Of a DNA stretch of 64,000 nt, positions 1 to 64,000 are shown piece by piece. The translations under genes and the position numbers were made by a program. The notes under the pieces were generated by a model. It had not been told where the DNA came from and did no database searches. It was given only the letters and a program-made list of their open reading frames with translations. Source of the stretch: a candidate division FCPU426 bacterium (lineage in GTDB: Bacteria; Oederibacteriota; JAAXVQ01; JAUVAV01); contig JBFLYH010000001.1 in NCBI GenBank assembly GCA_040756875.1, forward strand, positions 640,001 through 704,000. The letters run 5' to 3'. How positions within the stretch are numbered: the stretch's first letter is position 1; each line of letters opens with the position of its first letter.

Positions 1-7
1 GGCGGGC

Positions 8-2287
8 GTGCATCTCATTACAGTCAACGATTATCTTGCCGAACGCGATTCCATGGGCGCCGGAAACTTCCGCGGGATGGGCGAGATTTACCGGTTTTTG
101 GGTCTGACCGTGGGTTGCATCAAGCATGGATTGAACTCGAGGGAGCGCCAGACCGCTTACGCCTGCGACGTGACCTATGGCACCAACAATGAATTTGGAT
201 TCGATTACCTCCGGGACAACATGGCCATTCATCCGGACGAACGGGTGCAGCGAAAGCTGAATTTCTGCATCGTCGACGAAGTGGATTCCATTCTGATCGA
301 CGAAGCCCGGACGCCGTTGATTATTTCGGGGCCGGCCGAGGAATCCACGGATAAATATTACCGTGTCGACAAGATCATTCCGCGCCTCAATGCCGCCGCC
401 GATTATACCATTGACGAAAAGTCCCGGACCGCGGTTCTGACCGAAGAGGGGATTGCTCACGCGGAAAAATTAATGGCCGTGGGCAACCTATACGACCCCC
501 GCAACGTGGAGATTCTGCACCACATTCATCAGGCCCTGAAAGCCCACGCTTTGTTCAAACGCGACCGTGATTACGTCGTCCAGGAAGACCAGGTGGTGAT
601 TGTGGACGAGTTCACGGGGCGGCTCATGCCAGGGCGGCGTTTTTCCGAAGGGCTGCACCAGGCGCTGGAAGCCAAAGAAGGCGTTCGCATCCAGCGGGAG
701 AACCAAACCCTGGCCTCCATCACTTTCCAGAATTATTTCCGTCTCTACAACAAATTGAGTGGAATGACCGGAACGGCCGACACCGAGGCCGAGGAATTCA
801 TGCACATCTACAAACTGGACGTGGTCGTCGTTCCAACCAACCGCCCCATGATCCGCGCAGACCACGGCGACCAAATCTTCCGAACGGAACGGGAAAAATT
901 TGCGGCCGTGGCGCAGGAAATCAAGGAAGCTTATACGCAGGGAAAGCCGATTCTGGTCGGCACGATCTCCATCGAAAAAAACGAGACGTTGTCCGAACTT
1001 CTGAAACGGCAGGGCATACCCCACCAGGTCTTGAATGCCAAGCACCATGCCCGTGAAGCCGAGATCGTCGCCCTGGCCGGGCAACCCAAAGCTGTAACCA
1101 TCGCGACCAATATGGCCGGACGGGGAACGGACATCGTGCTGGGGCCGGGCGTCAGGGACCTGGGCGGATTGCACATCATTGGCACCGAAAGGCACGAAAG
1201 CCGCCGGATTGACAACCAGCTGCGCGGGCGCTCGGGGCGGCAAGGCGATCCGGGTTCCTCCCGATTTTACGTCTCCCTGGACGACGATTTGATGCGCATT
1301 TTCGGTTCCGAACGGGTAGGGAATATGCTGCAGAAGCTGGGACTGCAGGAAGGCGAAGTCATTGAGCATCCCTGGATCACCAAGGCCCTGGAGCGCGCCC
1401 AGCGGACGGTTGAGGGGCACAACTTCGACATCCGCAAGCATCTTTTGGAATACGACGATGTCATGAACAAACAGCGCTCGGTGATTTACGAAGAGCGGAC
1501 CCGGGTACTGGAAGGCGAAGACCTTCACGAGCACATCCTGGGGATGATCGACGACATCATCGACACCGGGCTGCCCGAGTTGACGCCGGAAAAAGTTTAT
1601 CCGGAGGAATGGGAATGGGATCATTTGCGCGCCTGGGCCCGCCAATATCGCGTGGAACTGCCCTGGACGCAGGAAACCTATCATGAGGCCAGCCGCGAAA
1701 AAATTGCGGAAGCGTTCAGGGCCGGGGTGTTAAACGGTTTTTCGCAGCAGGAAACCACCATGGGGCCGGAAGTCATGCGGCAGTTGGAAAGGGCCCTGTT
1801 GCTGCAAATCGTAGATCAGCACTGGAAAGAGCATTTGTACGATATGGATAAACTGAAGGAAGGCATTGGCTTGCGCGCTTATGGGCAAAAAGACCCGTTG
1901 CTGGAGTATAAACGGGAAGGATTCGAGATGTTTGCGGCCATGATCCTGCAGATCAAGCAAGAGCTGATCCAGCTGTTGTTGAAAATCCAGGCGTATAATC
2001 CCTCAGAACAGCGGCCACGTTCGGCATTGGCGGGAGGCCGTTGGACCGAATCGAGGCCAGAATTCGTCCAACCGCAGCGGCCGGTCGAACCCGCGGGAGT
2101 CATGGCGCCGCCGGGAGCCGGCGGAATGCCGATGATGGGGCAGGGCCCCAGGGATATGACCCAGGCCGTGCCTACCGGAGGCCAGACGAAAGTCGAGCCC
2201 ATCCGCCGGGCAACTCCCAAAGTCGGGCGTAATGACCCGTGTCCTTGCGGTTCGGGGAAGAAATATAAAAAGTGTCATGGACAATAA
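8..2287 (+). CDS. secA: Preprotein translocase subunit SecA (5' end lies upstream of window)
   Basis: Motifs [58 protein letters not shown]-terminal [22 protein letters not shown]. Confidence 0.99.
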
Positions 2288-2353
2288 CTGACATCGAATT
2301 GCCTAAAATACTAGGCGGAAACGTTTCTGTCGTAATCTGTAAATGAAATAAGA

Positions 2354-2382
2354 TTGACAGACGAAAATCAATCTGTTACTAT
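2354..2382 (+). promoter_or_regulatory. Sigma70-type promoter of the tRNA pair
   Basis: TTGACA (2354-2359), 17-nt spacer, extended -10 TGt-TACTAT (2377-2382), ~25 nt before tRNA-Phe. Confidence 0.7.
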
Positions 2383-2406
2383 TTGTCCTCTTTTGACATG
2401 GATTAC

Positions 2407-2482
<76 letters not shown>

Positions 2483-2598
2483 GATTTTCGCTGCGCGAAA
2501 ATCAGAGCAATCGTGTAATTGGCAATTGAACAATACGCCACTCGCCTTGCGGTTTGTTGTTCACTGGCTCTATTTTCTCGTGTGTAAATATACATTTT

Positions 2599-2674
<76 letters not shown>

Positions 2675-2714
2675 GAAAAGAACAAACCTATGGTTTTTGA
2701 AATCGCCTAAGTCA

Positions 2715-2753
2715 ATCCCTCCGCAGGAGGAGAGGATCTTAGGTTTTTGCGGA
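2715..2753 (+). repeat. Hairpin-forming leader motif, copy 1 (upstream of rpsP)
   Basis: 34 of 40 aligned positions identical to 24005-24044; CCCTCCGCA pairs with TGCGGAGGG. Confidence 0.6.
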
Positions 2754-2806
2754 GGGAGCCCCGGACGTTTGTCCGGGGGGGCACTCCACTACAGAAGGAG
2801 AAACTC

Positions 2807-3076
2807 ATGGCAACCTTGATCAAACTGCAGCGATACGGAACCGTTCATAAACCGTTCTGGCGTATTGTTGTGACGGATTCCCGTAAACCGAAAGGGTGCA
2901 TCGAGCAATTGGGGACGTATGACAATTTGCGGAAACCGGTCAAACTGACGTTGAACGAAGACAAGGCGAAACTGTGGATTTCCCGCGGTGCCGTGTTGAC
3001 GATGTCGGTGCGGAAGATATTCCACCGCCGCGGTTTGTTGGCCGCTTCGAATAAAACCTCCGGTGCATCCGCGTGA
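2807..3076 (+). CDS. rpsP: 30S ribosomal protein S16
   Basis: IKLQRYG..HKPFWRIVVTDSRK..IEQLGTYD; AAGGAG RBS before ATG 2807; canonical position before khpA-rimM-trmD-rplS. Confidence 0.96.
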   Translation: MATLIKLQRYGTVHKPFWRIVVTDSRKPKGCIEQLGTYDNLRKPVKLTLNEDKAKLWISRGAVLTMSVRKIFHRRGLLAASNKTSGASA

Positions 3077-3303
3077 AACAGTTGGTGGAATTCATCGCCA
3101 CTTCCTTGGTTGACAATCCCGGCGCAGTCAGCGTCCAGGAGGAAAACGGAACCGAGGGCCTCGTGATCAAACTCAAGGTTGCCAGCGAGGATTTGGGGCG
3201 CATTATCGGGCAAAAAGGGCAGACCGTAAAAGCGATCAGGCAACTTCTGACCGCTGCTGCCGCCAGGACAAAGAGCCGGGTCTCCCTCATCGTTCAGGAA
3301 TGA
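3073..3303 (+). CDS. khpA: KH-domain RNA-binding protein (KhpA/YlqC family)
   Basis: LVDNP, EDLGRIIGQKGQTVKAIR (GxxG KH loop); position between rpsP and rimM. Confidence 0.92.
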   Translation: MKQLVEFIATSLVDNPGAVSVQEENGTEGLVIKLKVASEDLGRIIGQKGQTVKAIRQLLTAAAARTKSRVSLIVQE

Positions 3304-3833
3304 GTCCTCAGGCCGACCGTCCGGCCGCCTCCGAGGAATGGGTGTTTATCGGCAAAATCGGAGCTGCGCACGGCATACACGGCGAAGTCAAGTTGTTTCC
3401 GCTCAGCGACGTGCCCGGGCGTTTTCAAAACCTGAAACGTGTTTTTTGGATCGGACCGAAAGCCGAAGCGCGAACCCTTCAAGTCGCCGCCTGCCGGGCG
3501 ATGGACCGGTTTTATTTAGTGGCGTTTGAGGGGATAGAAACCAGGGAGCAAGCGTCCGGTTTAACCAATGGCCATCTGGCCTTGCCGCGACAGGAACGCG
3601 GCAGCTTGCCTTCGGGCCAGTATTTTGTGGACGATATCGTCGGAATGGAAGTCGTCGGCGAGGATGGGAAATCTTTTGGCCGGGTGGCTGCGGTCTGGCA
3701 GACAGGATCGAACGACGTCTACGAAGTCCGGGGCCCGGAAGGCGAACGCATGCTTCCGGCGGTGCAGGGGATTATATTGCGGATTGACCTGGCGGAGCGC
3801 CGAATGATCGTGCGCCCGCCTGATGAGGCGTGA
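3300..3833 (+). CDS. rimM: Ribosome maturation factor RimM
   Basis: IGKIGAAHGIHGEVK, YFVDDIVGMEV, TGSNDVY motifs; operon context. Confidence 0.96.
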   Translation: MSPQADRPAASEEWVFIGKIGAAHGIHGEVKLFPLSDVPGRFQNLKRVFWIGPKAEARTLQVAACRAMDRFYLVAFEGIETREQASGLTNGHLALPRQERGSLPSGQYFVDDIVGMEVVGEDGKSFGRVAAVWQTGSNDVYEVRGPEGERMLPAVQGIILRIDLAERRMIVRPPDEA

Positions 3834-4606
3834 CCATGGCTGGTGAACCGACCCGGGTGGTTACGATTTTGACCTTGTTTCCCGAAATATTGAAAGCCGC
3901 GTTCGGGCAGTCGATTTTATTGCGGGCCCAGCGAAAGGGTTTATTTGAACCGAGGCTGATCGACATTCGCGACTATGCCCGCGACAAGCACCGCACGGTG
4001 GACGATAAACCCTACGGCGGCGGCAGCGGGATGGTTATGAAGGTCGAGCCCATCGCCCGGGCATTGGCAGCCGCGAGGCGCGCGGGCTCCTTGGGGAAGG
4101 TGTATTTGCTGACTCCGACCGGCCGGCGCTTCGATCAGGCCATGGCGCAGGAAATGGCCCAGGCGCAGGCTTTCACCCTGCTGTGTGGAAGGTATGAAGG
4201 GATCGACCAGCGGGTTGAAGATCATCTCTGCGACGGTGCGATTTCCGTCGGCGATTATGTCCTAAGCGGCGGGGAACCGGCTGCATACGTGGTCGTGGAT
4301 GCCGTCATGCGCCTGGTGCCCGGCGTGCTGGGGGCTGGGGATTCGGCATTATTGGACTCTTTTTCCGGTGGCTTGCTGGATTACCCGCATTATACGCGTC
4401 CGCCGCGGTATCGTTCCTGGCAGGTGCCGAAAGAGCTGCTCTCCGGACATCACCACCAGGTAACGGTCTGGAGGCGTGAACAACAAATAAAGCTCACCGA
4501 ACAGCGACGACCGGATCTTATCCGGGTCGCGGAGAGCAAACCGCATAAGACACAGGCGGAATCGCGACGGCTGCCAAAACGCCGTAAAGCAGGAGGAAAG
4601 CCATGA
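3830..4606 (+). CDS. trmD: tRNA (guanine37-N1)-methyltransferase
   Basis: TLFPE, HRTVDDKPYGGGSGMVM, CGRYEGID, GDYVLSGGE, HYTRP (start may be ATG 3836). Confidence 0.98.
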   Translation: MTMAGEPTRVVTILTLFPEILKAAFGQSILLRAQRKGLFEPRLIDIRDYARDKHRTVDDKPYGGGSGMVMKVEPIARALAAARRAGSLGKVYLLTPTGRRFDQAMAQEMAQAQAFTLLCGRYEGIDQRVEDHLCDGAISVGDYVLSGGEPAAYVVVDAVMRLVPGVLGAGDSALLDSFSGGLLDYPHYTRPPRYRSWQVPKELLSGHHHQVTVWRREQQIKLTEQRRPDLIRVAESKPHKTQAESRRLPKRRKAGGKP

Positions 4607-5091
4607 ATATCGGGGAAACCATCAAGCAAGTCGAAAAAGCCTATTTGCGGAAGAAGCGCCTTCCCACCTTCAAACCTGGCGATGTCATCAAGGTATTCAG
4701 CCGGATCAAGGAAGGTGAAAAAGAGCGCATTCAGGTTTTTGAAGGAATGGTTATAGGCCGCAAAGGCACCCATTTGCGTGAAATGATCAAGGTTCGCCGA
4801 ATCGCTTCCGGGGTTGGAGTGGAAAGGATCTTCAATCTTCATTCGCCCATGATCAGTGAAATCAAGGTCGTGAAACATGGAGAAGCTTCGCGCGCCAAGT
4901 TGTACTATCTACGGGGGAAAACCGGGAAACATGCCCGTGTCCGGCAAATGAGAAGGGAAAAAATGCTGCAATTGCAGGCACAGGAGCAAAGCGCCATGGA
5001 AGCGGAGCAAGTCGCCTCAGCCCTGGCGGCGGCCCAGGAGGCCGCTCCGATCGCGGCAGACAAGGATGCGTCCAAATCCACCGAGGCGTGA
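4603..5091 (+). CDS. rplS: 50S ribosomal protein L19 with Ala/Gln-rich C-terminal extension
   Basis: FKPGD, IKEGEKERIQVFEG, GVGVERIF, RAKLYYLR. Confidence 0.98.
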   Translation: MNIGETIKQVEKAYLRKKRLPTFKPGDVIKVFSRIKEGEKERIQVFEGMVIGRKGTHLREMIKVRRIASGVGVERIFNLHSPMISEIKVVKHGEASRAKLYYLRGKTGKHARVRQMRREKMLQLQAQEQSAMEAEQVASALAAAQEAAPIAADKDASKSTEA

Positions 5092-5753
5092 GCATGGGCC
5101 CGATAACGCTTTCCGCTTCAGGAAAGCTGGGGACGAGACTCCAATTCGAAATAAAGGCGCGTACCGAGGGATATAAACGGGTGGCCGGACTGGATGAAGC
5201 CGGCCGCGGACCCCTGGCCGGCCCTGTCGTTGCTGCCTGCGTGATTTTACCCGAAGATTGTCAAGGACTGGAAGACCTGGACGATTCCAAGAAGCTTTCA
5301 GCCGAAAAACGCCGTGAACTTTTTATTCTCATCCATGAACGGGCCTTGCATGTGGGAGTCGGCATCGTGGATGCCGGCACCATCGATCGGATCAATATCC
5401 TCCAAGCCACCTTTCTGGCCATGCGCAAAGCGGTGGCCGCGCTATCGGCCCAACCCGATTATTTGCTTATTGACGGCAACCGGCGCCCGGAATGGGCCGG
5501 AGCGGCCGCTTCCTGCCTGGTACGTGGCGAATCGCAATCCTTATCCATTGCCGGCGCTTCCATTATTGCCAAAGAAACCCGGGATCGGATCATGCTCGAC
5601 TACGACCATTTGTATCCGCATTGGGGTTTTGCGCGGCATAAAGGCTATGGCACCCAAGCCCATTTGGAAGCCATACGACGCCACGGCGTCTGCGATCTTC
5701 ACCGCCGCAGTTTTGCTCCTATACAGCAACTGACCCTGGCATGGGCCGATTAA
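5088..5753 (+). CDS. rnhB: Ribonuclease HII
   Basis: GLDEAGRGPLAGPV, DDSKKL, IDGN, ASIIAK, HKGYGT, HRRSF. Confidence 0.97.
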   Translation: MSMGPITLSASGKLGTRLQFEIKARTEGYKRVAGLDEAGRGPLAGPVVAACVILPEDCQGLEDLDDSKKLSAEKRRELFILIHERALHVGVGIVDAGTIDRINILQATFLAMRKAVAALSAQPDYLLIDGNRRPEWAGAAASCLVRGESQSLSIAGASIIAKETRDRIMLDYDHLYPHWGFARHKGYGTQAHLEAIRRHGVCDLHRRSFAPIQQLTLAWAD

Positions 5754-6097
5754 ACCGCAGCAGCGGTCTGGCAGGCGAGAAAGCCGCAGCCGAATATCTT
5801 CTGCGCCATGGGTACAGCATCCTGGAAAAAAATTATCGTACACCCTGGGGTGAAATTGATCTTATTGCCAAGCAAGAAGACTGCTTGTGCTTTATTGAAG
5901 TAAAAAACAGAAGACAGGGTGTATACGGGCATCCCTTGGAAGCCGTAAGCGCGTTAAAGCAAAAAAGAATCACGCGGGCAGCCCAAGCATATCTATCAGA
6001 AAAATTCATTTCCCAAGAACCTAGTTGCCGGTTTGAAGTAATCGGCATTGATGAAAATGGTGAAATTACGCATATTAAAGATGCTTTTCAAGCATAA
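5741..6097 (+). CDS. YraN family (UPF0102) putative endonuclease
   Basis: GEKAAAEYL, NYRTPWGEIDLIA, FIEVK; typical position after rnhB. Confidence 0.93.
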   Translation: MGRLNRSSGLAGEKAAAEYLLRHGYSILEKNYRTPWGEIDLIAKQEDCLCFIEVKNRRQGVYGHPLEAVSALKQKRITRAAQAYLSEKFISQEPSCRFEVIGIDENGEITHIKDAFQA

Positions 6098-6265
6098 ATA
6101 AAACATTTCTTTGTTCCGTTCACTAAACCTATAATAAACAAATGCGATTCAGCCATTTGTAAATAACTGCAATAAATCCAATGTAAATAATATACAACGG
6201 AAAGTATCGATTGCGAATTGTATGCCTAAATAGGGCACACCATATAAAGGGAAAGTAAAAATATC

Positions 6266-6294
6266 TTGCGCAAAATATAGTATTGGACTATAAT
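6266..6294 (+). promoter_or_regulatory. Sigma70-type promoter of HU gene
   Basis: TTGCGC (6266-6271), 17 nt, TATAAT (6289-6294), with AT-rich upstream DNA. Confidence 0.6.
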
Positions 6295-6368
6295 TCGGCC
6301 AAGATAAGCGGAAGAACAAAACCTCAGCGTATTTCCGCAAAAATTCGAACAGGGAGGCGATCCAGAAA

Positions 6369-6650
6369 GTGATTACAAAAACCGAAATGTTGACGCAATT
6401 GGCAACCTCGACCGGGTTAAAGAAGAAAGATGTGCAAACCGTGCTGGATGCACAAACTAAACTTCTGTACAAAATTCTGAAGCGCGATAAAAAGTACAAA
6501 TTGCAAGGCTTGGGAATTTTTGCTGTGAAAAACCGTAAAGCCAGATTAGCCCGCAATCCGCAGACCGGCGAAGTCGTAAAAGTACCCGCCAAGACTGTCG
6601 TGAAATTCAGGGTTGGCAAGGATCTGAAGTCCAACGTTTTGGGAAAATAA
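6369..6650 (+). CDS. hup: HU family nucleoid-associated DNA-binding protein
   Basis: GLGIF..RKARLARNPQTGE.V.VPAK.VVKF signature; GGGAGG RBS. Confidence 0.93.
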   Translation: MITKTEMLTQLATSTGLKKKDVQTVLDAQTKLLYKILKRDKKYKLQGLGIFAVKNRKARLARNPQTGEVVKVPAKTVVKFRVGKDLKSNVLGK

Positions 6651-6663
6651 CGAAATCAAGCGG

Positions 6664-6716
6664 AAACGGCTGCTCTCGGAGGAAATGACCTCCCACGAGA
6701 GCAGCCGTTTTTTTTT
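6664..6716 (+). terminator. Rho-independent terminator after HU
   Basis: 15-bp stem AAACGGCTGCTCTCG / CGAGAGCAGCCGTTT followed by a T-run. Confidence 0.85.
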
Positions 6717-6788
6717 GCTTGACGTCAAGACCCCCTCTTTATACTATAAAGCATAAACTATACCAACCAGAATAATAGGAGTCGATAG

Positions 6789-7895
6789 GTGAACAAGAAT
6801 CCTTTTCGTCACGGAGAAGCAGTAGGCGGCGATTATTTCACAGATCGATACAAAGAACGCGAGTTTTTATTAGCCGAGCTTTCCACGGGCCATAATGTGC
6901 TGCTTTCCGGGCCGCCTCAGTTCGGTAAATCATCCTTGGCCCGTAAAGTCATGTCCGAATTCGAACAACGCGGTGTAATGTCCGTTTATATCGATTTGGA
7001 CCGCGCCTATTCGCCCGCGAAGTTCATCGAAGTTTACCTGGCCGAATTGTTGCGCGCCGCTTTCCGCCAGACCAAGGAACTTCGGAGCTTTATTCAGGAC
7101 TTGACTCCCGAGGTGAAAAAGGACCTGCAACTGAAGGTGGAAAACAATGACGAACTGATTTTGGATCTGAATGAAAGTAGTAACTTGGAAGCCATGGCCA
7201 GCGCTGTGTTGGAATTGGCGCAACACACGGTAGATTATAAAAAACGCCCCTGTGTCGTGTGTTTCGACGAAATAACGATGGGCGGAAACCTTCCGGCCGC
7301 ACTGCGGGAACGCTTTGCCGAGGTGGCGCAGGCGCACGCTGGCGTGGGATATTTGCTGGTCAGCCTGGAACCACAGCTTCCAAAAGCGGGGGACAATAAC
7401 TGGCTATCCCTGCCCCTGGACAAGATCGAAGACCGCTATTTAAAGGGATTCATAAAAACCCGTTTTGAAAACACGGGGTTTCGCATCGTGGAACCGATCA
7501 TCGATGAAATCATTGAAATGACCTATGGACATCCCCATTATACCCAGATGGTCTGCCGTCAGCTGTGGAACCAGGGCATCCATGGGAAAATTATCACCAG
7601 CAAAAATTTAACACAAGCCATCGAGTCTATTTTGGAAGTCAACGAGGAGTTTTATGCGTTTTTATGGACGGATCTTTCGTTGCATCAGAAAAATCTGATG
7701 CTGGCTCTGTGCCGGGGCGGTGGCCAGAAAATCTTTTCGCAGGATTATGTGGTGCGTTTCGGACTGGGCAGTTTCTCTACTGTGCAAAAATCCCTCAACC
7801 GCCTGCTGGAACGCCAATTGGTGGAAAAACAAAAAGACCAGTACGCAATCCGGGATATGTTTTTCCAGCGTTGGCTGACCCGCAGAATGCTATAA
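6789..7895 (+). CDS. P-loop ATPase (archaeal-ATPase/AAA-like) with probable C-terminal winged helix
   Basis: N-terminal NPF..G...F.DR..E, Walker A GPPQFGKS, Walker B VVCFDEI, GHPHYTQ, C-terminal DMFFQRWL. Confidence 0.75.
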   Translation: MNKNPFRHGEAVGGDYFTDRYKEREFLLAELSTGHNVLLSGPPQFGKSSLARKVMSEFEQRGVMSVYIDLDRAYSPAKFIEVYLAELLRAAFRQTKELRSFIQDLTPEVKKDLQLKVENNDELILDLNESSNLEAMASAVLELAQHTVDYKKRPCVVCFDEITMGGNLPAALRERFAEVAQAHAGVGYLLVSLEPQLPKAGDNNWLSLPLDKIEDRYLKGFIKTRFENTGFRIVEPIIDEIIEMTYGHPHYTQMVCRQLWNQGIHGKIITSKNLTQAIESILEVNEEFYAFLWTDLSLHQKNLMLALCRGGGQKIFSQDYVVRFGLGSFSTVQKSLNRLLERQLVEKQKDQYAIRDMFFQRWLTRRML

Positions 7896-7912
7896 GCCCG
7901 GCGGTTTGAAGC

Positions 7913-8422
7913 ATGTCAACCACGCGGGCCAAAGTTCCGGTTTATTTGGATATAGAAACCTCCTACCGCGGCGAAATCACCATTGTCGGGCTCTATACCC
8001 CCCGTCGGGGGACCAAGCAATTGGTGGGGGGGGAAGTAACGGCGTTGAACCTTTTGGAAGCGCTCAGGGATGCCGAAATCATCAAGACCTACAACGGAGA
8101 CCGATTTGACCTGCCGGTGATCCAACAACGGCTGGGTGTCGATCTCAAAGCGCTTTTGCCCCATGAAGACATCATGTACCGCTGTTGGCGCCACCATTTA
8201 AAGGGTGGCTTGAAGGCTGTTGAGCGTCAGTTGGGGCTTCATCGTCAATCGCAGGGCGTGGACGGGCTTCAAGCCATGGCATTATGGGCTGATTGGCAGG
8301 CTTCCGGCCGGCGGGAATCCCTGGAGATCCTGTTGCAGTACAATCGCGAGGATGTGGAACTGCTGGAACAAGTGGAATTGCGACTGGCGGAATTGGAAAA
8401 AAGCCGGAATAATGCAGGATAA
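7913..8422 (+). CDS. RNase H-like domain exonuclease (YprB-like)
   Basis: YLDIET, TYNGDRFDLP, LKGGLKAVERQLG, YNREDV acidic motifs. Confidence 0.85.
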   Translation: MSTTRAKVPVYLDIETSYRGEITIVGLYTPRRGTKQLVGGEVTALNLLEALRDAEIIKTYNGDRFDLPVIQQRLGVDLKALLPHEDIMYRCWRHHLKGGLKAVERQLGLHRQSQGVDGLQAMALWADWQASGRRESLEILLQYNREDVELLEQVELRLAELEKSRNNAG

Positions 8423-8499
8423 ATCCGGTTGTCCGGCTTTTCCTTGAAATGCGCTTCTATTCCGCCAGCCTTTGTGGTAAGTTGTGGGAGGGAGCGCCT

Positions 8500-9327
8500 A
8501 TGAAAGCATTGCTGAATAAAATTACATTGGAGCATCTCCAACGCCGTCTGGAAGCCTCGACCCGGCTGTTGCTGTACGTGGATTACGATTACGTATTGCG
8601 GCCGCAGTCGGGGGGGGGCGGAGAGATGTCTTTGCCAGCCGCGGACCGGGATCATTTGCGTGAATTGTCCGAGAAAAACGGCTTGACGCTGATCCTGGTC
8701 AGCAATTGCTCCTTGAGCCGGCTTAAAAAGATGGTGGGTTTTTCCGGCCTGTACTTGATCGCCAACAATGGCATGGAGATTTCCGGTCCGGATTTGAATG
8801 TGGTGCATGGCGAAGCCAAACGATTCCGCCAGGAACTGGCTCCGGTCGTTGAAAAACTGCAGTCCCAGCTGTCTGAACTGCCTGAAGTGGAGTTGGATGA
8901 CCGGGAGTACTCCCTGGCTGTGAATATTTATCAAGCCAAGCCGCCGGTGCAAAGGCGGGCGAGGATGCTGTTGGAGCAAGCCTGGACGCCGGTGATGGAT
9001 TCCTTTACTTTGTTTGAAAATCGCCACGAGTTAATCATGCGTCCGCGCCTGGGGTGGGGAAAAAGCAGGGCTTTTCTTTTCGTTTGGAACAAGTTTTCAT
9101 CCCCGCGGCGAAGGCCGTTTGTGATTTACATCGGTACTGAGGAAGGCGATGAGGAAATCTTCAGCCAACTGGGACGCGAAGGCATGGGCGTGGTCGTCGG
9201 CAGTCCGGCCCGGGCCGCCCATTCCAAGGCTGGCTATCATTTGAAAAATCGGGCCGAAGTCGCGAAGTTCATCTCGTGGCTCTCGACCAATATCGCGCGC
9301 ATTCCAACCTCCACCCTGGCGGGTTGA
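8500..9327 (+). CDS. Trehalose-6-phosphate phosphatase (OtsB)-like HAD protein with degenerate catalytic motifs
   Basis: LLLYVDYDYVL, NNGMEI, GWGKSRA, YIGTEEGDEEIF follow OtsB motif order; GGAG RBS before ATG 8500. Confidence 0.7.
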   Translation: MKALLNKITLEHLQRRLEASTRLLLYVDYDYVLRPQSGGGGEMSLPAADRDHLRELSEKNGLTLILVSNCSLSRLKKMVGFSGLYLIANNGMEISGPDLNVVHGEAKRFRQELAPVVEKLQSQLSELPEVELDDREYSLAVNIYQAKPPVQRRARMLLEQAWTPVMDSFTLFENRHELIMRPRLGWGKSRAFLFVWNKFSSPRRRPFVIYIGTEEGDEEIFSQLGREGMGVVVGSPARAAHSKAGYHLKNRAEVAKFISWLSTNIARIPTSTLAG

Positions 9328-9492
9328 TCTCTCGCACTCAGAGCCGAAAGAACCTTTGAAACATCCCGTGGGTCTAAACCTGAGGTTTTGAGCCCCTATC
9401 CTCCACTCGGCCGAAGCCCACGGTGCATATTAAATGCCTGCCCGGGCAGTATGCCTGGGATGGCATGGTGAAACGAGGAGCTGGTCAGCGAC

Positions 9493-12400
9493 GTGAACGT
9501 GCTTGTGCACCAACATTCACCGGCGACGGTTGCGGGTTTATGGCTGCGGCGGGGCGTGTTCGTCCTCGTTTCCTTGTTTTGGCTGGGGAACGGCCTGACG
9601 GCACATGCGGAAATGCCGCCGGAGCAGCTTTTTCAATTTGGCCTGAACCTTTATCAGGGCGGCACGTATGCGCTCGCCCGGGCCCAATTTCATAAATTCC
9701 TGGAGCTGTATCCGCGTCATCCCCGCGCTGGCGACAGCCAATACTTGCTGGCCGAAAGCTGGTACCGCGGCGGAGAACTGGCGCGCGCCGAAAGCGCCTT
9801 TCGCCGGGTTTTGGAATTATATCCGCTCAGCCATTACCGGGCCGAGGCCCGCTATCGGTTGGGAAGGACCCTGCTGGATTTGGAGCGGTTCCCCGAAGCC
9901 GAACAGGAATTTTCGGTTTTTCTTAAAGAAACGCCACGGCACTATCTGGCTCCTGAAGCCTTGTACTGGATGGCGGAAGCGCGTTTTCACGAAACCAAGC
10001 TGTCCCAGGCCGCCGAGGATTTTGCCACGTTTGGCAAACGGTATCCGAACCATGCCCTGGCGCCCTATGCCTGGTACTCTTCAGGATGGTCCTATTACAA
10101 TCTGGCCAGGCAGGAAGCGGTCGGCAACACGACCCCCGGCTTTGGCGCGGAGCATTTCAAGCTCGCGGAACAGGCGTTCAATTCAGTACTCGATCTCTTT
10201 CCCGATTCCGCCCTGCGGCCGGAATCCCTTTACTATCGAGCGGAATCCCTCGTGGCGCTGGACCGTTATCAGGAAGCGCTTCCATTGTACCGTGAGCTGT
10301 CCAAGCAGTCTCCCGACCATCCGCTTGCGGTATATGCCGAGTACGGACAGGCAGTGACCCAGCTGCTGGCGGGCAAGGCCGAAGCGGCCGAAGCCATTTT
10401 AAACGTGCTTATCCCCCGGCTGAACCAGCATCCTTTGCAGCCTTTGGCGATTTTCCGTCTGGGAATGGCTCTGGCCAATCAAAACCGGCTGGACGAGGCG
10501 GTCAGACAGCTCCTGACCGTCAAACTGCGCTTCCAGAACAGCCCTGTGGTTCCGCGCGCCTTGTATACCGCCGCCTGGTGCCGGATGCAGCAGATGAAAT
10601 ACAACGAAGCCATCCATTATTTTCAGGAGTTGCTGGATCTTCCCGTTACGCCGGAATTGGCGGCACAGTCCCTGTTCCTGATGGGAAACGCTTTTTACAA
10701 GCTGGAACGGCTGGATTCAGCTTCGCAGGTTTATCAGGACGTGGCGGCGAATTACCCCCGGTCCTTGTGGGCGCCGCTGGCGGTTTTTTGGAACGGGTGG
10801 TGCGAACTGAAACTCGGGCGGCTGGAAGAGGCGCAAAAGGCATTTGAACGTTTTATAGCCGCTTATCCGGGCCACGAACTGGCGGCAGAAGCCAAGCTTC
10901 GCCTGGCGGATGTTTGGTATCAACGCGGGGAGGACGAGGCCTCCCGGGGCCTGTATGCCCAGGTCTTGAAGGAGTTTCCCCTGGGACGGGAAGCGGTTCT
11001 GGCCCAGTCGGGAATTGCCTGGACTTATTTTCGTTCCGGGCAATATGATCAAGCCGAACAATCTTTCAAGCAAATCGTGCTGCTTTATCCGGCTGGCCCC
11101 GCCCAGGCGGATGCACTGTTAAGGCTGGGAGACATTGCCTTTAACCGGAAGCAGTTCGAAGTGGCTGACGAGTATTATTCCCGGGTCGTCTCGCAATATC
11201 CGGGCAGTCCGGAATACGCCGAAGGCTTGTATCAAAGCGGCTGGTGTGCCTACCGGTTGGAGCATTTCGTCCGTGCCATCAACCGCTGGGAACGCCTCGC
11301 TTCCGAACGGAAAGAACACCCGCTGGCCGGTGAAGCCCGTTATTGGACGGCGTGGGCTCAATTTCGGCAGGGCCAATACACGGAAGCGCTCGCGACTTTT
11401 CGGAACATGCGGGCGCAGTATCCCAAAAGCCATTTGGCGGCCGACGCCCTGTTCCGCATGGGCACCTGTCATTACAACGCCAAGCAATATGCGGACGCCA
11501 TCGCGGACTACCAAAAATTCGTCGACGCCTATCCGCAGGACCCCCTGGTCCCCGATGCCTTGTATGGCATTCAGTGGTCCTACTATCAGCAGGGGAAAAT
11601 CCAGCAGGCGGTCGAAGCCTCCCGGAAATTTATCAAACAGTATCCCAACAGCCCCTTGTCCGCCGATGTGCAATACCGCATCGCCGAGCATTATTACCAC
11701 CAAGGCCAATATGACCGCGCCCGCCGGGAATTTCAGGATGTCATCGCCAAATACCCCAACAGCGCCTTGGTGGTCAACGCGCAATATTGGCTCGCCTGGT
11801 GCGACTTCAAGGAACGCCAATATACCGCGGCGATGCAGAATTTCCGGAAGGTGGCGGAAGAGCACTCCGGGCACGAGCTGGCGCCCCACGCGCGTTTTTG
11901 GATGGGAAGCTGCTATTATAAACTGCAGGAGTACGATCAGGCGATTCACGTCTACGATCAGTTCATTTCGGATTTTCCTGAACATAAGCTGGCCGCGGAC
12001 GCCCGCTTCAACAAAGCCCTGGCCTACAAACGCCTGGGTTTGGATGTGGAGGCCCGGGAGGCTTACGCGGACGTCATGGAGCATTATCCGCAGACGGATA
12101 TGGCGTTCAAGGCGCAGATGCATATCGGATACATGCTGCAGGACAGCCATCAGGATGCCCAGGCGCTTGAGGTCTACCGCCAGATCGTCGCCAATGCGCC
12201 GCCGTCCTTTGCCGCGGAAGCCCAGTTTTGGATCGGCGATTTGCTGGAGACTAAAAAGGATCTGGACGCAGCTTTGCCTGAATACTACAAAGTGGCGGAC
12301 CGCTACGCCTCTGTGCAGCGCTGGTCGGTGACCGCCCTGGCACGCGCCGCGGAAATCCAGGAACGCACCGGCCGCTTCGAAGCGGCGATCAGCACCTATC

Positions 12401-12555
12401 AGCGCATTACGCGCATGAGCCAAGACTCGCGCTGGAAAAAATCCGCCCGCGCACGGATCAAGCTGATCCGGGAAAAACTGCAGACCCTGAACACGCCGCC
12501 GGCTCCGGTCCCCGATGCGGCCAAGGAACCGGAAAACAGGCAGGCCCAACCATGA
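9493..12555 (+). CDS. Large exported TPR-repeat protein (CpoB/BamD-like YP.S..A..A repeats)
   Basis: Signal-peptide-like N-terminus ending AHA; numerous paired-helix repeats with YP/HP turns over ~1000 aa; exact start uncertain. Confidence 0.85.
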   Translation: MNVLVHQHSPATVAGLWLRRGVFVLVSLFWLGNGLTAHAEMPPEQLFQFGLNLYQGGTYALARAQFHKFLELYPRHPRAGDSQYLLAESWYRGGELARAESAFRRVLELYPLSHYRAEARYRLGRTLLDLERFPEAEQEFSVFLKETPRHYLAPEALYWMAEARFHETKLSQAAEDFATFGKRYPNHALAPYAWYSSGWSYYNLARQEAVGNTTPGFGAEHFKLAEQAFNSVLDLFPDSALRPESLYYRAESLVALDRYQEALPLYRELSKQSPDHPLAVYAEYGQAVTQLLAGKAEAAEAILNVLIPRLNQHPLQPLAIFRLGMALANQNRLDEAVRQLLTVKLRFQNSPVVPRALYTAAWCRMQQMKYNEAIHYFQELLDLPVTPELAAQSLFLMGNAFYKLERLDSASQVYQDVAANYPRSLWAPLAVFWNGWCELKLGRLEEAQKAFERFIAAYPGHELAAEAKLRLADVWYQRGEDEASRGLYAQVLKEFPLGREAVLAQSGIAWTYFRSGQYDQAEQSFKQIVLLYPAGPAQADALLRLGDIAFNRKQFEVADEYYSRVVSQYPGSPEYAEGLYQSGWCAYRLEHFVRAINRWERLASERKEHPLAGEARYWTAWAQFRQGQYTEALATFRNMRAQYPKSHLAADALFRMGTCHYNAKQYADAIADYQKFVDAYPQDPLVPDALYGIQWSYYQQGKIQQAVEASRKFIKQYPNSPLSADVQYRIAEHYYHQGQYDRARREFQDVIAKYPNSALVVNAQYWLAWCDFKERQYTAAMQNFRKVAEEHSGHELAPHARFWMGSCYYKLQEYDQAIHVYDQFISDFPEHKLAADARFNKALAYKRLGLDVEAREAYADVMEHYPQTDMAFKAQMHIGYMLQDSHQDAQALEVYRQIVANAPPSFAAEAQFWIGDLLETKKDLDAALPEYYKVADRYASVQRWSVTALARAAEIQERTGRFEAAISTYQRITRMSQDSRWKKSARARIKLIREKLQTLNTPPAPVPDAAKEPENRQAQP

Positions 12556-14306
12556 CTCCGATCCGCCTGACATTTGCCTCTTTTGTGACATCCGTCGCGA
12601 TGACGGCGACGGCGTTCATGTCCATCGCCCCTGCCGTTGCCTTGGCGGTGGAACGGAGCGAAGACCTGTCCGGCGAAGCGGAAGTCACCCAGCCTTCGCT
12701 GGCTACACCTGAAAGCGCTGAGCCGGACCGAGGGCTGGCCGGCGCGGCCAAAGAGCGTCCGGTTTTGAAGTTGCCCGAAGTGGTGGTTAAAGGTGACCGG
12801 CAGTACCGCGTCAGCGCGGAACGCCGCGACCTGCTGCTGATGGATCCCATGTGGGGGATCAAGGAGATTCCGGCGGACATGGCCCAAGTGGCAGTGCCCG
12901 GCCTAAAGGAACAGAAAGCCGCTCCGCAGGGTGACACCTTGAACGCCCGGCCGTACGTTTTGACCGTGGAAGGCGGCGCCGGCAGCAGCCGCCTGGGACT
13001 CGGGCGCCTGGTGGCTGGCTGGGAAAACCGTTCCTTTCACGCCGGCATCCGCGCCGAGTACGAAGCCGGGGAATACCCCGAGGCTTTCGGCGTGACGCCG
13101 TTCGACCAGGCAGCCGAAGCGGTGGTGGATATAGGCGGGTCTCCGCTGGCCGGGTGGGAAATGACCGGAGAAGCGACTGGACGCGGCGGCAGCCATCGCC
13201 AGCCGGCCGGGGGATGGGGCGAGTGGCTGGAAAAGGGCCTGGGCCAGGTTCGCCTGGGGAACGAGTTCAGGCTTACGCCGCATACGCAATTATCCGCGGC
13301 CGCGGGTTGGAGCGCAGGGGTTGAGCAGGGGATCGACGGCCAAGCGGGTTGGTTGCAAGCCCGCCTATTGGAGGTCCAAACGGGTTTTGAACAGGATATC
13401 ACCGGCCTTACGGTCAGCGACCTTAATCTGGCCTTCCAGTACCGCTTGTGGCGGCAAAGTACATCCGTGCACGCCGCCGGCCGGGAACCGGTGATCGATG
13501 AAACGCGGCATCAAGCAGTAGCCCGCTTGCGTGTGCGCCCGGTTTCGGCATTGCTTCTGGACGGAGGCGTCCGTTGGGACGAATACAACGGGCCGGTTCC
13601 GCGCAACGCGGCCAATGTGGTGGGGCAGCTGTCCATTATGCTTCCGATCGGAAGCGTGCTTTACGGGAGCGTGGACGCCGGCTTGGAGTGGCAGCCGGCT
13701 TCGGAATGGATATTTGCGCATCCCCGGCCTGCGGTTTTTTGGAACCCGGAAGCCGAAAAAGTGCTGGGGCATTACCGTTTGGGCTGGCGGCAGCGCTGGA
13801 GCGAGCAGGTTTCTATGGATGTGGTCGGATTCCGCCGGGAGGCGGAATGGACGCCGGTGTGGATGGATGAAAACCATGACGGCCTGTTCACCCTGACTAC
13901 GCTCCCGCGGACGCTGGTGACCGGGGGGACTGTGGCAGTGGAAGCCCGCTACACCGCCCAGCTGACCCAGGGTTTTTCATATACCTACCGCCAGAGCGAA
14001 GCCAGCGGCCGTTCCTATCCTTACCTGCCGCGGCATGAAGCTTCGACCGAAGTGCGCTGGAGCACCGGAGAATTCAGCCTGGAACTAAGATACCGCTACC
14101 TGGGCGCGCGCGCCTCGCTTCCTGAAACAGAGGACAACGCCTTGTCGCCGGCCCAGCTGTTGGAAAGCCGGGCTGATTTCAACCTTCTGCGGAACTTGGA
14201 TGGTTTTGTTGACCTTCGCAACCTGCTGAATTATGCTTGGGAGGAATGGCAGGGGTATCCGAGCCGCGGATTCAGCTTCCTGGCAGGATTGAGATTGCAT
14301 TATTAG
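12552..14306 (+). CDS. Outer-membrane beta-barrel protein, TonB-dependent-receptor-like
   Basis: Signal peptide, TonB-box-like LPEVVVKG, amphipathic strands, NLLN...GYP.RG motif, C-terminal LAGLRLHY; adjacent exbBD-tonB. Confidence 0.75.
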   Translation: MTPIRLTFASFVTSVAMTATAFMSIAPAVALAVERSEDLSGEAEVTQPSLATPESAEPDRGLAGAAKERPVLKLPEVVVKGDRQYRVSAERRDLLLMDPMWGIKEIPADMAQVAVPGLKEQKAAPQGDTLNARPYVLTVEGGAGSSRLGLGRLVAGWENRSFHAGIRAEYEAGEYPEAFGVTPFDQAAEAVVDIGGSPLAGWEMTGEATGRGGSHRQPAGGWGEWLEKGLGQVRLGNEFRLTPHTQLSAAAGWSAGVEQGIDGQAGWLQARLLEVQTGFEQDITGLTVSDLNLAFQYRLWRQSTSVHAAGREPVIDETRHQAVARLRVRPVSALLLDGGVRWDEYNGPVPRNAANVVGQLSIMLPIGSVLYGSVDAGLEWQPASEWIFAHPRPAVFWNPEAEKVLGHYRLGWRQRWSEQVSMDVVGFRREAEWTPVWMDENHDGLFTLTTLPRTLVTGGTVAVEARYTAQLTQGFSYTYRQSEASGRSYPYLPRHEASTEVRWSTGEFSLELRYRYLGARASLPETEDNALSPAQLLESRADFNLLRNLDGFVDLRNLLNYAWEEWQGYPSRGFSFLAGLRLHY

Positions 14307-14383
14307 CAGGGTGCTGAAAAATTTATATATTTTCTGCTAGCACCCTGTTACCCTATGAAAAATCTCTGATTTTTCATAGGGTA
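14304..14383. repeat. Two adjacent inverted repeats (hairpin pair)
   Basis: CAGGGTGCT (14307-15) / AGCACCCTG (14339-47); perfect 16-bp TACCCTATGAAAAATC-tct-GATTTTTCATAGGGTA (14349-14383). Confidence 0.8.
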
Positions 14384-14480
14384 TTCCATGCAACGCAATC
14401 GACTATAGTCATCAGCTTTAAAACCCGGAATTCCCGGCTGTACGGCGCGGGAACCGCACCCCCCAGAGGAGGAAAGCATT

Positions 14481-15161
14481 ATGTTCGAAAATTTGACCTT
14501 TTGGCAGCTGCTGGCCAAGGGCGGCTGGACCATGATCGTGTTGCTGGCCTTTTCGCTCATTGCCTGGTACATCATCCTGGAGCGGGCCATCCGGTTTAAA
14601 ATGGCCAAAATCGACGTGGAACGGTTTCTTCTGAAAATCAAGAAACTGGTGCTGAGCGGGAAACACGTGGAAGCCGGCGATTTGTGCCAGGAGACTCCGG
14701 GCCCCGTGGCCGCGGCGCTTAAAGCGGGTTTGCGGCATTTTCACCGCGGGCCGGTGTCCGTGCGCGAAGCCATGGAGAGGACCAGCGCCCTCGAACTGAT
14801 CCGCCTGGAGCATTTATTGTCGACCCTGGCCACCATCGGATCGGTTTCGCCGTTCGTCGGCTTGTTCGGCACCGTGCTGGGCATCATCAACGCCTTTTCG
14901 GCTTTGGCCGGGTCCTCGGCCGCCGGCGCCTCGGTGGTCGCCAATGGGATCGCCGAAGCCCTGGTGGCGACCGCTGCCGGCTTGTTTACCGCGGTTCCGG
15001 CGGTCATCGGGTACAATTATTTCGTGCGCCAGGTGACCCGTTATGACACGGAAATGAATACCGCCTCCTCGGACCTCCTGGACACCCTGTTTGGGACCCC
15101 GGAAACGCAAAACACGGCAGCAGCCCGTGCGGCCGCTCCGGGAAGGAAGGTGGAGGCATGA
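14481..15161 (+). CDS. exbB: ExbB/TolQ family proton channel protein
   Basis: GGWTM, LATIGSVSPFVGLFGTVLGII.AF, GIAEALVATAAGL..AVPA...YN. Confidence 0.9.
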   Translation: MFENLTFWQLLAKGGWTMIVLLAFSLIAWYIILERAIRFKMAKIDVERFLLKIKKLVLSGKHVEAGDLCQETPGPVAAALKAGLRHFHRGPVSVREAMERTSALELIRLEHLLSTLATIGSVSPFVGLFGTVLGIINAFSALAGSSAAGASVVANGIAEALVATAAGLFTAVPAVIGYNYFVRQVTRYDTEMNTASSDLLDTLFGTPETQNTAAARAAAPGRKVEA

Positions 15162-15601
15162 AACGCCCCGGCTCCCGCAACCGGGTGATGAGCGAGATCA
15201 ACATCACGCCGCTGACGGATGTGATGATGGTCCTGCTGGTCATCTTCATGGTCACCACGCCGTTGATCATGAAGGCCAGCATCGACATCAACCTGCCCCA
15301 GGCGCATGCCAAGCAGGATGCGCCGGTTGAGCGCCTGCAGATCATGCTGACCCAGGACGGCAAAATCTACCTGGAACGCGAACCCCTGTCCCTGGGTGAA
15401 CTGGGTGCGAAACTCCAGTCCTATTTTCAGAAGGCCGGCGCCGGCGAGACCAGCGTCACCGTGGCGGCGGACAAGCTCGTTCCTTACGGCGACGCTGTGA
15501 GAGTCCTGGATATAGCCCGGCAGGCAGGCGCCCAGAAGCTGGTGTTGGCTGCCGACCCCCTGCCGGTCAAACCTTTGTCCGAGGAGATTTGGTCCAAGTG
15601 A
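15158..15601 (+). CDS. exbD: ExbD/TolR family protein
   Basis: EINITPLTDVMMVLLVIFMVTTP signature; ADKLVPYG. Confidence 0.92.
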   Translation: MKRPGSRNRVMSEINITPLTDVMMVLLVIFMVTTPLIMKASIDINLPQAHAKQDAPVERLQIMLTQDGKIYLEREPLSLGELGAKLQSYFQKAGAGETSVTVAADKLVPYGDAVRVLDIARQAGAQKLVLAADPLPVKPLSEEIWSK

Positions 15602-16287
15602 CTATTGACCGCACGTCCGGCATTTCCCTGGCTGCTACCGGCCTGCTGCACGCGGGTCTGGTGGCGATTCTGGGCGTGATCCACCTGTCCTTCACCACGC
15701 CGGCCGAGGTGCCCATGCTCATCGAAGTGACCCTGAGCGGCACCAGCGCTCCACGGTCGCAGACCGAAGGCGTCAAGGCCGAAGGCGAGGTTATCGCACC
15801 CCGCGCCGAGGAGGAGACGCCGGGCCTCACGGCCGAACAGCTCAAAGCGTGGCAGGAACAGCGGCGGCTGGAAATCAGCCGCGAACTAGCCAGGGATAAA
15901 ACCGGCGCCAATATCGGCGAATCCGCGCAACAGCTGAGAAAAGCCAGCGACGGGCTGGCCGCCGGCCGGGGAGCCGGGGAATCCGGCCAACCGGGATCGC
16001 CCAAAGGGACCTTGAGCCTCAGCGGGGATATCGCCACCCGGGGGTACCGTGAGCCGGATTTCAGCGTCTTGAAAGGCATGATTACCGAAGAAACCCGCCT
16101 CCGCCTGTTGCTGGTGGTGCTGCCCGAAGGGGAAGTGAAAAAAGCCCTGTTGCTGGAAACGTCCGGCTATCCTTTTGTGGATCAAAAGGCGATTGAACTG
16201 GCGCGCAAAATCGTGTTCGATCCTCTGCCGTTGGAATGGAAACAGGTCGAACAGCAGGGCGTTCTGACCGTCAAGCTCAAGCTGTAA
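15598..16287 (+). CDS. TonB family energy transducer
   Basis: N-terminal TM with LLH motif, linker, C-terminal G.V.....TSG....DQ.A TonB_C-like domain; GTG overlaps exbD stop. Confidence 0.75.
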   Translation: MTIDRTSGISLAATGLLHAGLVAILGVIHLSFTTPAEVPMLIEVTLSGTSAPRSQTEGVKAEGEVIAPRAEEETPGLTAEQLKAWQEQRRLEISRELARDKTGANIGESAQQLRKASDGLAAGRGAGESGQPGSPKGTLSLSGDIATRGYREPDFSVLKGMITEETRLRLLLVVLPEGEVKKALLLETSGYPFVDQKAIELARKIVFDPLPLEWKQVEQQGVLTVKLKL

Positions 16288-19212
16288 ATGCCCCTGGCGC
16301 CCCGTTCCGATCCGACCGAACCCATCCTTGCGGGGCTCAATCCCGCCCAGCGCGAAGCGGTTATGCACGGCACCGGGCCCCAGCTGGTCGTAGCCGGGGC
16401 CGGCACCGGAAAAACCGCCGTCATCACCCGGCGTATAGCCAGGCTGGTAGCTGACAAGCAATGCACCCCTCGGGAGATCCTGGCCCTGACCTTCACCGAA
16501 AAAGCCGCGGAAGAGATGGAAAGCCGGGTTGATTTGCTGGTCCCCTATGGATTTACCGACAGCACGATCTGCACTTTTCATGCTTTCGGCGACCGTGTTC
16601 TGCGCGAAAAGGGGTTGTTGCTGGGCTTGAACCCCGCTTATACCATTCTCTCTGCCGCGGAACAGCTGGTTTTCCTCAGGCAGCATCTGTTTGAATTCCC
16701 CTTGCAAGCCTTGCGCCCCCTCTCGGATCCCACCCGCCATTTGCAGCTCCTGGCCGGCATAATCTCCCGCGCCCAGGACGAAGATGTCGACCCCGAAGCG
16801 TATCTGGCCTTTTGTCAGGCCCGACTGGATCAGTCTTCATCCGGAGACCCGGCTGACAAGGCGGCCTGGTCGAAACAGGCGGAAGTCGCCCGGGTGTACC
16901 AGCTTTATCAGCAGCGCCTGCTGGAGCAGGGGTTGCTGGATTTCGGCAGCCTGATCCGGCTGACGCTGGAACTCTTCCGGCGCCATCCGGACGCGTTGGC
17001 TGATTATAAGCAGAGGTACCGATATATTTTAGTGGATGAATTTCAGGACACGAACGCCGCGCAATTCGAATTGGTTCAACTGCTGGCCGGCGCGAACGGC
17101 AATTTGACCGTGGTGGGGGACGACGACCAAAGCATCTACAAATTCAGGGGCGCGGCCATTTCCAACATCCTGCAATTCACCCGGCATTACCCGCAGGCGC
17201 GCCTGACCGTTTTGACCGAAAACTACCGCTCCACCCAGACCATTCTGGATGCCGCTTACCGCCTGATTCAGCACAACAACCCGGAACGCCTGGAAACCCG
17301 CCAGGGGATCAGTAAAAAATTGAAATCAGTCCGGGAAGCCGGCCAACCCGTGCGTTTTGAAGGCTTTGCGACGGTTTCGGACGAAGCAGACTGGGTGGCA
17401 GGGGAAATCCGGCGGCAAAAGGACGCTTTGGGGCGCCCCTGGTCGGATTTTGCCGTGTTGGTCAGAACCAACCGCCAGGCCGACCCATTCCTGCGCGCCT
17501 GCAATGTAAAGGAAATCCCGGTGCGGTTCTCGGGCGCCCGGGGATTTTACCGCCGGCCCGAGATCCGTTTGTGCACTGCGTTTTTGCGCACGCTCGCCGA
17601 TCCCTCGGCCCCGCTGCCCATGTACGAACTCTGCGCCTCCGAGGTCTATGAACTGCCGGCCGAGGATTTGGCCGGCCTGGCTGCGCACAGCCGGCGCCAG
17701 CACCTGCCCCTGCGGAATGCCATGCGGCTGGCCCTGGCCGGACAAATCCCCCTGGAACTGTCGCCGGCAGGGCGTGAAGCCGTTGAACGCCTCCTGAGGG
17801 ACCTGACAACCTATCTGGAAATGTCCAGGCGATCATCTGCCGGGCAGGTGCTATATCATTTTTTAAACGCCGCCGGGTTGCTGGCAAAATATACGGCTGC
17901 CAATACCTTGGCTGCCGACGGAATCATTCGGAACTGGGCCAAATTGTTCAAGCTGATTCAACGCTTCCAGGAAATCTCGCGCCAGGAGCGCATTCTGCCG
18001 CTGGTTGAGCAACTGGACCTTCTGGATGAAGTGGCGGACGAGGCGGGAAGCGAGGAGATGGAAGCCGAAGCGGATGCTGTCCGGGTTTTAACCGTGCACC
18101 GGGCGAAAGGCCTGGAATTCCCCGTAGTTTTCCTGGCCGGCATGGCGGCAAACCGTTTCCCGGCGGTCAACCGCCAGGCCGCTCTTTCGTTTCCGCCGGA
18201 ATTGGCCAAGGAGGAGCCTCCACCGGACGATCAGACCCTGGCTGAGGAGAGGCGTTTGTGCTATGTAGCCATTACCAGGGCAGCGGAAACCCTGTATTTG
18301 ACCGCAGCCAATGATTACGGAGGAAGCCGGCGGTACAAAGTTTCACGCTTTGTCATGGAAGCGCTGGATATGCCGGAAATGATTGAAAAACAGACCCAAA
18401 CCTCGGCCATGGAGCAAATCCGACGGGCCCAGGACCCTATGGGCACTGAACCCGTGCCATTGACGCTTGAAAACCGGGCTTTATCGCTGTCTTTTTATCA
18501 GGTGGATGATTACCTGACTTGCCCGCTAAAATACAAGTACATTCACCTGCTGGAAATTCCGGTTTTGCCCCAGCATGCCGTGGTTTACGGCAAAGCGCTG
18601 CATACTGCGGTTACTGCCTATCATCGCGCCCAACTGGAAGGCGTGGAATTAGGTGAAAAGGAACTGGTAGACATCTTCATGGGAGCCTGGGTGAACGCGG
18701 GTTTTATATCCAGGGAACATGAAGAAATGCGGCAAAAAGCCGGAATCAATGCCATAAAGTTATTTATTAATAATACCAATATAAATCTATCTAAGCCAAT
18801 ATATATTGAAAAGTCATTCTCGTATAACATTAACGATATTAAAATTATCGGACGCATGGATAGGGTGGATCTCCTTGCACCTGGAAAAGCGCGCATCATC
18901 GATTATAAAAGTTCGGAAACCAGCGAACAGGAAGACGCGGACAAAAAGGCCAAGGAAAGCCTGCAGTTGAAAATATATGCGCAAGCTTGGTATCATGAAC
19001 AGGGCTATTGGCCGGAATCGGTCCATTTGCATTTTTTAGACAGTGGATTAACAGGTTCCTGGGTCGTGGATCCGGCGAAAGTGGAAAAGGATACCGCGGT
19101 CATTCTGGCTGTCGCCCAGGGGATCCGGGAAAAAAAGTTTCGGGCAACTCCTTCGGTCTGGGTATGCAATTACTGCCCATACCGGGCAATTTGTCCTGAA
19201 GCGATAAAATGA
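16288..19212 (+). CDS. UvrD/PcrA-type SF1 helicase fused to C-terminal PD-(D/E)xK nuclease (AdnAB/AddA-like)
   Basis: LNPAQ, AGAGTGKT, VDEFQDT, VGDDDQSIYKFRGA, NYRS, TVHRAKGLEF, EERRLCYVAITRA; nuclease GRMDRVD..IIDYK; Cys in TCPLKY and CNYCPYRAIC. Confidence 0.92.
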   Translation: MPLAPRSDPTEPILAGLNPAQREAVMHGTGPQLVVAGAGTGKTAVITRRIARLVADKQCTPREILALTFTEKAAEEMESRVDLLVPYGFTDSTICTFHAFGDRVLREKGLLLGLNPAYTILSAAEQLVFLRQHLFEFPLQALRPLSDPTRHLQLLAGIISRAQDEDVDPEAYLAFCQARLDQSSSGDPADKAAWSKQAEVARVYQLYQQRLLEQGLLDFGSLIRLTLELFRRHPDALADYKQRYRYILVDEFQDTNAAQFELVQLLAGANGNLTVVGDDDQSIYKFRGAAISNILQFTRHYPQARLTVLTENYRSTQTILDAAYRLIQHNNPERLETRQGISKKLKSVREAGQPVRFEGFATVSDEADWVAGEIRRQKDALGRPWSDFAVLVRTNRQADPFLRACNVKEIPVRFSGARGFYRRPEIRLCTAFLRTLADPSAPLPMYELCASEVYELPAEDLAGLAAHSRRQHLPLRNAMRLALAGQIPLELSPAGREAVERLLRDLTTYLEMSRRSSAGQVLYHFLNAAGLLAKYTAANTLAADGIIRNWAKLFKLIQRFQEISRQERILPLVEQLDLLDEVADEAGSEEMEAEADAVRVLTVHRAKGLEFPVVFLAGMAANRFPAVNRQAALSFPPELAKEEPPPDDQTLAEERRLCYVAITRAAETLYLTAANDYGGSRRYKVSRFVMEALDMPEMIEKQTQTSAMEQIRRAQDPMGTEPVPLTLENRALSLSFYQVDDYLTCPLKYKYIHLLEIPVLPQHAVVYGKALHTAVTAYHRAQLEGVELGEKELVDIFMGAWVNAGFISREHEEMRQKAGINAIKLFINNTNINLSKPIYIEKSFSYNINDIKIIGRMDRVDLLAPGKARIIDYKSSETSEQEDADKKAKESLQLKIYAQAWYHEQGYWPESVHLHFLDSGLTGSWVVDPAKVEKDTAVILAVAQGIREKKFRATPSVWVCNYCPYRAICPEAIK

Positions 19213-19237
19213 AATTCTTGAATAAAGCGAAAACTTT

Positions 19238-20479
19238 GTGCGAGGAGAACTGCAAAGCATGAAAAAAATCCATGATGCGGCGATTATGCCGGCGAGGATA
19301 ATCGTCGGTTTGCTTTTGTTATTAAACGGTATTATTGCAGGGTGCGCAACGACCAGGACAAGTATTAAAATATTGCCCGATGAAACCTCGGAAGCTTCGG
19401 CTGGAGGGCGAAAGCTTCAAAACATCCGGGTGTTATTGGTGGCCAACTCGAAGCGAGTCACGATGAACGCGGCGCAGGAAGTCAAAATGTATGATATGCG
19501 GACCAAGCAAATATCCGACCGCGGGATATTAAACACCGATTTTCAAATTTTAGCCCGCGATGGACGGCTGGTTCTGGGAGGCAAGTTTAGCGCTGCCTCA
19601 GTAGTCAGGTTTGTGCCTTCGGCCGGGGATTTCCTGGGGGTGAACGGAAAACGCTACCGCGGCCAGATCGAAGTGGCGGTCAATTCCGGAGGCGGTGGGT
19701 TGCAGGTCATCAACTACTTGCCATTGGAAAGCTATGTGGCCGGCGTGGTGCCCAATGAAGTGAGCCCGGCCTGGCCTGAAGAGGCCCTCAAAGTGCAGGC
19801 GATCGCGGCCAGGACTTTTGCCTTGTATAAAATGAGCGGCCGGTCGCAAATGGCCTACGATTTGGACGATTCGGTCAGCAGCCAGGTATACGGGGGCGTG
19901 GATTCCGAACGGCCGAGCACGACGGCGGCGGTTAAAGCCACCACGAGCGTGGTGGCCATGTACACCGGAAAATTCATTGCCGCGTTTTACCATTCCAATT
20001 GCGGCGGCCGCACGGCCAATGTCAGGGAGGTCTGGGGCGGGGACATGGATTATTTAAACGGCGTAGAATGCGGTTTCTGCGACCAGGCGCCGCACGCCCG
20101 TTGGAACGGGGAATTGAGCGGCGAAGATCTGCGCCGGAAACTTCAAAAAAGCGTGGCCGGCCTGAAAGCGGTCACGGGTTTGGACTTGAAGGACAGGGAC
20201 GCCAGCGCCAGGGTCAAGACCGTCGTGGTTCGCCACCCCGGCGGGGCGGAAGAAATGAAAGGGCCTGTTTTCCGCATGCTGGTCGGACCGGATTTTATAC
20301 GCAGCACGCGGTTTACTGTGGTGCCCCGGGGCGCGAGCTGGGAATTCACCGGCCAGGGCTGGGGGCACGGCGTCGGCCTTTGCCAGGAAGGCGCCCTGGG
20401 AATGGCCCAAAATGGGTATAATTACCGCGATATTCTGAGGCATTATTATCCCGGGATCGAATTGCGGAATTGGCCATAA
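19238..20479 (+). CDS. SpoIID/LytB domain lipoprotein (peptidoglycan lytic transglycosylase family)
   Basis: Lipobox-like IAGC; YVAGVVPNE, EALKVQAIAARTFA, SQVYGG, GWGHGVGLCQ.GA, ILRHYYPG; start may be ATG 19259. Confidence 0.93.
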   Translation: MRGELQSMKKIHDAAIMPARIIVGLLLLLNGIIAGCATTRTSIKILPDETSEASAGGRKLQNIRVLLVANSKRVTMNAAQEVKMYDMRTKQISDRGILNTDFQILARDGRLVLGGKFSAASVVRFVPSAGDFLGVNGKRYRGQIEVAVNSGGGGLQVINYLPLESYVAGVVPNEVSPAWPEEALKVQAIAARTFALYKMSGRSQMAYDLDDSVSSQVYGGVDSERPSTTAAVKATTSVVAMYTGKFIAAFYHSNCGGRTANVREVWGGDMDYLNGVECGFCDQAPHARWNGELSGEDLRRKLQKSVAGLKAVTGLDLKDRDASARVKTVVVRHPGGAEEMKGPVFRMLVGPDFIRSTRFTVVPRGASWEFTGQGWGHGVGLCQEGALGMAQNGYNYRDILRHYYPGIELRNWP

Positions 20480-20492
20480 ACCTGTCTGAGTC

Positions 20493-21557
20493 ATGACAGC
20501 AGCCAACCCATCCCCGCTCGAGCGGTTTGATTTTGACCTGCCGGCATCCAGGATCGCCCAACAGGCAAAACGCAGGGGTTTTTCCAGGCTGATGGTTTTG
20601 CCTCCGGGAAAAGACGCGCCTCCGGTACATGCGGTTTTCCGGCAATTGCCCGGCTGGCTTGCGCCCGGTGATTGCATGGTGGTAAATGATTCCCGCGTGC
20701 TGCCCGCACGGCTCTGGGCGGTTAAAAAGGACACCGGCGGGTCGGTGGAATTGCTTTTGCACAGGGAAGTGAAGCCGGCGATGTGGGAGGCTTTGTCACG
20801 GCCCTACCGCCGCCTGAAGCCCGGGACGGAACTGATTCTGGGAGCGACGGTGGCCACGGTTCAAGAACTGCTGGGGGAAGGGAAAATCACGCTGTCATTC
20901 GGTTCTCCGGCTCTGGCCCGGGCCGCGATCCGGCAGGTGGGCGTGGTTCCGCTTCCGCCGTACATCCGGCGGTCGTTCCGGTCGCCAAACGCAGAAGAAC
21001 GGAAGGACCGGCGCCGGTATCAGACGATTTTTGCCCGGACCGAAGGCTCGGTGGCCGCGCCGACCGCTGGTTTGCACTTTTCCAAACCCTTGGTCACTGA
21101 GCTCCGGCGGCAGGGTGTCCGCGTCGCGCCTGTCACGCTGCACGTGGGTTGGGGAACCTTTGCCCCCTTGTCGGAGCAGTCCTGGCAGGCCCGGCGGCTT
21201 CATCCCGAGACCTATGCCATTTCCGCGGAAACCGCCGGGGAAATAGCGGAATGCCGGAGGCGCAAGGGACGCGTAATTGCCTGCGGAACCACGGTGGCCA
21301 GAACGCTTGAAAGCGCGGCCGGCAAGAGGGGCCTGGTGAAGGCGGGCGAAGGCCGGACCGAGCTGTTCATCCAGCCCGGCCACCGCTGGCAGGTGGTGGA
21401 CGGGTTGCTGACGAATTTCCACCTTCCGCGTTCGTCGCTGCTGGTGCTGGTGTGCGCCCTCGCCGGTCCGGAACGGGTGATGGCAGCCTATGCCGAAGCC
21501 GTCCGCCGCGAGTACCGGTTTTACAGCTATGGCGACGCCATGTTGGTTTTTCGCTAA
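20493..21557 (+). CDS. queA: S-adenosylmethionine:tRNA ribosyltransferase-isomerase
   Basis: FDFDLP..IAQ, VNDSRVLPARL, PLPPYI, YQTIFA, GSVAAPTAGLHF, TNFHLPRSSL, YRFYSYGDAM. Confidence 0.98.
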   Translation: MTAANPSPLERFDFDLPASRIAQQAKRRGFSRLMVLPPGKDAPPVHAVFRQLPGWLAPGDCMVVNDSRVLPARLWAVKKDTGGSVELLLHREVKPAMWEALSRPYRRLKPGTELILGATVATVQELLGEGKITLSFGSPALARAAIRQVGVVPLPPYIRRSFRSPNAEERKDRRRYQTIFARTEGSVAAPTAGLHFSKPLVTELRRQGVRVAPVTLHVGWGTFAPLSEQSWQARRLHPETYAISAETAGEIAECRRRKGRVIACGTTVARTLESAAGKRGLVKAGEGRTELFIQPGHRWQVVDGLLTNFHLPRSSLLVLVCALAGPERVMAAYAEAVRREYRFYSYGDAMLVFR

Positions 21558-21737
21558 ACCAAGGCACCGATCTGTGCGACAATACTCCCAGGCAGTGTCA
21601 AGCGAGCGGAGGCTCCCCTGAGTCGGAGTCCAGGTCACCCTTCCGCTGCAGACCGATTCCGCAATTCTCTCCCGGACAGCGAGGGACCGCTGGCCAGAGC
21701 TTGTTGCGGAGGGATCGGAAATCGACTTGTTCCTGAT

Positions 21738-23822
21738 ATGACGAAAAAAAAGCGTCTCCCAGCGAACGACCCCTATGAAGCCCTGTACCTCCTGCTTGAC
21801 CTGGCGGTCAAACGCCGGGCCAAGCTGTTGGCGCGTCTGCGGCAGGAAAAGACCCTGGCTGCGGTGGCGCCGGACAGCCTGGCCGAGGCTGCGCCCTCCT
21901 GGGAGGCGTCCTGGGAGTTCCTGTTCCGCTGGTTGCCCGGCCTTCTGCCCAAACTCCGGACCGGCGGAGCCCGCGAGTTCTTGAGCGCGGTTCGCAAAAA
22001 AACCCAGCAAGCCGCTCCGCTGCCCAAACGCTTCCAGTTGCTCGTCGCTTCGTGGATCCTGCTGCCTGAAATCATGGCTGCTGCGGCCGGCGATTTGCCG
22101 GTTGCGCGCCGTACCCAGGCCCTGCAATCCGGCGACGGATTGTGGCGCATCGGGCTGCAGAATATGCTGGAGGGTTTTGCATCCTATACCGACCGGCTGC
22201 TCCACGAAAAGAGCCTCGAAAGCGCGGTGTTGTTCCACACCACCCAGACGGTGACCACCGAACTGGATTTGAACGTGCTCCTGAACAAAGTGGTGCTGCA
22301 CGCCGGCATGCTGATTCAAAACAAACAGGTGTACCTGTTTCTCGCAGAACCCAAGCCCCTGGACGCCCGGCTGCGCCAGCGCCTTTACCTGCGCGCTTCC
22401 AATCAGCCGTTCGAAGCCTACGGGGAATACAGCCTCCAGGTCGGCGAAGGGCTGGTCGGCGAAACGGCGGAAACGCGGCTGCCCATCATCGACAACGCCT
22501 ACCGGAACAATCCCAAGAAGATCCCCTGGCTGAAGGATGCCGCCTGCCTCCTGGCCGTGCCCATTTGCTTCGGCAGCGAGGTTTTGGGAGTGTTGCTGGC
22601 CGCCACGCCCAAAAGCCAGGAGCCTTTTACCACGGACGATCAGATGCGGTTGACCATGTACAGCCAGCAGATCGCGGTGAATTTCAAAAATCTGCTGCTC
22701 TATCAGCAGCAGGCGCAGAACGCGCAGGAACTGGAAGAGAAAAACCAGATGCTGGAATCGCAGGCGGACATGATCCTGCGCAAATCCGCCCAGTTGGAGG
22801 TGTTGAACGAGGTTTCGCAGCAGGTCAACTCCTCGCTGGAATTGAAGGAAGTTTTGAATCTGGTCGCCCGCCAGGCTGCCCAGAGCATCGGCCTGGACCG
22901 GGGCGTGGTGTGGCTGTTGAGCGGGCCGGTCACCCTGGAGGCGGTGGCGGCATTCGGCCTGCCGGCCAAGTTCCTTGCGAATCTGAACCTGGACCTGCCC
23001 GCGATCCGGGATACGGCCCTGTTCAGGACGTTTTCGGAGCGCGTCTCCACGACCATTCTGAGCGGGCAGGACGAGGAGCTGTTCGTCCAGAAATTGCACG
23101 GCTATCTGACGCCCAAGGCCATGCTGGCCTGCCCGCTGGTGTTCAAGGACGAGTCCATCGGCCTGCTGGTGGTGGATGACACGCGGGAAGCGCACGAATT
23201 CCTCGACGATGAAATCGGACTGGTCATGTCCGTTGCCAACCACGCGGTCATGGCGATCGAGAATGCGCGGCTTTTCCAAAAGGTCAAGGAGCAAGCCATC
23301 ACCGACGGCCTGACCGGCGTTTACAACCACCGCTTTTTCCAGCTGCGCTTCGCGGACGAGTTCGCCCACTGCCGCCGGTATGGAAACGACATGAGCCTGA
23401 TCATGATGGACATCGACCATTTCAAGCACTACAACGACACCTACGGCCACGTGGCCGGAGACCTGGCGCTGAAGGAAATCGCCAACCTGACGCGGGCTTC
23501 GGTGAGGGAAAACGATTTGGTCGCCCGCTACGGCGGTGAGGAGTTCGCCATCATCCTGCCCATGACCAACCTGGGCGGCGCCCAGGTGGTGGCTGAACGC
23601 ATCCGCCAGTCCATCCAGGAATGCCGGTTTCTGGGGGATGTTCACATGCCGCAGGTCGGGATGACGGTTTCGCTGGGCGTAGCCTCCTACGGCCAGCAGG
23701 TCCAAAGCCGCGAGGAACTGGTCCGGCAGGCCGATGCCGCACTCTACGAAGCCAAGGCCCAGGGCCGCAACCGTTGCATCTACTTCAAGCCCAAACCCGC
23801 GGAGGGAACGGATACCGCCTGA
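21738..23822 (+). CDS. Diguanylate cyclase with two GAF domains
   Basis: Two GAF-like segments; AITDGLTGVYN, DIDHFKHYNDTYGH, RxxD I-site (REND) and intact GGEEF. Confidence 0.95.
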   Translation: MTKKKRLPANDPYEALYLLLDLAVKRRAKLLARLRQEKTLAAVAPDSLAEAAPSWEASWEFLFRWLPGLLPKLRTGGAREFLSAVRKKTQQAAPLPKRFQLLVASWILLPEIMAAAAGDLPVARRTQALQSGDGLWRIGLQNMLEGFASYTDRLLHEKSLESAVLFHTTQTVTTELDLNVLLNKVVLHAGMLIQNKQVYLFLAEPKPLDARLRQRLYLRASNQPFEAYGEYSLQVGEGLVGETAETRLPIIDNAYRNNPKKIPWLKDAACLLAVPICFGSEVLGVLLAATPKSQEPFTTDDQMRLTMYSQQIAVNFKNLLLYQQQAQNAQELEEKNQMLESQADMILRKSAQLEVLNEVSQQVNSSLELKEVLNLVARQAAQSIGLDRGVVWLLSGPVTLEAVAAFGLPAKFLANLNLDLPAIRDTALFRTFSERVSTTILSGQDEELFVQKLHGYLTPKAMLACPLVFKDESIGLLVVDDTREAHEFLDDEIGLVMSVANHAVMAIENARLFQKVKEQAITDGLTGVYNHRFFQLRFADEFAHCRRYGNDMSLIMMDIDHFKHYNDTYGHVAGDLALKEIANLTRASVRENDLVARYGGEEFAIILPMTNLGGAQVVAERIRQSIQECRFLGDVHMPQVGMTVSLGVASYGQQVQSREELVRQADAALYEAKAQGRNRCIYFKPKPAEGTDTA

Positions 23823-23871
23823 AATCAGCGCTTCCTTCATTGCTTCGTCCTGCAAGCCCGCCTGAAAAACC

Positions 23872-23901
23872 TTGCCGCTCGTTTTGAACCGGTGGTATAA
23901 T
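23872..23901 (+). promoter_or_regulatory. Sigma70-type promoter of the kaiC-like operon
   Basis: TTGCCG (23872-77), 18 nt, extended -10 TGg-TATAAT (23896-23901). Confidence 0.65.
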
Positions 23902-24004
23902 CGTGCGTTGTTTTAAAGCTGATCCGGCCGGCGTGCGCCGGGAAAAGTCTGCTTTTTAAGCGGTTTTCAGGCGGGACCAGCAGATAAATCGCAAGGAGTA
24001 TTTC

Positions 24005-24044
24005 ATCCCTCCGCAGGTGCAGAGGATCGCGGGATTTTTGCGGA
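24005..24044 (+). repeat. Hairpin-forming leader motif, copy 2 (upstream of kaiC-like gene)
   Basis: ATCCCTCCGCAGGtGcAGAGGATCgcgGGaTTTTTGCGGA; 34/40 identical to 2715-2753. Confidence 0.6.
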
Positions 24045-24082
24045 AGAAGAAAGACCAATATCCTGAAACGAGGTGGCTCTGC

Positions 24083-25912
24083 GTGACAGCGCAGAAATTG
24101 AAAACCGGAGTCGCGGGTCTGGACGAGATCCTAATCGGCGGGATTTTGGAGGGCGAGAGCATATTGCTTGAAGGCCTGCCTGGCACGGGCAAAACCACGC
24201 TGGGCCTGCATTTCATCCTGCAGGGGATCGCCGAGGGCCAGCCGGGGCTGATTATTACCTTCGAGGAATTTCCCGCCCAGTATTACCGCGATGCGCTCAA
24301 TTTCGGCTGGGATTTGAAGAAACTGGAAAAGGAAAAGAAACTCAAGCTCGTCATGACCTCGCCGAAAGTTTTGGTCCAGGAACTGGAGCGGCCGGGCGGC
24401 ATGTTTGACGAAATCACGCGCGAACTCGGCCTGCAGCGCGTTCTGGTGGACTCGATCAATTTTCTCTACCACCATCAATCCGATCCCCGCAATGCGCGCG
24501 ACTTGATCAACCGCTTCATCAACGGATTCAAGCGGCAGGGCGTGACCAGCATGCTGATCAAGGATATCGAGGGCGAGGAATTGTCCCACTGGGGCATGTA
24601 CTCGGTGGATTGCTACATCCGCCTGCGTTTCGAGCTGGTGCGCGATTTCCAGCGCCGCCGCCTGATTGAAGTCTTCAAAGCCCGCGGGCAGAGGCATTTG
24701 TACGGCCAGCATCCCTTTGAAATCACGGAGACCGGCGTGGAAGTCTATCCCGCCGCCCTGCCCAATGAAATTGCCGCCGCCTCGCCGGCTGAAGAGCAGG
24801 AGGTCCTGAGGATCGGCAGCGGCGTGGCCGGCCTGGATGACATGCTGGGGGGCGGTTTTTTTACGGGTCAGAGCGTCTTACTGACCGGGACTTCGGGCAC
24901 CGGGAAAACCAACCTGGCCATGTGCTTTTTGGCGGAAGGAATGAGGCAAGGCGAGACCGGGCTCTATCTTTCCATGGAGGAAACAGGCCGTTCGCTGCTG
25001 CAGCATACCCGGACCTTGGGCCTGGATTTGGCGTCCGCCGTCCGCCAGGACCGCTTGACCCTCCTAAACATCCCGAGCGCCGGACTGAGCGAAGGAGCGT
25101 TCCTGCATCTGCTGCGGAAAAATTTGGCGGAAATCAAACCCAAACGCCTGGTGATTGATCCGATCAACTTCCTGAATTCCATCGCCGCTTCGCCGGAAAT
25201 GGTGCGCCTCACGTTCCAGACCATGATCCGGATCCTGCGCGAAGCCGGGGTCACCACGGTCTGCACCTCGGAAATCTCGGAAGTCGTGGGGGATTTCAAA
25301 CTCAACGAGTTCAACTACCTGGTGGACACCGTCGTGCTGCTGCGGCTGGCGGAAATCGACACGTCGCTGCGCAAGGCCATTATGATCATCAAGCACAGCG
25401 GATCAGACCATGACCGCAACCTCCGGGAGCTCCTCCTGGATTCCCAGGGCGTCCGCGTGGGCGATCCGTTCGTCAGTTACGAAGGCATTCTGGCTGGCCG
25501 CACCCACCGCCGCAGCGGCGGCGAGCCCTCCAAGCTGCTGATCGTGGACGACGACGCTCAGATGCTGGAATTGATCAAGGCCAGCTTCCGGGACGAGCAT
25601 TTCACACTGCTGACCTGCGAAGACGGCGAAGTGGCTTTGCAGCTGGCGCTGGCCGAAGGGCCGGATTTGATCCTTTTGGATCTGATGCTTCCGAAAATCA
25701 ACGGGTTCGAGGTTTGCCAGCGCTTGAAGGCCGATAAAACCACCGCGAACATACCCATCATCATGCTCTCCGCCAAAGGGGAGACGGAATCCAAGGTCCA
25801 GGGCATTAAAATCGGCGCGGACGATTACATCACCAAGCCGTTTTCCCCCCAGGAATTGGTGGCGCGGGTCAAGATGATCCTGCGGAGAGTGTACGGCAAG
25901 AGGCAGGCCTGA
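24083..25912 (+). CDS. Double-domain KaiC-like ATPase fused to C-terminal receiver (REC) domain
   Basis: TGVAGLD..GLPGTGKT..FEE (CI); SGVAGLD..GTSGTGKT..MEE (CII); REC IVDDD..LLDLMLP..LSAK..TKPF; GAGGTGG RBS before GTG 24083. Confidence 0.9.
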   Translation: MTAQKLKTGVAGLDEILIGGILEGESILLEGLPGTGKTTLGLHFILQGIAEGQPGLIITFEEFPAQYYRDALNFGWDLKKLEKEKKLKLVMTSPKVLVQELERPGGMFDEITRELGLQRVLVDSINFLYHHQSDPRNARDLINRFINGFKRQGVTSMLIKDIEGEELSHWGMYSVDCYIRLRFELVRDFQRRRLIEVFKARGQRHLYGQHPFEITETGVEVYPAALPNEIAAASPAEEQEVLRIGSGVAGLDDMLGGGFFTGQSVLLTGTSGTGKTNLAMCFLAEGMRQGETGLYLSMEETGRSLLQHTRTLGLDLASAVRQDRLTLLNIPSAGLSEGAFLHLLRKNLAEIKPKRLVIDPINFLNSIAASPEMVRLTFQTMIRILREAGVTTVCTSEISEVVGDFKLNEFNYLVDTVVLLRLAEIDTSLRKAIMIIKHSGSDHDRNLRELLLDSQGVRVGDPFVSYEGILAGRTHRRSGGEPSKLLIVDDDAQMLELIKASFRDEHFTLLTCEDGEVALQLALAEGPDLILLDLMLPKINGFEVCQRLKADKTTANIPIIMLSAKGETESKVQGIKIGADDYITKPFSPQELVARVKMILRRVYGKRQA

Positions 25913-27969
25913 TGATCCGCATTCGGCCATGGGTGTGGCTGCTGCCGGGCGTGCTTCTGGCCCTGCCCTTGGTCCTGCAGGCCAAATCTTCCCCCGAGGC
26001 CGCCGTTTCGCGCCTGACGGTCGGCGGCCCCCGCGATCTTGCCCCTTACGCCTATTGGGACCGGTCGGGTGTATACACCGGTTTTTCCGTGGACATGGTG
26101 CGCGCCGCGGGCGAGCGCGCCGGCATCGACAGCGTCCTGTTTTTCCCCGGCAGCCAGGATCAAAACTTGAAGCAGCTGTCCAACGGCGAGATCGACTGCG
26201 TTCAATTCGTCCGTTACACCCCCGCTTTGGCGAGAAATTTCGAATTCGCCGTCATCTATCTGGACAGCCCCTCCGTGATCTTCGTTCCCAGCGATACGTA
26301 CAACCTGGCCACCAAGGAGGACCTGGAAGGGAAACGCGTCGCCGTACAGCCGGAAGACCCGGTCTGGCCGACGCTCCGGGCCCAGCGCCGGGTTTATTTG
26401 GTTTCGGTGAACAAGCCCGCCGAAGCATTCGATCTGCTGCGGGACAAGCGCGTAGACGCCTACATCGGCGAACGGCTGACGGCCTTGCATTATCTGGGCG
26501 CGCGGGGCTGGCAGGACCAGTTTAAAATCGTGGGGGCTGAAGTCGCGCGTTCCCGTTTTGGCATGCTCGTGAGGCAGGGCGACCGGGAGAAAGCCCACCT
26601 GCTTTCCCGGGCCTTTCAGACTTTGGAGCGGACCGGCGAACGCGACCGCGTTTTTTACCAGTGGTTCGGGGAGGGCTTCCATCCGCAACCCTTCATGTCC
26701 CGCCAAACCCTGCGGTGGGTGATGATTTTTGTCGGCTCTTCGCTGCTGGTGGCCATGATCGTGCTGGGCTGGAACCTGCTGCTGCAAAGGGAACTGGAAC
26801 TCAAGGCCGTGGCCGTGGAAAAAGCCGAACTCAGCCGCAAGGTGGCCGAAGAAAAAAGCCGGTTCGAAGCCACGGTGCAGTCCATGACCGAAGGCCTGAT
26901 GCTGGTGGAACCCGCCGGCGCGATCGTCTACGTCAACGCGCCGGGCGCCCAGTACCTGGGCCGGCGGATCGAGGATCTGCTGCACCATCCCCTCAACGTG
27001 CTGCAGGAGCATCTTCTGACCAAGGTCAAGGAGCCCGACCTGCTGGCGCGGCGGCTGGAATTGATCGAGGCCAATCCGACGCGGCCGGCGGTGGTCGAAT
27101 ACACCGTGACCACCACCAAGCGCCAGGACATCCGGCTGAAATTCTTTCCGGTCCGCGACCGCAGGGGCGAGTTCGCGGGCCGCGGCATCCTGATCGAGGA
27201 CGTGACCCACGAGCGGGAGGTGGACCGCCTCAAGTCGGAATTCGTATCCATCGCCAGCCATGAACTGCGCACGCCCATGACGAGCATTTTGGGGTTTTCC
27301 GAGATCATGCTGACCAAATCCCTGCCTCCGGAGATGGTCAAACGCTACCTGACCCAGATTCACGGCGAGGCGGAACGCCTGACCCGCATCCTGAACGACA
27401 TGCTGGATTTAAGCTACCTCGAGAGCGGCGAGGGCGTGCTGGAGAAAAAGCCGGTCGCCATCGTGGAGCTGGTGAACGAGGTGGTCGAAAATTTCCGCGC
27501 GCAAATCAAGGACCGGAGGGAATTGCGCGTGCAGATCGACGGGGCGTCCTCCGTGCTGATGGCCGACCGGGACAAGGTTTCGCAGGTGTTGTGGAATTTG
27601 CTCTCCAACGCGGATAAATACTCCTTTCCCGGCCGCAAAGTGCTGGTGGACGTGGTGGAGCGCCGCGCGCCGGAACCCGAATGGCGGTTTACTGCGGAGG
27701 AACTGTCCGCTTTGCTGCCCGGCGTGGAACTGGCGGTGACCGATTTCGGAGAAGGGATCCAGGAGGACCAGTTGTCGCTGATTTTCCTTCCGTTCTACCG
27801 CGTGGAAACGGCCGTGCACACCATACGGGGAACGGGACTGGGATTGGCGATCGTCAAACGCATCGTGGAAGCGCACGGCGGCAGGGTTTGGGCCCGCAGC
27901 GAACTGGGCAAGCAAACGGTTTTTTCCGTGCTGCTGCCCCTGCCCAAATCCGCGCCGGGGGAGGGGTGA
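25912..27969 (+). CDS. Sensor histidine kinase with periplasmic solute-binding (family 3-like) domain, TM, PAS, HisKA, HATPase
   Basis: Signal peptide, APYAY..GVYTGFSVD, one TM, SHELRTPMTSI H-box, NLLSNADKY, DFGEGI, GTGLGLAI. Confidence 0.93.
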   Translation: MIRIRPWVWLLPGVLLALPLVLQAKSSPEAAVSRLTVGGPRDLAPYAYWDRSGVYTGFSVDMVRAAGERAGIDSVLFFPGSQDQNLKQLSNGEIDCVQFVRYTPALARNFEFAVIYLDSPSVIFVPSDTYNLATKEDLEGKRVAVQPEDPVWPTLRAQRRVYLVSVNKPAEAFDLLRDKRVDAYIGERLTALHYLGARGWQDQFKIVGAEVARSRFGMLVRQGDREKAHLLSRAFQTLERTGERDRVFYQWFGEGFHPQPFMSRQTLRWVMIFVGSSLLVAMIVLGWNLLLQRELELKAVAVEKAELSRKVAEEKSRFEATVQSMTEGLMLVEPAGAIVYVNAPGAQYLGRRIEDLLHHPLNVLQEHLLTKVKEPDLLARRLELIEANPTRPAVVEYTVTTTKRQDIRLKFFPVRDRRGEFAGRGILIEDVTHEREVDRLKSEFVSIASHELRTPMTSILGFSEIMLTKSLPPEMVKRYLTQIHGEAERLTRILNDMLDLSYLESGEGVLEKKPVAIVELVNEVVENFRAQIKDRRELRVQIDGASSVLMADRDKVSQVLWNLLSNADKYSFPGRKVLVDVVERRAPEPEWRFTAEELSALLPGVELAVTDFGEGIQEDQLSLIFLPFYRVETAVHTIRGTGLGLAIVKRIVEAHGGRVWARSELGKQTVFSVLLPLPKSAPGEG

Positions 27970-27970
27970 A

Positions 27971-30115
27971 ATGCCGAATCCGATGATCGACCGCCTGCTG
28001 GAACGGGAATCCGAGGTGGTTCGGGAGTGCCTGGAAGAAGGAGAGCGGCGTTTTCCATTCTATCGGCAGGCCGCGGGGGTGCAGCGCAGCACCATCGAGG
28101 AGGCCTGTTCGATCCAGCTGAAAATGGCGCTCCAGGCCTTGGAACAGTCGGGACAGGAACGGCCGGCCTGGGAAAAAACCATGCGCCAGCAGGGCGAGAC
28201 CCTGGCCCGCCTGGGAGTGCCCCTGATGGAAGTCCTGGGCATGATCCAGCTGCTGAAGGAAAAAACCCGCCTGAAGTTGCAGACTCTGCTGGCGGAGCAG
28301 CCGGAGGTCCCTTGCCAGGCCATCGTCGAGTTTGATCTGGCTTTCAGCCGGATTTTCAGCAGTATTGAGCTCGACCTGCTGACGCCTTTTTTGGAAGTTC
28401 AAACCCAGATCATCCAGTCCCAGGAGGCCTTTTTAAAGCACAAATTCAGCAGCCTTTATCGCCTGGTCGAGGCCATTTCCAACAACCTCGACATCCAGCA
28501 ATGCTGCGAACTGCTCCTGGATTATGTCTGCCGGTTCTACGACGTCAAGCTCTCCGGTGTTTTCCTGCTGGACGAAAAAGCCCGCGAACTCTACCCCCAG
28601 CACATGACCGGCCTTTCCCGCAAACTGAAAAGCCAGCTCCGCTACCGGGCCGTGGACGAACCGTTCCGCCAGTGCCTCCAGGAAGGGAAGCCCGTGTTCG
28701 TGATCGACACCCCGTATCATGCGGACGACATTACCGTACCCGTGCCGGAACGCGAGCAGCCGCCCCAGGCGGCCACCCGGAGTTCGGCGGATTATCCGGC
28801 CCTGGCCTCCTTGTACGCTCCGATGATCGGACGCCAGCGCACGTACGGCGTGGCGGCTTTGCACGCCTGGAAACTGGCCCAGTTCACGGAAAGCGAGGTC
28901 CAGCAATTCACGACCCTGGCGCGCATCGTGGCCGTGGCGCTCGAAAACGCGGGCATCTATCAAAGCCTGACCGAGGAAAAGAGCAAGCTGGACGCGATCG
29001 TCAACTCGATTTCCGACGGGTTGATTCTGGTGGATCTGCGCGAGGAGATCGTTTTCATCAACGCCCTGGCGGCCAAATACCTGCAACAGCCTCCGTACCG
29101 GCTCCTGGGCGCTTCGGCCTCCATCATTCCGGACCGGCTCCTGGCCAATGCCCAGGATCCGCTGACCATTCAATCCCGCTATCTCCGGGCCCAGAACAGC
29201 ATCGCGGAGATGCCTGTGCTTGATTTCACGCTGGAGCGCCCGGAAGTGGCCGATATCCGCATGCATTTTTTCCCGGTCAGGGACCGCGAACAACGGCTGA
29301 TGGGGCACGGGCTGCTGATCGAGGACGTGAGCCATGAGCAGGAAGTCAACCGTATGAAGACCGAATTCGCCGCCATCGCCAGCCATACCATGCGCACGCC
29401 CATGACCAGCATCCTGGGTTTCGCCACGCTGCTCATCGAAAAACAACTGCCCGCCGAGACGCAGCGGAAATACATTCAGAACATTTACCGGGAATCCCAG
29501 CGGCTCACGAATATTTTCAACGATATGCTCGATCTGGCCAACATCGAAGCCGGGCTGGTCTCGCTGAAGCTGGCTCCCCTGGATGTGTGGGAAACCGCGC
29601 AGACGGCGGCGCGGGACGTGCGCGCCCTGTCGAACCGCACGATCGAGCTGGTCCGCGGCAATAAAACCTTCCCCCTGCTGATCGCCGACCAGCAGAAAGT
29701 GCAGCAGGCCTTGGGGAGCCTGTTGACCAACGCCACCAAATTCACCGCCGGCAAGATCGTCCTGCAGGTCAAAAAAGTGACCCAGGTGAAATTCCGCTCC
29801 GGATGGATGCACTCCCAGGTCGGACTCGAAGCGCCCGGCTTGTTTCCGGCGATTCTTTACCTGATCGAGGACGAGGGCGAGGGCATACCGGCCGAGCACT
29901 TGGACGGCATTTTCGAGGCCTTTCATAAAGTGCCCCAGGACAAGCGTTGGAACGAGGGCTCGGGCCTGGGCCTGACCATCGTGCGGCACATTGCCGAGGC
30001 GCATGGGGGCCGCGTGTGGGTCGAATCCGCACCGGGTAAAGGCAGCGCGTTCTCCCTGCTGCTCCCCCTGGAGCTTACGTCCCCGGAAACCAATGTCGGC
30101 CGTTTTACTTCCTGA
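27971..30115 (+). CDS. Cytoplasmic GAF-PAS histidine kinase with variant H-box
   Basis: Helical N-terminus, GAF, PAS, SHTMRTPMTSI, LLTNATKF, DEGEGI, GSGLGL. Confidence 0.9.
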   Translation: MPNPMIDRLLERESEVVRECLEEGERRFPFYRQAAGVQRSTIEEACSIQLKMALQALEQSGQERPAWEKTMRQQGETLARLGVPLMEVLGMIQLLKEKTRLKLQTLLAEQPEVPCQAIVEFDLAFSRIFSSIELDLLTPFLEVQTQIIQSQEAFLKHKFSSLYRLVEAISNNLDIQQCCELLLDYVCRFYDVKLSGVFLLDEKARELYPQHMTGLSRKLKSQLRYRAVDEPFRQCLQEGKPVFVIDTPYHADDITVPVPEREQPPQAATRSSADYPALASLYAPMIGRQRTYGVAALHAWKLAQFTESEVQQFTTLARIVAVALENAGIYQSLTEEKSKLDAIVNSISDGLILVDLREEIVFINALAAKYLQQPPYRLLGASASIIPDRLLANAQDPLTIQSRYLRAQNSIAEMPVLDFTLERPEVADIRMHFFPVRDREQRLMGHGLLIEDVSHEQEVNRMKTEFAAIASHTMRTPMTSILGFATLLIEKQLPAETQRKYIQNIYRESQRLTNIFNDMLDLANIEAGLVSLKLAPLDVWETAQTAARDVRALSNRTIELVRGNKTFPLLIADQQKVQQALGSLLTNATKFTAGKIVLQVKKVTQVKFRSGWMHSQVGLEAPGLFPAILYLIEDEGEGIPAEHLDGIFEAFHKVPQDKRWNEGSGLGLTIVRHIAEAHGGRVWVESAPGKGSAFSLLLPLELTSPETNVGRFTS

Positions 30116-30915
30116 TGGCGCATCCCATCCATATCGGAACCTCGGGCTTTTCCTATGCGGATTGGAAGGGGCCTTTTTATCCCCCGGCCCTCCGGACCGG
30201 GGACATGCTGGGTTTCTACAGCCGCCATTTTTCCGCCTGCGAGCTCAATGCGAGTTATTACCGCCTTCCCACGGCCGCCACGACCGCGGCCCTGATCCGC
30301 AAATCGGAAGGCCGGGTCCGTTTCGTCATCAAGGCGCACGGGAGCATGACCCACGAACGGACCGCCGCGGAGGCCGAGTACCGGCAGTTCAACGAGGCGC
30401 TGCGCCCGCTCCAGGACGCAGGACTGCTCGGCGCCGTGATTGCCCAGTTTCCGTATTCCTTTCCCAACAGCCTGGACAACCGGGGATATGTGGCGGACCT
30501 TCGCGCCCGGCTGCCCGAAGGCACGGAACTGGTGGTCGAGTTCAGGCACCGCAGCTGGAATCACGCCCAAGTGGTCGAATGGCTGGCCGGACTCGGGGTC
30601 GGGTTGGTGAACGTCGACGAGCCTGACCTGAAGGGCCTTTTGCCGCCGACCGACCACGTAACCAGCCCCGTGGGATATGTCCGGTTTCACGGACGCAACC
30701 GCGAAAAATGGTTTCAGAAGCAGGCCCAGCCCTGGGAGCGGTACGATTATTTATACCAGGAGGAGGAATTGCGGGAATGGGTGCCGCGCATCCGGAGAAT
30801 CGCGGACCAGGCCGGACAGACTTTTGTGTTTTTCAACAATCACTGGCAGTCGCAGGCCGTGACCAATGCCAAGCAGCTGGCGGCTTTGCTCGGAGGACAA
30901 GCGGGGAATGGCTGA
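30115..30915 (+). CDS. DUF72 (YecE-like) protein
   Basis: IGTSGFSYADWKGPFYP, ELNASYY, QFP.SF, VEFRH.SW, YVRFHGRN, RYDYLY, FFNNH. Confidence 0.93.
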   Translation: MAHPIHIGTSGFSYADWKGPFYPPALRTGDMLGFYSRHFSACELNASYYRLPTAATTAALIRKSEGRVRFVIKAHGSMTHERTAAEAEYRQFNEALRPLQDAGLLGAVIAQFPYSFPNSLDNRGYVADLRARLPEGTELVVEFRHRSWNHAQVVEWLAGLGVGLVNVDEPDLKGLLPPTDHVTSPVGYVRFHGRNREKWFQKQAQPWERYDYLYQEEELREWVPRIRRIADQAGQTFVFFNNHWQSQAVTNAKQLAALLGGQAGNG

Positions 30916-30990
30916 TTGAATGAGGAAGCGGCCGTTTACGGGCCAGCCTGAGCAGGGCTTGGATTTGTGGGGGGAGAGAACCGGCCGGCG

Positions 30991-32277
30991 CTAGACCTTC
31001 ATGTTGCGGGTGGCTTCCTGCAGGGAGGCGGCGGCCGTCGAGATTTCCTGGATGCTGGACGTGACCGTGGTCATGGAGTTGTTCAGTTCCTCCATGCTGG
31101 CGGCGATTTCCTCCAGGGCGGAGGCGTTGTCCTCGGCGAAAGAAATGACTTCCTTCATGTTGCCTTGGACCACGTCGGTGCGCTCCAGCTGGGACTGCGA
31201 AAGGGCGGACATGGAGGCCACGCGCTGTTCCAGGTTGCTGACCGATTCCACGATGGTGGTCAGGGATTTTTCCGATTCGGTCATGGCCTCGCGGCCGGAA
31301 GTGACGTGCTTGGTGCCGTCGTTCATGGAGTCGACGGTGGCGCGGTTCTCGGCCTGAATGCGCATGACCAGGGCCGCGATTTGCTTGGTGGCGTCCCCGG
31401 ATTCCTCGGCCAGTTTTTTGATTTCGTCGGCCACGACCGCAAACCCGCGGCCGGCGTCGCCGGCGCGGGCCGCCTCGATGGCGGCGTTCAGGGCGAGCAG
31501 GTTGGTTTGCTCCGCAATCTGGGTGATGACTTCCAGCACCTGGTCGATCTCCTGGATGGTGCCGGACAGGGCTTCCACCTGGCGGGCGTTCTGGTCGAAG
31601 ATGTTGAACAGCAGAGTGATTTTTTCGATGGCGGATTGGATGATTTTGCTGCTATTTTCGGCCGTGGAGTGGGTGATGCGCGCCAGGCCGCTGGACTCAT
31701 TGAGGGCGGTCAGGAATTCCCGGAGCGACAGGGCCTGTTCCTGGATGGTTTTGGCGGAATTGACCGTGTGTTCCCGCTGCTGTTCCGCGTTGGTGGCCAC
31801 GGAGGAAATGTTGCTGGTGACTTCCTCGGTGGCCGCGCTGATTTCCTGGGCCAGGGACGACAGGTGTTCGGAAATGCGCTGCAGAGTCTCGGTCAGCGAC
31901 TTGGTTTGGAAAATGATGGTTTGAATGGCTTCGATGAATTGGTTGAAGGAAGCGGCCAGTTTGCCGCTTTTTTCCTCGCCGGCGTAGTCCAGGCGGGTAG
32001 TGAGATCGACATGGCCTTTAGCGAAGCCTTGCATGGTTTTCATCATGCCCTGGCTGATCTGTTCCAGGCCGGCCAAGGGGCCGGGAATCAGCCAAAACAG
32101 GAGCGCCAGCACGCTCGTGGACAAAACCGCGGTTACAACGGCGAAAAGGACGGGGACTTTCCACCACGTGGCGGCGAAGTAAAAATAGACGATAATTGCT
32201 AGCAAAGAGCCGGCCAGGATGAGAAGCAGACGCCGGGAAATGCCACCGGGCAGAAGGTTTCGCAGCAGACTCGACAC
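30991..32277 (-). CDS. Methyl-accepting chemotaxis protein (two close TMs, HAMP, signalling domain)
   Basis: [40 protein letters not shown] hairpin signature. Confidence 0.95.
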
Positions 32278-32390
32278 TCGACCACCTCACGACGATTTCA
32301 GGATGTCGGGAACCGATATTTTCTAAAAATATTATCATTACCTGTTCAGGATTGCAATCACTTTGCGGCGGACGCACGAAGGAGAAAAAA

Positions 32391-33527
32391 GTGGGCATTC
32401 ATTTCAGGATCGACGGCGTTGACGGAAAGGCGCGCGCCGGCGTGTTGACTTTGCCGGGCAACCGGAATGTCGAAACACCGGTGTTCATGCCGGTCGGGAC
32501 CCAGGCGGTGGTGAAATCCCTGGATAGCCACGATTTGGAGGCTTTGCAGGTGCAGCTTCTGCTTGCCAATGCCTATCATTTGCACCTGCGCCCCGGGGCC
32601 GAGACCATCGCCGCGGCCGGAGGGCTACACCGTTTTATGGGATGGCCCGGCGGCATCATCACCGATTCCGGGGGTTACCAGGTCTTTTCGCTGGCGGATT
32701 TCCGCACCGTGGGCCAGGAGGGGGTTTCCTTTGTGTCCCACCTCGACGGGTCGAAGCACTTTTTTACCCCGGAAACCAACATGGAGTTGCAACATCAGTT
32801 GGGCGCGGACATTATCATGGCTTTCGATGTCTGCGTCGCCTATCCGGCCGGCGGGGACGAGGTTCGGCGCGCCGTGGAATTGACGACGGACTGGGCCGGC
32901 CGCTGTTTGGACCGGCACGCGCAGCTCGGCGGGGAGCAGGCGCTGTTCGGGATCGTGCAGGGAGGGGTCCTGAAAGAAGCGCGGACCGTATCGGCGCAAG
33001 CGCTCGTGGCAATGGATTTTCCCGGCTATGCCATCGGCGGACTGTCCGTGGGCGAAGGTCCGGAGCTCATGAATGAAATTTTGGACCATTTGCATCCGCT
33101 TTTGCCCGAAGGCAAACCCCGTTACCTGATGGGTGTGGGCACGCCGCTGGATCTGTGGGAGGCCGCGGCCCGGGGTGTGGACATGCTGGACTGCGCCATG
33201 CCCACGCGCATTGCCCGCAATGGCACGCTGTTTACCTCCCGCGGACGGCTGGTGATAAAAAACGCGGCCTATGCCCGGGACGAACGTCCGCCGGACCCGG
33301 ACTGCGCCTGCCCGTTGTGCCGGCGGCACAGCCGCGCTTATTTGCGTCACCTGTTCAATACGCAGGAGCTGACCGCCTTGAGACTTTCCACTTTACACAA
33401 TCTGACGTTCATGCTAAATTTGAGCCGATTTATAAGGAAAAACATCCTCTCCGGCACGTTTGAGTCCGCCCGCCAGGATTTCCTCTCCCAATATGGCCAG
33501 CTCAGCACCCCGGCCGGAGCGGTGTGA
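32391..33527 (+). CDS. tgt: tRNA-guanine(34) transglycosylase
   Basis: TPVFMPVGT, DSGGYQVFSL, FGIVQGG, GGLSVGE, RYLMGVG, Zn site CACPLC..H; AAGGAG RBS before GTG 32391. Confidence 0.98.
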   Translation: MGIHFRIDGVDGKARAGVLTLPGNRNVETPVFMPVGTQAVVKSLDSHDLEALQVQLLLANAYHLHLRPGAETIAAAGGLHRFMGWPGGIITDSGGYQVFSLADFRTVGQEGVSFVSHLDGSKHFFTPETNMELQHQLGADIIMAFDVCVAYPAGGDEVRRAVELTTDWAGRCLDRHAQLGGEQALFGIVQGGVLKEARTVSAQALVAMDFPGYAIGGLSVGEGPELMNEILDHLHPLLPEGKPRYLMGVGTPLDLWEAAARGVDMLDCAMPTRIARNGTLFTSRGRLVIKNAAYARDERPPDPDCACPLCRRHSRAYLRHLFNTQELTALRLSTLHNLTFMLNLSRFIRKNILSGTFESARQDFLSQYGQLSTPAGAV

Positions 33528-33558
33528 AGTCATCTCACTTCAAGGAGGATCGTGTTAC

Positions 33559-33942
33559 ATGAATGACATTTGGATGATGGCTATGGGAAATATGGCGCCT
33601 TCCGGATCTGCCGGCTCAGGGGCTGCCGCCGACCCGGCAGCGGGATTCATGTCCTTGCTGCCCCTGCTGTTGATCTTCGTGCTTTTCTACGTTCTTTTCA
33701 TCGTTCCGCAGCGCCGGCAGCAAAAGAAGCACGACGAACTGATCAAAACCCTGCGCAAGGGCGACGAAGTGGTCACCTCGGGCGGCATGTTCGGGACAGT
33801 CGCGGGTTTCAACGAGCGCGAAAACACGGTTTACCTGAAAATGGGCGAAAACGTGAAGATCGAGATTCAACGCCAGTCCATTTCCGGATTGAGAAAAACC
33901 GCGGCGCCCGAGTCCAAAACCGACGTTCCGGCGCCTAAATAA
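33559..33942 (+). CDS. yajC: Preprotein translocase subunit YajC
   Basis: TM then PQRRQQKKH..LRKGDEVVTSGGMFG; follows tgt; AGGAGG RBS. Confidence 0.95.
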   Translation: MNDIWMMAMGNMAPSGSAGSGAAADPAAGFMSLLPLLLIFVLFYVLFIVPQRRQQKKHDELIKTLRKGDEVVTSGGMFGTVAGFNERENTVYLKMGENVKIEIQRQSISGLRKTAAPESKTDVPAPK

Positions 33943-34030
33943 ATTGCCTTGCAGCAAGCTGCAGGGCATCCGGATATCAAAGGGTTTGATCCGGCCCGGG
34001 CGGCTGGGAAGACCCGCCTGCGAGCGACGC

Positions 34031-35674
34031 ATGAAGCTTAAAGCAGTCACCCTGATTCTTTTCGGTTTGCTGAACGCGTCCGCGGCCTGGCCTGACGCCG
34101 GGCCGGCGCCTTCTGTCTCGGAAGAAGGCCAGTTTCTAAAGCTGGTTGAATTCTATTATGCCCGTCCCCAGCCCCGGTCCCTGCCCGGGGCTCTGAAATA
34201 TTTCGTGGAAAAATACAGCCGCCTGCAACCAGCCGAAGGCGATGACGAACTATTGCGGATGGCCGCGTTCGCCAGGTTTTTCGCCGTGCTGGGCGAACGC
34301 CACTCTGAAATCTGGCGCCATGCGGAGTTGTTGTTCAACCAGGCGAGTTGGCCAAAGCGGCAGGCGCTGTTGGAAATCTTCAGCCGCAACCAGGATGAGT
34401 CTTTGCGGAACAGCCTGAAAGGCTGGGCGGCGGCCGAGGAGGATCCGGACCGGCGAATCTTGCTGGAACGCTGTTTGCTCGCCCAAAAGCCGGTGCTGGA
34501 CGTGATGGACGCCCCGCCGGAAAATCTGACGCGCCTGGCCGAACAATGGGCGTGCTTTTTCGCGGTCGGCGACGTGCGCGTCATCGAACTCAGCCTGGCT
34601 GTGCTGGCCGCGCCTGCCGCCGAGGGGGGCGCCGATCTGCGCGCGCAGCGGCTCCGCGAAACCGCGCTGCAGATGCTGCTGCAGCAGGCCCGGGTGCATG
34701 CCTTGGTCCGCGAAAGCCTGGCCAAAACGCTCGCGACGTCGGAAAACGAAGCGCTGCTGCCCTTGCGCCAATCCCTGGCCTGCCAAGCGCTGCAAGCAGG
34801 GGACGCCGGCGCGTTCGACCAGTGGCTGCCCGCTGCCTGGATCAGCCGTCTGCCTGCCGAGCAGCGGGCGTTCTTCGAGGCCTGCTCCGAAGTCCTGAGG
34901 TCCCGCTCGCAGGCAGTGCCCGGCAAGGTCGCGGCCCTGGCCGCTGTGAACCGCGTCCAGGCCGAATGGCTGAAAGCCCACCATGCGTACCTGCGTTTGC
35001 GCGAGGGAGAAGCAGCGGGACGGACTCAACCGCTGGCCGGCCAGGGGCGGGAACTGTTGCTTAAAGCCAAAAACCGCCTGCTGCAGGATCCGGAAACCGC
35101 TTTCTATACCCTGTGGTCGCTGGAAACCGATCCGCCCCAGGCGCGCGCCGAGTCGTTTTACCACCTGCAGGTGGCTGCCCGGGCCGGCCAGGACCGGCGC
35201 TGGCTGGCGCTCATCCGCCTGCTGCCCCAGGAGGCGCAGGCCGATGTGGACGGGAAGATGTTCCGCTGGACCGACCGCCATCCGCAATGGATTCCTGTGG
35301 AAAGCGGATTTTTAGACGCCCGCATCCGTCAGGCGGTCCAAACCGAGGACCTGGCGCAATTTCTGGACCGCTTTTCCCCCCAGAATCTGGCCAAATTCAG
35401 TCAGAGCGGGAGCCAGCCGTTGATCCGCGCTTCATACGAACCTGTTCCCGATGCCGAGCTCTGGAACAACGTCTTGGAGCCGCTTTTCCCCGGCCAGCGC
35501 CATACGCTTTCCCGTTTGCTCGTGGATGTGGACGCCTCCACCCAGCAGCCCGTAAGGGTTCAGGCCGAAGTCGTCGTCCAGGTGGACGGGCGGATCGTGG
35601 CCCGGGGTGAGGTCGAACAAATTTTTTACGACCCAGGGCCGGATTCGCTCGCCTGGCTGGAGGCACTGCGTTGA
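34031..35674 (+). CDS. Hypothetical exported protein
   Basis: Long ORF filling the gap between yajC and miaB, signal-peptide-like start, overlaps miaB start; no family recognised. Confidence 0.65.
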   Translation: MKLKAVTLILFGLLNASAAWPDAGPAPSVSEEGQFLKLVEFYYARPQPRSLPGALKYFVEKYSRLQPAEGDDELLRMAAFARFFAVLGERHSEIWRHAELLFNQASWPKRQALLEIFSRNQDESLRNSLKGWAAAEEDPDRRILLERCLLAQKPVLDVMDAPPENLTRLAEQWACFFAVGDVRVIELSLAVLAAPAAEGGADLRAQRLRETALQMLLQQARVHALVRESLAKTLATSENEALLPLRQSLACQALQAGDAGAFDQWLPAAWISRLPAEQRAFFEACSEVLRSRSQAVPGKVAALAAVNRVQAEWLKAHHAYLRLREGEAAGRTQPLAGQGRELLLKAKNRLLQDPETAFYTLWSLETDPPQARAESFYHLQVAARAGQDRRWLALIRLLPQEAQADVDGKMFRWTDRHPQWIPVESGFLDARIRQAVQTEDLAQFLDRFSPQNLAKFSQSGSQPLIRASYEPVPDAELWNNVLEPLFPGQRHTLSRLLVDVDASTQQPVRVQAEVVVQVDGRIVARGEVEQIFYDPGPDSLAWLEALR

Positions 35675-37002
35675 TCACCGGCACGTTCTACCTGCATACC
35701 CTCGGCTGCCAAATGAACGAATACGACAGCGAACGCGTGGCTGGCGCGCTCATGGCCGAAGGCTGGCAGGCGGCCGGGCAGCCCGAAGAGGCGGATCTTT
35801 TGCTGATCAATACCTGCACCGTGCGCCAGCTGGCCGAACACAAGGCCTTTTCGCTGCTTGGCCGCTGGGCGCAGTTGAAAGCCCGGAAGCCCGGGCGGCT
35901 GATCGGAATGCTGGGTTGTCTGGCGCAGGACCTGGGCCCGGACGCTTTCCGGCGCGCGCCAGCCCTTGATTTTCTGGCCGGTCCGCGGGCCCTGGCCGAA
36001 GTGCCGCTGCTGGTGGAACGCGCGCGCCAGGGAGCGAGGCCGGCCGAACTGTCGGTGCGGCCTTTTGGCCGGGGAATTACAATGGCACCGGACGCCCCGC
36101 ACGTGTCGGCTTACGTGGCGGTCATGGAAGGGTGCGACCAAGGTTGCGCCTATTGCGCGGTGCCCCAGGCGCGCGGACGGGAACAATCGCGCCCGCTGGA
36201 CGACGTTCTGGCCGAAGTCAGGCGGCGTCTGGACGGCGGAGCCAGGGAAATCGTGCTCCTGGCCCAGAACATCACCCGTTACGGGTTTGATCTCGCTTCG
36301 GACGAGAAGTTGCCCGTGCTCCTGGCCCGTGTCGCGGAGATGCCGGGCTTGAGCCGGCTGCGCTTTTTAACCGGCCATCCCGCGGCCTTTGACGATCGGC
36401 TGCTGCGGGCATGGCAGGACCTGCCGGCTTTGTGCGAGGCCCTGCACCTGCCGCTGCAATCTGGTTCCGACAGCGTGCTGCGCGACATGCGCCGCGGTTA
36501 TACGGCCGGGTATTACCTGCGCCTGGCCGAGCGCCTGCATGCCGCAGTGCCGGGGTTGGCGCTGACCACGGATCTGATCGTGGGATTTCCGGGCGAAACT
36601 GACGCTGATTTCCAGGCCACCCTCGACATGGCAGAGCGCTGCGGCTTTGATTCAGCTTTCTGCTTCAAATATTCGCCGCGCCGGCAAACCCCGGCCGCGG
36701 CGTATCCCGACCAGGTCCCGGAAAGCGTCAAAACCGAACGCCTGGCCGAACTCATGCAGCGGCTTGAGGTCCAAACCCTCGCCAAAAAAGCGGCCCTGGT
36801 GGGCAGGCGCGAACGCGTGCTGTTCGAGGGCCTGGACGCGCGTTCCGGGCAGTATCTGCGGGGACGGACGCGGCGCAACCACCTGGTGCACGTCGCCGGA
36901 CCCGTAGCATGGGTCGGCCGCGAGCTGGAAGTGGACATTACCGCGGCCGGACACTGGTCCCTGAGCGGCCAGGCTGTCACGCCCGGGGAGGGCGGCGCAT
37001 GA
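35671..37002 (+). CDS. miaB: tRNA-2-methylthio-N6-isopentenyladenosine synthase
   Basis: TLGCQMNEYDSE, NTCTVR, radical SAM CDQGCAYC, HLPLQSGSD, DLIVGFPGET, TRAM domain. Confidence 0.95.
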   Translation: MITGTFYLHTLGCQMNEYDSERVAGALMAEGWQAAGQPEEADLLLINTCTVRQLAEHKAFSLLGRWAQLKARKPGRLIGMLGCLAQDLGPDAFRRAPALDFLAGPRALAEVPLLVERARQGARPAELSVRPFGRGITMAPDAPHVSAYVAVMEGCDQGCAYCAVPQARGREQSRPLDDVLAEVRRRLDGGAREIVLLAQNITRYGFDLASDEKLPVLLARVAEMPGLSRLRFLTGHPAAFDDRLLRAWQDLPALCEALHLPLQSGSDSVLRDMRRGYTAGYYLRLAERLHAAVPGLALTTDLIVGFPGETDADFQATLDMAERCGFDSAFCFKYSPRRQTPAAAYPDQVPESVKTERLAELMQRLEVQTLAKKAALVGRRERVLFEGLDARSGQYLRGRTRRNHLVHVAGPVAWVGRELEVDITAAGHWSLSGQAVTPGEGGA

Positions 37003-38048
37003 AGCGGGTCACGGCATATCTCCGGGCGGCTGCCGGCGTTTTTTTCATTCTCGGAATTACCGCTGCGGCGCGGGCTGCGGACAACGAGGAAGCGGCTTAC
37101 CGCGAAGCCGCAGTCTGGTTCAACCAGGGCGACTGGGCCAAGGCCCGCGACGCCTTCACGCGATTTCTCGAGCAATATCCCAAGTCCGGCTGGCAACCGG
37201 CCGTCCAGCTGCGCCTGGCGGATTTGGAGCCGGACACCCCAAAAGCCGTGGAACAGTACCGCCAGGTGCTGCGCCAATGGCCCAAAAGCGAATGGGCCCA
37301 GGACGCGCGCTGGGCCCTGGCGCAAACGCTGTTCGTGGGTGGCGATTTAAAAGCCGCGCTGGCGGAACTGAATTCCATCGGCCCGGAAAGCGGCGGGCGC
37401 CATCCGCACGCCCTGTACCTGGCCGGCCTGTGCCAGCTGCAAAACCGGCAGTACGCGGAAGCCAAGTCCTCCTTCGACGACGTGCTTTCCCAGTATGCCG
37501 CCTCGGAATGGGCCGGCCCGAGTTTGGTGGGGCTGGCTGAAGCCGAATTGGGGATGAACAACGCGCAGGCCGCGCTCAACGCCCTGGACCGGTATCTCCA
37601 GGAAAACCCCCAGGGCGATTTTGCGGCGCAGGCCCTGGCAGCCAAAGCCCGGGCCGCAGAACGCCAGGGCGGCCCGCAGGCTGCCACCGGCATCCTTCAG
37701 GACCTGATGGCGCGTTATGCGGAAAGCTACGAGGCTGAACAGGCCCGCCCGCGCTTGGCCGCCGGCGCGAATGCTCCGGCCCCGGCAACCGGGGAAACCG
37801 GCAAGTACACGGTCCAGGTCGGGGCCTTTGCCAAAGCCGACTACGCCCAAAAACTGGTGGAACGCCTGCGCAAGAAAGGCTACAACGCCTATATCCTGGA
37901 AACCCGCCAGGGGGAGGAAGTGTTCAGCCAGGTGCGCGTCGGCCACTACGCCTCCCGGGAATTTGCTCAAAAGATCGGGGACAAACTGTCCCGCAGCGAC
38001 AAGCTGCCGTATCTGGTCATTCCCTATACGCCCGTGGAAAAGAAGTAG
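36999..38048 (+). CDS. Exported TPR + SPOR domain protein
   Basis: Signal peptide, YP.S TPR repeats, C-terminal YTVQVGAF...VRVG SPOR domain. Confidence 0.85.
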   Translation: MKRVTAYLRAAAGVFFILGITAAARAADNEEAAYREAAVWFNQGDWAKARDAFTRFLEQYPKSGWQPAVQLRLADLEPDTPKAVEQYRQVLRQWPKSEWAQDARWALAQTLFVGGDLKAALAELNSIGPESGGRHPHALYLAGLCQLQNRQYAEAKSSFDDVLSQYAASEWAGPSLVGLAEAELGMNNAQAALNALDRYLQENPQGDFAAQALAAKARAAERQGGPQAATGILQDLMARYAESYEAEQARPRLAAGANAPAPATGETGKYTVQVGAFAKADYAQKLVERLRKKGYNAYILETRQGEEVFSQVRVGHYASREFAQKIGDKLSRSDKLPYLVIPYTPVEKK

Positions 38049-38058
38049 CCAGGATCCC

Positions 38059-40293
38059 ATGACCCCTCCTGCCAACCGTTCCGTACCGCCCCAGGAAACC
38101 AGAACTGAAAAAGCCACTCCCATGATGCAGCAATACCAGCGGATCAAGGACGAGCATCCCGAGGCGCTGCTGGAACTGGGGCGGCTGCAGCCCGCGGAAA
38201 TCCTGCTGCCCGACGACTGGGCGCCTGACCGCAAGGGCAGGCTGGCCGCGGCGGCGGGGGCCGTGCTGACCGACCTTCCGGGGTTCCGCTTCGACGAGGA
38301 TGCGGGTCGCAGCCAGCTGCTGGAATTTTTCCGCCTGGATTCCCTCGAGGGGTCCGGCCTGGCCGCGTACGGTCCGGGACTGGGCGCCTCGGCCGCGGCC
38401 CTGTTCTACCTGGCCGAGACCCAGCGGAGCAGCCTCAGCCATATCCACCGCCTGTCTCCGTACACACTTTCCACGCACATGCGCCTGGATGAGGCCACGA
38501 TCCGGAATCTGGAGCTGGTGCGCAGCCTCAGCGACGGTTCGCGGCGGAACACGTTGCTGGATGTTTTGGATTGCAGCCGCACTTCCATGGGCGCGCGCAA
38601 ATTGCGGCAATGGGTGCTGCGGCCGCTGCTGGACCTGGGCCAGATCCGCGCCCGGCAGGCCGCGGTGGCCGAACTGGCCGAGCCCGGCAGCCGGCGGCAG
38701 GCCCTGACCGACCTGCTGGACCGCACGTACGACCTGGAGCGCCTGGCCGGGCGCGTGGGCGCGCAATCCGCCACCCCCCGCGATTTATCGGCCCTGGCCG
38801 CCACGCTTCGCCTGCTGCCCGAACTCAAGCAGGCGCTCGGCCATTTTTCTTCCGGGCTGCTGGCCGGTTCCGCGCGGACCCTGCCGGAGTGCGCCTCCAC
38901 GGCGGAGTTGTTGAGCCGGGCGCTGGTGGATCAGCCGCCGGTCACCCACAAAGAAGGCGGCGTGATCCGGGCCGGGTACCATGCGGAGGTGGACGAACTC
39001 CGCGACCTCAGCCATTCGGGCCGCAACACCATCGCGTCGCTGCAGGCGCGCGAGAGGGAGCAGACCGGAATCTCCAGCCTGAAAGTGGAGTACAATCAGG
39101 TGTTCGGGTATTACTTCGAGGTCACCAAGGCCAACGCCAAGCTGGTGCCCGAGCACTACCAGCGCAAGCAAACCCTGGTCAACTCCGAACGCTACACCAC
39201 GCCCGAGCTCCTGGAATACGAACGCAAGGTCTTGGGCGCCCAGGACCGCCTGATGGCTCTGGAGGAGGAGCTGTTTCTCGAGCTGCGCCGGAAAGTCAGC
39301 GGGCAGCTGCTCGAAATCCAGCAGGCCGCGGCCGAGGTGGCGCAGCTGGACGCGCTGCTGTCGCTGGCCGAGGCCGCGCTGCGGTACCAATACCAGCGCC
39401 CTGTGGTGGACGACGGCCCGGTGCTGGAGATCCAGGACGGCCGGCACCCGGTGGTGGAGCGGCTGACGCCGGACAAGTTCGTCCCCAACAGCGTGCTGCT
39501 CGACAAGGAGCAAAACAAAGTCCTGATCATCACCGGCCCCAACATGGCCGGCAAATCAACCTACCTGCGGCAGACCGCTTTGATCGTCATCATGGCGCAG
39601 ATCGGCAGCCTGGTGCCCGCGGGTTCGGCCCGCATCGGGCTGGTGGACCGGGTCTTCACCCGAGTCGGCGCGGCGGACAACCTGGCCCAGGGGCAAAGCA
39701 CCTTCATGGTGGAAATGACCGAAACCGCCAATATCCTCCGCCACGCCACCCCGCGCTCCCTGGTCATCCTGGACGAGGTGGGGCGGGGCACCAGCACTTT
39801 CGACGGCGTGTCCATTGCCTGGGCCGTGGCCGAGTATCTGCACGACCGCGCGGACGCCAAAACCCTCTTTGCCACCCACTACTACGAGCTGACCGAACTG
39901 GCCCTGTCCAAGCCGCAGGTGAAAAATTTCAACATCGCGGTCAGGGAATGGAAGGACCAGATTATCTTCCTGCGCAAAATCGTGGCCGGCAGCGCGGACC
40001 GCTCCTACGGCATCCAGGTCGCCCGGTTGGCCGGGCTGCCCAACGAAGTGATCAGCCGGGCCCAGGAAGTGCTTTTGAACCTGGAGAAGGCCAACTACAC
40101 CGAGGCAGGCTCCTCGCGCCTGGCTGAACACGCGGGCGAGTCCCAGGCCGCAGGCGCGGGGCAAATGGGCCTGTTCGAGGACGCTCCGGCCCGGGAATTG
40201 GCGCGCTGGTTCGCGGACCTGGACCCGGAGCGCATGACCCCGCTCGAGGCGCTCAACGCCCTGTCCGCGCTCAAACGCAAATTGGAACCCTGA
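38059..40293 (+). CDS. mutS: DNA mismatch repair protein MutS with apparent in-frame internal deletion of domain I and part of domain II
   Basis: TPMMQQY start, ITGPNMAGKST, STFMVEM, DEVGRGTSTFDG, FATHY, SYGIQVA; 744 aa; GxFYE motif absent. Confidence 0.93.
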   Translation: MTPPANRSVPPQETRTEKATPMMQQYQRIKDEHPEALLELGRLQPAEILLPDDWAPDRKGRLAAAAGAVLTDLPGFRFDEDAGRSQLLEFFRLDSLEGSGLAAYGPGLGASAAALFYLAETQRSSLSHIHRLSPYTLSTHMRLDEATIRNLELVRSLSDGSRRNTLLDVLDCSRTSMGARKLRQWVLRPLLDLGQIRARQAAVAELAEPGSRRQALTDLLDRTYDLERLAGRVGAQSATPRDLSALAATLRLLPELKQALGHFSSGLLAGSARTLPECASTAELLSRALVDQPPVTHKEGGVIRAGYHAEVDELRDLSHSGRNTIASLQAREREQTGISSLKVEYNQVFGYYFEVTKANAKLVPEHYQRKQTLVNSERYTTPELLEYERKVLGAQDRLMALEEELFLELRRKVSGQLLEIQQAAAEVAQLDALLSLAEAALRYQYQRPVVDDGPVLEIQDGRHPVVERLTPDKFVPNSVLLDKEQNKVLIITGPNMAGKSTYLRQTALIVIMAQIGSLVPAGSARIGLVDRVFTRVGAADNLAQGQSTFMVEMTETANILRHATPRSLVILDEVGRGTSTFDGVSIAWAVAEYLHDRADAKTLFATHYYELTELALSKPQVKNFNIAVREWKDQIIFLRKIVAGSADRSYGIQVARLAGLPNEVISRAQEVLLNLEKANYTEAGSSRLAEHAGESQAAGAGQMGLFEDAPARELARWFADLDPERMTPLEALNALSALKRKLEP

Positions 40294-40297
40294 CCGC

Positions 40298-41554
40298 ATG
40301 AACAAATGGTCCGGCCTGCTGGGGCGCTTCGGCGCTTACGGTTTTTTCAAGGAACTGGTCTTTTTCGAACCCTTCCTGATCCTGTTCCTGCGCGGGCAAG
40401 GGCTTTCGTTTTTCGCCATCGGCGTCCTGATCGCAACGCGCGAACTGACGACCACGCTGGCCGAGATCCCCACGGGCGTGGCCGCGGATTTGTGGGGGCG
40501 CCGCCGGGCGCTCGTGGCCTCCTTTGCCAGCTTCATCCTCAGCTTCCTGTTTTTCTATTTCAGCCGTTCGTTCGCCGGTTTTTTCCTGGCCATGATGTGG
40601 TTCGGGCTGGGCGAAGCCTACCGTTCAGGCACGCATAAAGCCATGATCCTGGAATATTTGGACCTGCGCCCCGGGGAGGGCCTCAAGGCGGTCACGGCAT
40701 TTGCCTTTGTGCGGGCCTGGTCGCAGATCGGCGCTGCGCTGTCCGCCGTGCTGGCCGCGGCCTTCGTTTTTTGGCAGAGCAACTACCGCGTGGTGTTTCT
40801 GGCCAGCGTCTGGCCGTACATTTTCGGGGGCCTGCTGGTGATGACCTATCCGCGGGAACTGGACGGAGAGCGCGCCCGGAAGGGGACCTGGAAAGCCTGG
40901 TGGCAGTTCACGGTTGATTCCACGCGGCATTTCTTCGAACAGCCCGCGCTGCGGCTGGGGCTCATCAACAGCGCGCTGGACAAAACCCTCTACAAAACCA
41001 GCAAGGATTACCTGCAACCCGTGATCGCGGCCAGCGCCCTGGGGCTGCTGCCGTTTTTACCCGGGCTCCTGCCCCGGGCGACCGTGCCGCAGGTCGTGGC
41101 CGTGGCCGCGGCTGTCATTTACCTGGGGCTGTATCTCGGCAGCGCCCTGGCTTCGAGCCTGAGCGGAAAAATGGAAGCTTTTCTCGGCGGGGAACCTCGG
41201 GCGCTCAACCGCACGTATTTCGGCTATCTGGCGGCGTTTCTTACGGCCCTGCTGGCCCTGCCCGCGGGATGGTGGTGGGCCGTGGTGGCCGCTTTCTGGG
41301 CGATCAGCGCGCTCCAGAATGCGCGCCGCCCCATGATCCTTTCCTATCTGGGCCTGTATATGGAGCGGAGCGAACGCGCGACCATGCTGTCCGTGGAAAC
41401 CGTGATCCAAACCCTGATGACCATGGTCCTGGCGCCTGTCATCGGCGCGCTGGTGGACGCCTTCGGGCTTGGCGCCGTGTTTGCGGCGGGAGTGGCGGTT
41501 TTCGGCCTCGCGGGCTGGGTGGTGCGGCTGCGGGCTGAGGGGCCTAGAGTTTAG
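40298..41554 (+). CDS. MFS transporter
   Basis: About 12 hydrophobic segments; EIPTGVAADLWGRRR motif A. Confidence 0.9.
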   Translation: MNKWSGLLGRFGAYGFFKELVFFEPFLILFLRGQGLSFFAIGVLIATRELTTTLAEIPTGVAADLWGRRRALVASFASFILSFLFFYFSRSFAGFFLAMMWFGLGEAYRSGTHKAMILEYLDLRPGEGLKAVTAFAFVRAWSQIGAALSAVLAAAFVFWQSNYRVVFLASVWPYIFGGLLVMTYPRELDGERARKGTWKAWWQFTVDSTRHFFEQPALRLGLINSALDKTLYKTSKDYLQPVIAASALGLLPFLPGLLPRATVPQVVAVAAAVIYLGLYLGSALASSLSGKMEAFLGGEPRALNRTYFGYLAAFLTALLALPAGWWWAVVAAFWAISALQNARRPMILSYLGLYMERSERATMLSVETVIQTLMTMVLAPVIGALVDAFGLGAVFAAGVAVFGLAGWVVRLRAEGPRV

Positions 41555-42011
41555 CTTTGAGGTCCAACAAGGCCAGGAAGTGTTTGCGCTCTTCGGCGAT
41601 GATGGCGTCGAGCGGGTTTTCACGGCGCGTCAGCAAGAGCGGGCGGGTTTCCTGATAGAAGTGGATGGAGTCCAGCTCGCGCTGGAGCGCGAATGCAATG
41701 GCCGCGTGGACGTCATTGGCCGCGGCCCGGGCCGCGGTTTCCGGGTTGGGGAAAATGACGTTCTTTACGAAGGCGCTGACGTATTCGAGCATTTCCTGCG
41801 GATAACTCTCAAGCGAAGGCCGGTCGGCCAGTTGGGACATCAGCCCGGCAAACGTCTCGCGGTGCTTCACTTCTTCGTCCGCGAGGTGGGTGAAGAGGTC
41901 GGCCGCCTGCTTCTCTTTCGTCTGCTTCGCGGCCAGCCGGTAAAACGCCTCGCCGCGCTCCTCGATCATCACGGCGGCTTTCAGGATCTCCTGGGGGCTA
42001 AGCACGTTCAT
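41544..42011 (-). CDS. Ferritin-like (rubrerythrin family) di-iron protein
   Basis: E..G..FY, LADEEVKH, RELDSIHFY, EERKH. Confidence 0.88.
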   Translation of the reverse strand: MNVLSPQEILKAAVMIEERGEAFYRLAAKQTKEKQAADLFTHLADEEVKHRETFAGLMSQLADRPSLESYPQEMLEYVSAFVKNVIFPNPETAARAAANDVHAAIAFALQRELDSIHFYQETRPLLLTRRENPLDAIIAEERKHFLALLDLKAKL

Positions 42012-42519
42012 GGTGTTCCTCCTTGCCGATAGTCGGATGTGCCGTTCTCAGGCATTCCGCCAGCTGTTCCACGGTTTCGGCGACTGCCGGACTGAGGCCG
42101 CTGTCCCATTCCAGGGACGCGGGCTGGATGACCAGCAGCCAGATTTTTATTCCCGGCACACGGGCCGACCAGTAGGCGGCCGCCAGATCGAGCGAAAGCG
42201 CGTGGGTGGAAAGCCCGCCGGCCCTGAGCGACTCCGCGTCCACGATCCAGGCGTCGCCCGGATGGCCGCCCCACTCGGCCGCATCCGCCAAAATCAGGGT
42301 GTCCGGACGCGCGGCGACTACTTTTTCCAGATGGTTTTCCGGAGCCACGCCGGCGTCCGCAGCCTGCCAGCGCCCATGGTCTGCCAGGCGGCTGATCAAA
42401 GCCGGGCCTGCGCCGTCGTCCCCGCGCTGGACATTGCCGATGCCCAGCCAGAAAATCCTGCCTGCCAGGCGCGGCCGGAGTTCGTGTTCCCAGAAATAAT
42501 TCAGCCTGTCAGACTGCAA
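41998..42519 (-). CDS. Hydrogenase maturation endopeptidase (HycI-like)
   Basis: GIGNVQRGDDGAG, APEN, DAA..G..PG, STH motif. Confidence 0.9.
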   Translation of the reverse strand: MQSDRLNYFWEHELRPRLAGRIFWLGIGNVQRGDDGAGPALISRLADHGRWQAADAGVAPENHLEKVVAARPDTLILADAAEWGGHPGDAWIVDAESLRAGGLSTHALSLDLAAAYWSARVPGIKIWLLVIQPASLEWDSGLSPAVAETVEQLAECLRTAHPTIGKEEHHERA

Positions 42520-43120
42520 GGGCGGTCGCCCTCCGGCAGCGGGGACACTGGATCGTCAGGTGCTGGCCGCGGTGCGGCGCATCCGGATCCGAGGCCACGG
42601 GGTCGGAAACCACGGCCAGGTCCTTGAGCGTGACCAGCATCAGGGTCGAATTGGCGAACGCCAGGGGCCCCAGGCGCCGGATGACCCAGCGCAGCTGGGC
42701 GACCGGCGCGATCACGCAGCCGCAGGCTTCGCACAGCAGCAGCTCCTTTTCCACGCTTTCCTCAAAATCCGCGGGTTTGAAACCGGCGAAGTCGAACTCG
42801 TTGGTCAGGCGGATGCCTTTCTCGGTGGTGCAGTACCGCTCGCACTGGCCGCAGCAGATGCAGGAATCAAGGTGCTGGACCAGGCGGCGCCGGGGCGGCC
42901 GGGCGCTGACGTCGTCCGTCACGTCGATGCAGCGCGCGGGGCAGACTTCGGCGCAGGCGCCGCAGCCGATGCAGTCTTCGGACTGGTAGCGTGGGCGGCC
43001 GCGGAACGAGGGCTGGGCGGTGTACGGCTCGGCCGGGTAGCGGGTGGTGAACGGCGGCGAGAACAGCGCTTTAAGCGCCGTCTTGAGGATCCGGGGCTGC
43101 AGCAGGGCGGGCAGCTTCAT
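42509..43120 (-). CDS. 2x[4Fe-4S] hydrogenase subunit (NuoI/HycF/MbhN-like)
   Basis: TTRYP, FRGRP, CIGCGACAEVCP, CICCGQCERYC, extra CEAC...CPRC. Confidence 0.9.
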   Translation of the reverse strand: MKLPALLQPRILKTALKALFSPPFTTRYPAEPYTAQPSFRGRPRYQSEDCIGCGACAEVCPARCIDVTDDVSARPPRRRLVQHLDSCICCGQCERYCTTEKGIRLTNEFDFAGFKPADFEESVEKELLLCEACGCVIAPVAQLRWVIRRLGPLAFANSTLMLVTLKDLAVVSDPVASDPDAPHRGQHLTIQCPRCRRATALAV

Positions 43121-43443
43121 GGCTGGTCCTCGGCCAGGTCGTCGCGCACGCTGTGGGACCACAGCTGGATGCCCGCGGCGTGCGCGCCTTTGGCCAGCGC
43201 GTCGGCCGCGGTGGGCGAGGTGATGAGGATGAAGAGCAGGCACAGGGCGCTTTGCACCACGGCCGGCCAGGAGTTCACCAGGAGCATGGTGCCGATCAGG
43301 ATCATGCAGGTGCCCATGGTCACGCATTTCGTGGCCGCCTGCAGGCGGTTGTAGAGGTCGGGCAGGCGCACCAGGCCCAGGCAGCCGATCAGGTCAAAGA
43401 GCACCCCGACCACCAGCGCGGACATTCCCAGGATTTTAATCAT
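43117..43443 (-). CDS. Mrp antiporter subunit G-like
   Basis: GLVRLPDLYNRLQAATK. Confidence 0.9.
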   Translation of the reverse strand: MIKILGMSALVVGVLFDLIGCLGLVRLPDLYNRLQAATKCVTMGTCMILIGTMLLVNSWPAVVQSALCLLFILITSPTAADALAKGAHAAGIQLWSHSVRDDLAEDQP

Positions 43444-43705
43444 CGAACCCCCTGCCTTCCAGGTGCTTGGCCAGGGCCAGGGTGCCGATGAAGCTGAGCA
43501 GGGCCCAGGAAATGGCCACGTTGAGGAAATAGGTCTTGCCGGTGCTCACGGCCAGCAGGGCCGTGAACCCCACCACCACGATGCCCAGCATGTCGATGGC
43601 CACGGTGCGGTCCGGCGGCGTGGGACCGCGCCAAATGCGGTACAGGCAGAACGCCCCGCAGAGGAGCAGCCCGAAAAACAGGAAGCTGAAGAACCAGGAA
43701 ACCAT
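43436..43705 (-). CDS. Mrp antiporter subunit F-like
   Basis: RIWRGPTPPDRTVAID; LSFIGTLALAK. Confidence 0.9.
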   Translation of the reverse strand: MVSWFFSFLFFGLLLCGAFCLYRIWRGPTPPDRTVAIDMLGIVVVGFTALLAVSTGKTYFLNVAISWALLSFIGTLALAKHLEGRGFDD

Positions 43706-43730
43706 AGGGGACTCCTTTCGCGATCCGGCG

Positions 43731-44255
43731 CTATTCGAAAACCCGGCGGATCAGCGCTTCGTAGCGGCCGATGGTGCGGCGCCTGAATTCCTCCTGGTCA
43801 TGGCCCAGGATATTCATCCAATGCACATAGAAGGTCCCGTCGGGCAGGACCTCCACGGTCAGCGTGCCCGGCGTGAGCGTGATGGAATTGGCCAGCACGG
43901 TCAGCGCGGTCTCGGTTTTGAGCGTGGATTTCACTTTCACGATGCCAGGGTGAATCGGGATCTTGGGGTGCAGCACGCGGTAGGCCACGTCGAAATTGGC
44001 TTTGACGAGGTGGTAAAGAAACACGGCCAGGTAGACCATGAACCAGAAATAGCGCACCGGATTGAGCAGGCGGCCGAAGAGCTGCACGGAAAATTCCCGC
44101 ATGACCAGGGCCACCAGCGCAGCCACGCCCAGGCCCACGTAGATGTCCTCGAGCCTGACCTGCCCGGGTTCAGGGCCGAACGGCCAGACCAGGAGCAGCC
44201 ACAGGGCGAAAGAAATCAGGAAGAGCGTTACGCGTTTCCACACGGCCAGTCCCAT
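43731..44255 (-). CDS. Mrp antiporter subunit E-like
   Basis: KANFDVA, PGIV, LANSITLTPGTL, YVHW. Confidence 0.92.
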   Translation of the reverse strand: MGLAVWKRVTLFLISFALWLLLVWPFGPEPGQVRLEDIYVGLGVAALVALVMREFSVQLFGRLLNPVRYFWFMVYLAVFLYHLVKANFDVAYRVLHPKIPIHPGIVKVKSTLKTETALTVLANSITLTPGTLTVEVLPDGTFYVHWMNILGHDQEEFRRRTIGRYEALIRRVFE

Positions 44256-44257
44256 GG

Positions 44258-45724
44258 TCAAGGCACCCAGAATCCTTTCTGCAGGGCTGCGGCAGCCGGC
44301 TCGATCAGCCACGGCTGCGCCAATCCGGGAATCACCGCCAGGGCGGACGCGATGCACGCCAGGGCCAGCAGGACCATGGCCGCGCCCATCAGCCAGGGCG
44401 TCCGCGCGGGAGGGGCGTCCGCGCCCTTGCCCTGCGGCCCCCCGAAAAAGGCGTAGCGCTGGACTTTCAGGAACGAGGCCAACGTCAGGATGCTGACCGC
44501 GATCGCCCAGGTTCCCAGCCAGTAATGCCCGCTTTCCACGCAGGCCAGGATGATGATCAGCTTGCTCCAAAAACCGTTGAAAGGCGGAATGCCCGCGATC
44601 GAAAGGGAGGCGATCAGGGACGTGCGGGCCGTGACCGGCAGGGCCCGGTGCAGGCCGCCCAGTTCGTGCAAGTCGCGCGTGCCGGTGGAATACTCGACAG
44701 CGCCCGCGTTCAGGAACAGGAGGGATTTGAACAGCGAGTGGTTAAGCAGGTGGTACAGCGCGCCGACCGCGCCCAGGGGCGTTCCCAGGCTCAGCCCCAG
44801 CACGACATATCCGATCTGGCTGATGCTGTGATAGGCGAACAGCCGCTTCATGTCCCACTGGCCGATGGCCAGGAGCACGCCCACGACCATCGAGAGCACG
44901 GCCAGGCCCTGGAAGATCAGCAGGAGCCGGGGCGCGGGGCCGAAAACATTGAAAATCAGCCGGGCCAGCACGTACACGCCGATGGCCTTGATCAGCACGC
45001 CCGAGAGCATGGCCGAAATCGGGGCCGGCGCCGCGGGATGGGCGTCCGGGAGCCAGGCATGGAAGGGGACGATGGCGCTTTTCACGGCCAGTCCGCTGAT
45101 AAACAGGGCCAACGCGAACAGCACCGGCTGTCCGGCGGGCAGGCTGCGCAGTTTGACGGCGATCTGGCCGAGGTGCAGCGAGCCGGTCAGGGCGTACAGC
45201 AGGCCGATGCCCAGCAGGATCAGGAGCGTGGCCAGGCTGCCCTGGATCAGGTATTTGAAGGACGCTTCCAGCTGCTCCTGGTCGCCCCCGAACGCCACCA
45301 GCGCGTACGAGGCGATGGACGAGAGTTCCACGAAGATATACAAGGTGAACAAATCGTTGGCCAAAACGACGCCGTTCATGCCCGCGATCATGCACAGGAA
45401 CAGGGTGTAATAGCGGAGTTTGGAAGTGTACTGGCGCATGTAGGCGGTCGAGTACATGGCAATCGCCATCCCGACGCCGTTGATGATAAGGAGCAGCAGC
45501 GCGGTCAGGCCGTCCAGGCGGAGCTCAATGCCCAGGGGCACGGGCCAGGCGCCGAGCTGGACGAAGCCGCTGCGGCCGAGGCAGCGGACCGCCATAAGGG
45601 CCAGGGCCAGCAGAGCGGCATTGCCCAGCAGGTCCGGCAGCAGACGCCACCAGCGGCCGACCAGGGGCAGCAGAAAAGCCGTTCCCAGGGGAATCAGAAT
45701 GAAGAGGGGCAACCAGTCCAGCAC
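44258..45724 (-). CDS. Mrp subunit D / MbhH-like ion-translocating membrane subunit
   Basis: DLFTLYIFVE, PFHAWLPDAH, HSISQIGY, NHSLFKSLLF, PPFNGFWSK. Confidence 0.92.
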   Translation of the reverse strand: MLDWLPLFILIPLGTAFLLPLVGRWWRLLPDLLGNAALLALALMAVRCLGRSGFVQLGAWPVPLGIELRLDGLTALLLLIINGVGMAIAMYSTAYMRQYTSKLRYYTLFLCMIAGMNGVVLANDLFTLYIFVELSSIASYALVAFGGDQEQLEASFKYLIQGSLATLLILLGIGLLYALTGSLHLGQIAVKLRSLPAGQPVLFALALFISGLAVKSAIVPFHAWLPDAHPAAPAPISAMLSGVLIKAIGVYVLARLIFNVFGPAPRLLLIFQGLAVLSMVVGVLLAIGQWDMKRLFAYHSISQIGYVVLGLSLGTPLGAVGALYHLLNHSLFKSLLFLNAGAVEYSTGTRDLHELGGLHRALPVTARTSLIASLSIAGIPPFNGFWSKLIIILACVESGHYWLGTWAIAVSILTLASFLKVQRYAFFGGPQGKGADAPPARTPWLMGAAMVLLALACIASALAVIPGLAQPWLIEPAAAALQKGFWVP

Positions 45725-46071
45725 TAGCCTCTGAGCCTCCTTAATTCCTTGATGTTGATAGTGTGGTGGCGTTCATAGATGCGGATGGTCAGGGCGACCA
45801 TCAGGATCAGAAGCCCCAAGCCGATCACGATGGAGGTGAGGACCATGGCCTGGGGCAACGGGTCCACCGCGCGGCCCGCGAAAGCGGCCAGGTCTTCGCC
45901 GGCTTTCATCACCGGAGGCTCGCCACCCTGGCGGTAGCCGGTCAAAATCAGGAACAGGTGCACGCCCGCCTCCATGATCACGAACCCGATGATCATTTTC
46001 ACCAAATTGCGCTTGAGCAGCAGGCCGTAAAGGCCCACGCCGACCAGGAACAGGCTGAGAATGTACAGCAT
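45724..46071 (-). CDS. Mrp antiporter subunit C-like
   Basis: KRNLVKMIIG; VDPLPQAMVLTSIVIG. Confidence 0.92.
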   Translation of the reverse strand: MLYILSLFLVGVGLYGLLLKRNLVKMIIGFVIMEAGVHLFLILTGYRQGGEPPVMKAGEDLAAFAGRAVDPLPQAMVLTSIVIGLGLLILMVALTIRIYERHHTINIKELRRLRG

Positions 46072-46072
46072 G

Positions 46073-46555
46073 TCAGGCTTCCTCCGGATCTTCCAGCGCG
46101 TGGTCCCGATGCGCGCCCGGCGGCAGGACGACTTTCACCGCCGATAAAATGACGAATACCACGAACAGCGTCGTGGCCACCATCAAGCTGATGCACAGAT
46201 TGTAGAACATAATGAGGCCGGAGCTGATCAACCGGAAATGATCCTCGGCCGGGGTGGGGAGGAAGTTGTTAAAAAAGCCCCGTCCCCAGAACCAGCCGGC
46301 CGCAGCCAGGCCCAGCAGCGCGAGGGCGCTGACGCTGGACAGGCCGGCGGCCACGTTTTTGCTGAGCAGGCGGTTCTCGGCGGTCTTGCCTTCGGCCAGG
46401 AACACCAGGATGAAGGCGCAGGCGATGATCACGCCGCCCGCGAAACCGCCGCTGTGTTCCAAATGGCCATAGACCGTGAAATAGATCCCCAGGAGCAGGA
46501 TCGGGCCCTTGAGCCAGCGCGCCACGGTTTTGACGATCATGCTCATGCCTGGCAT
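46073..46555 (-). CDS. Mrp subunit B / MbhF-like
   Basis: YGHLEHSGGFAGGVI (GH..PGGGF variant); AAGGAGG RBS before ATG 46555. Confidence 0.85.
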   Translation of the reverse strand: MPGMSMIVKTVARWLKGPILLLGIYFTVYGHLEHSGGFAGGVIIACAFILVFLAEGKTAENRLLSKNVAAGLSSVSALALLGLAAAGWFWGRGFFNNFLPTPAEDHFRLISSGLIMFYNLCISLMVATTLFVVFVILSAVKVVLPPGAHRDHALEDPEEA

Positions 46556-46575
46556 CGAACCGCCTCCTTGGGCCC

Positions 46576-47151
46576 TCAGGCCGCGTCCGACTCGCGGTCC
46601 TGCTCGCGTGTCCGTTTGTGCGGCTGCCGCCGCAGGATGGCCAGCGCCCCGATGACCGCGCAGAACAGGATCGCGATCTGCGCCAGAGCGTCGAAGGCCC
46701 TGAAGTCCAGCAATACGGCGCTGATGATGTTCGGCGCGCCGGTTTTTTCCAGGCCGTCGGCCAGATAGGCGGCCGAAGGCGAATCCGGGAACCGTTCCAT
46801 GACCGAGTGTCCAAAGGCCGGAAACTCGATGAACAGCTGGGAGACGAACACGCCCAGCAGCATGATCAGGACCAGGGCCAGGATGCCGCCGAGTTTTTCG
46901 CGGTGGTTCTCCTGCACCTGGAAATCGCGGTGGAACGTGGCCCGGATCAGGATGATCAGAAGCAGCACCTCGACCACGATCTGGGTAATGGCGATTTCCA
47001 GGGCGCCGAGGAACAGAAAGGCGATGCACAGCAGCAGGCCCAGGGCGCCCAGGCTGATGATGGAGGAGAGCAGGTTGGTCGTCTCCAGGGCGATCAGGGC
47101 GCTGATCAGCATCAGCACGACCAGGATCATGAGGAACAGTTCCAATGTCAT
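46576..47151 (-). CDS. MbhD/MbhE-like fused membrane subunit (MrpA C-terminal-like)
   Basis: ALEIAITQ..VE; TGAPNIISAVLLDFRAFD. Confidence 0.85.
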   Translation of the reverse strand: MTLELFLMILVVLMLISALIALETTNLLSSIISLGALGLLLCIAFLFLGALEIAITQIVVEVLLLIILIRATFHRDFQVQENHREKLGGILALVLIMLLGVFVSQLFIEFPAFGHSVMERFPDSPSAAYLADGLEKTGAPNIISAVLLDFRAFDALAQIAILFCAVIGALAILRRQPHKRTREQDRESDAA

Positions 47152-47152
47152 G

Positions 47153-48964
47153 TCATCCTCGCAGCAAAAACAGCATTACCACCAGGCCGAACAGGACCCA
47201 GGTGAGGTACCAGGGCAGGCGGCCGGTGTGAAGTTCTTTCAAGGCTTCGGAAAAATACATGACCAGGCCCGTACCCACGGCGTACAGGTCGAAATACTTC
47301 TTTTCCGCCAGGCGGTAAGCCGCGGCCAAAGGCGGCAGATCGGAAACGGTCCGGTAAAAATCAACGCCGGTAAGCTGCACGGCTTCGTCGTCCAGGGTTT
47401 CGCCGCCGATATAAGTGGCGGCCTCGCGCACCCGGCCGATGCGGGTGAAGACATACATCAGCAGTCCGGCTGCCATGGCCGCGAGCAGCAAAGCTGTGGC
47501 CGGGCCTGCCCACCACAGCCCCGGAGCGGACACGGGCGCGGATAAGGACGGAAAGATGAAGAGCGGCAGCGGCAGCCGGAACGCCGCCACGCCGAAGGCC
47601 ACGCAGCCGGCGGCCAGCAACACCACGGGCAGAATCATGCGCCAGCCGGCTTCGCGGGCTGTGGGGGCCGAGCCGGTCCGGCGGAGAAAGACGCTGTGCA
47701 GAACCTTCACGAAGCTCGCCAGGGTCAGGGCCGAACCGAACATGGCCACGGCCAGCCAGACCACCCACCACGCGCCGCCGCGGCCGCCCAGTTCGATGAG
47801 CCCCTGGTAGATCATCCACTTGGAGGCGAAACCGTTCAAGGGTGGCAGGCCTGAGATGGCCAGCGAGGCGACCAGGGTGGACAGGAAAGTCAAGGGCATG
47901 ACTTTGGCGAGTCCGCCCAGCCGCTCCAGGTCCGTGGTGCCGGCCTGGGTTTCGACGTTGCCCGCGCAGAGAAAGAGGCAGGATTTATACATGGCGTGGT
48001 TCAGCATGTGGAACAGACCGCCGGCCAGGCCCAGGGGCAGGCCGGTGCCGATGCCCAGCAGCATATAGCCCACCTGGCTGACCGCATGGTAGGAAAGCAG
48101 GCGTTTGAGATCGTGCTGCACGAGGGCCATCATCACGGCAGCCAGCACGGTGGCCGCGCCCACGGCCAGCAATACGAATTGCATGGCGCCATTGAGCTGA
48201 AAGAGGCCGGTGGAGGCGCGGAAAAGCAGGTAGATGCCCAGAAGTTTGTCCAGGGAAGCGGGCAGAAAGGCCGTCACCGGCGCGTCCGCGTGTTCGCCGA
48301 AATCCGGCACCCAGGTGTGCAAGGGCATGGCCCCGGCTTTGGCAAAGGCCGCGAGGGCGAAGGCGAGAAAAGCGGTGTGGCTCACCGCGCCGGAGAGCGG
48401 AATGGCCGGGCCATCCAGCCGCAGGGAACCGGTCAGGTGCCAGATCAGGCCGATGCCCAGGAGCAGCACGGCATCAGAGCCGCCGACCAGGATGAAGCTT
48501 TTTTTGGCGGCCGCAGCGGCCTGGGGGCCGCGCAGGGAAATCAAGAGATAGAGCGTGACGCCGAGAAACCCCCAGAACACCAGCAGCAAGATAAGGTCGT
48601 TCGCCAGCACGGCGCCGTTCGCGGCGCCCAGGGTGGCCAGCAGATATCCGTAATACTCGCGGTGCTTGGCGGGCCGCGGGAGGTAACCCCAGGAATAGAA
48701 CGCGATCAGGAGAGTAAAAGCCGAGACGACCAGCATGACAAAGGCGCTGAGGTGGTCGAGCCTGAACGCCAAAATGCCGGCCAGGTCCAGTTTGGCGGCC
48801 CCCCCGGCAAACAGCGTCCACGCCAGCCACGTCACGCCCGCGGCCAGCGCCACCGCCAGGAGCGGAGCCAGGCGGGACAGGAAGCGGGGCAGCAGCAGGC
48901 ACAGCGCGGCGCCCGCCAAGGGCAGCGCGACCGGCCAGAGCAGCGGATGAATTTCAATCGGCAT
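47153..48964 (-). CDS. Second antiporter-like membrane subunit (NuoL/HyfB/MrpA-like)
   Basis: KAGAMPLHTWVPD, HAVSQVGY, NHAMYKSCLF, PPLNGFASK. Confidence 0.9.
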   Translation of the reverse strand: MPIEIHPLLWPVALPLAGAALCLLLPRFLSRLAPLLAVALAAGVTWLAWTLFAGGAAKLDLAGILAFRLDHLSAFVMLVVSAFTLLIAFYSWGYLPRPAKHREYYGYLLATLGAANGAVLANDLILLLVFWGFLGVTLYLLISLRGPQAAAAAKKSFILVGGSDAVLLLGIGLIWHLTGSLRLDGPAIPLSGAVSHTAFLAFALAAFAKAGAMPLHTWVPDFGEHADAPVTAFLPASLDKLLGIYLLFRASTGLFQLNGAMQFVLLAVGAATVLAAVMMALVQHDLKRLLSYHAVSQVGYMLLGIGTGLPLGLAGGLFHMLNHAMYKSCLFLCAGNVETQAGTTDLERLGGLAKVMPLTFLSTLVASLAISGLPPLNGFASKWMIYQGLIELGGRGGAWWVVWLAVAMFGSALTLASFVKVLHSVFLRRTGSAPTAREAGWRMILPVVLLAAGCVAFGVAAFRLPLPLFIFPSLSAPVSAPGLWWAGPATALLLAAMAAGLLMYVFTRIGRVREAATYIGGETLDDEAVQLTGVDFYRTVSDLPPLAAAYRLAEKKYFDLYAVGTGLVMYFSEALKELHTGRLPWYLTWVLFGLVVMLFLLRG

Positions 48965-48973
48965 GGTTCGCCT

Positions 48974-50188
48974 TCACGCAGGGAGTTTCGGGCCTTCGGA
49001 CCCGAGCAGTCTTTTCAGCCGTTCCGTTTTTTGCTGCGACAGCCTGATCAAGTCGTCGGCCGACCATTGGCGCTGGTCCGTGCCGGCCTTCACGGCGGCC
49101 AGGCGTTCGGTGCAGCAATAGCAGGGGTCCACAGCCGCCAGGATGATTGTGGCGTCGGCCACGCTGTGGCCGATCACCGCCTCGCGGTCGGTGATGACGT
49201 TCATATAGCTGGGGGCGCGGATTTTATGGCGCACCGGCCGGTTGCTGCCGTCGCTTTGGATGTAATGGAAGACTTCGCCGCGGGGCGCTTCGTAGTGTCC
49301 GATGCCTTCGCCGGCCTTGACTTCCTTGGGGTTGGAATCCACGGGCCCGGGCGTGGTGCGCAACCGTACCAGGCACTGCTCGATGATTTTGATGGATTCG
49401 AACATCTCCAGAATCCTGACCACGGCCTTGTCGAATACGTCGCCGTTGCCCGCGGTGATGACTTTCCAATCCACCAGGCCGTAGGCCGCGTGCGGATGGT
49501 CGCGGCGGACGTCGATATCCACGCCCGATGCGCGGGCCGTGGGGCCGAGTGCGCCGTAAGCGAGGATTTGCTGGCGGGTCAGCACGCCCACGCCCTTGGT
49601 CCTGGCCTGGAGCACCGGGTCCTCGGCCACGGCCCGGTGGAACAATTGCAAGGGGCCTTTCAGCCCGTCCAGCATGGCCTGGATCTTGGGAATGTCCTCG
49701 GGTTTGATGTCGCGGCGGACCCCGCCGGCTTTCATGATGCCGTAATGGTTGCGGTTGCCGGTGATGAGCTCCAGGATGTTGAGCAGGTCCTCGCGGTGGC
49801 GCCAGACCCACATCCAGATGGTGTTGAAGCCGAGGAAGTGGCCGGCCAGCCCCAGCCACAGCAGGTGCGAGTGCAGGCGCTCCAGCTCGCCGATGACGGA
49901 GCGGATGTACAGGGCGCGTTCCGGCACTTCGATGTCGCCCGCGTCCTCGATGGCCTGCACGCAGGCCAGGGGATGGGAAGTGGAGCAAATGCCGCAGATG
50001 CGCTCGACCAGGAACACCGTCTGGTCGTAATGCTTGGACTCGGACAGTTTTTCGATGCCGCGGTGGTTGTATCCCAGCTCGATGTCGAGGCCCACCACGG
50101 TTTCGCCCTCCACGTGCAGGCGGAAAAATTCCGGCTCCTCCTGCAAGGCGTGATAGGGTCCAATGGGGATGATGGTTTTTTTAGTCAT
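48974..50188 (-). CDS. Group 4 [NiFe]-hydrogenase large subunit
   Basis: L1 ERICGIC and L2 DPCYCCTER (all four Ni-ligating Cys), EAPRGE, C-terminal extension after the Arg. Confidence 0.95.
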   Translation of the reverse strand: MTKKTIIPIGPYHALQEEPEFFRLHVEGETVVGLDIELGYNHRGIEKLSESKHYDQTVFLVERICGICSTSHPLACVQAIEDAGDIEVPERALYIRSVIGELERLHSHLLWLGLAGHFLGFNTIWMWVWRHREDLLNILELITGNRNHYGIMKAGGVRRDIKPEDIPKIQAMLDGLKGPLQLFHRAVAEDPVLQARTKGVGVLTRQQILAYGALGPTARASGVDIDVRRDHPHAAYGLVDWKVITAGNGDVFDKAVVRILEMFESIKIIEQCLVRLRTTPGPVDSNPKEVKAGEGIGHYEAPRGEVFHYIQSDGSNRPVRHKIRAPSYMNVITDREAVIGHSVADATIILAAVDPCYCCTERLAAVKAGTDQRQWSADDLIRLSQQKTERLKRLLGSEGPKLPA

Positions 50189-50654
50189 GGGCGTCCGCCG
50201 GTTTGGGGTATTCCGCTTTTTTATAATCCCGGCGCAGGGGGTATTGCCCCTCGGGCCAGTCTTCCTTGAGCAGCAGGTGGGCCAGGCCGGGATGGTTGCG
50301 GAAGTTGATGCCGAGCAGCTCCCACATCTCCCGCTCGATCCATTCCGCCGCCTTCAACACCGGGGTCAGGGAGTCGATTTCGGGCCGCGTCCGGTCCAGT
50401 CGGACGCGCACGGTCAACAGGCAATCCGAAGCGTCGAAGGCCCAATGATAGAGGATCTCCATCGCTTCCAGCAGGTCGATGCCGCTGGCGATTTGAAAGC
50501 GCGCGCCCAGGCCGTCATATAGCAGGCGGGCGACTTCGACGATGTGCTCCGGCGCCACCTCCACGAACAGGCGTTTGGGGGATTTGACGTGCCAGCGCAG
50601 CAGTTTGGCCCCCAGTTCGGTTTGCAGGCGGGGCAGGATCTCTTCACGGTTCAC
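50181..50654 (-). CDS. NuoC-like hydrogenase subunit
   Basis: AEWIEREMWELLGINF.NHP, YPLRRD. Confidence 0.9.
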   Translation of the reverse strand: MNREEILPRLQTELGAKLLRWHVKSPKRLFVEVAPEHIVEVARLLYDGLGARFQIASGIDLLEAMEILYHWAFDASDCLLTVRVRLDRTRPEIDSLTPVLKAAEWIEREMWELLGINFRNHPGLAHLLLKEDWPEGQYPLRRDYKKAEYPKPADAHD

Positions 50655-50657
50655 GGT

Positions 50658-51080
50658 TCAGGCGCTCCTCAGTTTGGTCAGCAGTTTGACGATGCCCGCG
50701 ATCATGGCCTCGGGTTTGGGCGGACAGCCGGGGATATAGGCGTCGATCGGGATATAGCGCCCCACCGGTTGGTCCCAATTGTAAGAATCCTTGAACATCA
50801 GTCCGCTGCAGGCGCAGCCGCCGATGGCCACGACCACGACCGGCTTGGGCGCCTGCTCGTACACGAGCTTGGCGCGCAACGCCGATTTTTTATTGAATAC
50901 CCCGGACAAGAGGATCACGTCCGCGTGGCGGATGCTGCCGACCAGGACCAGGCCGAAGCGTTCCAGATCGTATTTGGGCGTCAGCGCGTCCAGGATTTCG
51001 ATGTCGCAGTTGTTGCAGGCGCTGCCGGCCATGTGGAAGACGTTCAGGGAGCGAGTGAGGATCTGAAGGGCGAGCCCCAT
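50658..51080 (-). CDS. Group 4 hydrogenase small subunit (NuoB-like)
   Basis: SACNNCDIE, RHAD, GGCACSG, IPGCPPKP. Confidence 0.95.
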   Translation of the reverse strand: MGLALQILTRSLNVFHMAGSACNNCDIEILDALTPKYDLERFGLVLVGSIRHADVILLSGVFNKKSALRAKLVYEQAPKPVVVVAIGGCACSGLMFKDSYNWDQPVGRYIPIDAYIPGCPPKPEAMIAGIVKLLTKLRSA

Positions 51081-51081
51081 G

Positions 51082-52014
51082 TCACCACCCTCCCAGGGCC
51101 AGGCCGACGGCGACAGCAGCCGCCACGGTCAATGGCCCCCAGAAAAATTTGACCGCCTGATCGATGCGCACGCGGGGCGCGGTGTTGCGGATCAGGGTGA
51201 GCACGATCACGATCCCCAGGTATTTCGCGATGCCGGCCGCCAGGCCGGCCCAGCCCTGCTGCAGCCCCATTCCGCCCCCGAACAGGGCCACGAGAAAGAC
51301 CGGCAGGGTGAACAGCATCATGGCCTTGGTCAGTTTAAAGAGCGCCAGCGGCACGCCGGAATACTCGATGTAGGCGCCGCCGGTCAGTTCGGTCTCAGCT
51401 TCCGGCAGGTCGAAGGGAACCTGCGTCAGCTTGGCCTGGATGCAAAAAACCGAGACCAGCAGGGCGATGACGCCCGAGGCGGCCAGGGCCGAGGGTTCTA
51501 CGGCCAGAATATCGCCGAGACGCAGGCTCTTGGCCCGAATGACCGGCACCAGCACGGCCAGGACGAACGGAAGCTCGTATCCCATGACCAGCTTCATCTC
51601 GCGGCTGCCGCCCAGCGACGCCAGGGGATTGCGGGAGGAGAAGGCGCCCAGCACGGTCCCGACCGCGGGCATGGTCAGCAGATACAGCAGCACGATCACG
51701 TCGCCCACGAAGCCCTGGTGGGGGGCCAGCTGGGAGCGCCAGATGATCGTGGACGCCAGGGTCACCGCGCCCAGCCCCAGGAGCGGCGCGGACAGGAAGA
51801 GCCATTTGGCGCCACCGGCCGGGACGATGGTTTCCTTGATCAGCAGCTTCAAGAAGTCGTACCAGGGCTGCAGGAAAGGCGGCCCGACGCGCATCTGCAC
51901 GCGCGCGGTCACCTTGCGGTCGATCCAAGACGTCACCAAGCCGGCCGAGGCCGTAAAGAGCAGGCCCGGGAAAACCAGCACTTGCGCCAGCCAGTGGAGA
52001 TAGTCCGTGGTCAT
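51082..52014 (-). CDS. NuoH-like membrane subunit
   Basis: DRKVTARVQMRVGPP, PFDLPEAETEL..G..IEYSG, PRVRIDQ. Confidence 0.94.
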   Translation of the reverse strand: MTTDYLHWLAQVLVFPGLLFTASAGLVTSWIDRKVTARVQMRVGPPFLQPWYDFLKLLIKETIVPAGGAKWLFLSAPLLGLGAVTLASTIIWRSQLAPHQGFVGDVIVLLYLLTMPAVGTVLGAFSSRNPLASLGGSREMKLVMGYELPFVLAVLVPVIRAKSLRLGDILAVEPSALAASGVIALLVSVFCIQAKLTQVPFDLPEAETELTGGAYIEYSGVPLALFKLTKAMMLFTLPVFLVALFGGGMGLQQGWAGLAAGIAKYLGIVIVLTLIRNTAPRVRIDQAVKFFWGPLTVAAAVAVGLALGGW

Positions 52015-52017
52015 CGC

Positions 52018-52506
52018 TTACACCGCCTGCTTGACCCAGCGCGGGGCGCGCACCAGCAGGTGTTCGCCGAGGGCAAAGACGCCCTGCGCCTCATTGGGTT
52101 CCTGATCGGTCATCTGAATCGCCTGCCGGCAGCAGCTGGACAGGCACTGCGGGTCCGCGCCGGGCTGCTGGCTCCGGCACATTTCGCACGGAACGACGAA
52201 GTAGGGCAGCGTGTCCGGATAGATCGTGCCGAACGGACAGGCATGCGAACAGCTCTTGCAGCTGACGCAGCGGAGATTGTAGCGTTTCATCAAGCCGTCC
52301 GCCTGGCGCTCCAGGGCTTCGAAACGGCAGGCGGCCACGCAATTCGGCTCTTCGCAGCGCCGGCACAAAAAGGCGAAATAAGCCAGTTCGCGCAAGGTCA
52401 GGATGCCCTGGTGGGCCAGGCGGGGCGTGTACAGGCGGCCGCACTGAACCGAGCATTCCTCGCACGTTTCGCATTGGGCCAGGTCAACCAGCAAACGTTT
52501 GGGCAT
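52018..52506 (-). CDS. Multi-[4Fe-4S] ferredoxin-like subunit
   Basis: CETCEEC, CRRCEEPNCVAAC, CVSCKSCSHACPFG, CEMC. Confidence 0.85.
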   Translation of the reverse strand: MPKRLLVDLAQCETCEECSVQCGRLYTPRLAHQGILTLRELAYFAFLCRRCEEPNCVAACRFEALERQADGLMKRYNLRCVSCKSCSHACPFGTIYPDTLPYFVVPCEMCRSQQPGADPQCLSSCCRQAIQMTDQEPNEAQGVFALGEHLLVRAPRWVKQAV

Positions 52507-52524
52507 GCGTGTTAAGCCGCAGGG

Positions 52525-53349
52525 TCAATCCCAGATCTGCGGCAGCTCCTTTATCTGGCTGTAGGCGAAAACCGGGCCTTCCTTGCAGGCGTAGAAGGTG
52601 CCCAGGCGGCAATGGCCGCATTTGCCCACGCCGCAACTCATGTTTTTTTCCATGGACAGATAAATGTTCTCGGGCGCCACGCCCAGTTGCAGCAGTTTCA
52701 GGGTGGCGAATTTCATCATGATGGGCGGACCGCAGACGATTGCCACGCCCTGATCCGGATGAAACGCCAGCTGGTCGGGTTCCAGAATGGTCGTCACCAC
52801 GCCCTGGCGGCCTGACCAGGTGTCGTCCCCTTTGTCCACGGTCACCTGGACATCCAGCTGGTTCCTGTCCCAGGCCGAGGCCAGGGCGTTTTTATACACG
52901 ATGTCCTTGGGCGTCCGCGCGCCGTAACGCACGAACACTTTGCGGTATTGATCCAGATTCTCAAATAGGGCGAAAAGCAGGGCGCGCAGGGGCGCCAGCC
53001 CCACGCCGCCGCCGACGATCAATACTTCGCGCCCGCGGAATTTGTCCAGGGGATACGCCTTGCCCAGCGGGCCGCGGATGCCGATGGTCGCGCCCGGCTG
53101 CAGCGCGTGGATCTTCTGGGTCACCAGGCCTGCGCGCATGATGGTGATTTCCAGCTTGTCCTTCACCGCCGGGGAAGAGGAGGGCGTGAACGGCGCTTCG
53201 CCCACGCCGGGGATGGTAAGTTCGACGAACTGCCCGGCCAGAAAAGGAATGGGTTCGGCCGGGCGCAGGCAGAAAGTCTTGATGGTGGGCGTCTCCTCGC
53301 TGACGGCTTCCACGCGGGCTGAAACCGGCAAATACAGTCGGGAGCTCAT
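52525..53349 (-). CDS. FAD/NAD(P)-binding [2Fe-2S] subunit (AsrB / sulfhydrogenase gamma-like)
   Basis: GEAPFT, IRGPLG, GGGVGLAP, CGPPIMM, MSCGVGKCGHC..C. Confidence 0.92.
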   Translation of the reverse strand: MSSRLYLPVSARVEAVSEETPTIKTFCLRPAEPIPFLAGQFVELTIPGVGEAPFTPSSSPAVKDKLEITIMRAGLVTQKIHALQPGATIGIRGPLGKAYPLDKFRGREVLIVGGGVGLAPLRALLFALFENLDQYRKVFVRYGARTPKDIVYKNALASAWDRNQLDVQVTVDKGDDTWSGRQGVVTTILEPDQLAFHPDQGVAIVCGPPIMMKFATLKLLQLGVAPENIYLSMEKNMSCGVGKCGHCRLGTFYACKEGPVFAYSQIKELPQIWD

Positions 53350-54371
53350 GCCAGGGCCTTTCTCAGCACGTCGCGGATGTCGATTCTGCCCGTGCAGGCT
53401 TCGGCGCACCGTCCGCAGCCGTCGCAGGCGTAGCGGCCCAGGAGCGCCGGAAAGAAGTTGAATTTTTTATCGAACCTATTGTACAGCCGCTCGGTGCGGT
53501 GCGCGCGGGGGTTGGCGCCGCCGGCCACGCGGGCGAAATTCTTGTGCAGGCAGGAATCCCACTGCTTCAAACGCCCGGGCGCCTGGTCCGAAGAACGGCC
53601 GTCGCGCAAAAGAAAGCAATGGCAGGTGCAACAGATGTAGTTGCAGGCGCCGCACTCCACGCAGTCCGCCGCGAATTCTTTCCAGAAGTCCGCTTCCTCG
53701 GTTTTGACGACAGCCTGCCTCAGATCCTGGCCGGGTCGCAGGCCGCGGCTTTCGGCCTGGCCGGCCACGCGGTGGTACAACGCTTGGCGGTTTTGATCGC
53801 GCTGCCGCAACCGTTCATCGGCGGGGGCGGCAAGCGCCGGCTTGAAGGAGGCGATCAAGGCTTGGCCGCGTTCCGATCCGGGTTCGACCACGCAACCGTT
53901 CTCCAGCACCGACAGATTCACGTCGAATCCGGCCTTGGGATACGGCTGCTCTCCAACCGCCGGACAGAAGCAGGATTCGCGGCAATCGGTGCAATCGCAG
54001 GAAACAATCAGCGTTTGTTCGCGCAAGCGCGCGTAATAGGGGTCGACCGGTTCGTTTTTCAAAAAAACGAAATCGTGTATCGCCAGCGCGGAAAGATCGC
54101 AGTTTTTAACGCCAATCACGACGCGGGGGGTAAGGTCAGCGGGTTGAACGGCTTGAAACACCGGGCCGAGCGTCTCGCGGGGAGGGAAAACCAGCGCTTT
54201 CAAAGGTTCCAAAGGACGGTAGCGGTCAAGCACATGGCGGTTGGGGTCCCAGGCGGTTGTGCGTTCGAGATGCAATTGATCGTTTTCGGAAGCAGAAGCA
54301 AAAACCGTTCGGCCTGAGGTCAGGTGAGCGATGAAGGAATCCCGATGCGCTTGAGGAAGCCAAAAAAGCAT
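53346..54371 (-). CDS. [4Fe-4S] subunit (AsrA / sulfhydrogenase beta-like)
   Basis: GVKNCD, DPYY, CFC, CVECGACNYICCTCHCF, WDSC, CDGCGRCAEAC. Confidence 0.9.
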   Translation of the reverse strand: MLFWLPQAHRDSFIAHLTSGRTVFASASENDQLHLERTTAWDPNRHVLDRYRPLEPLKALVFPPRETLGPVFQAVQPADLTPRVVIGVKNCDLSALAIHDFVFLKNEPVDPYYARLREQTLIVSCDCTDCRESCFCPAVGEQPYPKAGFDVNLSVLENGCVVEPGSERGQALIASFKPALAAPADERLRQRDQNRQALYHRVAGQAESRGLRPGQDLRQAVVKTEEADFWKEFAADCVECGACNYICCTCHCFLLRDGRSSDQAPGRLKQWDSCLHKNFARVAGGANPRAHRTERLYNRFDKKFNFFPALLGRYACDGCGRCAEACTGRIDIRDVLRKALA

Positions 54372-54435
54372 CCGTTCAGTCCATCTCGAGATGTGATCGG
54401 CTTGCTGTGGGTTTGGAGGAAAAAGCGTTCATGAC

Positions 54436-54463
54436 ATTATATTTTTTTACTTAAATAAATCAA
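54436..54463 (-). promoter_or_regulatory. Sigma70-type promoter for hydrogenase structural genes
   Basis: Minus strand TTGATT-16 nt-TATAAT in the AT-rich gap between hypE and the asrA-like gene. Confidence 0.6.
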
Positions 54464-54487
54464 TGAGAATATTGCAAAAGCAGGCTC

Positions 54488-55504
54488 TCAGCAGATGCGC
54501 GGCAGCAATTCGCCGGCAGGCAAATCGACCAGTCGTTCGCCGCCCGCGCGCGTGCGCAACCTGACGAGGCCGGGGGATTCCGCCACCACGGACCCGATGA
54601 CCGCGGCCTGTTGGCCCAGGGGGTGGGAACGCAACGCTTCGAGCAAGGTCGGCGTTTCTTTGGGATTGCACACGACCAGTGCCTTGCCTTCATTAGCCAC
54701 ATCCAGGGGGTCCAGGCCGAACAAGGAGCAAGCGCCGCGCACTTCGGCCCGGATCGGCAGGGAACGCTCATTCAGCACTACGCCAACGTTGGAAGCGCGG
54801 GCAATGTCGCAGACCGCCGCAGCCACGCCGCCGCGGGTCGGATCGCGCAGCACGTGCAAGGCGGCGGGATGGTGTTCGAACACCGGCTTGAGGAGCGCCC
54901 ACAGCGGAGCGACATCGCTCGTCAATTCGGTTTCGAAGCGGACCCCTTGGCGGTGGCTGAGCACTGCCACGCCATGGTCGCCGATCGTACCTGTGACAAT
55001 GACCTCATCCCCGGGCCTGGCGTTCGAACTCGACGTGTCGACGCCTGGCAGGCAGCGGCCAATTCCTGCGGTATTAATGTACAGGCCGTTGGCCTGGCCG
55101 CGCTGAACGACTTTGGTGTCGCCCGTGGCCAGCCTCACCTCATTGTCCTGCAAAACCGCGGCCAGCGATTCCAGGATGCGCTGCAGATCAGTCGTGGGCA
55201 GTCCTTCCTCGATGATCAACCCCAGGCTCAAGAAAAGGGGTTTGCCGCCCTGCATGACCAAATCATTGATCGTGCCGCAGGCAGCCAACCTGCCAATATC
55301 ACCGCCGGGAAAAAACAGCGGATCAACGACGTATGAATCCGTAGTAAAAGCCGTTTGACCAGCTGGCAGGGAAAGGCAAGCGCTGTCGTCCAGGGGCGTC
55401 AGCAGGATGTCTTTGAAAAGCGGGATGATCAACTGCTGCAGGAGGTCCTGGCTTTGCCTGCCGCCGCTGCCGTGAGCCAGCAAAATCCGATCGGTCAGTC
55501 CCAT
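54488..55504 (-). CDS. hypE: Hydrogenase maturation protein HypE
   Basis: LAHGSGG, FTTDSYVVDPLFFPGGDIG, RDPTRGG, ANEGK, C-terminal LPRIC. Confidence 0.98.
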   Translation of the reverse strand: MGLTDRILLAHGSGGRQSQDLLQQLIIPLFKDILLTPLDDSACLSLPAGQTAFTTDSYVVDPLFFPGGDIGRLAACGTINDLVMQGGKPLFLSLGLIIEEGLPTTDLQRILESLAAVLQDNEVRLATGDTKVVQRGQANGLYINTAGIGRCLPGVDTSSSNARPGDEVIVTGTIGDHGVAVLSHRQGVRFETELTSDVAPLWALLKPVFEHHPAALHVLRDPTRGGVAAAVCDIARASNVGVVLNERSLPIRAEVRGACSLFGLDPLDVANEGKALVVCNPKETPTLLEALRSHPLGQQAAVIGSVVAESPGLVRLRTRAGGERLVDLPAGELLPRIC

Positions 55505-55506
55505 GC

Positions 55507-56631
55507 TCAGGCCCTTTCGGGCGCGGCGGAAGCGCCAGACGCCATTCGGCCATAACGGTAATAGGCGGCGCAAGTGCCTTCGCTTGAAACCATGCACGGG
55601 CCTTGCGGCTCCTCCGGCGTGCAACCGGAGGCGAAGAGCGGGCATTGTCCGGGTAAGACCAGGGCTTGCAGCACTTCTCCACAGCGGCAGGCAGGATTTT
55701 CGACGGCCGCAGGCACCTGGGTTTCAGGATAAAGCCGGTCTGCGTCCCAGGCGCTGAATTCGGGACGGAGTTTAAGCCCGCTTTCGGGTATCCACCCCAA
55801 ACCCCGCCAGCGGGACGGGGACGGCTCGAACACCGATTCCCATAATTGCCGTGCCCGTAAAAGCCCGCCGGGTTTTACGCTGCGATGGTATTGGATCTCC
55901 ACCTCGGCCCGATGACCGCAGGATTGACGCAATAGCATCAACACCCCTGCCACCATGTCGCCGGGTTCGAATCCAGCCACTACGCAGGGCAAATGGTGGC
56001 TTTTGGCCAGAAACGCATAGGGCTCGGGGCCGATCATGACGCTGACATGGCCAGGGCAGAGCAGGCCGTCAAGTTTAAGGGCAGGCGACCGCAATAAAGC
56101 CGCCAAGGCAGGCGGCATCAATTTAAGTGCGCATAGGAACGACACGTTGTCAAGCCGGCGCTCGGCAGCCTGCAACACTGAAACCGCGATGGCAGGAATC
56201 GTCGTTTCGAATCCGATGGCCAGGAAGACAAAACGACGCTGCGGCTCTTGGGCGGCCCAGGCCAGAGCGTCCAGGGGCGAATAGGCGACCCTGACCTCCG
56301 CTCCACCGGCCCGTTCGCGCTCCAGCGACGATCTGCTGCCAGGAACGCGCAGCAGATCACCGAAAGTGACGATGACCACATCTTGAAGGCGCGCCAGGGC
56401 CACGGCTTGGTCGATAAAATCCGCCGGGGTCACGCAGACCGGGCATCCAGGACCTGAGAGGAGCGAGATCGATTCCGGCAGCAAGGTGCGGAGGCCGGAA
56501 CGAAAAGCGGCCATGGTATGGGTGCCGCATACCTCCATATATTTGACGGGGCGGCCGAACTGCCGCGCGAGTTGATGCATTTCCAGCAATTGGGCCTTCA
56601 GACCTGGCGAGGGGGCCGGAGAAACTGTCAT
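55507..56631 (-). CDS. hypD: Hydrogenase maturation protein HypD
   Basis: MEVCGTHT, GPGCPVCVT, GFETT, PGHVS, GPCMVSSEGTCAAYY. Confidence 0.98.
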   Translation of the reverse strand: MTVSPAPSPGLKAQLLEMHQLARQFGRPVKYMEVCGTHTMAAFRSGLRTLLPESISLLSGPGCPVCVTPADFIDQAVALARLQDVVIVTFGDLLRVPGSRSSLERERAGGAEVRVAYSPLDALAWAAQEPQRRFVFLAIGFETTIPAIAVSVLQAAERRLDNVSFLCALKLMPPALAALLRSPALKLDGLLCPGHVSVMIGPEPYAFLAKSHHLPCVVAGFEPGDMVAGVLMLLRQSCGHRAEVEIQYHRSVKPGGLLRARQLWESVFEPSPSRWRGLGWIPESGLKLRPEFSAWDADRLYPETQVPAAVENPACRCGEVLQALVLPGQCPLFASGCTPEEPQGPCMVSSEGTCAAYYRYGRMASGASAAPERA

Positions 56632-56846
56632 AGCGTTGATTCCAATTCTTGTTGCAGGGAAAGATACTCGTCCAGATCCTCTTGGGTCCAACGTTGAATG
56701 GCGAACCCGGCGTGCACCAGAACAAAGTCACCCACTTGAACCTCGGGCAATAACCCCAGATGCACCTCGCGCCGGACGCCGTCGGTTTCGGCGGTGGCGG
56801 TCAAACCAGAACGGCGGATGATTTTCGCAGGGGCGGCTAGGCACAT
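56628..56846 (-). CDS. hypC: Hydrogenase chaperone HypC
   Basis: MCLAAP start; VGDFVLVHAGFAI. Confidence 0.95.
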   Translation of the reverse strand: MCLAAPAKIIRRSGLTATAETDGVRREVHLGLLPEVQVGDFVLVHAGFAIQRWTQEDLDEYLSLQQELESTL

Positions 56847-59140
56847 GGAACGGTCCTTTGCGGATGAGTGGTGGCGGGGTTGGCAATGGCGGCCAGGGCA
56901 ATAACTGCCTGCCCGAGAGACAATCCTCCGTCGTTGGCGGGGAAGAGCCGGGGATGGAAGACTTGCAAGCCGTTTTGCACGAGTTCCGTGCGGACCAACC
57001 CCAGCAATAAATCGTTTTGAAAAACTCCGCCACTCAAAACCACGCGATCTAAATGATGTTCCGCCGCCAGTATAACACACATCCGTGAAATCGCCCCGGC
57101 CAGCGTCCGATGGAACCGCATGGCCATTCGGGCCCGGTCATCATGAGTTTTAAGATCGCGCAAGAGTTCATGGAGCATCGGTTTGAAATCAAGGATCCGG
57201 CTTTTCCCGTTTTGGCTTATTTCAAAAGAATATAATGACTTTTCGGATTGTTCCGCCAAGGCTTGGAGGCGCACGGCTGCCTGGCCTTCATAGGTCAAGG
57301 TATGGTCAAAGCCTAGCAAGGCGGCAACTGCATCAAATAGCCGGCCTGCACTGGAGGTCACGGGAAAGGGATAAGCGGACTGTAGGAGTGCAGTGAGATG
57401 TTCTTTTTCGTAGGAGGTTAAGGAGGGCAAGCTGTTATGGACTTGAGTGCCCCAGTCACTGCCCAACAAGTCGAATAAGTAACTGACAGCCATGCGGGCA
57501 GGATGCAGGATGGCTTGTTCTCCCCCTGGAAGCGGCAGGGGTTTCAAATGACCAGCCCGTAAAAAACCATGGTAGGAGGCGATCAGAAATTCACCTCCCC
57601 ACAAGGTTTGATCAAGGCCATATCCACTGCCATCCCAAGCAACGCCAATGACCTTTTCCTGCAAGCCGTGTTCGGCCATGACAGCTGCAATATGGGCATG
57701 ATGATGCTGAACCGGGAGGCCCGTTTGGCCCAATGTTTGTGCCCAACGGGAGGAGTGGTAATCAGGATGCATATCATACGCAAGGTAACGGGGATTTATT
57801 TCCAGAAGGCTTTTCCAATCGGTTACTTGATGCTGATATGCCAGGAAGGAGGCATAGTCTGAAATATTCCCGAGGTGTTGTGATACCCATGCTTGGCGTC
57901 CTCGTGTCAGGCAGAAAGTGTTTTTTAAATCCCCACCACAAGCTAAAATCGACGGGCCATCAAGAGGGAGCTGACATACATCCGGGACATATCCTCGGGC
58001 ACGACGTATTACCACGTTCCCGAAATCGCTTGTTTTTATTACCGAATCGTCGCAAGTCCGCAATATGGGGCGATTATGGCACAAGGCGTAATCGGCGACT
58101 GGTCCAAGGATTCGTTTTAATTCAGTCTCATCCCGTACAATGGGCTCTTCCGAAAAATTGCCGCTGGTCATCACCAGCGGACTTATTTCTGCCAGCAGAA
58201 GGTGGTGCAAAGGAGTATAAGGCAGCATAACGCCTACATCCGGAGTGTCCGGTGAAAGAAGGTCAGGCAAAAGCGAAGCAGGCAGACGACGACAAATAAC
58301 GATAGGTAGTGATGGCAGCGATAATTCCCGGCGTATATTCTCAGTGACTTGGCAATTGGATTCGATCTGATCGATGCTGGCAAACATGACAGCCAATGGC
58401 TTGTGGGGGCGGTTTTTACGGGTCCTTAATTGTGCAATCACTTCAGGTTTTAAAGCATCGCAAGCCAAATGGTAGCCGCCGAGTCCTTTAATGGCTACAA
58501 TTGCCCCGGCAGCCAGCAAACGGGCGCTTTCCAGCAGGGGATCTCCATTTTGGACATTACCCGAGGCATCTACGAGAACCAATTTAGGGCCGCAGTTCGG
58601 ACAGGCATTTGGTTGGGCGTCAAACCGCCGGTCCATGGGATCCGAATATTCACTCTCGCATTCCTGGCATTGGGAAAAAACAGACATAGAAGTAAACGCT
58701 CGGTCATAGGGAAGATCGCGGATGATTGTAAATCGAGGCCCGCAATTGGTACAATTCGTGAATTCATAGCGATAACGCCGGTTGGAAGGCGTTTCAATCT
58801 CCACCCGGCATTGATCACATAAGGCTAAATCTGGTGGAAAGACCAATGAAGGCTCAGCTGATGGCAGGCTTTGATTGATTGAAAACGGAGGCATATTTGT
58901 AACTGGCAATTCCTCGAAAGTAATATGGTCTATCCTGGCTTGGGGAGGTGGCGACTCTTTTATTTTCATGAAAAACCTTTCAACAATGGCATTTTCGCCT
59001 TGAACCTCAACTTCAACACCTGCAGATGTGTTTTTAACCCCTCCTAAAAGACCCATAAAATTGGCATAACGAAAAATGGTGGGCCTGAAGCCAACGCCTT
59101 GGACACGTCCTGTTATTTTAGCCTTTATTCTTTGAATCAT
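56837..59140 (-). CDS. hypF: Carbamoyltransferase HypF
   Basis: GRVQGVGFRP, CTNCGPRF, KGLGGYHL, QHHHAH, SSAGRLFDA, NDGGLSLGQ. Confidence 0.98.
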   Translation of the reverse strand: MIQRIKAKITGRVQGVGFRPTIFRYANFMGLLGGVKNTSAGVEVEVQGENAIVERFFMKIKESPPPQARIDHITFEELPVTNMPPFSINQSLPSAEPSLVFPPDLALCDQCRVEIETPSNRRYRYEFTNCTNCGPRFTIIRDLPYDRAFTSMSVFSQCQECESEYSDPMDRRFDAQPNACPNCGPKLVLVDASGNVQNGDPLLESARLLAAGAIVAIKGLGGYHLACDALKPEVIAQLRTRKNRPHKPLAVMFASIDQIESNCQVTENIRRELSLPSLPIVICRRLPASLLPDLLSPDTPDVGVMLPYTPLHHLLLAEISPLVMTSGNFSEEPIVRDETELKRILGPVADYALCHNRPILRTCDDSVIKTSDFGNVVIRRARGYVPDVCQLPLDGPSILACGGDLKNTFCLTRGRQAWVSQHLGNISDYASFLAYQHQVTDWKSLLEINPRYLAYDMHPDYHSSRWAQTLGQTGLPVQHHHAHIAAVMAEHGLQEKVIGVAWDGSGYGLDQTLWGGEFLIASYHGFLRAGHLKPLPLPGGEQAILHPARMAVSYLFDLLGSDWGTQVHNSLPSLTSYEKEHLTALLQSAYPFPVTSSAGRLFDAVAALLGFDHTLTYEGQAAVRLQALAEQSEKSLYSFEISQNGKSRILDFKPMLHELLRDLKTHDDRARMAMRFHRTLAGAISRMCVILAAEHHLDRVVLSGGVFQNDLLLGLVRTELVQNGLQVFHPRLFPANDGGLSLGQAVIALAAIANPATTHPQRTVPCA

Positions 59141-59142
59141 AG

Positions 59143-59796
59143 TTAATAGTTAATAATCCATTCGCAGAAATCTAGTATTCCTCTATCCATCAAGGCAGAA
59201 ACTTGAAATATCTTGATTTTACTGTTAATTTCATGAATGAATCCTATTGTTGAATCCAGATCATATTTGAGATGGGGCAATAGATCTGTTTTAGTAATAA
59301 TAACAGCTTTAGCTTCATGAAAAAGTAGTGGATACTTAATTGGTTTGTCTTCCCCTTCAGTAACGCTTAGTACGGCTATTTTAGCATCTTCTCCAAGGTC
59401 AAATTCTGCTGGGCAAACCATATTTCCAACATTTTCAACAAAAATTAATTTAATTGCAGACAAATCCAAATCATTTAAAGCTTGGTGGATTAAACTAGCT
59501 TCTAAATGGCAAGAACCTCCTGTTAATAGCTGGCTAACTTTTATGCCCAATTTATCAAGTCTTTCAGAATCACGGGTGGTTTCTACATCACCTTCAAGAA
59601 CTGCAAATCTGATTTTTTTATTGAGCAGATGTTTATTCAATCCTTCTAGTAATGAAGTTTTTCCAGCACCTGGCGAACCGATTAAATTAAACATTTTTAT
59701 CATTTTGTTTTTCAATAAAGATTTGTTTTCTCTAGCGATGGAATTATTTTCATGAAGGATATCACGATATATTTTAATACTAATATTATTTAACAT
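59143..59796 (-). CDS. hypB: Hydrogenase nickel incorporation GTPase HypB
   Basis: GSPGAGKT, TGGSCHL, ENVGNMVCPAEFDLG, TEGEDKP.KYP, TKTD. Confidence 0.97.
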   Translation of the reverse strand: MLNNISIKIYRDILHENNSIARENKSLLKNKMIKMFNLIGSPGAGKTSLLEGLNKHLLNKKIRFAVLEGDVETTRDSERLDKLGIKVSQLLTGGSCHLEASLIHQALNDLDLSAIKLIFVENVGNMVCPAEFDLGEDAKIAVLSVTEGEDKPIKYPLLFHEAKAVIITKTDLLPHLKYDLDSTIGFIHEINSKIKIFQVSALMDRGILDFCEWIINY

Positions 59797-60170
59797 TAAT
59801 TGTTCTCCTCAATCTCAATAGATTCAATAAATAATTCTTTGCCATTTGTGATATCTATAGATATTGAATTGCATTTTACACAAACATATTTATTAAAGGG
59901 AATTTCTCCAGTATATCCGCAATTATTGCATGATATTTTTAATGGTATAATATCAATATTTAATTCAGATCCAAACAAATATGAATCGATAGTTAAAGTT
60001 CTATATGCAAATTTTAAATACTCTGGTATCACTTGGCGTAAACTCCCAATTTTAATATTTATTTTTTTTATTGAAGTATTTTTTTCATTATAATTACTTT
60101 TTAAAAAAATATTCTTTATCTCTGAATTAATTATATTAATTAAACTCGTGCATATAGAAAATTCATGCAT
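59796..60170 (-). CDS. hypA: Hydrogenase nickel metallochaperone HypA
   Basis: MHE start with AGAGG RBS, CNNC and CVKC, GKEL.I.SIE. Confidence 0.93.
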   Translation of the reverse strand: MHEFSICTSLINIINSEIKNIFLKSNYNEKNTSIKKINIKIGSLRQVIPEYLKFAYRTLTIDSYLFGSELNIDIIPLKISCNNCGYTGEIPFNKYVCVKCNSISIDITNGKELFIESIEIEENN

Positions 60171-61464
60171 TTTAACCTCTTTAAATAAATTAAATATTAA
60201 ATATTCCTTTTGTATCTTTAAAAAACACCAGTAAATGATAATGAATATTAAATAAATTAAAAAATTAACATTTTTAAAAACAAAAATACAACATGAATAA
60301 ATTTTAAATAAAAGTGATAATAAAGAGAGTAACATTATTAATAAATAAATATTTACTAATAATCACAAAATAAAATTTAGATTCTGCCAATTATTCAAAT
60401 ATTTTACTATAAATAATTTATTAAGTTTTACATTTAAAAAGCATGTTATTCAATATATCAGTATCCATGGGCTTGTTATATGTGGAATAGGTGAATGGTT
60501 TGCCCAGACATGTAAGCATCGACTTATGGTCTAGGGATTTACTCTATTAATACTATCAGACATGTTTTTAAATGAATCCGGAATGATATCGAATTGTCTG
60601 ATGCTAAATTTTATTTTAGGCAATTCATTATTCCGCATTCTCATTATTTAAGATACTCTTTTATTTTTAGTACCTATGGTATCCCTGGTCGACGTAAAGC
60701 CAGACTGTTTTCTTTGTTGTACGGCAATTGCATCATTCAGATAAACAAGTGATATACATATAATAAAACCATCCAAGCCTCGGAGAAAAGTCGATCGATC
60801 ATTTAAGACGTGTTTCGTAAGAATGTCATGCAATGTCTGATTCAATGAATTGAATTCAACGAAATTTTATTTTCAAAATAGTGTCTGAGAATCGCAGAAT
60901 CTTGAAATGAAATGATCTCTAAAATATCGTCGTTTCGGGATCCGATAAAGCCACAGGAATTTTAGCAAACAGAATAAAATGATGCCATGAATCAATTTGC
61001 CGACATTTTCTTAATGAAGTTATTATATAGGGAAGAAAGGAAAATTCAATGTAAACGTCAAACGTTGCAGTAAAAATCACCTATGTTGTGAGGCCCAAAA
61101 GTATTGTTGAAAGAAAAATAATATTATAGAGATATTACATAAATGAAATAATGGAAAATAATATAACATACTTAGAATAATGGTTTAATATGCATTATTG
61201 ATAAGGTGAATAAATGAATTACAAAATTAGATATTATGTAATTTCACGCATATAGAATAATATTATATTAATAGGAATAATGATTAAATGCGAGTATATT
61301 AACTTCATTGTGAATTTAAAATTATTGAATGGTTTCGTTTATTGTTGGGGATTTTTGTTGTTCGTACTTAATTAGGGATTGTTCTTTAGGCGGGAGGAGA
61401 GGGAACACTTTTCTATAATTGCTTCTTAGAATTTAAACATGGATGTGATAAAATTTCAAAACTT
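60171..61464. other. Very AT-rich divergent intergenic region
   Basis: Hand counts: 6/60 G+C at 60241-60300 and 7/60 at 60301-60360; no credible ORF; lies between divergent hypA and MCP. Confidence 0.8.
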
Positions 61465-62727
61465 ATGAATACCTTCAAACGGATAAATACTGCTGCGACA
61501 ATCGCATTCGTTTCGGGCGCTTCATGCGGTTTGTTGATATTTTGGTTATTGCTCATCTTCGACATTGCTCGATTACCAAAATGGTTTAGCGGAATGGCCG
61601 CTATTATCCTGGCTACCAGTCTATCCATTTGGTTAATAAAGCATTTTTTCACTCTTTCCTTGAAGAAAACCTCTGAATTACTAGGCGAAATAGCACTTTT
61701 CAAAGCCCCTACCACTTCCGACAAGTTCCGGGAAGTTTTTTTAAACGACGTAATCAATCGAGTTGTCGATCAATTGAAGGGACAGCAAAACACAAGTAAA
61801 CAAATACAGCAAACCTTGAACGGAATCATCGAAGGGTGGAATCGCACCCTTCGCACTCATCAGACGGATTGGGATCTTTGGCAGAAGCAACTGGCTTTGC
61901 TCAATCAGCATTTCGATCAAATCAAGTCCCAATGCAAGAAAATCCTGGTTGTCAATCAGTCCCTGATTAAATCGGATAACGGACTGGCCAGTTCGATGGA
62001 AGAAATGGCCAGAGATGTCATGCTAACCAGTCAGACGGCCAATGAGGGGATTCGTTCAGTTGGCAGGGAGATACGGGCTATTAGCGATTTAAAAACCACG
62101 ATGGGTTCTTCGGCGACGGTTATCAAAGATCTGGGAGAGCTTTCCAAGCATGTAGGACAGTTTATTTCCACTATTGCCGCCATAAGTCATCGCACGCAAT
62201 TGTTGGCATTGAATGCGGGTATTGAAGCAGCCCGCGCCGGCGAAGCAGGCCGCGGATTCTCCGTGGTGGCGAATGAAATCCGGACTTTATCCGAATCCTC
62301 AAAAAAAACCACCGAGGATATCGCCGCCCTTATCAGGGAGATCGAACAAAGAACCCAAAATGTCATCGATTTGATGCAAAATACCAAAAAACTCGAGGAG
62401 AATATACGCGTCGTTTACACGGCAGGCGATACCTTCATGGATATTGTACGGGAAGTGAAGCAGATCCACACCGTGGTGGATCAGGTCAATCAGACTTTGC
62501 AGTCTACCAGCAATGATAGCGAATTGTTGTATGCAATGATGGTTAAATTAAAAGAAGAGATTGATAGAACTGACCGTTCGCTCCATATCGTCAACGAATC
62601 GAATAAGCACCAGCAAGAATCATGGGAAGCCATTCAGACTTTCAAAACAGAAACCGCAAACCAATTTCTCGATCCGGGCTCTCAACCGAATTTGGAATCC
62701 GGACGTCCTGATATACTTGACGCCTAA
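61465..62727 (+). CDS. Methyl-accepting chemotaxis protein
   Basis: Two N-terminal TMs; [35 protein letters not shown]. Confidence 0.92.
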
Positions 62728-62773
62728 GGCCGATTCTTTTACAGTATAAGGGTGGGGAAAGGGGAAATCTCGA

Positions 62774-63127
62774 ATGAAAAATGTTGAGATGCAAGTTGAA
62801 ATGGCCGGTCCCAAGAAAGATATCGCGGTTATCAGAGTGTATGGTTATGTTGACTCTGATACTTCGCGAAGTGTCAGCAAGTTTTTAGAGGATGTGATTA
62901 AAAGCGGCCATTATCGCATTATTTTTGATTTGGAACGGACGGAATATATCAGCAGTGCCGGCTGGGGTATTTTTATTGGAGAAGTCAGAAGTCTTAGGGA
63001 AAACGGCGGGGATTTAAAACTGGCGGGAATGACGCCGGAAGTGGAAGAAATCTTTAAAATGCTGGAATTTTTCAATGTGTTAAAGTCATTTGATACGGTT
63101 AAAGCAGCCATTTCCGATTATGCCTGA
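62774..63127 (+). CDS. STAS domain anti-sigma factor antagonist
   Basis: GYVD, YISSAGWG (phosphorylatable Ser), GGDLKL. Confidence 0.92.
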   Translation: MKNVEMQVEMAGPKKDIAVIRVYGYVDSDTSRSVSKFLEDVIKSGHYRIIFDLERTEYISSAGWGIFIGEVRSLRENGGDLKLAGMTPEVEEIFKMLEFFNVLKSFDTVKAAISDYA

Positions 63128-63794
63128 AACAAGCCCTGCCTTGAAGTGGGCGGTTTTTCAAGTCGGTTTGCTGGAGACGAATTGTTACTTGGCTTGGGAT
63201 TCGGAAAGTCGGGAGGCTTTCGTTATTGATCCCGGTTCCCCCTCGAAAAGCCTGGAAGCGGCGATTGAGGCCAATGGGTTGCATTTAATAGCAATCATCA
63301 ACACCCACGGGCACTCAGATCATATCGGAGGAAACGCCCGTTTAAAAAAAATCACCGGCGCCCCGGTATATCTGCATCCCGATGACAGTGCGATCGCCGA
63401 GGACCCCAGGTCAAACCTTTCGATACGGTGGGGATTTCCCGTAAAATATCCTAAAATGGATAGAACTTTAATTCCCGGTGAAGACATCGTGCTGAATAAA
63501 ACCGAATTCAAAATATGGCATACACCCGGGCATACACCCGGCTCGATCTGTCTGGTTGCAAACGACTTTATCTTCACCGGTGATACTCTTTTTGCCCATT
63601 CGATTGGCAGAACTGACCTCCCGGGAGGAAATGCCCAACAAATGAGTGAAAGCATTAAAAAATTCAACGCAGTGAAAGACAATGTCGCCTTATTTCCAGG
63701 ACATGGTCCGCTCTCGACTTTCCTAAAGACAAGGCAGCAAAACCCCTTTCTCAACGCGCTTAGCGACATCGTACCGGAAGAGAGCATTCAATGA
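63120..63794 (+). CDS. MBL-fold metallo-hydrolase (glyoxalase II-like)
   Basis: TNCY, THGHSDHIGG, HTPGHTPG, GDTLF..SIGRTD, PGHG. Confidence 0.93.
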   Translation: MPETSPALKWAVFQVGLLETNCYLAWDSESREAFVIDPGSPSKSLEAAIEANGLHLIAIINTHGHSDHIGGNARLKKITGAPVYLHPDDSAIAEDPRSNLSIRWGFPVKYPKMDRTLIPGEDIVLNKTEFKIWHTPGHTPGSICLVANDFIFTGDTLFAHSIGRTDLPGGNAQQMSESIKKFNAVKDNVALFPGHGPLSTFLKTRQQNPFLNALSDIVPEESIQ

Positions 63795-64000
63795 AGATTA
63801 ATGAGATGTTTGTAGTTTTGTCATTTTTTATCTTTATAAATATTGGAAATTATTGCTTTGCCCAAAAGGCCGAATCAAATTATGCCATAGAGAATAATGA
63901 AAGCGACGGTCAAATCGTCTCTAACAGCCACTATCTTTCCGAATTGCGCATTCTTCATGAAGGAGCCATTTTCATATTCAAACGCTATGCCACCTTGGAA
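63791..64000 (+). CDS. Hypothetical exported protein, runs off the window end
   Basis: ATG overlaps previous stop; frame open to 64000 (MKINEMFVVLSFFIFINIGNYCFAQ...), signal-peptide-like. Confidence 0.55.
   Translation, partial: MKINEMFVVLSFFIFINIGNYCFAQKAESNYAIENNESDGQIVSNSHYLSELRILHEGAIFIFKRYATLE

Follow-up and report, generated by a model that had tools for sequence, protein, structure and literature searches.

The locus described here lies in a window of 64,000 nt, the whole stretch of DNA that was analysed, from a genome designated G000; a sister genome of the same genus (G001) and an outgroup (G007) served for comparison. The window carries a mutS gene of the MutS1 family (Table 1), in whose translation TPMMQQYQRIKDEHPEALL runs straight into ELGRLQPAEILL. 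At this junction GAGGCGCTGCTG starts at position 38161, and two leucine codons are followed by a glutamate codon from 38173. A radical SAM/TRAM gene, which we take to be MiaB-like, and a gene for a TPR/YfiO-SPOR protein precede mutS, an MFS gene begins 4 nt past its stop, and this order, the upstream pair and the MFS gene included, is kept in G001. The leader ahead of the TPMM motif differs within the genus, with 19 aa here, 24 in P0002 and 68 in P0003.

Table 1. Coordinates of mutS, its parts and the other features discussed; positions are those of the window unless a contig is named.
Feature	Position	Strand	Remarks
Radical SAM/TRAM gene and TPR/YfiO-SPOR protein gene	35671-38048	+	upstream of mutS
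mutS (MutS1 family) ORF, 744 aa	38059..40293	+	ATG at 38059, stop ends at 40293; gene order as in G001
Leader 5' of TPMM	38059-38115		length differs in genus
Domain I remnant TPMM...HPEALL, 19 aa	38116..38172	+	low confidence in AlphaFold model
Deletion junction, two Leu codons	38167..38172	+	side of origin ambiguous; 432 nt fewer than G001
Remaining connector (MutS_II, profile 37-132 of 133)	38173..38445	+	Pfam
Core and lever (MutS_III), intact	38494..39369	+	Pfam, AlphaFold model
Clamp (MutS_IV), intact	38974-39249	+	Pfam; within MutS_III stretch
ATPase domain (MutS_V), intact	39523..40086	+	Pfam; 90% identity to sister
Walker A motif GPNMAGKST	39535-39561		
YraN-family gene	5741-6097	+	weak NucS_C hit
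AT-rich block	~58000-64000 and beyond (G000:C1:698000-710000)		contains mutL
mutL, 586 aa	L032:856-2616 (G000:C1:706640-708400)		intact

On the combined grounds of HMM scores, tree and synteny the product of this gene is a MutS1 by orthology. It passes the curated models TIGR01070 (793.3 vs a cut-off of 641.7) and NF003810 (834.7 vs 480), and an identity as MutS2 was rejected, with a TIGR01069 score of 181.2 against a cut-off of 400 and no Smr found by Pfam. Pfam recovers MutS_II (aa 36-129), MutS_III, MutS_IV and MutS_V in the 744-aa protein and no MutS_I, and a MutS_I profile search of the whole genome returned just profile positions 1-19, a 19-residue stub that falls below the cut-off. The Phe-X-Glu motif was not found in the G000 protein when its motifs were compared with the loci of relatives, and the connector (domain II) is incomplete, beginning at profile position 37. 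Of the features expected of a functional MutS1, the core, clamp and ATPase are thus intact, whereas the Phe-X-Glu domain I and a complete connector are lacking. Counted from the TP motif, the protein measures 725 aa against 863-883 in relatives (21 loci in which the motif was found). The initial annotation had described a mutS shorter than typical, with an in-frame deletion of its mismatch-recognition region and with clamp and ATPase preserved, and the domain searches bear this description out on each point.

Comparison with the syntenic and intact mutS of G001, which is 81% identical, defines the extent of the loss. The gap amounts to 144 codons, or 432 nt, and corresponds approximately to residues 30-168 of E. 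coli MutS, F36 and E38 included, in a numbering counted by hand on an alignment of the sister-like P0003 with the E. coli protein. Approximately 95 residues of domain I and approximately 40 residues of the connector, its first third, are covered. The connector of E. coli MutS comprises residues 128-266 and forms an interface with MutL (PMC4521584), and the positions equivalent to the MutL contacts Q211/Q212 are retained here. Judged on this alignment, the deletion is a ragged cut through the connector and no domain excision, such that the earlier claim of a removed domain holds for the mismatch-recognition part itself and gives way where the cut takes the start of domain II as well. In an alignment-based AlphaFold model, pLDDT lies below 50 at residues 1-27 and 32-39, and domains III-V are modelled confidently with a fold that matches MutS structures, though such a model gives no measure of the stability of the truncated connector. 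A single-sequence fold of the same protein reached a pLDDT of 37.6.

Among relatives the deletion stands alone. A search of 60 phylum genomes (completeness of at least 90%) recovered MutS_I from 59, G000 being the exception, and the sister-genome comparison proposed at the outset accordingly returned an intact gene in G001 and the domain in all 59 other genomes. The pattern R.GDF.E occurs in 27 of 29 mutS loci of relatives, and the other two are fragments at contig edges. The G000 protein forms a cluster of one, and MutS_I is present in every one of the 24 other database proteins that match its N-terminal 120 residues. None of the best 150 of 517 HMMER hits shares the junction; both flanking motifs are present in 57 of these 150, with F-X-E between them in 54, and the remaining three are motif mis-hits. 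A recurring MutS architecture that lacks domain I was therefore seen in 0 of 59 phylum genomes and in 0 of 24 and 0 of 150 database hits. Protein searches for an intact conspecific MutS found none closer than about 82%, and a degenerate DNA pattern for a conspecific allele gave 0 matches in metagenome contigs, a collection from which records near this genome may be absent. As far as these searches reach, the allele is strain-private. The literature found holds no report of this particular natural mutS deletion, with subscription journals poorly covered.

Such a solitary allele invites the suspicion of an assembly error, in which the population would have an intact mutS and the junction would be a product of collapse during assembly or of a chimera in the library, a possibility that the initial annotation had placed on an equal footing with a real deletion. 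The stretch is contained in run X1, which is recorded as a groundwater metagenome and is a possible source of the DNA, and next to none of it occurs in two other runs of the same study (X2, X3). A Logan contig of 88,129 nt from X1, with a depth of 55.6, shows 0 differences to the window between 37400 and 39200 and, aligned on the sister gene, skips exactly 432 nt. Among the loose ends listed for the Logan assembly, none with exact flanks leaves the junction. Collapse is unlikely because this second assembly carries the same junction unbroken at such depth. Further points against it are that the words flanking the junction have no nearby repeat in the genome, that the lost piece is absent from a genome rated 100% complete, and that a repeat of 6-7 nt is too short for the assembly word length, which far exceeds it. 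In favor of an artefact, the junction is known from a single run that is only a possible source of the DNA, protein and DNA searches yielded no conspecific sequence, and the evidence is at the level of contigs, from which rare variants get dropped; the check compares two contig-level assemblies, probably of one sample, and would not reveal an intact allele present at low frequency. Missing cover of the interior by Logan contigs is weak evidence alone, since the sister gene has 76% DNA identity and the cover test a threshold of 80%. Taken together, we consider an artefact very improbable and take the in-frame mutS deletion to be genuine.

The sister gene offers a view of how the deletion may have arisen. 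In its protein the ends correspond to D-A-L-L/L-F and D-L-L-L/E, which leaves an ambiguity over two leucine codons, and the leucine codons there are TTG CTG at the left end and CTG TTG at the right. When in-frame deletions are placed at random in the sister gene, 1.6% of them show an ambiguity of at least two residues, in a test that was chosen post hoc, and CTG accounts for 57% of the leucine codons of G000. The Leu-Leu register of the breakpoint likely reflects slippage at a short repeat of the CTGCTG type, 6-7 nt in length. Two such short runs of leucine codons, 432 nt apart, could have been brought together by slippage or microhomology-mediated joining, and the reading frame would have been kept because of this spacing. 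The microhomology origin put forward in the initial annotation is thus plausible as regards the Leu-Leu register and the 1.6% figure; as regards the repeat itself it is a reconstruction, in which the sister has TTG CTG and CTG TTG.

The consequences of the lesion depend on what else the genome has to offer. By tblastn and a MutS_V search of the genome rated 100% complete, no second MutS-family gene was found, and the MutS_V search returned no MutS2. An intact mutL is present and keeps the endonuclease motifs DQHAAHERLIYE, ACK and CPHGRP. A NucS substitute was considered and rejected, as the weak NucS_C hit (22.9 bits, below cut-off) is a YraN-family protein, whose gene adjoins a gene that we take to be RNase HII-like. 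These results answer the proposed check of mutL, a second mutS and nucS. They also dispose of the suggestion of a dominant-negative allele, which would be without a target because a second mutS is absent.

The mutL gene is 58% identical to that of the sister, vs 81% for MutS; in a set of 41 genes it ranks with those that change fastest, equally so in both species. It is followed by a presumably miaA-like gene and has a GC content of 0.445, within an AT-rich block in which GC is 0.30-0.49 vs about 0.60 and identity to the sister is 48-70% for most genes and 88% for one. In G001 the block is found in synteny and is just as AT-rich. It is likely an effect of the replication terminus, because it adjoins the cumulative GC-skew peak at ~C1:715000.

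Studies of MutS in cultured bacteria allow the effect of the deletion to be anticipated. E. coli MutS F36A does not bind a G-T mismatch and still binds G4 DNA (PMC3437207), and loading of MutL requires the clamp state together with a repositioned connector (PMC4521584). Deprived of Phe-X-Glu, along with most of domain I and the beginning of the connector, the G000 protein would leave mismatches unrecognised; without mismatch engagement it would stay out of the clamp state, the intact MutL would not be loaded, and errors of replication would persist uncorrected, for the most part transitions and small indels. Loss of mismatch repair is to be expected because of the binding loss of F36A, the requirements of MutL loading and the absence of a NucS substitute, and we infer that the sole mutS has been inactivated without a substitute pathway. 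In our assessment the deletion is probably a young, strain-private allele that confers a mismatch-repair-deficient mutator state. The mismatch-blind, mutator-type allele of the initial annotation accordingly stands as the most likely reading, with Phe-X-Glu removed and inactivation argued from E. coli F36A.

The closest parallels are with known lesions of mutS. As in E. coli F36A, the Phe wedge is gone and the ATPase is kept (PMC3437207), though F36A loses one side chain and G000 loses approximately 95 residues of domain I and 40 of the connector, such that residual binding and folding may differ. As in mutants of P. aeruginosa, the lesion affects the sole mutS and MutL is intact (PMC10579334 and PMC9718400). 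Under MutS deficiency in that species, 50 of 50 early variants were transitions (PMC9718400), and the deficiency conferred an advantage within the species over the short term (PMC10579334); hypermutation dominated by transitions, with a similar short-term advantage, would be the expected outcome here too. Unlike known mutS mutants, this allele is an in-frame deletion of 144 codons that leaves a 744-aa ORF passing NCBIfam cut-offs, and its host is an uncultured environmental lineage for which the mutator phenotype is predicted. By analogy, it most likely works like known mutS null alleles.

A mutator of long standing should have marked its genome, and we searched for such a footprint in comparisons that covered 2.0 Mb of the G001 genome (~3.0 Mb) and 0.37 Mb of the G007 genome (3.4 Mb). 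With G007 as the outgroup, lineage-specific amino-acid changes numbered 1697 in G000 and 1693 in G001 (110 genes, 43,188 sites), and 715 vs 753 in a smaller set of 41 genes. The transition excess that the initial annotation had proposed to look for did not materialize at the scale of species divergence, with second-position transitions and transversions at 179:224 vs 182:235 (p=0.83). Among 1199 orthologue pairs, G000 had 0 split genes and G001 had one, and a frameshift control detected 99 of 150 planted events under criteria looser than those of the screen. The large-indel screen missed the mutS deletion itself, whose first piece is shorter than 30 aa, and thus provides no estimate of how often such deletions occur. 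C-terminal truncations numbered 8 in G000 and 13 in G001, some of them at edges of the sequence compared. Near-identical repeats gave transitions to transversions of 22:10 vs 11:9, at few sites, with tRNAs likewise few, and homopolymer runs at least 6 long show no depletion (1339 vs 1181). Four-fold sites are near saturation between the species (1968 of 3537 differ), which makes these tests weak for recent lesions; they exclude only a long-standing hypermutator.

The remainder of mutS has not accelerated, with 30 vs 28 and 19 vs 15 changes, and in the mutS tree the G000 branch of 0.15 compares with a root-to-tip distance of 0.145 for G001. Domain-wise counts gave 24 G000-specific changes vs 14, figures that are not comparable, as the latter refer only to the branch shared by two sisters. 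Substitutions at family-invariant sites (F99S, A111S, A176S) have their like in the sister (5 vs 2 at highly conserved sites). The lesion is probably young, because comparison with the sister species reveals no trace of a mutator, and too little time for decay would leave the rest of mutS still conserved; continued selection would account for this conservation equally well. The same silence in rate, spectrum and frameshifts, and the undepleted homopolymer runs, would also be seen if repair had been lost or reduced at low cost, the mutation rate staying near normal through an unrecognised route or very slow replication while the allele drifted up. We regard this as unlikely, given that neither NucS nor a second MutS was found, that retention of MutS_I in 59 of 59 relatives searched implies importance in the phylum, and that the negative footprint tests are underpowered for recent events.

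MSH4/MSH5 and bacterial MutS2 are MutS homologues that lack domain I. Like the G000 protein they have a clamp and an ATPase but no domain for mismatch recognition, which raises the possibility, also voiced in the initial annotation, of a repurposed MutS. It would act on DNA as a clamp or ATPase independently of mismatches, binding junctions or structures in the manner of MSH4/MSH5 or MutS2, with domains III-V under selection. The kept frame and the intact ATPase, clamp and C-terminus without acceleration are compatible with such a role, as are the absence of MutS2 from the genome, the confident model of domains III-V with its match to MutS structures, and the G4 DNA binding that E. coli F36A retains (PMC3437207). 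These families are ancient and conserved. The G000 protein, by contrast, is orthologous to MutS1, with 81% identity to its sister; it retains an uneven remnant of domain I and lacks Smr or any such added domain. Of the genomes searched, G000 alone has the allele, no relatives share its junction, the cut runs inside the connector and off the domain border, and the 19-aa remnant is 79-84% identical to the sisters, as expected without time to adapt. F99S, A111S and A176S also hit family-invariant sites, though the sister has similar changes (5 vs 2). Repurposing is thus quite unlikely in our judgement, and we prefer the young mutator allele. A variant in which a near-clonal wild population has fixed a stable, expressed and sensor-less MutS, kept as a mismatch-independent clamp in a nascent loss of domain I of the MSH4/MSH5 kind, strikes us as highly doubtful.

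The deletion is an ordinary kind of gene damage and reveals no new mechanism or system. The broken allele nevertheless seems to dominate an environmental population, and if the mutator reading is true, a mismatch-repair mutator would dominate a natural population of an uncultured phylum; the mutator literature that we found concerns mostly pathogens and laboratory strains. Because the allele passes curated MutS cut-offs, surveys of presence and absence would count its mutS as intact and genome surveys would miss such mutators.

Some minor observations emerged from the genome comparison. The G000 ORF at C2:7465-9411 corresponds to two adjacent frames at G001:C1:1177935-1179892, an apparent frameshift in the sister. 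Giant ORFs at G000:C2:60456-97805, C1:1055290-1085400 and C3:396737-415210 show block differences of hundreds to thousands of residues relative to their G001 orthologues. ARAGORN reports a 96-nt tRNA-Lys(ctt) at G000:C1:407292-407387 besides a normal 76-nt copy.
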